DNA of 39,837 bases from Daejeonella sp. GTDB lineage: Bacteria; Bacteroidota; Bacteroidia; Sphingobacteriales; Sphingobacteriaceae. The notes under the pieces were generated by a model. The model was not told the DNA's origin and did no database searches. It was given only the letters and a program-made list of their open reading frames with translations. This document shows, one piece after another, positions 1 through 39,837 of the stretch. The DNA lies in contig JBDNGV010000396.1 in assembly GCA_041689125.1 (NCBI GenBank), positions 1 to 39,837 of the forward strand. The letters run 5' to 3'. A program made the translations under genes and the position numbers. The number at the start of each line of letters is the position of its first letter. Positions within the stretch are counted from its first letter, which is position 1.

Positions 1-474
1 AATAACGATAGAATTCCAATATTGATGCTCACTGCAATGGGTAGTTTATCTGATAAGCTCTCGGGATTTGAAATGGGTACTAATGATTATATGGTCAAAC
101 CTTTCGACTTTATGGAATTGTTAGTTAGAGTAAGATCTTTAATGAAATATTGTCCTGAAATTACAGAAAAAGAAAATATCATTCAAGTTTCGGATTTAGA
201 ATTAGATCTAAATGAAAAAATTGCTCGAAGGTGCGGTAAAGAAATTGAATTGACTGCTAGAGAATTTAGTCTTTTAGAATATTTGATGTTAAACAGGGGA
301 AAGGTGCTTTCTAAAGTAGAGATAGCAGAAAAGGTATGGGATATTAATTTTGATACGCACACCAATTTTGTAGAGGTTTACATCAATTACATCCGTAATA
401 AAATTGATAAAGGTTATTCAAATAAGTTGATTCATACGGTAGTTGGAATGGGCTATATGCTGAAACATAAATGA
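1..474 (+). CDS. OmpR/PhoB-family response regulator (CusR/ArlR-like), 5'-truncated by the window
   Basis: Frame is open from base 1 (NNDRIPILMLTA...); receiver tail GTNDYMVKPF and winged helix ELTAREFSLLEYL...TNFVEVYINYIRNKID...IHTVVGMGY. Confidence 0.95.
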   Translation, partial: NNDRIPILMLTAMGSLSDKLSGFEMGTNDYMVKPFDFMELLVRVRSLMKYCPEITEKENIIQVSDLELDLNEKIARRCGKEIELTAREFSLLEYLMLNRGKVLSKVEIAEKVWDINFDTHTNFVEVYINYIRNKIDKGYSNKLIHTVVGMGYMLKHK

Positions 475-1835
475 GTATTAGAACCAAAATGACTTTGCTT
501 TTTTTAAGCATTGTTACCATTTTATTATTAGCCTTTTGCATCACAATTTACTTCTTAAGTGAAATTCACCGACAAAATGAGTACAAAACACGCTTAAGAC
601 AAGAAGCATTAACAGCAGCAACTGTTCTATTCAATAAAGAAGAAGTAAGCCCCGATTTGCTACAACTATTGGCTAGAAATCAAATGACTGCTCTAAATAA
701 AGAAGAAATAGTTATTCTTAACAATAGAAATAAAGTTATATACCAGAGCGGTTTTGAAAATATTGATATTGAAGAATCTATTATTATAGCTATAAAAACT
801 GAGACTGAACTTTTTTGGCATCAGGATGAAATAGAAAAATATGGAATGGTTTTTACAAATAAAAATCAAAACTATATTGTAATTACTTCAGCAGTAGATA
901 AATATGGATTAGAAAAACAGAAAAATTTAGCCCTGCTTTTAAGTTTTGGAGGGATATTGGTATTAATCTTAAGCGCTATAGGTGGTTGGTTTTTTGCCGG
1001 AGGTTTGCTGAGACCAATGCAACAGATGATTAAAAAAATTGATAATATTAACGCGTCTCGCCTAAATTTGAGGCTTAGCCACAACAATAATAAAGATGAG
1101 TTAACACAGCTAGCCCTAAGATTTAATGAAATGTTAGATAGGCTTCAAAATGCATTTAATGTACAGCGATCTTTCGTTTCTCATGCCTCTCATGAATTGC
1201 GATCCCCACTTACAGCTATTACTGGTCAGATACAAGTTTCCTTACTAGCAAATGATAATGCTGATGAATTGAGACTTATGGCTAAATCTGTATTGGAAGA
1301 TGTAAATCAGTTAAATAGTCTAACTAATAATTTGTTAGACCTCACAAGCATTCATGCTGAAAATACCGACATTACAGTAACACTTGTAAATATCGTGGAA
1401 TTGTTATGGCATGTGAGAAGCGAAATTTTAAAAAAACATAGTAATTATGAAATTTTAATTGCCTTAGATGACCTTGATGAGCATTTGCCAGAAATTTATG
1501 CCAATGAACCCTTAATTTATACTGCACTAATAAACTTGGTAGAAAATGGCGTTAAATTTTCTCCCGAGCATACTGTTTATATCAAGTTGACTTTATCTGA
1601 AAATCAGGTAATCATTACCTTTCAGAATAAGACTAATGACATATCAGGATTAAAATTGGATAGTATTTTTGAACCTTTTTATAGAGGCTCAAATTCTAAA
1701 AATACAAAAGGACATGGTGTTGGGCTTCCGCTAACAATGCGAATAATTGAGCTACATAAAGGAAAATTAATTGTGCGTATTCTTAGCCAAGAACTTATTG
1801 TCTTTGAACTTAAATTGGCTAAGAACAATCTTTAG
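471..1835 (+). CDS. HAMP-domain sensor histidine kinase
   Basis: Two TM segments, HAMP (DELTQLALRFNEMLDRL), H-box SHELRSPL, N-box NLVENGVKFS, G2 GHGVGL; ATGA overlap with the regulator. Confidence 0.95.
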   Translation: MSIRTKMTLLFLSIVTILLLAFCITIYFLSEIHRQNEYKTRLRQEALTAATVLFNKEEVSPDLLQLLARNQMTALNKEEIVILNNRNKVIYQSGFENIDIEESIIIAIKTETELFWHQDEIEKYGMVFTNKNQNYIVITSAVDKYGLEKQKNLALLLSFGGILVLILSAIGGWFFAGGLLRPMQQMIKKIDNINASRLNLRLSHNNNKDELTQLALRFNEMLDRLQNAFNVQRSFVSHASHELRSPLTAITGQIQVSLLANDNADELRLMAKSVLEDVNQLNSLTNNLLDLTSIHAENTDITVTLVNIVELLWHVRSEILKKHSNYEILIALDDLDEHLPEIYANEPLIYTALINLVENGVKFSPEHTVYIKLTLSENQVIITFQNKTNDISGLKLDSIFEPFYRGSNSKNTKGHGVGLPLTMRIIELHKGKLIVRILSQELIVFELKLAKNNL

Positions 1836-1872
1836 CACACTCGGATGAGTCTATTATTAAAAGGAGTATAAA

Positions 1873-1930
1873 TTCTAATCCATTTCTAATATCAGCTTAA
1901 TGTCGGCCTAATAGCTGATCATTAGGTTTG
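1873..1930 (+). promoter_or_regulatory. Four tandem repeats at 11-bp period (candidate OmpR-family operator) followed by a Bacteroidota -7 element
   Basis: TTCTAAT 1873, TTCTAAT 1884, GCTTAAT 1895, GCCTAAT 1906; TAGGTTTG at 1923-1930 matches TAnnTTTG. Confidence 0.65.
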
Positions 1931-1968
1931 TATTGTATAAAAAATGTGTTTTAATTAAAAAAAAAGTT

Positions 1969-2754
1969 ATGAAATCTAAAACAATTCTATGCATAGCATT
2001 ATCTACTATTTTAATGGCTAGTTGCACAATCGTTAAGCAAGGCGAAGTTGGTGTAAAACGTTCTTTCGGGAAAATAAATGAAAAGCCCTTGATGGAGGGT
2101 GCTAGACTTTTCAACCCTTTTACTACAACCATTATTAAGCTTCCTACACGAACAATCAATATGGAAGTTCGCTTACCACTGCCTTCTAAGGAGGGATTAA
2201 CCGTACAATCGGAAGTATCGATTTTATACCGATTAGTTGGTAGTTACAGTCCTAAAATTGTAGAAACAATTGGTCGAAATTACGAACAGGTTATCATTTT
2301 ACCCATATTCAGATCTGCTGTTGCTGATGTTTCCTCTCAATTTTTTGCAAAAGATATGCATACTGGGCAGAGGTCTGTGATAGAGAAATCTATTAAAGAT
2401 TTAATGACGGCACAGTTAACAGATAGAGGCTTTGTCGTAGAATCTGTTTTATTAAAAACTATTATTCTACCGGTAGGATTAACCAGGGCAATTGAAGAGA
2501 AATTAGAGGCAGAGCAGGATGCGCAAAGAATGCAATTTACATTAGATAAAGAACGCCAAGAAGCCACTCGGAAAACGATTGAGGCCGAAGGAATTAGAGA
2601 TGCTCAAAAAATAATTTCTGAAGGATTATCCCCGTTGCTATTGCGTTTCAAGACTATTGAAGCATTTAATAAGCTATCTACCTCTCCGAACGCAAAAACA
2701 ATTATTACAAACGGAGAACAGCCCTTAATGTTTAATGGTGACAAACTTGAATAA
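1969..2754 (+). CDS. SPFH/prohibitin (band 7) family lipoprotein
   Basis: ATG 1969 gives lipobox LMASC; VKQGEVGVKRSFG, SKEGL, AIEEKLEAEQDAQRMQF, IEAEG are typical of prohibitin-like proteins. Confidence 0.9.
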   Translation: MKSKTILCIALSTILMASCTIVKQGEVGVKRSFGKINEKPLMEGARLFNPFTTTIIKLPTRTINMEVRLPLPSKEGLTVQSEVSILYRLVGSYSPKIVETIGRNYEQVIILPIFRSAVADVSSQFFAKDMHTGQRSVIEKSIKDLMTAQLTDRGFVVESVLLKTIILPVGLTRAIEEKLEAEQDAQRMQFTLDKERQEATRKTIEAEGIRDAQKIISEGLSPLLLRFKTIEAFNKLSTSPNAKTIITNGEQPLMFNGDKLE

Positions 2755-2859
2755 CATTCATGTCCTGTTGTTGAAATAGGTAACGTTAAATACAAAAAGT
2801 ATAATTGGACAAGCCGAACACCATTTAATGAAGTAGGCATAATTCATAGAAAATTAATA

Positions 2860-3525
2860 ATGAAAAGTATAAATCTAATTTTAGTAACACTCACAATTGG
2901 TCTTTTAGCTATCTCTTGTAACGAAGTAACAAATAATGGCAAGGAAGAAGCATAAAAAGTAGCCACACTGGCTAACGATAAAGTTTAAAAAGTAATTAAT
3001 GATTTAGGCTTAGTCTATGTTGAAGAAGGAGCACAAGACATTATCACTTATGATGAAGTGAACGCTGCACAACAGGCTTGGTGCGATGCTTTGGTAAAAA
3101 TCGGAAAGCTAAAAGAGGAAGGTGGAGATTACAAAGCTTTTGCCGAACAAGTGCTTTCAGATGCTTATAATTATGATAATGGAAAGGTGTTTTTTAAACC
3201 TACCTTGGCTTTTGGCGATCAAACATTCAGAAATGATAAAAAAGGAGCACTATCCTATTTTGTAGGTGGAGATCCGGCTTATCCCAACGACAAAGGTTTT
3301 GCATTGGCACCTTGGGTAAAAGCAAGGTATGACAATGCAGGAGATAAAAATGAGGGTATTCAAATTTATGGTTCTGTTGCCATAACCATGGGTAATGTTT
3401 GGGTAACAGGTAAAGACGGTAAAGAGGTTATGGTCGACAAAACTTGGGTATTCAGAAAAGGGAAAGATGGTAAACTACGTATCATAGTTCACAAATCTGC
3501 ACTTCCATTTAGCCCAAATAATTAA
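2860..3525 (+). pseudogene. Iota-carbonic-anhydrase-like (COG4337, SnoaL/NTF2 fold) lipoprotein interrupted by two in-frame TAA codons
   Basis: ATG 2860 reads MKSINLILVTLTIGLLAISC (lipobox) in the same frame as the 3058 ORF; TAA at 2953 and 2986; domain motifs EVNAAQQAW, FKPTLA, GALSYFVGG, DKGFAL, AITMGN, VDKTW, LRIIVHKSALP. Confidence 0.75.
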
Positions 3526-3532
3526 AATTTAG

Positions 3533-3566
3533 AGAGGCTACAATTTAAATTTGTAGCCTCTTTTTT
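3533..3566 (+). terminator. Rho-independent terminator
   Basis: AGAGGCTACAA-tttaaat-TTGTAGCCTCT followed by a T run. Confidence 0.85.
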
Positions 3567-3608
3567 AAAATGTTAATGCAAATTTTCATTTACTATAAAA
3601 AACAAAAA

Positions 3609-4262
3609 ATGATAAAGACTTCATTATTATTTCTATTGGTTTTTACCTTTCTATCTCAAGGTGTAAAAGCACAATCTAAAATAGATTCTGCCCAGTTGAA
3701 TAAAGAATTCTTTAATTTGGAGGAAGCGCTAAAAAAACCTGAGAATGTTTTTAGACTAAATTTGAGCAATCAAAACTTGCAAATCTCAGACTCTATTTGG
3801 TCTAAATTTCAAAATCTTCAATATCTAAGCTTGAGAAACGATCACCTCAAACAAATACCATCAGGTATTGGCAATCTAAAAAGTCTTAAATTTCTTGATT
3901 TGAGCGGAAACGATTTTAAAACATTACCGTCAACTTTTAGTAATTTAATAAATTTGCAAGAGTTATATTTAAATGATGATAAATACTTCCAATTACAAAA
4001 AAACATTTCTGTTTTAAGTGAATTACCTAACTTGAGATCACTTCATCTCGAAAACGATGGATTAAAAACTTTACCTAAGAATATTTATAAATTAAATCAG
4101 ATTGAATCCCTATTCCTTAATAACAATCAATTCAAGCAAATGCCTCCAGAAATTAAGGGTTTAAAGAATTTAAAGTATTTAGATTTTCACGATAATGATG
4201 TGTTAAGGCCTGCCAATCAAGAGGTTTTTCACCAAAAGTCAGGACTCAAGATTAGGTTTTAA
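3609..4262 (+). CDS. Secreted leucine-rich-repeat protein
   Basis: ATG 3609 gives a signal peptide ending VKA-Q; N-cap LEEALKKPENVFRLNLS; several LxxLxLxxN repeats. Confidence 0.9.
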   Translation: MIKTSLLFLLVFTFLSQGVKAQSKIDSAQLNKEFFNLEEALKKPENVFRLNLSNQNLQISDSIWSKFQNLQYLSLRNDHLKQIPSGIGNLKSLKFLDLSGNDFKTLPSTFSNLINLQELYLNDDKYFQLQKNISVLSELPNLRSLHLENDGLKTLPKNIYKLNQIESLFLNNNQFKQMPPEIKGLKNLKYLDFHDNDVLRPANQEVFHQKSGLKIRF

Positions 4263-4285
4263 TGTCTAGGTATGATTTTTTTAAT

Positions 4286-5059
4286 ATGAAAAATATTTTA
4301 TTTGCTGTTGTTATACTTTTATTTTCTCAATATACATACGCTCAAAATAGCCGCTCAAATACAAAAAATAGCATTGGTTGGTATAATTATTTTGGAACAT
4401 TTAAAATTTCTCAAAAAATTGGTTTTCACACAGAATATCAATTTCGAAGAAATGAAATTATTTCGGAAAGGCAACAAAGTTTACTGCGTTTAGGTGTGAA
4501 TTATCAAATCAATCCAAAAGTTCAATTAAGACTTGGTTATGCCTGGATAGAAACATTCCCTTATGGAGAAATACCTATTAACGGAATGGGAAAGGACTTT
4601 ACAGAACACCGCTTATTTCAAATGGCTACAATAGCAGATAAAGTTTCTATTATTGATTTATCACATCGTTTTATGCTGGAACAGCGCTGGGTAGGCCGAT
4701 ACTCGAATACTAATTTGACAAAAGAAGATGAATTTCCTTTGCTAAATAGATTTAGGTATATGTTACGCATTCAAATCCCATTAAAAGGAAATGAAATTAC
4801 AGACAAAACACCATACTTTGCAGTATATGATGAAATTTTGATTGGCTTTGGTAAAAATGTAAATGAAAATATCTTTGACCAAAATAGAATAGGTATTTTA
4901 TTTGGGTACAGATTTAACCCAATTATTAGAATTGAAGGGGGTTATTTAAATCAAACATTGCAGTTAGGAAGAGAAATAAACAATAGAAATGTGTTTCAAC
5001 TGAACAACGGTTTCATTCTAAACGCTAACTTTAATATTGATTTGACTAAAAAGAAATAG
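4286..5059 (+). CDS. DUF2490-family outer-membrane beta-barrel protein
   Basis: Signal peptide; WYNYFG, QSLLRLG, EHRLFQ, HRFMLEQRW, RFRY, YDEI, FDQNR, GYLNQ motifs. Confidence 0.8.
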   Translation: MKNILFAVVILLFSQYTYAQNSRSNTKNSIGWYNYFGTFKISQKIGFHTEYQFRRNEIISERQQSLLRLGVNYQINPKVQLRLGYAWIETFPYGEIPINGMGKDFTEHRLFQMATIADKVSIIDLSHRFMLEQRWVGRYSNTNLTKEDEFPLLNRFRYMLRIQIPLKGNEITDKTPYFAVYDEILIGFGKNVNENIFDQNRIGILFGYRFNPIIRIEGGYLNQTLQLGREINNRNVFQLNNGFILNANFNIDLTKKK

Positions 5060-5161
5060 AAACATCAACATTTTAACAAGATAACTATGTTGGCGGATAC
5101 TTTAGATTCTGGTTTCTGATTCCATGGAGAATATAAACCACTTTCAAATAGTCTTATAACC

Positions 5162-6049
5162 TTAATGCAGTGGTCTTTGTTTAATAATCCCACCTTTGGT
5201 ATCACTGATGGTGCTCATTACAATAAATGCTTTTCGATCGATTAGTTCAATTTCTTCCTTTAATTTGGAGACTTCCAGCCGGGTTACTACTGTAAAAATG
5301 ATATCGATGTCTTTATTTTTAAATTGGGAATGTTCAAGGCCTCTTTCTCCTTTATAAATAGTTACCCCGCGACCTAATTTTTTCGTTATCGCTTCACGTA
5401 TCTGAGCACTTTTGGAAGAGATAATAGTTACACCTGTATATTCTTCAATTCCCTGTATGATAAAATCAACGGTTTTGGAAGCTGATAAATAAGTCAGGAT
5501 GGAGTATAAAGCTGTTTCAATGTCCAAAATGAAAGCCGCAACAATGAAGATCAAGACGTTAATTAACAAAATGATATCCCCCATGCTCAGAATACTTCTC
5601 CTGTTAATATATACGGCAAGGATTTCTGTGCCATCAATAACGCATCCTCCTCTAATAGCAAGACCAATCCCTGAACCAAGAAAGAAGCCTCCAAAAATTG
5701 ATATCAGTAATTTATCATCAGTAATTACCGGAAAATCTATAAAAAAGATTATCGCTGCTAGAGTAAGTATGGCAAGGCTTGTTTTAATCGCAAAACTTTT
5801 ACTAATCTGTTTTGCACCCATAAAAATAAATGGTGCGTTAAATACAATGATCCAAACAGAAACTGGTATTCCTGTTAGCTGATAAGTTAAAAGTGAAATT
5901 CCTGTAATCCCCCCATCTATAAAATGATTAGGAAGCAGAAATCCTTTTAATCCGAATGATGCCAGACCTGCTCCCAATAGAATGAGAATTGCTCTGCTGA
6001 GATAGATCTTTATTTGTAATGTTCTTCTGGATCGTCTGGTTGCTTTCAT
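5162..6049 (-). CDS. YitT-family membrane protein (DUF161 + DUF2179)
   Basis: FLLPNHFIDGGITGISLL, GGCVIDGTEILA, RGVTIYKGERG, AFIV motifs. Confidence 0.9.
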   Translation of the reverse strand: MKATRRSRRTLQIKIYLSRAILILLGAGLASFGLKGFLLPNHFIDGGITGISLLTYQLTGIPVSVWIIVFNAPFIFMGAKQISKSFAIKTSLAILTLAAIIFFIDFPVITDDKLLISIFGGFFLGSGIGLAIRGGCVIDGTEILAVYINRRSILSMGDIILLINVLIFIVAAFILDIETALYSILTYLSASKTVDFIIQGIEEYTGVTIISSKSAQIREAITKKLGRGVTIYKGERGLEHSQFKNKDIDIIFTVVTRLEVSKLKEEIELIDRKAFIVMSTISDTKGGIIKQRPLH

Positions 6050-6251
6050 CTAATCATAATTATTGTTTTTTAACCCCCAAGTGTGGGAAGGAATTTTTTT
6101 GATGATTGTAAGCGGGTGGTGAAAACACCAACCACAGCGAAATCATTACCGTATGTGTTTAATGTTTATTTTAATCATTTCGGATTCTTTAGGTTAAAAA
6201 TACTCTAAAGTTTTGGCGCAAAGGAAAAGTTTGTTCATCTTTGTTGTGAAG

Positions 6252-6326
6252 ATGAACAATAAGACGTTATGTACAATCTGGTGGTGGCAAATGGACAAGC
6301 ATTTGGCAATCTGCAGGGGTACGTAA
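6252..6326 (+). CDS. trpL: trp leader peptide, 24 aa: MNNKTLCTIWWWQMDKHLAICRGT
   Basis: Three consecutive TGG codons in a short ORF directly upstream of a terminator and trpD. Confidence 0.85.
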   Translation: MNNKTLCTIWWWQMDKHLAICRGT

Positions 6327-6353
6327 TTTTCATTATAGAAAATTATTTTACTG

Positions 6354-6381
6354 AGGGTTGCCAAAAGGCAACCCTTTTTTT
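6354..6381 (+). terminator. trp attenuator terminator hairpin
   Basis: AGGGTTGCC-aaaa-GGCAACCCT plus T run; its 5' arm can alternatively pair with TTTGGCAATCT at 6302-6312. Confidence 0.9.
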
Positions 6382-6467
6382 ATAAAATATTTATTGGATT
6401 TGCAACTATTTAAAATAAGAATAGTAAAATTTAACACCTGAGAGGAATATGAATACTTTATACATTT

Positions 6468-7454
6468 ATGAAAAAGATACTAAACCACCTTTTTGAACAC
6501 AAAACATTCAGTCGGGAGGAATCTAAAGAAATACTCACGAACATTACACTCGGTAAGTATAATCCTACTCAGATGGCAGCATTTATGGCTGCCTATTGTA
6601 TGCGTAGTATTACAGTTGAAGAACTTGAAGGCTTTAGGGATGGGATGCTTGAACTTTGCCTCAAAACAGATTTGAGTGATTATGATTTGATAGACTTATG
6701 TGGTACAGGAGGCGATGGTAAGGATACTTTTAATATTTCCACTTTAGCCTCTTTTGTGGTTGCCGGCGCCGGTTATAAGGTATCAAAACATGGGAATTAT
6801 GGCGTTTCTTCAGGTTGTGGTTCTTCCAACGTAATGGAATATTTGGGCCATAAATTCAGCAATGATATTGATCAGCTGAAAAAGAATCTTGATGAAGCTG
6901 GAATTTGCTTTTTGCATGCTCCACTATTTCATGCGGCAATGAAAACGGTAGCACCTATCCGAAAAGAACTTGGTGTGAAAACGTTCTTTAATATGCTTGG
7001 ACCTTTAGTTAACCCTGCCCGGCCCAGCTATCAGATGGTTGGAGTGTTTAGTCTCGAACTTGCCCGCTTATATGCTTATCTCTATCAGAAATCCAAAACA
7101 GGGTATACTATCGTACATGCATTGGAAGGATATGATGAAATTTCATTGACTTGTGATTTTAAAACTTTTTCTCCGCAAGGGGAGCATATATATTCAATTT
7201 CCAAAATGGGTTTTGAAAAAATTGATCCGCTTAAAATAGGAGGGGGTAGTACGGTACAGGAATCAGCTGAAATATTTAAGGCAGTTTTGGACGGAGAAGG
7301 AAGTGCAGAGCAGAATAATGTAGTCCTTTGTAATGCGGCCTTAGCCATTCGGACAATCAAAACTGAGAAATCATTCTCAGATTGTTTTTATGAAGCTGAA
7401 GAGTCTCTGAATAGTGGAAAGGCTTTAAATAGTTTTAATCGTTTAATCTCATGA
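6468..7454 (+). CDS. trpD: Anthranilate phosphoribosyltransferase
   Basis: DLCGTGGDGKDTFNIST, KHGN, FNMLGPLVNP, GYDE. Confidence 0.97.
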   Translation: MKKILNHLFEHKTFSREESKEILTNITLGKYNPTQMAAFMAAYCMRSITVEELEGFRDGMLELCLKTDLSDYDLIDLCGTGGDGKDTFNISTLASFVVAGAGYKVSKHGNYGVSSGCGSSNVMEYLGHKFSNDIDQLKKNLDEAGICFLHAPLFHAAMKTVAPIRKELGVKTFFNMLGPLVNPARPSYQMVGVFSLELARLYAYLYQKSKTGYTIVHALEGYDEISLTCDFKTFSPQGEHIYSISKMGFEKIDPLKIGGGSTVQESAEIFKAVLDGEGSAEQNNVVLCNAALAIRTIKTEKSFSDCFYEAEESLNSGKALNSFNRLIS

Positions 7455-8107
7455 AACTAAAGGTTTGCGGAATGAAGGATCCGCAAAATATACTCAGCCT
7501 GGCTGAATTGAAGCCTGATTATTTGGGTTTGATTTTTTATTCCAAATCGAAGCGTTATATAGCAGATCCGGATAAAACTGTACTGGCTTCATTACCTTCT
7601 TCAATCAGATTGACAGGGGTTTTTGTAGATGAAACAGAGCAAAATGTTATTGAGAAGGTGCTTAATTATAGTTTAAGTGCGGTGCAACTTCATGGTGGAG
7701 AGTCGCCGGAATATTGCAGCCGTTTGAGAGTAAAGTTGTATGAAATGCTACCCAATAGACCTATTCAACTGATCAAAGCTTTCGGTATTTATCCCGAATT
7801 TGATTTTTTAAGCCTTGAGACTTATAATGATGTAGTGGACTACTTTTTATTTGACACTAAAACTCCTGAACATGGAGGTTCAGGAATTACATTTAATTGG
7901 ACTATTCTTGATCAGTATAAAGGAGAAAAACAGTTTTTTCTAAGCGGTGGCTTAAGTCCTGAAAATGTAAAGGACTTATTTAATTTTAATACAAAAAAGA
8001 TATATGCTCTGGATCTAAACAGCAAGTTCGAAACGGAACCGGGTATCAAGAATGTAGAAAGTATCAGATCTGCTTTTCAATTAATCAGGTCGGACAAAAT
8101 ATCCTGA
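7451..8107 (+). CDS. trpF: Phosphoribosylanthranilate isomerase
   Basis: [36 protein letters not shown]. Confidence 0.95.
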
Positions 8108-8126
8108 AAGGAAACAATTAAAACAT

Positions 8127-9335
8127 ATGAACAGAGAATTTATAGAGAGTTCGGTAAAATGGGGTGTAAATAATGAAGGTTACTTTGGTGACTTTGGCGG
8201 AGCATATATCCCGGAAATGCTTTACCCGAATGTAGAAGAGCTTCGTAAGCGATATTTAGACATTATTTATGAGCCTGGTTTTCAGGATGAATTTCAGATG
8301 CTTCTAAGAGATTATGTTGGCAGACCTTCGCCATTATTTCATGCCGAACGTTTATCTGCAAAATATGGAACAACAATCTATCTGAAAAGGGAAGATTTAA
8401 ATCATACCGGGGCACATAAGATCAATAATACAGTAGGGCAGATCCTGCTTGCTGAAAGACTTGGTAAAAAGAGAATTATTGCTGAAACCGGAGCCGGTCA
8501 GCATGGAGTAGCAACCGCAACAGTTTGCGCTTTAAAAGGGCTGGAATGTGTGGTTTATATGGGAGAAGTTGACATCGCCCGGCAAGCACCGAATGTTGCT
8601 CGAATGAAGATGATGGGTGCAACAGTTGTACCTGCAACTTCAGGCAGTAAAACGCTTAAGGACGCTACGAATGAAGCCATGCGCGACTGGATTAACAATC
8701 CTGTAGATACGCATTATATTATTGGCTCAGTGGTTGGTCCGCACCCTTATCCCGACATGACATCCCGTTTTCAATCCATCATTTCTGAGGAAACTAAAAT
8801 TCAGCTGAAGGAGCGTACGGGATCTGAAAATCCGGATATCGTAATCGCATGTGTTGGCGGTGGCAGTAATGCCATGGGTATGTTTTACCATTTTCTGGAT
8901 GATGAAGAGGTTAGACTAATTGCAGTTGAAGCTGCAGGATTAGGTGTGAATAGTGGAGAATCTGCTGCAACTACTGCTTTAGGAAGAGAGGGAGTATTGC
9001 ATGGAAGTCGCTCGATTTTAATGCAGACAGAGGATGGACAGGTTGTTGAGCCTTATTCAATTTCTGCCGGACTGGATTATCCTGGGATAGGCCCACAGCA
9101 CGCCCATTTATTTAAAGAAAATCGTGGGGAATATGTTAGCGCAACTGATGAAGAGGCAATGATTGCAGGAAGACTTTGTGCTGAACTTGAAGGAATTATT
9201 CCGGCTATCGAAAGTGCTCATGCATTGGCACATTTAGAAAAAATGGTATTTACCGGAAAGGAGTCTGTTGTGATCTGTCTTTCAGGCCGCGGGGATAAGG
9301 ATCTTGATACCTACATGAAATACTTTAACTTATAA
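8127..9335 (+). CDS. trpB: Tryptophan synthase beta subunit
   Basis: [43 protein letters not shown]. Confidence 0.98.
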
Positions 9336-9395
9336 TTTAAAATTACCTCTTGTCTTTCCGGATTAATAATCCGGTATTTTCATATCAGAATGCTC

Positions 9396-10166
9396 ATGAA
9401 CCGACTTAATAAATTATTTCAAAATAAAAAGGAACCTCTTTTATCAATTTACTTTACTGCAGGATATCCGCGTTTGGATAGTACTTTGGATATTGCTGAA
9501 GCGGTAGAAAAGGCCGGTGCTGATTTTATGGAAATTGGATTTCCTTATTCAGATCCATTGGCTGATGGACCTGTGATTCAAAACAGCTCACATGAGGCTC
9601 TGCAAAATGGCATGAATCTGAAAGTTCTATTTGAACAATTAAAAGATTTGCGTAAACGTATATCTATCCCGGTTTTATTAATGGGTTATGTCAATCCGGT
9701 AATGCAATATGGTGTTGGTAATTTTTGCGATTCATGTGCTGCGGTTGGTGTTGATGGGGTAATCGTGCCTGATCTTCCCATGTATGAATATGAAAATCTG
9801 TATAAGGATAATTTTTTAAAGAATAATCTAAGTAATATTTTTCTGGTTACACCTCAGACTTCGGATGAACGTATTCGGAAAATTGATGAACTCAGTAATG
9901 GATTTATTTACCTGCTTTCCTCTTCTTCAACAACAGGTAAAAACCTGACAGTTTCCAATGAGGCAGATGCTTACTTTTCGCGGATCAAGAAAATGAATCT
10001 TAAAAATCCGACGATGATAGGATTCGGTATTTCTGACGTAAAAAGTTTTAATAAAGCGGCTGAATATACCCGTGGTGCAATTGTAGGTAGCGCTTTTGTG
10101 AAGTTTTTGGACACAGAAAATGCAATGGAAAGAATTCCTGAATTTATGAGGTCAATCCGTCCTTAA
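9396..10166 (+). CDS. trpA: Tryptophan synthase alpha subunit (alternative start 9390)
   Basis: YFTAGYP, EIGFPYSDPLADGPVIQ, VPDLP, GFGI, IVGSA. Confidence 0.97.
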   Translation: MNRLNKLFQNKKEPLLSIYFTAGYPRLDSTLDIAEAVEKAGADFMEIGFPYSDPLADGPVIQNSSHEALQNGMNLKVLFEQLKDLRKRISIPVLLMGYVNPVMQYGVGNFCDSCAAVGVDGVIVPDLPMYEYENLYKDNFLKNNLSNIFLVTPQTSDERIRKIDELSNGFIYLLSSSSTTGKNLTVSNEADAYFSRIKKMNLKNPTMIGFGISDVKSFNKAAEYTRGAIVGSAFVKFLDTENAMERIPEFMRSIRP

Positions 10167-10424
10167 ATTTGCTAATATCTTTTTTATTAGTTTATTATTT
10201 TTTAAACCTCAAAGTTTGCTCTAAAACCTCATTGGTCAGTTATTTTCTTACATAAGTTGAGTATTTTCCATTGCATTAAATTTTGATTTATGGTAAAAGA
10301 AATTGTCTTTTTTGAGAGTCTAATTTCTTGCATAATAAAACATTTTCTTTTTTGATAAAAGCATTGAGTTCTGTACATTGTAAAGATAAATTTTTTAAAA
10401 AAAGTTTTTAGAGAAATTCATATC

Positions 10425-11708
10425 ATGGAATTACTAATCATCACCATTTTTATTATCGGGTACGCTGCGATCGCTTTTGAGCATCCCATAAGGATCAATA
10501 AAACGGCAAGCGCATTACTCACCGGAGTATTATGCTGGGTAGTCTATATCATGAGCGCGACAGATACAGGAATTGTTTCGGCAGAGCTCTATGAACATTT
10601 AGGGCAGATATCGGGGATTTTGTTCTTTTTATTGGGGGCAATGACTATTGTTGAACTGATTGATGCTCATGACGGATTTGATGTAATAACGGCAAAAATT
10701 AAAACTTCTGATCAGCTAAAATTGCTATGGATCATCAGTATCATTACCTTTTTTCTTTCAGCGGTACTCGATAACCTGACTACTACTATCGTGATGGTTT
10801 CATTGTTGAGAAAGCTGATCAGTGAAAAGAAGACCAGAATGTTTTTTGTAAGTATGGTTGTGCTGGCCGCTAATGCAGGTGGTGCATGGTCGCCAATCGG
10901 GGATGTTACTACTACCATGTTGTGGATTGGAGGCCAGATAACTTCCGGTAGTATCATTCTCCATCTAATCTTGCCAAGTTTGGTTTGTTTGATCGTTCCA
11001 CTTATCATCCTTTCTTTTTCTATGAAGGGAAAAGTAAGTAAGCCGGATATTGTTGAAAGCACTCATATTGAAAAAACCACTACCTTTGAGAGGGGACTCG
11101 TATTGAGCCTAGGGATCGGAGCCCTTGTATTTGTTCCGTTCTTTAAAACTATTACCCATCTTCCACCATTTATGGGAATGTTATTTGGTCTGGCAATACT
11201 CTGGATTGTTACCGAATTTATACATAAGAATAAAAATGATGCCGATAAGGATGCCTACTCAGTGATGCAGGCATTAAGAAAGGCCGATGTACCAAGTGTA
11301 CTTTTTTTCCTAGGGATCCTTGTTGCTATTTCAGCTTTGGAATCCACTCATCAGCTACAGTATCTGGCTCAATGGTTAGATGCAAAGATTGGTAACCTGG
11401 ATCTCATTGTAATTTCAATAGGCCTCATGTCATCTATTGTGGATAATGTTCCTTTAGTTGCTGCCGGTATGGGTATGTATGATATGGTGACTTATCCAAC
11501 CAATCATTATTTTTGGACTTTTCTGGCCTATTGCGCCGGTGTGGGAGGTAGCTGTCTTATTATCGGATCTGCAGCGGGCGTGGCGGCAATGGGTATGGAA
11601 AAAATAGATTTCCTCTGGTATTTTAAGAATGTTTCCTGGCTCGCTCTGATCGGTTATCTTGCCGGAGCTAGTATATTTATGTTGCAGCATTATCTTTTAA
11701 ACTTTTAA
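10425..11708 (+). CDS. nhaD: Na+/H+ antiporter NhaD
   Basis: FLSAVLDNLTTTI, AANAGGAWSPIGDVTTTMLW, SSIVDNVPLVA, IIGSAAGVAAMG. Confidence 0.93.
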   Translation: MELLIITIFIIGYAAIAFEHPIRINKTASALLTGVLCWVVYIMSATDTGIVSAELYEHLGQISGILFFLLGAMTIVELIDAHDGFDVITAKIKTSDQLKLLWIISIITFFLSAVLDNLTTTIVMVSLLRKLISEKKTRMFFVSMVVLAANAGGAWSPIGDVTTTMLWIGGQITSGSIILHLILPSLVCLIVPLIILSFSMKGKVSKPDIVESTHIEKTTTFERGLVLSLGIGALVFVPFFKTITHLPPFMGMLFGLAILWIVTEFIHKNKNDADKDAYSVMQALRKADVPSVLFFLGILVAISALESTHQLQYLAQWLDAKIGNLDLIVISIGLMSSIVDNVPLVAAGMGMYDMVTYPTNHYFWTFLAYCAGVGGSCLIIGSAAGVAAMGMEKIDFLWYFKNVSWLALIGYLAGASIFMLQHYLLNF

Positions 11709-11843
11709 GCTTCCTATTAGCGGGCTAACGTGTACCCACAAGTGTTTATTTTATTTTGAACAACCGACCCTGAAGGAGTCTGTCTACCTGCTTGGATTTT
11801 ATTTAAAATAACGTCCACTGAATAATTATTCATAAATTTAAGC

Positions 11844-12029
11844 ATGAAGGTCATTTTGCTCTCTATTGTTCTTTTAGCCATTGCTTTTGCCGGCATTGCC
11901 ATTAAAATATTATTGAAAAAGAATGGTAAATTCTCTGGAACCTGCAGCAGTAATAACCCTTTATTACAAAATGAAGCCGGGGCTTGCAGCATTTGTGGTG
12001 CAAGTCGGGAAGAAAAGTGCAAATCCTAA
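11844..12029 (+). CDS. Small single-TM protein with four Cys, NqrM-like
   Basis: Hydrophobic N-terminal helix, basic linker, SGTC...CSIC...C; converges on apbE/nqr. Confidence 0.7.
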   Translation: MKVILLSIVLLAIAFAGIAIKILLKKNGKFSGTCSSNNPLLQNEAGACSICGASREEKCKS

Positions 12030-13030
12030 TTAACGTGTTTTATCTTGTTTTTAAGACTTTCGGATGTAAAGGTTTTCCAAAGTCCGTTCTCATCGTAAAT
12101 GAAATATACTTCCAGATTCAGGTCTTTATTCTCATTCAGGAATTGTTTGGATCGCAGTAAACCCATCACCATAAAGGAAGTTGCATAGGCGTCTGCAGTT
12201 ATTGCGTCATCAGCCAGTACGCTTGCGCTCAAAATATTTTGCCTGACGGGATATCCGGTATGTGGATCAAGAATATGCGCATATCTTTTTCCATCCTCTT
12301 CATAAAACTTTCGATAATTTCCGGAGGTGCACAAAGCTCTGTTATCTAGCTCTATAATCGCTTCAAGCTTCCTTTCAGATGAGGTACTTTGAAGCGGCTG
12401 ATCTATACCAACTTTCCATTTTTCCTTGTTTTTTTTGCCTTTGGCGATAAGTTCACCGCCGAGTTCTACCAGATAATTCTTGATTCCTCTTTTATCAAAG
12501 TAAGACGCCAATACATCCACCGAATATCCCTGTGCAATGGCATTGAAATCAAGCTGTATTCCTTTCTTTTCCTTAATGACTCGATTCCCATCGAGCTTAA
12601 GCATTTTATAATTCACATATTGAAGGATGCTATCAATTCGGGTACTGTTTATACTTGTTTTTTTTGTAAAACCAAATCCCCAAGCATTCGCAAGCGGACC
12701 CACAGTTACATCAAAAAGTCCTGCGGTTCTATTCGAGACTTCCATTGATTTGTTGAATACATCAATAAAATACTGATCAGGAAGTGCGTTTAAATCATTA
12801 TTGTTGATCTTGGAAATAATTGATCCAGTGAGGTAAGTAGAAAGTGACTGATCAATATCCTTTAAGATAGAATCAATGTCTCGTTTATAATTAACTGTAT
12901 CTTCAGATAAATAGGAAATATGCCAAGTTGTTCCCTGAGCCTCTCCATCGATTTTAACTAATTTCTTATTTTCGGATTTACATCCTGAAAAAACAATGAT
13001 GCCTAAAATGATTTGGATAAGGACTTTCAT
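12026..13030 (-). CDS. apbE: FAD:protein FMN transferase (lipoprotein)
   Basis: Lipobox FSGC, FDVTVGPL..WGFG, DFNAIAQGY, TSGNYRKF, HILDP, ADAYAT; directly follows nqrF. Confidence 0.95.
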   Translation of the reverse strand: MKVLIQIILGIIVFSGCKSENKKLVKIDGEAQGTTWHISYLSEDTVNYKRDIDSILKDIDQSLSTYLTGSIISKINNNDLNALPDQYFIDVFNKSMEVSNRTAGLFDVTVGPLANAWGFGFTKKTSINSTRIDSILQYVNYKMLKLDGNRVIKEKKGIQLDFNAIAQGYSVDVLASYFDKRGIKNYLVELGGELIAKGKKNKEKWKVGIDQPLQSTSSERKLEAIIELDNRALCTSGNYRKFYEEDGKRYAHILDPHTGYPVRQNILSASVLADDAITADAYATSFMVMGLLRSKQFLNENKDLNLEVYFIYDENGLWKTFTSESLKNKIKHVN

Positions 13031-13038
13031 TCCAATTA

Positions 13039-14310
13039 TTATCCTCCAAAATCATCAAATGCAATACTTTCAGGTGGAACACCCAAATCATCCAGCATTT
13101 TAAATACCGCTGCATTCATCATTGGCGGTCCGCAGATATAATATTCAAGGTCTTCAGGTGCAGGGTGATTTTTGAGATAGTTTTCAAAGAGTACATTGTG
13201 TATAAAACCGGTATAACCTGTCCAATTGTCTTCTGCAAGTGGCTCTGAAAGTGCAATATTGTACTGAAAATTTGAAAATTCTTTTTCTATGGTTCTGAAA
13301 TGTTCGGTATAAAAGATCTCTCTTGATGACCGGCCGCCATACCAGAAACTTACTTTTCTATCCCTTTCTTTCTTGGTATGGAAAAGATGGAATAAATGTG
13401 AACGAAGCGGAGCCATTCCTGCACCTCCTCCGATATATATCATCTCTTTTTTTGTTGGCTTAATATGAAAATCACCAAAAGGACCTGCAATTGTTATCTT
13501 ATCTCCTGGTTTAAGTGAAAATACGAAGGATGAGCATATTCCAGGATTTAAATCCATGAACTTTCCTGCCTGCCTGTCGAATGGAGGAGTAGCAAGCCTG
13601 ATATTGAGCATGATTATGTTCCCTTCTGCAGGATGGTTGGCCATTGAATAGGCGCGAAAAATTGGTTCTGGATTTTTCATGCGAAGATCCCAAATCTTGA
13701 ATTTGTCATAATCATCCTGAAAGCGATCATCAATTTTATACAGATCTCTTTTAAAATCAATTTCACAATCTGGAACATCAATTTGGATATAGCAGCCTGA
13801 TTGGAACTTTAGAAATTCACCTTCCGGTAGTTTTACTACCAGTTCTTTAATATATGTTGCAACATTATCATTTGAAACTACTTCGCATTCCCATTTTTTT
13901 ATACCAAAAATCTCTTCAGGAATTTTAATTTCCATATCCTGTTTCACTTTCACCTGACAGCCTAAGCGCCAGTTTTCCTGCTGCTCTTTTCTTGTGAAAT
14001 AGGGTGTTTCTGTGCTTAATATTGTTCCGCCTCCTGATAATACCTGACACCTGCACATCGCGCAGGTTCCACCACCTCCACATGCTGAAGGCAGGAATAT
14101 TTTCTTATTGGATAAGGTTGTTAGTAAGCTTGATCCGGCTTCTGTTTCAATATCTTCCTCTCCATTGATCGTTATTTTTACTAGTCCTGTAGGCATCAGT
14201 TTTTCTTTTGCCAAAAGGATAATATAAACAAGCAATAAATTGAACATTAAAAATACGACGATACTGGAAATGATCGTTGTGGTTTCAGGGGATATAATAA
14301 TCAAGTTCAT
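13039..14310 (-). CDS. nqrF: Na+-NQR subunit F
   Basis: [34 protein letters not shown]-terminal DDFGG. Confidence 0.98.
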
Positions 14311-14315
14311 CGTAA

Positions 14316-14930
14316 TTATAATTTAATTCCCATAAAGCTCATGAAACCAATCGCCATAAGTCCTGTTATAATGAAGGTTATCCCTAATCCTCTCAGCGGA
14401 TCCGGAATATTTGAATACCGAAGTTTTTCACGAATTGCCGAAAGAGCGACAATTGCCAAGAACCATCCTACACCCGAGCCAAAAGCAAAAACTGTTGCTT
14501 CGCCTAAAGTTGCATATTCTCTTTCTTGCATAAATAAGGCTCCACCTAATATGGAGCAGTTTACTGCAATAAGCGGCAGGAAAATACCTAGGCTTGCATA
14601 CAAGGCAGGTGCAAACTTTTCGACTACCATCTCAACTAACTGAACAATTGAAGCAATTGTAGCGATGAACATAATAAAACTCAGGAAACTGAGATCAACA
14701 GTGGCAAAGTCTGTTGATAACCATGCTAAAGCACCGGCTTTGAGCACAAATTTCTCCAATAAATAGCAAATTGGAACTGCAACAGATAGAACGAATATAA
14801 CAGCCATTCCAAGACCTACAGCACTTTTTACCGTTTTTGAAATTGCCAAATAAGAGCACATGCCCAGAAAATAGGCAAAGATCATGTTCTCTACAAAAAC
14901 AGCTTTAATAAACAGGTTTACATGTTCCAT
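14316..14930 (-). CDS. nqrE: Na+-NQR subunit E
   Basis: [30 protein letters not shown]. Confidence 0.97.
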
Positions 14931-14938
14931 GAAATTTT

Positions 14939-15619
14939 TTATTTAGCCTCAATTAATTTTTTATTTCTGCTTCGTTGTACCCAGATAATTATTCCAACAA
15001 CAATCAGTGCCATTGGGGGCATAATTACTAGTCCGTTATCAAAATACCCCATTTCATAAGCTATTTCCGGAATTATTCTAAAACCCATAAGCTCACCTGA
15101 ACCAAGTAATTCTCTGATTATGGATACGATTACGAGAATTACGCCATAGCCAAGACCATTGCCAATACCATCAATAAAAGAGGGCCAGGGTTTATTTGCC
15201 ATCGCAAAAGCTTCTAACCTACCCATTACTATGCAATTGGTGATGATTAATCCAACAAATACTGAAAGCTGTTTACTTACATCATAAACAAAGGCCTTTA
15301 AAAACTGATCGACTAAAATTACCATGGCCGCAACTACGGCTAACTGCACAATGATCCGGATCCTGTTAGGAATAATATTTCTAATAATTGAAATTATGAG
15401 ACTTGAAAATGCAGTTACAACCACTACAGCAAGAGCCATTACAATGGAGGGTTGCATTTTAACAGTAACTGCAAGGGCTGAACAAATTCCTAATACCTGT
15501 ACAGTTATTGGATTGCTGTTATTTAAGGGGTCATAAAGAAGCCTTTTATTTTTAGGAGAAAATAAAGGCTCTTTTATGCTTTTAACCTTTTCAGGGGCTG
15601 TACTTATTTCATTGCTCAT
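14939..15619 (-). CDS. nqrD: Na+-NQR subunit D
   Basis: NPITVQVLGICSALAVT, GLIITNCIVMGR. Confidence 0.97.
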   Translation of the reverse strand: MSNEISTAPEKVKSIKEPLFSPKNKRLLYDPLNNSNPITVQVLGICSALAVTVKMQPSIVMALAVVVVTAFSSLIISIIRNIIPNRIRIIVQLAVVAAMVILVDQFLKAFVYDVSKQLSVFVGLIITNCIVMGRLEAFAMANKPWPSFIDGIGNGLGYGVILVIVSIIRELLGSGELMGFRIIPEIAYEMGYFDNGLVIMPPMALIVVGIIIWVQRSRNKKLIEAK

Positions 15620-16367
15620 TGTTCTGGTATTTAGTTCTATATTCTGATGTTCGAGTATTTATCCTTTTGAAATAGGGGATATAATTGCTCAAGGTTCTTT
15701 GAAGCATTTCTGAAACCCCATCACTGGTTATCGTTGCACCTGAAACAGCATCAACACCATGCGGATTTGTTGAACCTGTACTTCCCTTAATTACTTTTAC
15801 AGATACAAAGTTCCCTTCATTATCCAGGATTTTTTTTCCTTTAAATTTCTCTTGGAATCTTCCGGTCTCAATTTCAGCACCAAGACCCGGTGTTTCACTT
15901 TTATGGCCAAAACTTACACCATTCACAGTGTTCATATCCTCTTCCAAGGCAATAAAACCCCATATTGGCCCCCATAATCCTTTTCCTCTTACCGGAATGA
16001 TATAAAAGGTTTTGTTTTCTTTCTCACACACAAACAATGGGAATAGCTCTTTATCTTGATTACCAGTCTTTGCTTTGTCCAGTTCCTTTTTCAAATCAAT
16101 ATCAAATGCGGCAGTTCCTCCCGTTACAGGTTCTCCTTTAGTGTTCAATACAATTTGCCCGGTGATGAACTTTGAGAAACTTTTCTCTGCATCATCAGAA
16201 GTACTGTTAATTCCGACACTGCTTAAAATATTTTCCATTTTTTCAATCCGGGTATTGCGTGCCTGATAAGGCCCCAGAACGATAGCCGCTACAGACAACA
16301 TGATGGCAATAACTATCACCATAACAGATGAAAACAGAAAAGTAGCTTTATTGCTGTCTTTATGCAT
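15609..16367 (-). CDS. nqrC: Na+-NQR subunit C
   Basis: GKGLWG, ETPGLG, flavinylation motif DAVSGATIT. Confidence 0.97.
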   Translation of the reverse strand: MHKDSNKATFLFSSVMVIVIAIMLSVAAIVLGPYQARNTRIEKMENILSSVGINSTSDDAEKSFSKFITGQIVLNTKGEPVTGGTAAFDIDLKKELDKAKTGNQDKELFPLFVCEKENKTFYIIPVRGKGLWGPIWGFIALEEDMNTVNGVSFGHKSETPGLGAEIETGRFQEKFKGKKILDNEGNFVSVKVIKGSTGSTNPHGVDAVSGATITSDGVSEMLQRTLSNYIPYFKRINTRTSEYRTKYQNNEQ

Positions 16368-17532
16368 TTTGCTTAATTATGGATCTTTCTAACCTTCTTT
16401 TAATATTTGCAGCCACTATATAATGGTCAATAAGTGGTGCCATAACATTCATAAATAAAATGGATAACATCATTCCTTCGGGGTAGGCAGGATTAAATAC
16501 CCTGAACATGATAGCAAATAATCCAATCAGGAATCCATAAATGTATTTGCCGGTATTGGTTTGAGCCCCGCTAACCGGATCGGTAGCCATGAAAATAGCC
16601 CCAAAGGCGAAGCCCCCTAAAACCAGGTGATGAACGGGATTAATTTGCATAAGCGTATTAAGCCCGAAGAAATTAAAAACTAGAGCCATTAAAAACCCAC
16701 CAACAAATACAGATAACATAATTCTCCAACTCCCTATTCCAGTAAATAAAAGTAATGCTGCCCCTATCAGACATGCGAGTGTAGATGTTTCACCAACAGA
16801 ACCCGGGATAATACCGATGAAAGAATCCCATATTCCCGGAATTTTATCGGCCAATCCAGCAGCGGCATCGCCTAGTGGTGTAGCTCCACTAAAACCGTCA
16901 ACTACTTCTTTCCCTTTTTCTGAATCCGTATTTATCCATACTTCATTTCCTGAAATTTTGGTAGGATAAGCAAAAAAGAGGAATGCCCGTGCGGTCAATG
17001 CCGGATTCAGGATATTCATTCCGGTGCCACCAAAAACTTCTTTCCCAATAATTACTGCAAAAACTGTGGATACTGCAACCATCCACAAAGGAACGTCAAC
17101 CGGCATCACCAGCGGGATTAGCATTCCGGAAACCAAAAAACCTTCATTGATGGTATGTTTACGGATGATCGCGAAAATGAACTCTACTGCTAAGCCCGAG
17201 GTGTATGAAACAATGACCAGTGGAATCACTTTTACAGCACCAAAACCAAAATTATCCATGAATGAGGCATCTGAAATTCCAAAGGCCAAGTGATGCTGAA
17301 AACCTACGTTCCACATGCCGAAAAGAAGGCAGGGTACCAATGATAAAATAACCAATACCATGGTGCGTTTCAGATCAATTGCATCTCTTACATGAGCTCC
17401 TTTTGAAGCTGTTGTATGATCCGGAACAAAAAGGAAGGTCTCAAATGCGTTGAAGGCCGGGTAGAATTTTTCAAGTTTTCCGCCTTTCTCAAAGTCAGGC
17501 TTTAGCTTATCCAATAATTTTCTAAGTAGCAT
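16360..17532 (-). CDS. nqrB: Na+-NQR subunit B
   Basis: HVRDAIDLKRTM, KEVFGGTG, DGFSGATPL, FMATDP, YPEG. Confidence 0.97.
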   Translation of the reverse strand: MLLRKLLDKLKPDFEKGGKLEKFYPAFNAFETFLFVPDHTTASKGAHVRDAIDLKRTMVLVILSLVPCLLFGMWNVGFQHHLAFGISDASFMDNFGFGAVKVIPLVIVSYTSGLAVEFIFAIIRKHTINEGFLVSGMLIPLVMPVDVPLWMVAVSTVFAVIIGKEVFGGTGMNILNPALTARAFLFFAYPTKISGNEVWINTDSEKGKEVVDGFSGATPLGDAAAGLADKIPGIWDSFIGIIPGSVGETSTLACLIGAALLLFTGIGSWRIMLSVFVGGFLMALVFNFFGLNTLMQINPVHHLVLGGFAFGAIFMATDPVSGAQTNTGKYIYGFLIGLFAIMFRVFNPAYPEGMMLSILFMNVMAPLIDHYIVAANIKRRLERSIIKQNA

Positions 17533-17695
17533 CAAGTTAAATTATTTTAGGATAATCTTTGGCTTCTTGCCTAAATTATCGGATTCAAACTTATTTCTTA
17601 TGAACTAATAGCTATCGTATAATTAAGCTTCGGAATGTATATTTTTGATCTGTTTAGTATCTATTTGAGGATCTTTTTAATCTATTTTTTCTTTT

Positions 17696-19054
17696 TTAAT
17701 TCAATTCTTTTTGAATGATTTCAATTCCACGTTTAATTATTTCCTGTGATTTAATCTTTGAAGTGCAAACAAACTCACAAAGCGCAAAGTCTTCTTCCAC
17801 CACTTCATAAATGCCAAGTTGCTCCATCATTTCAATATCTTCAATCAATATCGATTTTAATAGTTGAACCGGATAAATATCCATAGGGAATACCTTTTCA
17901 TATTGACCGGTTACTACAAATGGTCGTTCTTCACCATGTAGGTTGGTATTTAAATTGTATTTTTTGTTGGAATTCAGCCATGAAAAAAAGCTACGCGACA
18001 TACTGAATTTATCTAGTCCTGGTGCCAACCATCCCATAAATTCAGATTCTCTACCTTCTGGAATAACAGTGATTTGTGAATCGAAATAACCTAAAAATCC
18101 ATCTTCCTGAATTTGATTGCCCGATAAAACATTTCCACTTATGATTCTATTCTCTCCAGTTTTTAGTCCGCCATCCTTAAGAATATTTTTTACTGAACTT
18201 CCGATTACAGTTTTATAGTATTTAGGATGTGAAACCTGGGAACCGGTCAGGGCAATAATTCTCGTGGCATCGTATTTGCCATCCGAAAATAGTTTTCCAA
18301 TAATTAGAACATCCTGTGGATTTACATACCATACCACCTCACCCTTATTTACTGGGTCAATGTGATGGATCTGAACACCAATATTTCCGGCTGGATGTGG
18401 ACCTGAAAATTTGTTGAGAATAACTCCTTTGGAATTCTTAAATATGGATGTTGCTTCTTTTGATCCATCTATATTTAAGTGAATATTTCCATTTGTTAAT
18501 TTGGTTAAGGCATTCAAGCCTGTTTGGAAAGTTTCTTCATGAACTCCCTGCATTATAAAATCAATGTCAGGTGCAAGTGGATTGCTGTCAAAAGCAGATA
18601 TAAAGATGGATTTCGGTGTTTCCGAAGGATTTGCAATAATTCCAAATGGCCGCTGGCGTATGAAGGGCCACAAACCATAATTTAATAATGCTTGAATGAT
18701 ATCTTCCCTGCTTAATTCAGCAGGATTTGACTTATCAATTTCAAGATATTTAATTTCTTTATCTGCCAGTATTTTTATCTCCAGTATTTTTCGCTTTTCA
18801 CCACGACGTACTTCGATAATTTCTCCACTAACAGGAGAACTGAATTTGAGCGATTCATTGTTTTTGTCAAAAAACAGGATGCTTCCTGCTAAAACTTCGT
18901 CGCCTTCACTTAATAGCAATTTTGGAGTAACTCCCGGAAAATCGGAAGGTTTTATTGCAAATACTTCAGCTAATGGAAGTTTTGACAATTGTTTATTGGC
19001 TTCTCCGGTAAGCCGAATATTTAAGCCATTTTTTATTTTAATATATTCCGGCAT
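17696..19054 (-). CDS. nqrA: Na+-NQR subunit A
   Basis: SPVSG, RGEKR, GPHPAG, EEDFALCEFVCTSK. Confidence 0.97.
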   Translation of the reverse strand: MPEYIKIKNGLNIRLTGEANKQLSKLPLAEVFAIKPSDFPGVTPKLLLSEGDEVLAGSILFFDKNNESLKFSSPVSGEIIEVRRGEKRKILEIKILADKEIKYLEIDKSNPAELSREDIIQALLNYGLWPFIRQRPFGIIANPSETPKSIFISAFDSNPLAPDIDFIMQGVHEETFQTGLNALTKLTNGNIHLNIDGSKEATSIFKNSKGVILNKFSGPHPAGNIGVQIHHIDPVNKGEVVWYVNPQDVLIIGKLFSDGKYDATRIIALTGSQVSHPKYYKTVIGSSVKNILKDGGLKTGENRIISGNVLSGNQIQEDGFLGYFDSQITVIPEGRESEFMGWLAPGLDKFSMSRSFFSWLNSNKKYNLNTNLHGEERPFVVTGQYEKVFPMDIYPVQLLKSILIEDIEMMEQLGIYEVVEEDFALCEFVCTSKIKSQEIIKRGIEIIQKELN

Positions 19055-19411
19055 ACAGTAAAATTTAAAACAACTTGAATTGTAATTTGAATCTTATTGG
19101 TCTCCTGATTATGATTTTGGGCTTAGCAAATCATTTATTAAAACATGGATCTATCTACTTATGGTCAATTTGCAATATACATTATATTTAATAAGAAAGA
19201 AATTTTATCATCTTAAAATCTATTCTTTATCAAAAATTTATTATGTTTAATAAAAAATGAGCAGTATCCTTTTCAATTTTTCTTATTAAAATCGCCCTAT
19301 TGACACCATAAATTAAGAATACTCTTACAGAGCTTACATGAAAGAGCGATTAAATTGCGTTTAGAATATTACCTTTTTATATAGGATTATACATTCAAAA
19401 AAACAATTTTT

Positions 19412-19843
19412 ATGGGAGCAGTCAGCAAAATTTTAGAGAGGAAAGGTAATTTTATCTTTTCTATTTCTCCAGACACAAGTGTTTTTCAGGCGCTTGAAAT
19501 TATGGTAGATAAAAATGTCAGTGCCCTTCTGGTAACAGAAGCCGATAAACTAATTGGGATATTTTCTGAGAAAGATTACGCACGTAAAGTTATTCTAAAA
19601 GGGAAAGCATCGAAGCAGACCAAGATCAGAGAGATCATGTCAGATAGTGTCATTTTCGTAGCACCCGAAAATTCCATCGATCATTGTATGCAATTAATGA
19701 CAACTAAATTCATTAGGCATTTGCCTGTTGTCTCAGAAGAGAAATTAGTTGGGATTATATCAATTGGGGATGTGGTAAAACATATTATAGAAGAGCAAAA
19801 GTTTATTATTGAAAATATGGAACAATATATTGCAGGTCAATAG
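19412..19843 (+). CDS. Stand-alone CBS-pair protein
   Basis: IGIFSEKDYARKV, IRHLPV, GIISIGDVVK. Confidence 0.92.
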   Translation: MGAVSKILERKGNFIFSISPDTSVFQALEIMVDKNVSALLVTEADKLIGIFSEKDYARKVILKGKASKQTKIREIMSDSVIFVAPENSIDHCMQLMTTKFIRHLPVVSEEKLVGIISIGDVVKHIIEEQKFIIENMEQYIAGQ

Positions 19844-19884
19844 TTGTTATATGCTTTTAGGTTGATAACAAGAATATATTCAGG

Positions 19885-21117
19885 TTAATTGCTTTGAACC
19901 AAGAAGGCAACTTGCTTTCTAGATAATCTAGTCTTTCTAAGTCGTTTTTTTCTCTTTTTGTTTAGAGAAAAAAGGAAGAAATATCCTGATACACCAGCCA
20001 AAATAGATGCCACAAGTATTGAAAATTTTGCCTCAATATTAAAAATTGGATCATTGAAGGAAAGCAAAGCAATGAAAATCGACATGGTAAATCCAATGCC
20101 GGCAAGCAGCCCTAATCCGAAAACATGTTTCCAGCTTGCTCTTGATGGCAAAGTAGCAATTCCTGATTTAACCGCTATCCATGAAAACAGTGTTACCCCA
20201 ACTGGTTTACCTATGATTAAGCCAAAGATTATACCTAAGCCAAGTGGGCTCGTAAGCCCATTGATCATTTCACTTTCAAATCGGATATTCGTATTGGTAA
20301 GAGCAAATATAGGCATGATCAGAAAATTCACAGGCTTGACGATTATATGTTCTAAGTTTTCGAGGGAAGAAGTGCTTTTTACCGGATTTGAAGTTATTGT
20401 TAAAGCCAATAAAACGCCTGCTATTGTTGCATCAATACCTGAATGGTGGATAAAATACCATAGAAATATGCCAGGTATGATATAGAAAAATAGCTTTTTC
20501 ACTCCCAAATAGTTCATTGCTATTAGTAAAGTCATAATACCGGCAGAGTACAATAACTGCATCCAATGTAATTCATTGGTATAAAATATTGCAATAACAA
20601 GAATAGCACCCAGATCATCTACAATAGCTAAGGCAGCAAGAAAAACCTTCAAAGAGGCCGGTACCCTTTTACCTAGTAGTGATAATACACCAAGTGCAAA
20701 TGCAATGTCGGTAGCCATAGGGATACCCCAACCTGAAATGGTTTCCTGGCTTAAATTGAATAAAAAATAAGTCCCTGCAGGCAGAAACATTCCACCTAAT
20801 GCAGCAAAAATGGGCATTGCAGCTTTTCTAGGAGTTGAGAGTTCTCCTTCAATGATTTCACGCTTAATTTCGAGGCCAATTAGTAAAAAGAATATAGCCA
20901 TCAAGCCATCATTTATCCATTGGGATAATGAATATTCTAATTGCAGATTTAAATTGCTATATCCAAATTCTGCTGCAAGAAGTTTCTCAAAACTTTCACC
21001 AAGAGTGGAGTTTGCAATTGATAATGAAATAACAACAGAGAAAATAAGTATGACACCGCCAATTTGTTCAGAACGAAAAAAGTTACGAAATGGTTTTAAG
21101 TTTATTGCTTGAGCCAT
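19885..21117 (-). CDS. nhaA: Na+/H+ antiporter NhaA
   Basis: WINDGLMAIFF, ATDIAF, AIVDDLGA, GKPVG, GIGFTMSIFI. Confidence 0.96.
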   Translation of the reverse strand: MAQAINLKPFRNFFRSEQIGGVILIFSVVISLSIANSTLGESFEKLLAAEFGYSNLNLQLEYSLSQWINDGLMAIFFLLIGLEIKREIIEGELSTPRKAAMPIFAALGGMFLPAGTYFLFNLSQETISGWGIPMATDIAFALGVLSLLGKRVPASLKVFLAALAIVDDLGAILVIAIFYTNELHWMQLLYSAGIMTLLIAMNYLGVKKLFFYIIPGIFLWYFIHHSGIDATIAGVLLALTITSNPVKSTSSLENLEHIIVKPVNFLIMPIFALTNTNIRFESEMINGLTSPLGLGIIFGLIIGKPVGVTLFSWIAVKSGIATLPSRASWKHVFGLGLLAGIGFTMSIFIALLSFNDPIFNIEAKFSILVASILAGVSGYFFLFSLNKKRKKRLRKTRLSRKQVAFLVQSN

Positions 21118-21228
21118 GCGGGCTAAAATACTGAAAAATTTCAGGGGTGTTGTCTAAATAAGGTAAGAAAAGGCCAATCTGGTGTATTTCAGGTCGTTTT
21201 ATTTAAATAAAACTTTCCGCTTATTCCA

Positions 21229-21849
21229 TTACAAAAATTGATCCAAATCTCCTTTTCCCTGTCTTTTAATTTCAAATCCTCCTTCACTGCAATCTACTAT
21301 CGTAGAGGGTTCATTATGACCATACCCGCCATCAACAACCAAGTCAACAATATCTTCATACTTTTCATGAATCAATTCAGGATCCGTTGAATATTCAATA
21401 ATCTCATCATCATCATGTATGGAAGTTGAAATAATAGGGTTTCCAAGCATCTTTACAATTGTTCTGGCTATGATATTGTCAGGGACTCTTATACCAACTG
21501 TCTTTTTGTTTGAACTCAATAATTTTGGAACATTTTTGTTCGCATTAAAGATAAAAGTGAAAGGGCCGGGAAGTGCCTTTTTGATTACCCTGTAGGTTTC
21601 ATTATCAATTTGTCTGGTGAAATCTGAAATATGGCTCAGATCATAACAAATGAATGAAAAATTGGCTTTTTCAGGTTTAATACCTCTAATTTTACAAATT
21701 TTTTCAATGGCTTTTGAATTTGTAATATCGCATCCCATGCCATACACGGTGTCAGTCGGATAAATTATTATTCCTCCTTTTTTGAGGACGTCGACCACCT
21801 GCTGGATTATTTTTTCATTCGGATTTTCAGGATAGATCTTAATTAACAT
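21229..21849 (-). CDS. Sua5/YciO/YrdC-family protein (YciO-like)
   Basis: YPTDTVYG, LPGPFTFI, VGIRVP, PSTIVD. Confidence 0.9.
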   Translation of the reverse strand: MLIKIYPENPNEKIIQQVVDVLKKGGIIIYPTDTVYGMGCDITNSKAIEKICKIRGIKPEKANFSFICYDLSHISDFTRQIDNETYRVIKKALPGPFTFIFNANKNVPKLLSSNKKTVGIRVPDNIIARTIVKMLGNPIISTSIHDDDEIIEYSTDPELIHEKYEDIVDLVVDGGYGHNEPSTIVDCSEGGFEIKRQGKGDLDQFL

Positions 21850-21924
21850 ACCTAAAAATACAGATTCTTACCCATTAAACAGCAGGTTAACCCGGATTCT
21901 CAATCAGATCCAAACAAAAAATTC

Positions 21925-23373
21925 CTAAAACTCCGCATTCTTGGGAGTTCTCGGAAAGGGTATAACATCTCTTATGTTTGTCATGCCGGTAACGAAAAGC
22001 ACCAGTCGTTCGAAACCTAAGCCGAATCCTGCATGTGGTGCTGTTCCAAATCGGCGGGTGTCCATGTACCAAGACATTTCCTCTGAAGGAATATGCATTT
22101 CCTCCATTCTTTTTTCAAGCTTTTCAAGACGTTCTTCACGTTGTGAGCCACCAACGATTTCGCCAATTCCGGGGAAAAGAATATCCATAGCTCTAACTGT
22201 TGTTCTTCCTTCCGAATCCGGTTCATTCAGGCGCATATAGAATGATTTAATAGCTGCCGGATAATCAGTTAAGATTACCGGTTTTTTGAAGTGTTTTTCT
22301 ACCAGAAAACGTTCGTGTTCCGATTGGAGGTCGGCACCCCAATCATCGATCAAGTATTTGAATTGCTTCTTTTGATTTGGCTTTGAGTTTCTAAGGATTT
22401 GTATTGCTTCGGTATAAGTTATCCGTTCAAAATTATTTTCCAAGCAGAATTTCAGTTTTGCCAATAGGTCAAGTTCTGAACGTTCTGCTTGTGGCTTTTG
22501 TTTTTCTTCTTCAGCTAATCTGCTGTTCAGAAAATCTAGTTCATCTTCACAATTTTCTAAAGCATAAGAGATTAGATATTTAAGCAGTTCCTCTGCAAGG
22601 TCCATGTTGTCATTCAAATCATAGAAAGCCATTTCAGGCTCTATCATCCAGAATTCTGCCAAGTGACGTGTAGTATTTGAATTTTCGGCTCTGAAAGTTG
22701 GTCCGAAGGTATAGATATCCCCGAAGGCCATAGCTGCGAGTTCACCCTCTAACTGTCCTGAAACTGTTAAATTGGTTGCTTTTCCAAAGAAATCTTCCTT
22801 ATAATTTACAGAACCGTCTTCATTGCGTGGAATATGATCCGGATCGAAAGTGGAGACCCTGAACATTTCTCCTGCACCTTCAGCATCCGAAGCAGTTATG
22901 ATAGGTGTGTGCAGATATACAAATCCCTTATCATTGAAAAATTTATGTACTGCATAAGCTAATGCATGCCGAACTTTAAATACTGCATTGAAAGTATTGG
23001 TACGGAATCGGAGATGCGCAATTTCCCTTAAAAACTCCAGGCTATGTTTCTTAGGCTGTAGCGGAAACTTCTCGGCATCGCTGTCACCTACTATCTGGAG
23101 GGTTTTAACTTTGATCTCAATGCGCTGACCCTTACCTAAGGATTCCACAATTTCACCTGTTAGGGAAACTGCGGCTCCGGTAGTTAGCCTTTTTAGTAGA
23201 CTATCATCGAATGAATTAAAATCTACAACAGCCTGTATGTTCTTTATAGTTGAACCATCGTTAATGGCAATGAACTGGTTGTTTCTGAAGGTTTTAACCC
23301 AACCCATTACAGTTACCTCTTGCCCGAAATCAATACTGATCAGTAAATCTTTAATTTTTGTTCGCTTAGCCAT
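21925..23373 (-). CDS. asnS: Asparagine--tRNA ligase
   Basis: [44 protein letters not shown]. Confidence 0.98.
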
Positions 23374-23450
23374 GATTTTTTAATGAATTGCAAAAATACA
23401 AATCGTTCTGTTAACCACAAGGCAAGGGGCTGCCTTAAAGGGAATCTTAA

Positions 23451-23876
23451 TTATTGACAGAGAGTCAAATCTTTTCCAACCTGATTTTGGTCATAAAAAC
23501 CCTGTTTGTTTCCAAATGAATTACTGATGTAAACAATTAGTTGGGCAATATCTATATCTGCCAACGTGTTGTTCCCTGGCATTTGCCCTTGATAAGAAAT
23601 ATTATTTATCTGGATCTCTTCATTTTGACCATTTTTGATTATACAGGCGATTTTGTTTTTATTGCGAATTAGGTAAGTACTGTCTGTAAGCGGTGGATAT
23701 AAAGTACCTAATCCTTTTCCATCGGTGCCGTGACAGTTCTGACAATTCTTTTCATAAAGCCCTTTGCCATTCACATAGTAACGCTTATAATTAATACTGT
23801 CTTCATTCTGACAGGATTGTATTATGATAACCGTACTGAAAAGAAATAAAAAAAGATATATCAGCCTATTTCGCAT
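23451..23876 (-). CDS. Monoheme c-type cytochrome lipoprotein
   Basis: Lipobox IQSC, CQNCH, YPPL, axial Met in GQMP. Confidence 0.9.
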   Translation of the reverse strand: MRNRLIYLFLFLFSTVIIIQSCQNEDSINYKRYYVNGKGLYEKNCQNCHGTDGKGLGTLYPPLTDSTYLIRNKNKIACIIKNGQNEEIQINNISYQGQMPGNNTLADIDIAQLIVYISNSFGNKQGFYDQNQVGKDLTLCQ

Positions 23877-24516
23877 CAGCAGCTTCTTCTCTGAGCAATT
23901 TATCCATGTCTTCCATCAATTGTTTCACCTGATCCGCTTTTGTGCCATCGTATGCACCGCGTAATTGCTTTTTAGTGTCTACCAATATAAACCAACCCTG
24001 ATGTACCAGACCCTGAGGGTCAGAACTATCTTCAAATGCCGAAACTAAATAACTTTTTGCAGAGATATTGAAGATGGAATCGCGGCTTCCATGTACGAAT
24101 TCCCATTGATTCCCCTCTACACCAAGTTTGGTAGCATAGGTTTTTAATCTGGAAGGTAAATCGTATTTAATATCTATCGAATGGGATAGAAATTTAACTT
24201 TCGGGTTGTCTTTGAATTTCTTATAAACATCAAGCATATTCCGATGCATAATCGGGCATATCGTGTTACAGGATGTGAAAAAGAAGTCGGAAACATAAAT
24301 CTTTCCGTCAAAATCTTTATCAGTCACCATCACACTATCCTGATTCAAATAACTGAAAGGTGGAATGGTTTGATAAATAGTATCAACTACAGTTTTGCCG
24401 TCAACAGTTTTTTCTATCGGTTCCCGGTTTCCTAAAATGGGAAGTTTAGAATCTGAAGTACTTTTACAGGACTGGAGAAATATCACTGCAAGCGCAATAA
24501 ACATAAGCTTTTTCAT
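23866..24516 (-). CDS. SCO1/SenC-family copper chaperone lipoprotein
   Basis: FFFTSCNTICP (CxxxC) and conserved His in LVHQGWFILVD. Confidence 0.93.
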   Translation of the reverse strand: MKKLMFIALAVIFLQSCKSTSDSKLPILGNREPIEKTVDGKTVVDTIYQTIPPFSYLNQDSVMVTDKDFDGKIYVSDFFFTSCNTICPIMHRNMLDVYKKFKDNPKVKFLSHSIDIKYDLPSRLKTYATKLGVEGNQWEFVHGSRDSIFNISAKSYLVSAFEDSSDPQGLVHQGWFILVDTKKQLRGAYDGTKADQVKQLMEDMDKLLREEAADAK

Positions 24517-24634
24517 ACTGCAAATATACTTTGTTTACTCAGTAGAAAGCCCTGAAATGGAAAATTTGTCTCTAAAGTATTTTAAAAAAAGCCGCAGTGT
24601 ATGATCTTGTTACTTGGTGAATTTCAATCAGAAA

Positions 24635-26371
24635 CTATACTGCAAGATCATCTATGATTCGATTTATTTTTTCATCAAGTTGCTTGTCCTTTTTACCGAA
24701 TTCACTCATGTCGGGAAGCGCAGTCTTTACACTACAATAAAATTTAATCTTTGGTTCTGTACCGGAGGGTCTTGCAGACACGATACATCCATCGGCAGTG
24801 ATAAATTGTAGGACATCTGATTTGGGCAGGTCCAGTTTTTTAGAGCTTCCGCTAATTAGGTCTGTTTCTTTACCAAGTTCATAATCTTTTAGGCAAACAA
24901 CTTTTGATCCTCCCAGACTCTCTGGAGTATTGGAACGGAACCGTTCCATCATTGATTTAATTTCCTCAGCACCTGTTTTTCCTTTTTTAGTGATTGAAAC
25001 CAGTTTTTCCTTGTAGAAGCCATACGTTTGGTACATTTTTAACATAGCCTGGTAAAGACTGCTACCTTCGTCTTTGTAATAGGCAGCCATTTCTGCAATA
25101 AAAGCACAGGAAATAACTGCGTCTTTATCCCTAACAAGTTCACCAACCAAATAGCCATAACTTTCTTCACCACCTACAATAAAAGTTTTCTTTCCCTGCA
25201 ATTCAGTTATCAAAGCTCCAATCCATTTAAAACCGGTAAGTGTTTCATAGAAACTTACTTTTTTTGATTTTGCAATATCTTCTATCAGTTTGGTTGTCAC
25301 TATGGTGGATACAATATATTCGTTGCCGGTAAGTTTCCCCTTTTGCTCCCATGCACTTAAAAGATAGTTAATCAATAAACTCCCTGTTTGATTGCCATTT
25401 AGTAGAATGAACTCACCTTCATTATTTTTTACAGCAATTCCCACCCGGTCAGCATCAGGATCGGTTGCAAGCACAAGATCAGCATCAATTTCTACGGCTT
25501 TAGCAATTGCAAGGGATAAGGCTTCCTTCTCTTCAGGGTTTGGATAAATCACAGTAGGAAAATTCCCGTCCGGAACGGCTTGCTCTTCAACAATTATCAC
25601 ATTCGTAAATCCAAAACGTTTTAATGCAGCAGGAACCAAAGTAATGCCAGTACCATGAATAGGAGAAAAGACAATTTTGAGATCATGTTGCCTTTGAATA
25701 GCTTCCTGAGAAACGGAAAGTTCAGTAATCTTTTTTAAATAAAGTTCGTCAATCTCCTCTGCGATGTACTCAATGTTTTTAGTAACTCGGTCAAATTTGA
25801 CTTCTTTTATGTCGCTTATGGCCGAAACTTCATCCATAACCATTTGATCATCAGGTGATTTAAACTGTCCGCCATCTGAACCATATGCCTTGTATCCATT
25901 GTATTCTTTTGGATTATGTGATGCGGTAATCATTACACCGCTACGACAACCAAGGTGCCGGATTGCAAATGATAGCTCCGGAGTTGGTCTCAGTTCTTTG
26001 AAAAAATAAACATGTATTCCATTGGCTGAAAATACATCGGCAGTAATTTTGGCGAAATAATCAGATTTGTTCCTACTGTCATGGGCAATAGCAACACTAA
26101 TCTTTTCACCAGAATATTTTTTAAGAAGATAATTACTTAAACCCTGCGTTGCAGTTCCTATTGTATATTTATTAATTCGGTTAGAACCTGGGCCCATAGT
26201 GCCACGAAGTCCTCCGGTTCCAAATTCGAGGTCTCTATAGAAAGAATCTGTTAGCTCGGTGTAGGATTCAGATTCCATTAATTCGCTGATTTCCTTCTTT
26301 GTCACTTCATCATAGCTTCCCTGAAGCCAGTGGTTAATCTTATTTAAAACGGAGATTTCTAATTCTTTCAT
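24635..26371 (-). CDS. pgm: Phosphoglucomutase/phosphomannomutase family protein
   Basis: FGTGGLRG, TASHNP, DPDADR, GEES, RPSGTEPK. Confidence 0.93.
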   Translation of the reverse strand: MKELEISVLNKINHWLQGSYDEVTKKEISELMESESYTELTDSFYRDLEFGTGGLRGTMGPGSNRINKYTIGTATQGLSNYLLKKYSGEKISVAIAHDSRNKSDYFAKITADVFSANGIHVYFFKELRPTPELSFAIRHLGCRSGVMITASHNPKEYNGYKAYGSDGGQFKSPDDQMVMDEVSAISDIKEVKFDRVTKNIEYIAEEIDELYLKKITELSVSQEAIQRQHDLKIVFSPIHGTGITLVPAALKRFGFTNVIIVEEQAVPDGNFPTVIYPNPEEKEALSLAIAKAVEIDADLVLATDPDADRVGIAVKNNEGEFILLNGNQTGSLLINYLLSAWEQKGKLTGNEYIVSTIVTTKLIEDIAKSKKVSFYETLTGFKWIGALITELQGKKTFIVGGEESYGYLVGELVRDKDAVISCAFIAEMAAYYKDEGSSLYQAMLKMYQTYGFYKEKLVSITKKGKTGAEEIKSMMERFRSNTPESLGGSKVVCLKDYELGKETDLISGSSKKLDLPKSDVLQFITADGCIVSARPSGTEPKIKFYCSVKTALPDMSEFGKKDKQLDEKINRIIDDLAV

Positions 26372-26538
26372 CGATTATTTTATTTTAAATTCAGACATTA
26401 AGGTCTTCTTTTTCCAAAGAATCTTGAATGCCAAATTATATTCTGTTCATAATGAAAATTAGGATGCTTTTTCCTAATTTTAGCCTCTCATTGCACAAGT
26501 ATAAAAATCATTTGCTGCAATCTAAAATTCAAGCTTAC

Positions 26539-27846
26539 ATGAAGGTACTAAAGTTCGGAGGAACATCAGTTGGCAGTCCAGATCGGATTAAAAAATTATT
26601 AGACATTATTAACACTGAGGAAAGACAGATTGTTGTTCTCTCTGCAGTCTCAGGTACTACAAACAGCCTTTTGCAAATATCACAGGCTTATTTGGCAGCA
26701 GATAAATCAAAAGCAGCAGAACTTACTGCCATATTGAAGGGTAAATATGATTTGTTTATCAAAGAACTTTATTCTTCAGAAGAGGGATTGGAAAATGGAA
26801 AAAATCTAATCGATTACCATTTTAATCTAATTTCTTCATTTGCCAATGCGCATTTTACTGCTATTGAAGAAAAAATTATTCTTGCACAGGGCGAACTTAT
26901 TTCAACTACCCTGTATCAATTTTATTTGACAGAGATAGGAGTGAAGTCAAAGTTGATCCCTGCTCTTGTTTTTATGAAGATTGATGAGGATAACGAGCCT
27001 GTAATTGATTTTATCAGTGAACATATCCGGCCATTATTAGATCAGGAGACGAACTTGTTCATCACTCAGGGTTATATCTGCCGCAATTCCTTCGGTGAAA
27101 TAGATAATTTACGAAGGGGAGGAAGTGATTATACTGCTTCATTGATTGGTGCTGCCATACGTGCTGTAGAAATACAAATCTGGACTGATATTGATGGGAT
27201 GCATAATAATGATCCGCGTATAGTTAAAGGCACAAAACCCATTGCAAGATTATCATTTGATGAAGCTGCTGAACTTGCATATTTCGGAGCCAAAATCCTC
27301 CACCCACAAAGTGTGTTCCCTGCTCAAAAATTTAAGGTCCCGGTTCGTTTATTGAACACTATGGAACCGAAAGCTGCCGGAACCTTGATTACCAATGACA
27401 GTGAGCGAGGCAAAATCAAATCTATTGCTGCCAAAGATGGAATTACAGCCATAAAAATTCAATCCAGCAGAATGCTTCTTGCCTATGGATTTTTGAGAAG
27501 AGTTTTTGAGATATTCGAGCGTTATAAAACGCCAATTGACATGATCACTACTTCAGAAGTGGCCGTATCAGTTACGATTGATGATATCAGTAATCTCGCA
27601 GAAATAATTAATGAGCTTAATAATTTCGGAACTGTGGAAGTGGATTATAATCAAACAATTGTTTGTGTTGTAGGTGATTTTGGTGCAGATAAACATGGCT
27701 TTGCTGCCCGTGTTTTTGACGCCCTTAAACATATTCCAATCCGGATGATCTCTTACGGTGGAAGTCATTTTAACATCTCCCTTCTTATTAATGATGGGGA
27801 TAAGGTTGAAGCACTTAGGTCATTACATAATCGTTTATTTGAATAG
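26539..27846 (+). CDS. lysC: Monofunctional aspartate kinase
   Basis: ATG 26539 starts MKVLKFGGTSVG; RGGSDYTA, WTDIDG...DPR, FGAKILHP, two ACT domains. Confidence 0.93.
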   Translation: MKVLKFGGTSVGSPDRIKKLLDIINTEERQIVVLSAVSGTTNSLLQISQAYLAADKSKAAELTAILKGKYDLFIKELYSSEEGLENGKNLIDYHFNLISSFANAHFTAIEEKIILAQGELISTTLYQFYLTEIGVKSKLIPALVFMKIDEDNEPVIDFISEHIRPLLDQETNLFITQGYICRNSFGEIDNLRRGGSDYTASLIGAAIRAVEIQIWTDIDGMHNNDPRIVKGTKPIARLSFDEAAELAYFGAKILHPQSVFPAQKFKVPVRLLNTMEPKAAGTLITNDSERGKIKSIAAKDGITAIKIQSSRMLLAYGFLRRVFEIFERYKTPIDMITTSEVAVSVTIDDISNLAEIINELNNFGTVEVDYNQTIVCVVGDFGADKHGFAARVFDALKHIPIRMISYGGSHFNISLLINDGDKVEALRSLHNRLFE

Positions 27847-27853
27847 AATTAGT

Positions 27854-27870
27854 ATCCGCCTCAGGCGGAT
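27854..27870. repeat. Short GC-rich intergenic palindrome (REP-like)
   Basis: ATCCGCC-tca-GGCGGAT between lysC and lysA, no T tail. Confidence 0.45.
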
Positions 27871-27882
27871 TAGAAAATTTAT

Positions 27883-29034
27883 ATGTTTAACAAGGATACA
27901 GTTGCACGTTTTCAAAATATAGAAACTCCATTTTATTATTATGATCTGAAAATATTGGATCAGATTCTGATGGCTTGTAAAGCCGCTTCAGAAAAGTTTG
28001 CATTTCATGTTCATTATGCATTGAAGGCTAATTTCAATGAGCAGGTTTTGAAAGCCATTGAAAAAGTAGGTTTCGGTGCTGATTGTGTCAGTGGAAATGA
28101 GGTTAAAAAGGCAATAGAAATTGGTTTTGATCCGGGAAAGGTTGTTTTTGCTGGTGTTGGAAAGTCTGACAAGGAAATCAATGAGGCTTTAAACAATAAT
28201 ATTTATTGTTTCAATATTGAGTCGGTTCAGGAACTTGGAGTAATCAATGAGCTTGCTTTTAAACAAGATAAAATGGCCAGAGTGGCCATTCGCATCAATC
28301 CGAATGTGGATGCCCATACGCATCAATATATCACTACCGGCCTTGAGGAGAATAAGTTTGGTGTGAATCAATGGGAATTACCAGCTTGTATTGCAGAACT
28401 TAAAAGGTGTTCTAATCTTGAATTGATTGGAATTCATTTCCACGTTGGATCTCAGATTACCAATCTGGATGTTTTTAAAAGTCTTTGTCTGAAGGTTAAT
28501 GAACTTAATATCTGGTTTTTGGAACATGGGTATGATCTTAAGGTTCTGAATGTTGGCGGTGGTTTGGGTGTGGACTATCATCATCCTGATGAGAATGCAG
28601 TCAATGATTTTATGAGTTTTTTTGCCATTTATGACAAATTTCTTGAACGGAGGAAAGGTCAGGAGGTTCATTTTGAATTGGGTAGAGCATTAGTAGCACA
28701 ATGCGGAAGTTTGATCAGCCGCATACTCTATGTAAAAAATGGTTTAAAGAAGAATTTTCTCGTTCTGGATGCCGGAATGACCGAATTGATGCGCCCGGCA
28801 CTTTATCAGGCATATCATAAGATTGAAAATATTAGTGCAAATGCTGCAAACCCCATAATTTCCTATGATGTTGTTGGTCCGATTTGCGAAAGTACAGATT
28901 GCTTTGGTAAGGAAGTTGAGTTACCCGAATCAAAGCGGGGAGAAATTATCGCAATAAGAACTGCAGGTGCTTACGGTGAAGTAATGGCTTCCGGGTATAA
29001 CTTAAGAGACCGGGTTATATCTATATACTCCTAG
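27883..29034 (+). CDS. lysA: Diaminopimelate decarboxylase
   Basis: YALKAN, KFG, HFHVGSQ, GGGLG, GPICESTD, GAYG. Confidence 0.96.
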   Translation: MFNKDTVARFQNIETPFYYYDLKILDQILMACKAASEKFAFHVHYALKANFNEQVLKAIEKVGFGADCVSGNEVKKAIEIGFDPGKVVFAGVGKSDKEINEALNNNIYCFNIESVQELGVINELAFKQDKMARVAIRINPNVDAHTHQYITTGLEENKFGVNQWELPACIAELKRCSNLELIGIHFHVGSQITNLDVFKSLCLKVNELNIWFLEHGYDLKVLNVGGGLGVDYHHPDENAVNDFMSFFAIYDKFLERRKGQEVHFELGRALVAQCGSLISRILYVKNGLKKNFLVLDAGMTELMRPALYQAYHKIENISANAANPIISYDVVGPICESTDCFGKEVELPESKRGEIIAIRTAGAYGEVMASGYNLRDRVISIYS

Positions 29035-29080
29035 TGTTATACTTTAATTTTATATGTTTTTGAACCTAGGGTACAAGGCA

Positions 29081-30301
29081 TTATTGAAATGCATTCAGGC
29101 CGGTAATATCCATCCCCGTTATCAATAAATGAATGTCGTGGGTGCCTTCATAGGTTACAACCGATTCCAGATTCATCATATGTCGCATCACCGGATATTC
29201 TCCAGTAATTCCCATCCCTCCCAGAATCTGCCTTGCTTCACGAGCAATATTAATGGCAGTTTCAACACTGTTTCTTTTGGCCATAGAAATTTGGGCTGGT
29301 GTAGCACGATCATTATTTTTAAGTTCACCAAGACGCCAAACTAGGAGCTGCCCTTTGGTAATCTCTGTAATCATTTCGGCAAGTTTCTTTTGCTGGAGCT
29401 GAAATCCACCTATCGGCCTTCCGAATTGCATTCTTTCCTTGGAATAACGCAATGCAGTATCGTAACAGTCCATAGCGGCACCCATTGCACCCCAAGCAAT
29501 GCCATAGCGGGCTTGGTTTAAACAACCCAGTGGACCTTTGATTCCCTTTACATTCGGTAGTATGTTTTCCTTAGGGATCTTTACATTATTAAAAACCAAT
29601 TCTCCTGTAGAAGAAGCTCTAAGGCTCCATTTCCCATGGATTTCAGGGGCAGAAAAGCCTTCCATTCCTTTTTCAACAATCAATCCTCTAATCACTCCTT
29701 CTTCATCTTTAGCCCAAACTACTGCAATGTCTGCATAGGGTGAATTGGAAATCCATATTTTTGATCCGTTCAGTAGGAAATGATCTCCCATATCTTTAAT
29801 ATTGGCGATCATACTTCCCGGATCTGAACCATGATCTGGCTCAGTTAATCCAAAACATCCCAGAAATTCGCCCGATGCCAGTTTAGGAAGGAACTTTATT
29901 TTTTGTTCCTCAGAACCATAAGCATAAATTGGATACATCACCAGAGATCCTTGAACAGATGCGGTTGAACGGATGCCAGAATCGCCACGCTCTATTTCCT
30001 GCATAATCAGACCATATGAAATATAATCCAAACCTGCCCCGCCATATTTCGCTGGTATAGTTGGTCCAAAAGCACCCAATGTGGCAAGCCCCGGAATCAA
30101 GTGTTGTGGAAATTCAGCTCTTTGAGCAAAATCTTCAATTATTGGGCTCACTTCCTTTTTGACCCAAGTCCTTACGGAATCTCGTATAAGTTTATGCTCT
30201 TCAGTCAATAGCTCATCCACCAGAAAATAGTCTGGTGCTTCATAAAGATCTTTTTTTGACGACTTGTTAATGTTTCTCGCTTCTGAATCCTGGTTTTGCA
30301 T
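29081..30301 (-). CDS. Acyl-CoA dehydrogenase (glutaryl-CoA dehydrogenase-like)
   Basis: CFGLTEPDHGSDP, ARYGIAWG, TYEGTHDIH; likely ATG at 30301. Confidence 0.9.
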   Translation of the reverse strand: MQNQDSEARNINKSSKKDLYEAPDYFLVDELLTEEHKLIRDSVRTWVKKEVSPIIEDFAQRAEFPQHLIPGLATLGAFGPTIPAKYGGAGLDYISYGLIMQEIERGDSGIRSTASVQGSLVMYPIYAYGSEEQKIKFLPKLASGEFLGCFGLTEPDHGSDPGSMIANIKDMGDHFLLNGSKIWISNSPYADIAVVWAKDEEGVIRGLIVEKGMEGFSAPEIHGKWSLRASSTGELVFNNVKIPKENILPNVKGIKGPLGCLNQARYGIAWGAMGAAMDCYDTALRYSKERMQFGRPIGGFQLQQKKLAEMITEITKGQLLVWRLGELKNNDRATPAQISMAKRNSVETAINIAREARQILGGMGITGEYPVMRHMMNLESVVTYEGTHDIHLLITGMDITGLNAFQ

Positions 30302-30371
30302 GTAATTGGTTTTTTCAAAACTACAAAAATCGATTCTCATTTGCATTATAGCATATACCTAAAGAAATGTT

Positions 30372-30459
30372 TTTACCGACACTTTTCCCGTATTCACCGA
30401 ATTGTTTATCCTTCTTGCCAAAAAGGTGTATGCTGGCTTTGTATAGCGGGGTACATTTG
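30372..30459 (+). promoter_or_regulatory. Candidate LytTR-type operator plus -7 promoter element
   Basis: TTTACCGAC (30372) and TTCACCGAA (30393): 9-bp repeats with a 12-bp spacer; TACATTTG at 30452-30459. Confidence 0.5.
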
Positions 30460-30487
30460 ATCAACAAACAAACAAAAAAACAAAAAC

Positions 30488-30835
30488 ATGAAAACAATAT
30501 TCGCACTTAGCACAGCATTATTAATGACTTTATCTTTTAATACTCGGGCAGGAAATAAAGGCTCATATTTTACAAATGACCTGCCGAAATCAATGGTTGC
30601 AGTCGCTCCTTTTGTATGGGGAAGCCCGGAAGATCAAGCTCCTTAAGATCTTATATTTGTAAAGGCAAGATTTGCAAAGGTACCTTTAGCAACTTTTGTA
30701 TTAGGTAGTCCGGATGATATTATTGATTCTGCAAACTCAATTAAACGTGCAAGGAATCTGAATGTACCTGTGGCTCCATTTGTTTGGGGAAATTCGGATG
30801 AAGCTACATTCGTGATTTTGAAAACTGAAGAATAG
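30488..30835 (+). pseudogene. Small secreted protein with three APFVWGxPxD-type repeats, interrupted by one TAA (not in ORF track)
   Basis: MKTIFALSTALLMTLSFNTRA signal; VAPFVWGSPED, LATFVLGSPDD, VAPFVWGNSDE all in one frame; TAA at 30644. Confidence 0.75.
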
Positions 30836-30922
30836 GTTCTCGAATATTATTTTCCTCTGTTTTAACTGAGAATATTAATCAGATATTCTCCGTTTTTTAT
30901 TTTTCAGCAGATCAGATTTCTA

Positions 30923-31339
30923 CTAATTTTTGCTTGATTTTCTGCCTTGTAACCATCCAATCACAGCACCTGATAAAGCACCCACTAGGGACATGTAAAG
31001 TGCGTCTAATAAAGACAATGAAAGGGACATTAAATTGTACTGTTCGAAAAATACGAAGTTTGACCCACGGCTAAAAAGAAAGAACAATAATGCACCTTGG
31101 ATTGCACCCTGTACACCTGATTCAATTTTAGCTGTTTTCAGTAAATAAGCTAGAAGAATTCCCCCTATAATATTTCCTAAACCAATAGCCCAGATATCCA
31201 TAGGTTCTTTTATGAGCCCGGTGTAAGAGCTCATATTGGCGCTAAAATAATCCATCATCAATATTCCGTAAATTAAAAATCCTACTAGGAAGACTACGAT
31301 ACCTCCTGCGATTCCAATTAAAAATGTTTTTAAGTTTAT
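30923..31339 (-). CDS. Four-TM small membrane protein (DUF1761-like); apparent start codon is ATA
   Basis: Frame extends 26 codons upstream of the 31261 TTG, adding a TM helix (NLKTFLIGIAGGIVVFLVGFLIYG) that begins at ATA. Confidence 0.6.
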   Translation of the reverse strand: MNLKTFLIGIAGGIVVFLVGFLIYGILMMDYFSANMSSYTGLIKEPMDIWAIGLGNIIGGILLAYLLKTAKIESGVQGAIQGALLFFLFSRGSNFVFFEQYNLMSLSLSLLDALYMSLVGALSGAVIGWLQGRKSSKN

Positions 31340-31517
31340 GATGAGCTTAGTTTAAAGTTTTATAAAGAAATTTACTTTTAAAGCTTGACTTTCGAAAATT
31401 ATTTTTTCTAAAATGATTGTAATATGCTGTTTTTCAGCGGTGAGTAATTTTTAACTCTGTCGTTTTCAACCCAAATTAGCATAAAACCATTTCAAGAATA
31501 GTTTATATCTTTAAGGT

Positions 31518-31703
31518 ATGGAATGGATTTTAGTTAAAAATGAGTTGCCTCAGCAGGCAGTAGATGTGTTGCTATTTGATGGTGGGCAAATATACTTTGG
31601 TTATTACAGTGAAATTTATAATAAGTTTATTGTTGCCGAGGACAAAGTTTCGATTGAGGATTTTACACACTGGATGACATTGCCGGATTTCCCTAAAATT
31701 TGA
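31518..31703 (+). CDS. DUF551-like small protein
   Basis: MEWILVKNELP...VLL...THWMTLPDFP matches the WIxVxxxLP...THWMPLP pattern. Confidence 0.75.
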   Translation: MEWILVKNELPQQAVDVLLFDGGQIYFGYYSEIYNKFIVAEDKVSIEDFTHWMTLPDFPKI

Positions 31704-31750
31704 TCATTCCAATTATTCATTCAATGTATTGTTTATTTCAGTTAACAGTA

Positions 31751-31960
31751 CTATCGGTTTGATGGTCTGGCAGGCTGTTTGATTTCAGGAGGAGTTGAAG
31801 AAAGTTCACCATTCTCATCTACATAAGCAAGCATATCTTCTAGCTTTCCACCATTTGAATTTTGTTTGCGTTCAAGTTTACGTTGTTCTTTATCTTCTTT
31901 TTTCTTTGCTCTATTCTTTTCGAGCTGCTTCTTCATGAAGGTTGCTTGGGATTTTGCCAT
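31751..31960 (-). CDS. Small basic protein resembling the N-terminal extension of Bacteroidota cold-shock proteins
   Basis: MAKSQATF.KK..EK...LAYVDENG.LSSTPP; no RNP1/RNP2 cold-shock core. Confidence 0.7.
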   Translation of the reverse strand: MAKSQATFMKKQLEKNRAKKKEDKEQRKLERKQNSNGGKLEDMLAYVDENGELSSTPPEIKQPARPSNR

Positions 31961-32187
31961 GTCTGTAAATTATTTAATGAATACTACCCGGTTCAAATGT
32001 ATGCGGCCAGAAAGGCATTGAAAATTCAACAAAGGAATAGATCAGGATTATTCTGTTTAATTACAGTAATGAAATCAAGATCAGTCGAACTAACGAGCAG
32101 GTGTGAAAAGAATAGTTTATGCTTTTTTTACAAATTTACAAAAAAAAATGGTCAAAATGTTAAATTTCTATCTTTTGCCAAGCTTAC

Positions 32188-33527
32188 TTAAAAGGTACTC
32201 GAGTTTTTATAAATAAATATCGAGCTTGTTGGATGAATTTCAGTATTGAAATTAGGCACCGGAATTGAAATATAAAAGGTGCTACCCTTTCCAAGGGCGC
32301 TTTCAAACCAGATTCTGCCACCCTGCATGTCGTTAAATTCTTTACTTAAATTAAGTCCCAATCCAACACCTTTTTCGTTCTTTGTACCAAAAGAAGATTC
32401 TGCTTTTAGACTGAATATGGAATTTTTAATTTTATCTGACATTCCTATACCATTATCGCTATTTTGATTACATATTTTGGATAATTAGAGTCTACATCTA
32501 GTTTTATATTCCCTCCATTTGGGGTAAACTTGATCGCATTACTTAAAATATTACGAATGACAAGTTGTAACATATTTTCATCAGCCAAGACCTTTATTTC
32601 GGGGTCAATATCGAATGTTAATGCAATTTGTTTGGCATTAGCAATCGATTGAAAAACTTTGATTACAGGAATGAGGGTATTACTCAAATCAATCTGCTTT
32701 TTATTAGGAGTAATTCCATCCATTTGCGAAGTAGACCACATCAAAATATTGGATAACATATTATCCGTATTTTGGGTCATTTCTATTAGATCGTTTTGTA
32801 TTTCCTGCCAATTATCTTTTGCGGGATCAAGAAGTGAAAGTATTTCTAAATAACCTTTAACATTAGCCAGTGGAGCTCTCAGATCGTGAGAAACTATAGT
32901 AAATAATTTATTCTTTGTACTATTTATCCTTTCCAGATCAATAGCCTTAGCTTCAAGCAAACTTTGGCTTATGTTGTAATTCTTTTTTATGTATCTCAAA
33001 CCTATCAGAATGGTCAGAATACTTAATAAATAAGTACCAATCATATCCCCGAAACGAAACTCAAGCCCCATCTCAAGCTTATCAACCAATCCGGGGTTTA
33101 GATATTCGCTCAAAGGTAGACTGATAGCCACAACTAAATTAAAGCTTATAAAAAAACCAGTATTCTTTTGGCTTTGAGAGTGATATAACCAAAAAAAAAT
33201 CGCAACGAGTAATAATAAACTTGGTTCCTGAATTTCGGAATTGTAAAAATAGTTTATTATGATAATGATATGGATAATGAATATCGAGAGCAAAGGACTT
33301 ATTTGTGTCAGATGTCTGAATCTTGATAAGTAGTAAAGTGTAGATTGAGTAATTAAAGCTATAGCAGAAAGTAGTGCTGAGACTTGAAGACCTAAAAATA
33401 GATTCAGGGGAACCAAAATGGATAGTACAAAGAAAGCTACTAAACAAAAGGAATGAAATATTCTCGATTCCAATGAGAATTCATCATTTGCTCCTGTTAA
33501 ATAGTACCAATATTTATTAATTAACAA
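32188..33527 (-). pseudogene. Membrane sensor histidine kinase, frameshifted at the G1 box
   Basis: SHDLRAP and NILSNAIKFT in the upstream frame; SDNGIGMS, GVGLGL, GKGSTF in another frame; 1-nt loss near 32460. Confidence 0.85.
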
Positions 33528-33665
33528 ATGAATTGAGGTAGTTGCTGCATTAAACTGAATAAAAAAGATTCTGTGTTTGTTTTAGAATACAGGTTTACCA
33601 GAATATGCCTTTAAGGCACAGATAAAAATTCTTTTTTCGTATATTGAATTTTTTTTACACTTATC

Positions 33666-35117
33666 TTATTTACCCAGAATTTTTATAAGAGTTCCCGCTA
33701 AGACCTTGTCTGTCAATTGCATTCCGTTTAACAGGGAGATTTCTTCCTGCTTATTCTCCGGCATGTTGTAACTGCTCAGAGCCTGTCTGAGTGTTCCGCT
33801 TTGTTTAACTGCTTTAATTCTTATTCTTTCAGGCTGTTTATTAAGTTTGGAAGCGTCTTTTAATTCTTTAAAATTCTTCATTGATTGAAGAAAATACTGC
33901 GAATAATTATTAAAATCATTCATTGAACTGGCTCCAAGAATGAGGTAAATATTTTTATTGTATTCGATGAGATAGGATAAAGTTCTGACAGTGGACGCTT
34001 GTTGTTGTTGTTCTGCTTTCACATCTGCAATCATTGATATTGCATTCAATCCATTCACAGTGATTTGATTTGATTCGAGAACCTGAAGGTTATTTTTTTG
34101 CACCACATTACTAGCTGCTTCCTGAAGTGAATTACCACTTGCAAGTGTCATCATCAGCAGTGCTTTCCCATCTTTAGGTGCTAACTGCACCTTTTGCGGG
34201 GTGTTCTGGTAGTTCCATCCCTGAGGTGTTTGGAATTGAAATTTTAATTCGGGATGGTAAAATATGCTGTTTTCCAAATAACCTTGTTTGGGATCTTCCC
34301 CATAAATCAAACCTTCAATCTTTTTTAAATAACTATCTCTGTTAATTTTTGGATTGGTCAAGTTTAACTGCTTTTTCCAATCTGCAGATAATTTACTGAC
34401 AGCCGCATTCCTCGAACCGGGGTTAGGGTGAGTAGACAAAAAATCCGGCAATTCTGTACTTTCAGTTCTTGTTTTTTGTCTTTCAAGCGTATTGAAAAAA
34501 CCAGCCATTTCTTTGGCATCATAACCAATCTTTGATGAGTATTCTACCCCAAGCTCATCTGATTGACGCTCAGCATCCCGACCGAATTTCAGGAATAATA
34601 AGCCTAAGCCCTGAGATAAGGGTTCGGCAAACTCTGCAACCTGAGGAACCAGAATCATGCTGCCAATTAATCCTACCTGTCCAAGTATTGATTTGGTTTG
34701 TTGAGAAACTGAATGTCTAGCGGTAATATGTCCTATTTCATGTCCTAAAACACCTGCAAATTCAGCTTCATTATTGAAATGAGCCATAATACCTCTGGTG
34801 AAATAAACATATCCACCAGGGACAGCAAATGCGTTTATCACTTCTGAATCGACAATTTTAAATTCATATTTGAGTTCAGGCCTATGGGATACCGCAGCCA
34901 TTTCATTTCCTTTCTGAGTGATAAAATCCTGTAAGACTTTATTCTCATATAAACCATACTGAGCAACGATTTGTGGATCAGCAGCTGCACCCATGGCTAT
35001 TTCCTGGCTCTCCGACATCAGAACGATCTGTTTCTTTCCTGTTACCGGATTCACAGCACATCCGCTTGAAACTAAAAGGGCTACACTTAAGCAGACCAGA
35101 AGTAAATGATTTTTCAT
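33666..35117 (-). CDS. M48-family zinc metalloprotease lipoprotein (BepA/YfgC-like N-terminus)
   Basis: Lipobox SSGC, NAFAVPGG, HEIGH, E..SD..G, STHP. Confidence 0.92.
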   Translation of the reverse strand: MKNHLLLVCLSVALLVSSGCAVNPVTGKKQIVLMSESQEIAMGAAADPQIVAQYGLYENKVLQDFITQKGNEMAAVSHRPELKYEFKIVDSEVINAFAVPGGYVYFTRGIMAHFNNEAEFAGVLGHEIGHITARHSVSQQTKSILGQVGLIGSMILVPQVAEFAEPLSQGLGLLFLKFGRDAERQSDELGVEYSSKIGYDAKEMAGFFNTLERQKTRTESTELPDFLSTHPNPGSRNAAVSKLSADWKKQLNLTNPKINRDSYLKKIEGLIYGEDPKQGYLENSIFYHPELKFQFQTPQGWNYQNTPQKVQLAPKDGKALLMMTLASGNSLQEAASNVVQKNNLQVLESNQITVNGLNAISMIADVKAEQQQQASTVRTLSYLIEYNKNIYLILGASSMNDFNNYSQYFLQSMKNFKELKDASKLNKQPERIRIKAVKQSGTLRQALSSYNMPENKQEEISLLNGMQLTDKVLAGTLIKILGK

Positions 35118-35176
35118 ACCTTTTTTTTATGAGTTAAATCATTCAATATTCAAGCCAAAAATTTAAGAGTATTGAA

Positions 35177-35944
35177 TTATAATTCTCTTATCCAAATATT
35201 GCGAAAGCTTATGGGTTCACTTGGATCACCATGATCCTGCAATTTGATTGGTAATGGTCCGTGGTTTTTATAGAAAGGAGACCCGATATAAACAGTTTCG
35301 CCTTTGAGCTCAATGTTGTTTTGAATCAATATCCCGTTATGCAATACACTCACTTTTGCAGCAGATTTTAAACTACCATCTTCATTAAAAATCGGGGCCA
35401 GCCAAATAATATCATATGCTTGCCATTCTCCTGGTTTTTTGGATGCATTCACTAATGGTATAAATTGTTTGTAAATACTTCCTGCCTGACCATTGCTGTA
35501 GGTTATATTATTGTAAGAATCTAGGACTTGTAGTTCATATCCCTGATCTCCATTTCCCGTAGAACCCAGAAAAATCCCACTATTTCCTCTTGCCTGACCC
35601 GAGCCTGTAATGTTTTCAGGAATGAGCCATTCAATATGCATTTGATAATTTAAAAATGATCTTTTGGTTTGAATGTTTCCCGTCCCTTTTTTAACTGTGA
35701 ACTTTCCGTTAGCAACTATCCATTTTGCCGGAGATTGATCTTTAGCTGTTAGCCATTGATTCATATCACTTCCTTCGAATAGTATAATTGCATCTTCAGG
35801 TGCAGATAATGTAGTTTTCTGAGGACTTACTATTTTGGGTACGGGTGACCAAGCTTCTGTATCTTTTGGATTAGGACTCTGCTGGGCAAAACTGCTATTT
35901 ACTATTGCAGTTAAAATGGCGGTAATTAATGTAATTCTTTTCAT
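35177..35944 (-). CDS. DUF1080 (3-keto-disaccharide hydrolase family) secreted protein
   Basis: RGNSGIFL, YELQVLD, GEWQ, LQDHG, FRNIWIREL. Confidence 0.9.
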   Translation of the reverse strand: MKRITLITAILTAIVNSSFAQQSPNPKDTEAWSPVPKIVSPQKTTLSAPEDAIILFEGSDMNQWLTAKDQSPAKWIVANGKFTVKKGTGNIQTKRSFLNYQMHIEWLIPENITGSGQARGNSGIFLGSTGNGDQGYELQVLDSYNNITYSNGQAGSIYKQFIPLVNASKKPGEWQAYDIIWLAPIFNEDGSLKSAAKVSVLHNGILIQNNIELKGETVYIGSPFYKNHGPLPIKLQDHGDPSEPISFRNIWIREL

Positions 35945-36003
35945 ATGATCAAATGTTAAACAAGGTATGAATTTGTGTACCGAAATTAAACTATTTTTGC
36001 TAA

Positions 36004-36369
36004 ATGGGAATTATCAAACAAAAAGTCAGTTTGAAGGGAGTTCGTTTTTTTTCATTTCATGGATTTTATCCGGAAGAACAGATCCTTGGGACAGAATTTA
36101 TTCTCGATATAGATACAGAGCTAGAAGTATATGGTTCTGGTGGTGATGATATTTCCAATACAGTTAATTATGAGCGGTTGTTGCAAATCGCTTCTGAAGA
36201 AATGAATATGCCTCGTAAACTAATAGAAACGGTAGCACACAGTATGCTTGAGCGGATCAGGCATGAGTTTTTGGCTGTTCAGGATATTCGTATTTCCATC
36301 CGTAAAATGCATCCTCCAATGAGTGCCGAAATTGAAAACTCAAACATAGAACTTTTGTTTAGTAGATAA
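36004..36369 (+). CDS. folB: Dihydroneopterin aldolase
   Basis: FHG..PEE, TVNY, LIETVA, KMHPP. Confidence 0.92.
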   Translation: MGIIKQKVSLKGVRFFSFHGFYPEEQILGTEFILDIDTELEVYGSGGDDISNTVNYERLLQIASEEMNMPRKLIETVAHSMLERIRHEFLAVQDIRISIRKMHPPMSAEIENSNIELLFSR

Positions 36370-36370
36370 T

Positions 36371-37768
36371 ATGTCGTTTAATCGGATTAGTAATTCCATA
36401 TTGACTGAGATCTATGAAATAATAGGATCAGATAACGTTTATGTGGATCAGGATAAACTGGAAAAATATGCCCACGATGAAACTGAAGATCTAGTCTTTT
36501 TCCCGGAAGTAGTTGTAAGGCCTGATAGTAAAGAGCAAATTTCTCTTCTATTTAAATTATGCAATCGGCACATGATTCCTGTTACACCCAGAGGAGCCGG
36601 CACCGGACTAAGTGGAGGTGCATTGCCGGTCATGGGAGGGCTTTTGATCTCTATGGAAAGGTTTGATAAAATCATCGAAATAGATGAGCGAAATCTTCAG
36701 GCTACTCTTGAACCCGGGGTAATTACCGAAGTTTTTATGAATGCTGCAGCTGAAAAGGGACTGTTATATCCGGTAGATCCTTCTAGTAAAGGTTCTTGTT
36801 TTATTGGCGGCAATATCGCCCATGGCAGTGGCGGGCCAAGAGTCGTAAAGTACGGTACCATTAGAGAATATGTATTGAACCTTGAGGTGGTACTTCCTGA
36901 TGGTGAAATAATATGGACAGGGGCGAATACCCTTAAATATGCTTCGGGCTATAATCTCACGCAGTTGATGATTGGTTCCGAGGGTACACTTGGTATCATA
37001 ACCAAAGTAGTACTAAAGCTTATTTCACGTCCTACACAAAATCTGGTCATGCTTGCTTCTTTTCCGAGCAATGAACAGGCTTGCGAAGCTGTATCTGCGA
37101 TTTTTCGTACAGGAGTAACGCCTTCCACACTTGAGTTTATGGAGAGACGTGCGGTTGAATGGGTAATGGAGTATGATCATTTTCAGTTCGACCTTAAGGA
37201 TGAAGCTCAGGCTTTTTTGATGATAGAGGTCGACGGTAATGATATGGATGTACTTTTAGCTGAATGTGAAAAGATTAACGAAGTACTTGAGAATAATTCC
37301 TGTTCAGATGTGCTTTTTGCAGATACTGCGGCTCAAAAGGATGCGATCTGGAGATTGAGGCGCACCATGCCATTATCTGTAAAATCAAACTCAATTTATA
37401 AAGAGGAAGACACAGTGGTGCCAAGGGCAGAGCTTCCTAAATTAATCCAAGGAATAAAGGAAATAGGAACAAGATTTGGATTTCAGTCCATCTGTTATGG
37501 CCATGCAGGCGATGGAAATGTGCATGTTAATATTATTAAAGGTGAGATGTCTGATGATGCCTGGAATACAAAGCTTAAGGAGGGGATAAGGGAAATTTTT
37601 GAATTAACTGTTTCTCTTGGAGGTACCATATCCGGAGAGCATGGTATTGGTTCGGTACAGCGTGAGTTTATGGATATTAAGTACTCAAAAACTCACCTAA
37701 ACCTGATGCGTGGCATAAAATCAGTATTTGATCCAAATGGGATATTGAATCCAGGCAAAATATTCTGA
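36371..37768 (+). CDS. FAD-linked oxidase, GlcD/D-2-hydroxyacid dehydrogenase family
   Basis: PRGAGTGLSGG, GSEGTLG, GHAGDGNVH, GEHGIG, DPNGILNPGK. Confidence 0.92.
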   Translation: MSFNRISNSILTEIYEIIGSDNVYVDQDKLEKYAHDETEDLVFFPEVVVRPDSKEQISLLFKLCNRHMIPVTPRGAGTGLSGGALPVMGGLLISMERFDKIIEIDERNLQATLEPGVITEVFMNAAAEKGLLYPVDPSSKGSCFIGGNIAHGSGGPRVVKYGTIREYVLNLEVVLPDGEIIWTGANTLKYASGYNLTQLMIGSEGTLGIITKVVLKLISRPTQNLVMLASFPSNEQACEAVSAIFRTGVTPSTLEFMERRAVEWVMEYDHFQFDLKDEAQAFLMIEVDGNDMDVLLAECEKINEVLENNSCSDVLFADTAAQKDAIWRLRRTMPLSVKSNSIYKEEDTVVPRAELPKLIQGIKEIGTRFGFQSICYGHAGDGNVHVNIIKGEMSDDAWNTKLKEGIREIFELTVSLGGTISGEHGIGSVQREFMDIKYSKTHLNLMRGIKSVFDPNGILNPGKIF

Positions 37769-37796
37769 GTTTGCTGAAGTGAATTGTTCGCCAGTA

Positions 37797-38219
37797 TTAA
37801 ATAAGGTTAGATTTCATGCTATTCTCCATCATTAGACGTTGAAATTCAGGAATTTGAGTAGGTTTCTGCAAGATATAGTCAAATGAAACGCATAGAGTTT
37901 GTCCAGTAGTACATATTTCTTCACTACCATTAACAATCCTAACCAAAACGTAATCCAGTTCGAAACTACTATTGCCAATTTTCGAGGTTCTTACATAAGC
38001 ATATACCTCGTCAGCAAGTATTATTGGTTTAAGATAATCAACCACCGATTTTCTGATTATTATTCCGAATAATTTCCAGTCCCACTCAATAATTTCTGCC
38101 CAATAAGCTGACCTTGCTATCTCAAAATAAGTAAGATAAATCGCGTTATTTACATGTCCTAGAGCATCTATGTCTGCAAAACGTATAGGAATTTGAATCT
38201 TAAAATGAAATCCTTCCAT
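37797..38219 (-). CDS. Acyl-CoA thioesterase (4HBT/YbgC family)
   Basis: RFADIDALGHVNNAIYLTYFE. Confidence 0.92.
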   Translation of the reverse strand: MEGFHFKIQIPIRFADIDALGHVNNAIYLTYFEIARSAYWAEIIEWDWKLFGIIIRKSVVDYLKPIILADEVYAYVRTSKIGNSSFELDYVLVRIVNGSEEICTTGQTLCVSFDYILQKPTQIPEFQRLMMENSMKSNLI

Positions 38220-38305
38220 ATTAATAGTGACTTTTTGTCTGTAAAAAATTAATTTAAATGACAGTTTGTCTTATATTTTAGCTAGTTATTGTGCAATATG
38301 CAAAA

Positions 38306-38320
38306 TGGTATACACATTGT
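38306..38320 (+). promoter_or_regulatory. Candidate sigma54-type -24/-12 promoter
   Basis: TGGTATACACATTGT fits the spacing of TGGCACGnnnnTTGC, upstream of the hsp20 remnant. Confidence 0.45.
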
Positions 38321-38365
38321 CGAATAGTTTGAAATAACTATTTAAAAATTTAGGAGGATATCAAA

Positions 38366-38494
38366 ATGGCATTTGTAAAATTTGCAAACACAAACAAAGT
38401 ATTTAAACCAGCTTATAAGGACGGTATTTTATACATCAGTGTAGCAAAGAAAGAAGAAGCGAAGATCCAGTCACGAGAAATAGGAATCAGTTAA
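38366..38494 (+). pseudogene. Hsp20/alpha-crystallin gene with a large in-frame internal deletion (42 aa, not in ORF track)
   Basis: MAFVKFANTNKVFKP joined to AYKDGILYISVAKKEEAKIQSREIGIS (Y.DG.L...V.K plus terminal IxI). Confidence 0.8.
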
Positions 38495-38515
38495 ATTTGT
38501 TGAGTTTGGTGTTTC

Positions 38516-38543
38516 AAAAGGCAGGCGGATTCGTCTGCCTTTT
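38516..38543 (+). terminator. Rho-independent terminator
   Basis: AAAAGGCAGGCG-gatt-CGTCTGCCTTTT. Confidence 0.8.
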
Positions 38544-38587
38544 CTATTTAAATTGCGGTATAAGCTGTAAAATCATAATTTTACCAA

Positions 38588-39837
38588 ATGGGGAGAGAAA
38601 TTTTAGAGAATAAGCGGAAGGCTTTAAACATCAATTTGGATGAATCTATTTATGGAACTTTTGCAGAGATAGGAGCTGGCCAAGAAGTAGCCAGAAATTT
38701 TTTCACTGCCGGAGCTGCATCAGGAACCATTGCAAAGACTATGTCCGCCTATGATATGGTCTTTAGTAATTCAATTTATGGGGCTGAAGAATCAGGCCGT
38801 TACGTTTCTGAATCGAGACTCGATAAAATGATAAGGCATGAGTTTGGACTGCTATCTGAACGTCTATGCGGACCTAAATATGCTGAGAAAACTTTTTTTG
38901 CTTTTGCAGATACTGTAACAACACTCAACTTCAATAAAACCAATGATCCTCACGGGTGGTTGGGTATTAGGTTTCAACTGAGTCCGGGAGGAGAACCTAA
39001 TGATATAGTTTTTCACGTCAGGCTACTGGATAGTGATTCGAACCTTCAACAAAATGTATTGGGGATACTGGGAGTCAACTTAGTTTATGCTGCATATTAT
39101 TATTATGATAATGTTCAGTCGATGATAGAGTCTCTGGTAGATAATTTAACAATTGGCTCTGTCGAGATTGATCTGATCAGTCTGAGCGGCCCAATATTCA
39201 AGAATGCAAACGATCGATTGGTTAATTTATATCTAATATCAAAAGGCTTTTCGGGTGCAGCTATTTTTGATAAGAATGGGCAGGCACGTCAATCTAAAGA
39301 TGTGCTTTACAAAAAGGATGTAATGATCCTTCGCACAAAATTTGGTCAGAAATCTACTCCAAACTTTGATTTATTTAATAAAGCAGTAGAGCAATTTAAG
39401 AATACTCAGAAGGTGAGTGACAGGAACATCATCGTCATGATCGAGGTTCTAATGACTAATTTTCTTGAAAATAAATCTGAACTGAGTAATGAGGATCTTG
39501 AAAAGTTTGCAAAACGTGCTGAGGAGCTTTGTGCGACCGGCAATTACGTGATAGTTTCAGACTTTACCCGAAATCATAAATTAGCCCAATACCTTTCGCG
39601 TTGTAGCCCTAAAAGTGTTGGTATTTCAACGAATATTGCAAATCTGAAAAATATATTTAATTCAGAAAATTACGGGGAAAATTACACAGATGAGCTTTTA
39701 GCTTATATCAGTGACTTATTTAGTAAAAATGTAAGGCTCTATGCCTATCCATACCTAGACAAGAAAAACAAACAGATAATTACCACACGTAATATGCCGG
39801 TATCTAAAGAATCAAAACATTTGTTCGAATTTTTGAT
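38588..39837 (+). CDS. Conserved Bacteroidota protein of the 'YGTFAEIGAGQEV' family (variously annotated as nicotinate/NMN adenylyltransferase-like), 3'-truncated by the window
   Basis: ATG 38588: MGREILENKRKALNINLDESIYGTFAEIGAGQEVARNFFTAGAASGTIAKTMSAYD...HGWLGIRFQ...LGVNL; absent from the ORF track, consistent with no stop inside the window. Confidence 0.8.
   Translation, partial: MGREILENKRKALNINLDESIYGTFAEIGAGQEVARNFFTAGAASGTIAKTMSAYDMVFSNSIYGAEESGRYVSESRLDKMIRHEFGLLSERLCGPKYAEKTFFAFADTVTTLNFNKTNDPHGWLGIRFQLSPGGEPNDIVFHVRLLDSDSNLQQNVLGILGVNLVYAAYYYYDNVQSMIESLVDNLTIGSVEIDLISLSGPIFKNANDRLVNLYLISKGFSGAAIFDKNGQARQSKDVLYKKDVMILRTKFGQKSTPNFDLFNKAVEQFKNTQKVSDRNIIVMIEVLMTNFLENKSELSNEDLEKFAKRAEELCATGNYVIVSDFTRNHKLAQYLSRCSPKSVGISTNIANLKNIFNSENYGENYTDELLAYISDLFSKNVRLYAYPYLDKKNKQIITTRNMPVSKESKHLFEFL

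Follow-up and report, generated by a model that had tools for sequence, protein, structure and literature searches.

The window analyzed here, i.e., the whole stretch of 39,837 nt, begins at a contig edge, with position 1 inside the gene of an OmpR-family response regulator, and positions 1-5059 carry a two-component system followed by four co-directional genes (Table 1). A preliminary description proposed that this block could be an envelope system for sensing or capturing inorganic carbon. This raises the questions of what the two-component system controls, and whether CO2 is its signal. We consider it an evenly balanced proposition that the block is an accessory AT-rich cassette in which a two-component system controls its own expression and, likely, turns on an envelope operon. 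Intact, this operon would guard the cell against high pH or a shortage of CO2; its carbonic anhydrase (CA) gene is broken here.

Table 1. Features of the block, in window coordinates
Feature	Position	Strand	Remarks
OmpR-family response regulator, 3′ part	1..474	+	Pfam Trans_reg_C and Response_reg
HAMP sensor histidine kinase, 454 aa	471..1835	+	periplasmic domain of ~120 aa
Operator, four 7-bp units (best TTCTAAT), 11-bp period	1873..1912	+	predicted regulator binding site
TAnnTTTG −7 box (Bacteroidota type)	1923..1930	+	10 bases after the last repeat
SPFH/prohibitin-like lipoprotein, 261 aa	1969..2754	+	Band_7 E 1e-26; prohibitin E 2e-15
Iota-CA (COG4337-type) lipoprotein gene, interrupted	2860..3525	+	ATG 2860 with lipobox; TAA 2953-2955 and 2986-2988
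Terminator-like hairpin	3533..3561	.	called on −; a T run also follows on +; between iota-CA and LRR genes
Secreted LRR protein, 217 aa	3609..4262	+	small subfamily; conserved C-terminal G-x-K-I-R-F-like end
DUF2490 outer-membrane beta-barrel	4286..5059	+	E 1e-46; conserved Arg and Glu

Composition and operator of the block

The GC content of the block was 32.0%, against 38.3% for the trp/nqr genes, and 0.9% of 462 equally long genome windows (38.0 ± 2.1%) were as low. The AT-richness that had been judged by eye was therefore confirmed, as were the regulator/kinase pair and the repeat operator behind it. Of the four exported genes described earlier, those for the SPFH, LRR and DUF2490 proteins stood, with signal peptides and lipoboxes read by eye, but the CA-like lipoprotein is not intact, since its gene contains two in-frame TAA codons. 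The 5′ half of the regulator gene, together with another operator copy, was found on another contig of the source genome (G000:C285), with an exact 141-base overlap with the window, and the whole gene is present in the loci of two relatives (L242 and L243). A TonB receptor gene lies upstream.

When the genome was searched with the operator, two matches only were obtained, before the regulator gene and before the SPFH operon, and none was obtained in each of three shuffles. The operator is kept in relatives, and its spacing from the −7 box was 9-11 bases in 16 of the 20 operator rows listed. In the Emticicia locus L063 the repeat stands separately before an iota-CA/DUF2490 unit and before an SPFH unit, and a TerC gene is also found under it; in locus L073 it stands directly before the iota-CA gene. 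The operator supports a joint control of the block by the two-component system, which is likely autoregulated and likely activates the envelope operon. A repeat finder did not pick up the 7-bp units, a sigma-70 promoter scan returned 35 sites against 29 by chance, and an Rfam search of the locus gave no match. The hairpin may lower read-through to the LRR and DUF2490 genes.

The iota-CA gene carries two stop codons

COG4337-type iota-CAs are a metal-free class of carbonic anhydrases. The domain encoded here matched PDB entry 7c5v (E 1e-41), and the residues aligned to T106, Y124, H197 and S199 (all2909 numbering), which the accessible text of PMC8132391 gives as needed for catalysis, are present here and invariant in 61 homologues. 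At the C-terminal motif, HKSA (58 of 84 rows) or HKSS (26 of 84) was found instead of HHSS, with both tested motif residues kept, and the NCBIfam model NF047901 (cut-off 350 bits) was not reached, the scores being 171 bits here and 172 bits for the intact gene of a close relative (L243). The lipobox Cys is present in 81 of 82 iota-CA homologues. In L243 the lipobox is in frame with the catalytic domain, but not here, where both TAA codons lie in frame between the lipobox and the catalytic domain, which is open from GTG 3058; these codons were overlooked when a periplasmic CA-like lipoprotein was ascribed to this locus.

The two stops are a real allele. An assembly error was ruled out, as contigs of X1 and X2, one or other of which may be the source, and of X3, from another study, match across both codons, and so was a genome-wide recoding of TAA, since internal stops were observed in 2 of 228 genome matches and no suppressor anticodon was present among the 24 tRNAs found. 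Most likely, the gene is a young pseudogene, and this copy of the cassette probably lacks a periplasmic CA. It is also possible, though rather doubtful, that the CA was retargeted, so that translation would restart at GTG 3058 (or ATT 2995) and yield a cytoplasmic enzyme. This reading draws on the distribution of the changes relative to L243: linker codons 21-43 carry 7 non-synonymous changes, both stops included, versus 4-5 non-synonymous and 10-11 synonymous changes in codons 44-220, none rare in the family, and both stops fell in the linker although only 9 of the 95 sites one step from a stop are located there. However, the linker is also quick to change between intact genes (e.g., 8 versus 4 changes in L017/L021), a single recent recombination or mutation burst would account for the pattern, and fully decayed copies are known (L246 and L235). 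In addition, no in-frame ATG is available for the restart, a start at GTG 3058 would remove the conserved beginning of the first helix, and this codon is devoid of the A at −3 that the accessible text of PMC6847099 describes as a positive determinant.

DUF2490 genes are linked to inorganic-carbon genes

The preliminary description suggested that DUF2490 genes are often found near carbonic anhydrases and bicarbonate transporters, and this was borne out. SulP, beta-CA or DabAB genes accompanied DUF2490 in 14 of 60 loci (0 of 20 control stretches), and the 82 iota-CA loci had, within 6 kb, DUF2490 in 46, SPFH in 26, LRR in 16 and any SulP, beta-CA or SbtA gene in 12, although these counts, which exclude alpha-CA, overstate independence because the loci are related by descent. 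All seven same-genus DUF2490 orthologues fetched lie in SulP-beta-CA-DUF2490 operons, behind SulP and beta-CA, and in L095 and L237 the LRR and DUF2490 genes occur with a beta-CA replacing the iota-CA. DUF2490, present in 102 of 121 class genomes, was also observed in VTC/DUF4956 (7/60) and sulfate-assimilation (4/60) clusters. As judged from gene neighbourhoods, the link between DUF2490 and carbon genes holds. In the wider kinase family, none of 40 kinases (32-41% identity) had carbon genes nearby. DUF2490 is described as a domain without established function in the accessible text of PMC4827864, and no literature linking DUF2490/PF10677 to carbon uptake was found in a search to which subscription journals and bioRxiv supplements were external.

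The DUF2490 model (pLDDT 96; 30 with single-sequence folding) matched the folds of NanC (Z 14.8, 186 residues aligned, over the whole chain), VhGalP (14.8) and KdgM (13.8) best, with the copper transporter PcoB (14.2) tying with NanC. DSSP assigned 11 strands to the model; NanC/KdgM channels are 12-stranded barrels. The Foldseek matches with the top E-values, to VDAC, were set aside, their TM being ~0.17, and a profile search of PDB sequences returned weak OmpG/OmpA matches only. The conserved Arg and Glu are mostly located at polar, predicted lumen-facing strand positions, and the excess of Arg (8, versus 5 Glu/Asp, in the strands) suggests that the barrel may be anion selective. Complex prediction of DUF2490 with the iota-CA of L243 and the LRR protein gave 0.31, against a mark of 0.32.

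The kinase clade keeps the SPFH gene

The most constant target of the kinase clade is the SPFH gene, located behind the kinase gene at 12 of the 13 loci. Among 10 loci of this clade (the kinase and DUF2490 trees were quick trees), five had an intact CA gene, two a broken one and three none, while LRR was found in 8 and DUF2490 in just 3; L246 and L235 carry a decayed CA gene and L251-L253 have none, with SPFH kept throughout. Nevertheless, an intact or remnant iota-CA in 7 of 10 loci contrasts with the presence of this family in 8 of 401 class genomes.

These counts would suit a general envelope-stress two-component system, the true target of which is membrane protection by SPFH (plus LRR), with iota-CA and DUF2490 as captured passengers that are being lost. 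SPFH and LRR genes are neighbours without a CA in L213 and L218, and the B. subtilis flotillins are described, in the accessible text of PMC8581546, as being under sigma-W and triggered by alkaline shock and other membrane stress. We regard this explanation as somewhat unlikely: SPFH adjoins iota-CA under regulators of three types, the SPFH proteins concerned belonging to three well-supported clades, and in L063 and L073 the operator stands separately before the iota-CA gene. Independent recruitment of SPFH to iota-CA was not established, as a single origin was not rejected (p-AU 0.10). The SPFH protein passes PF01145 (94.6 bits; cut-off 23.6). Against the explanation preferred below stand the wide occurrence of its subfamily (80 of 401 genomes), with iota-CA within 1.5 kb in 0 of 29 fetched non-self loci, and the interchangeable regulators around the 82 iota-CA loci (TetR 12, LysR 11, kinase 8). 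Matches in atlas searches were limited to the LRR and DUF2490 clusters.

A heavy-metal system of the CusRS/CzcRS kind, with a metal-free CA substituting for Zn enzymes and a barrel akin to PcoB, is disfavoured and very unlikely: although the best NCBIfam matches were heavy-metal models (TIGR01386/TIGR01387), PcoB tied with NanC, RND genes lie near 4 of the 40 wider-family kinases, a TonB receptor gene is upstream and the L063 operator also has TerC under it, the kinase and regulator scores were below the cut-offs (153/293 bits and 230/279 bits, the latter with the full-length regulator of L243), the 11 sensor domains compared contain 0-2 His, 1-2 Met, no Cys and no invariant His, no RND or P-type ATPase genes were seen in the close-clade loci, and the conserved charges of the barrel are mostly Arg.

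A model for the cassette

In our preferred explanation, the phosphorylated regulator would activate the −7 promoter by binding to the four repeats, across the −33 region. The lipid-anchored iota-CA of intact copies, probably facing the periplasm, would hydrate CO2 to bicarbonate and a proton, and so retain carbon and buffer the periplasm, while DUF2490 may serve as the outer-membrane passage for bicarbonate or some other small anion. Under the same stress, the SPFH lipoprotein would lend the membrane stability or organisation, with the LRR protein as a putative adaptor. The bicarbonate used by PEP carboxylase would enter this rhodopsin-bearing heterotroph through SulP and SbtA, both encoded elsewhere. 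Positions 1-5059 contain no inner-membrane carbon transporter, and the genome encodes SulP and beta-CA (contig C344), SbtA (C418), PEP carboxylase and a rhodopsin; at 94% completeness, no RuBisCO was found in it.

Since SPFH is retained in the kinase clade and the CA frequently is not, the signal could be pH or envelope stress just as well as CO2. The likeliest signal is alkaline pH or what it does to the envelope, and not CO2 as such. Considering also the broken CA in this copy and the wider kinase family (0/40), the proposed role in capturing or handling inorganic carbon, to which the gene linkage points, fits the intact cassette, and the proposed sensing of CO2 is conjectural. We consider it unlikely that the kinase is a dedicated periplasmic sensor of CO2/bicarbonate or alkaline pH inducing outer-membrane carbon capture by a lipid-anchored metal-free CA and a DUF2490 bicarbonate channel, arginine-lined and possibly odd-stranded, which an SPFH scaffold and an LRR adaptor would hold together. 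Were that so, heterotrophs would take up inorganic carbon with the help of a step at the outer membrane, of which no description was found in our literature search. Through the cassette, functions can be put to the test for a barrel and a Bacteroidota sensor that are both orphans, the latter with a defined operator, and for a Bacteroidota clade of iota-CAs in which the motif is variant.

Comparison with known systems

Self-contained inorganic-carbon uptake operons of the DAB, SbtA or SulP type include an inner-membrane transporter, which in this genome is encoded outside the block. The flavobacterial anaplerotic bicarbonate uptake (SulP/BicA, SbtA, CA and PEP carboxylase, rhodopsin-bearing) has the same gene set as that found elsewhere in this genome, but the accessible text of PMC3595038 mentions neither an outer-membrane step nor an exported iota-CA, nor control by a two-component system. 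The iota-CA resembles all2909 of Anabaena PCC 7120 (COG4337, PDB 7c5v) in its domain and its four catalysis residues, as far as PMC8132391 was accessible, and differs in being a lipoprotein with a conserved helical linker, in its variant motif and low NF047901 score, in its heterotrophic host and in its interruption in this genome. The ArsRS system of H. pylori, with the periplasmic alpha-CA HP1186, likewise places an OmpR-type system over a periplasmic CA, for pH defence (accessible text of PMC2736386), but involves another CA class, whereas the block is a putative local regulon with two promoters, in which a barrel, SPFH and LRR are included as well; a conserved periplasmic His as in ArsRS was not found in the 11 sensor domains. 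Neither the conserved His/Met sensor site nor the adjacent efflux genes of CusRS/CzcRS were found in the sensor domains and close-clade loci compared. In the sigma-W regulon of B. subtilis (FloA/FloT and YdjI; accessible text of PMC8581546) SPFH proteins are also induced by alkaline or membrane stress, but the SPFH protein here is a prohibitin-like diderm lipoprotein, likely under two-component control and beside a CA. Finally, DUF2490 shares with the acidic-solute channels NanC, KdgM and VhGalP (2wjr, 4pr7 and 8xua) a small barrel with conserved Arg (Z 13.8-14.8, rmsd 2.9-4.1), but it differs from them in sequence (7-11% identity), in the extent of the match (TM ~0.45-0.5, with the first 9-12 residues of the channel chains unmatched), perhaps in strand number (11 in the model), and in that its neighbours are inorganic-anion genes.

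An accessory cassette at a variable site

Starting at base 1 of contig C396, the window carries on one strand the 3′ portion of a gene for an OmpR-type regulator, a HAMP kinase gene and then the SPFH (Band 7 prohibitin-like lipoprotein), iota-CA-like, LRR and DUF2490 genes, followed by a convergent YitT gene and the trp genes. The remainder of the regulator is on contig C285 of the same genome, which overlaps the window by 141 bases, downstream of a TonB receptor gene. Two metagenome contigs show the joined layout: L242, which has the same allele, and L243, whose kinase is 90% identical. The AT-richness judged by eye in the preliminary description was borne out (32.0% GC vs 38.0 ± 2.1% in 462 genome windows). 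The kinase-SPFH pair was found in 4/54 other genomes of the genus, and the YitT-trp order is kept across the genus with differing upstream neighbours. Of 21 further YitT loci fetched, none had the cassette within 1.5 kb, while L076 and L243 have it at the YitT-trp position. We therefore regard the block as an accessory cassette in a variable location. The C285 region upstream of the regulator (operator, TonB receptor, membrane protein and NmrA-like gene) is equally AT-rich (32%). Near the cassette, a CitMHS-family antiporter (which we take to be NhaD-like), nqr genes and NhaA form a sodium and pH homeostasis region; elsewhere in the window, a membrane histidine kinase gene, apparently split in its ATPase domain, is probably broken.

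Coordinates of features in the window and on contig C285
Feature	Contig	Position	Remark
Operator	window	1873-1912	four 7-bp units, 11-bp period
CA linker region	window	2926-3010	
LRR C-terminal strand	window	4230-4259	
DUF2490 model (mfdd708c4e761)	window	4343-5056	
Antiporter, nqr genes, NhaA	window	10425-21117	
Split histidine kinase	window	32188-33527 (-)	ORFs 32445-33527, 32188-32442
Second operator	C285	450-478	upstream of regulator
TonB-dependent receptor, 293-aa membrane protein, NmrA-like gene	C285	609-2870 and 3277-4179	upstream of regulator

The carbonic anhydrase gene is interrupted

The intact CA-like lipoprotein of the preliminary description did not hold: in the frame opened by the ATG at 2860, TAA codons at 2953 and 2986 separate the lipobox from a catalytic domain that is otherwise open. 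The interrupted allele is common to contigs of three metagenome runs (X1, X2 and X3); in X3, from a separate study, the differences are confined to 3 upstream bases. Both stop positions read CAA in L243 and in a relative from a fourth run, X4 (depth 4.7). Among the homologues, 81/82 of which keep the lipobox Cys, Gln is the most frequent residue at each of these two sites. All four residues important by mutagenesis of Anabaena all2909 are kept in the window domain, and the C-terminal motif is HKSA/HKSS in the window type where the all2909 type has HHSS. Relative to L243, 7 non-synonymous changes fall in 23 linker codons and 4-5 in the next 177 codons, a clustering that fits one recent killing event or, with lower probability, re-initiation. 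CA loss recurs, since decayed copies were also found at L246 and L235. The linker itself is apparently dispensable, because X1, X2 and X4 carry, from other organisms, alleles lacking 81 linker bases in frame. The lipoprotein surface signal C-X-K-(D/E)2, as outlined in PMC5080379, is absent from the CA and SPFH N-termini, so that both probably face the periplasm.

A conserved operator

A TAnnTTTG box, the Bacteroidota -7 promoter consensus, lies 10 bases downstream of the operator. The operator pattern had two genomic matches, one ahead of the regulator and one ahead of SPFH, against none in any of three shuffles; a looser pattern gave 1+1 matches, as did the reversed control. Because the pattern was built from those same sites, real support for the operator comes from its conservation: in 16 of 20 operator rows listed across related loci the box stands at 9-11 bases. 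At L063 the repeat separately precedes TerC, an iota-CA/DUF2490 unit and an SPFH/LRR unit. As the repeats overlie the -33 position, for which PhoB is the activator model, the regulator would act as an activator at this predicted operator.

Conservation of the kinase, SPFH and LRR genes

Within the close kinase clade (58-90% identity), SPFH is the next gene at 12 of 13 distinct loci, the thirteenth contig stopping after the operator. Ten of these loci extend past SPFH: 5 have an intact iota-CA, 2 a broken one and 3 none; LRR is present at 8 and DUF2490 at 3. In a second kinase clade, about 28-31% identical, the kinase likewise lies 5′ of SPFH and iota-CA, and the repeat there is similar. The kinase sensor domain has neither an invariant His nor a Cys. 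The recurrent linkage anticipated earlier stood in part: DUF2490, iota-CA and carbon genes (SulP, SbtA, beta-CA, DabAB) co-occur, but the latter were near none of the 40 wider-family kinases fetched (from 45 matches), which neighbour SLAC1 (6) and an RND gene (4). The SPFH subfamily occurs in 80/401 genomes, and CA adjoined it at 0/29 fetched non-self loci. The LRR subfamily is restricted to 8/401; its 7 non-self loci showed beta-CA with DUF2490 (2), decayed iota-CA, SPFH or a cassette-type TetR (1 each), or none of these (2). Nearly all 25 aligned LRR members end in a G-x-K-I-R-F-like strand that resembles a beta-signal or PDZ ligand, possibly a docking strand.

Neighbours of iota-CA and DUF2490

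The iota-CA family is rare (8/401 class genomes). Within 6 kb of 82 loci (the best 80 of 185 GTDB relatives plus 2 more, not dereplicated) we found DUF2490 (46), SPFH (26) and LRR (16), the regulators TetR (12), LysR (11) and kinase (8), TerC (9) and isocitrate dehydrogenase (7); SbtA (7), beta-CA (6) or SulP (5) occurred at 12/82. At 11 iota-CA loci, including L043:8471-9391, the LysR had CbbR among its best matches, below the cut-off, and such genes are often accompanied by isocitrate dehydrogenase, DUF6671 and SbtA. Among L004-L083 the CA domain is 89-95% identical between several Bacteroidota orders, and one copy (L081) sits in a Methylomicrobium bin, explicable by very tight constraint, by gene transfer or by mis-binning.

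PF10677 (DUF2490) is present in 102/121 genomes, a tally that includes the unpublished G124, a genome used for no other claim. When 60 of 211 matches were fetched (roughly alternate rows among the top 120), SulP, beta-CA or DabAB was found at 14/60 loci vs 0/20 control 20-kb stretches (Fisher p 0.012, with kin not independent); together with the 46/82 iota-CA loci, this confirms the statement in the preliminary description that DUF2490 often neighbours carbonic anhydrases and bicarbonate transporters. In the window's genus, 7/7 fetched orthologues (61-65% identical to their best match among the surveyed loci) lie downstream of SulP and beta-CA. Other copies reside in VTC/DUF4956 clusters (7/60; L129, L130, L132, L134, L135, L137, L139) and sulfate-assimilation clusters (4/60; L102, L106, L136, L142), and in a quick tree a 99-supported branch parts both from all carbon-linked copies. 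L118 and L119 lie in what are presumably molybdenum-cofactor clusters. The family may comprise oxyanion channels with substrate-specific clades.

The DUF2490 model (pLDDT 96) has 11 strands by DSSP, and NanC, VhGalP, PcoB and KdgM tie as its best fold matches; NanC, KdgM and VhGalP each have their first 9-12 residues left without a counterpart in the model. This predicted odd-stranded barrel, if real, would be atypical among bacterial outer-membrane proteins. Across 99 sequences R138 is invariant, and R35, E88, R109, E113, R136, E164 and R182 nearly so. A buried Arg/Glu/Tyr network of unknown function within DUF2490 is described in a preprint (10.64898/2026.07.29.741452).

A possible role in carbon uptake and comparison with known systems

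Two papers describe periplasmic CA supplying bicarbonate transporters in Gram-negative bacteria (PMC8425729) and anaplerotic bicarbonate uptake in rhodopsin-bearing flavobacteria (PMC3595038). The inner-membrane and cytoplasmic carbon-uptake parts are encoded elsewhere in the genome, and would also make an exported CA dispensable. Contigs C418, C81 and C344 hold SbtA (with TetR and an ABC/HlyD/OEP-like exporter), TerC (89% identical to the cassette type) and SulP-beta-CA lacking the DUF2490 that comes next in congeners. High pH removes dissolved CO2 and also stresses the membrane, and so could be the uniting signal through which a single sensor governs CA, anion channel and SPFH.

The system is not a CusRS member, and no description of the cassette was found in the published literature searched. 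The cassette is real and testable, and its copy in this genome is damaged. Although its sensor has no conserved His like that of the Helicobacter pylori ArsRS system, the cassette resembles ArsRS and its target HP1186 in placing a CA under two-component control.
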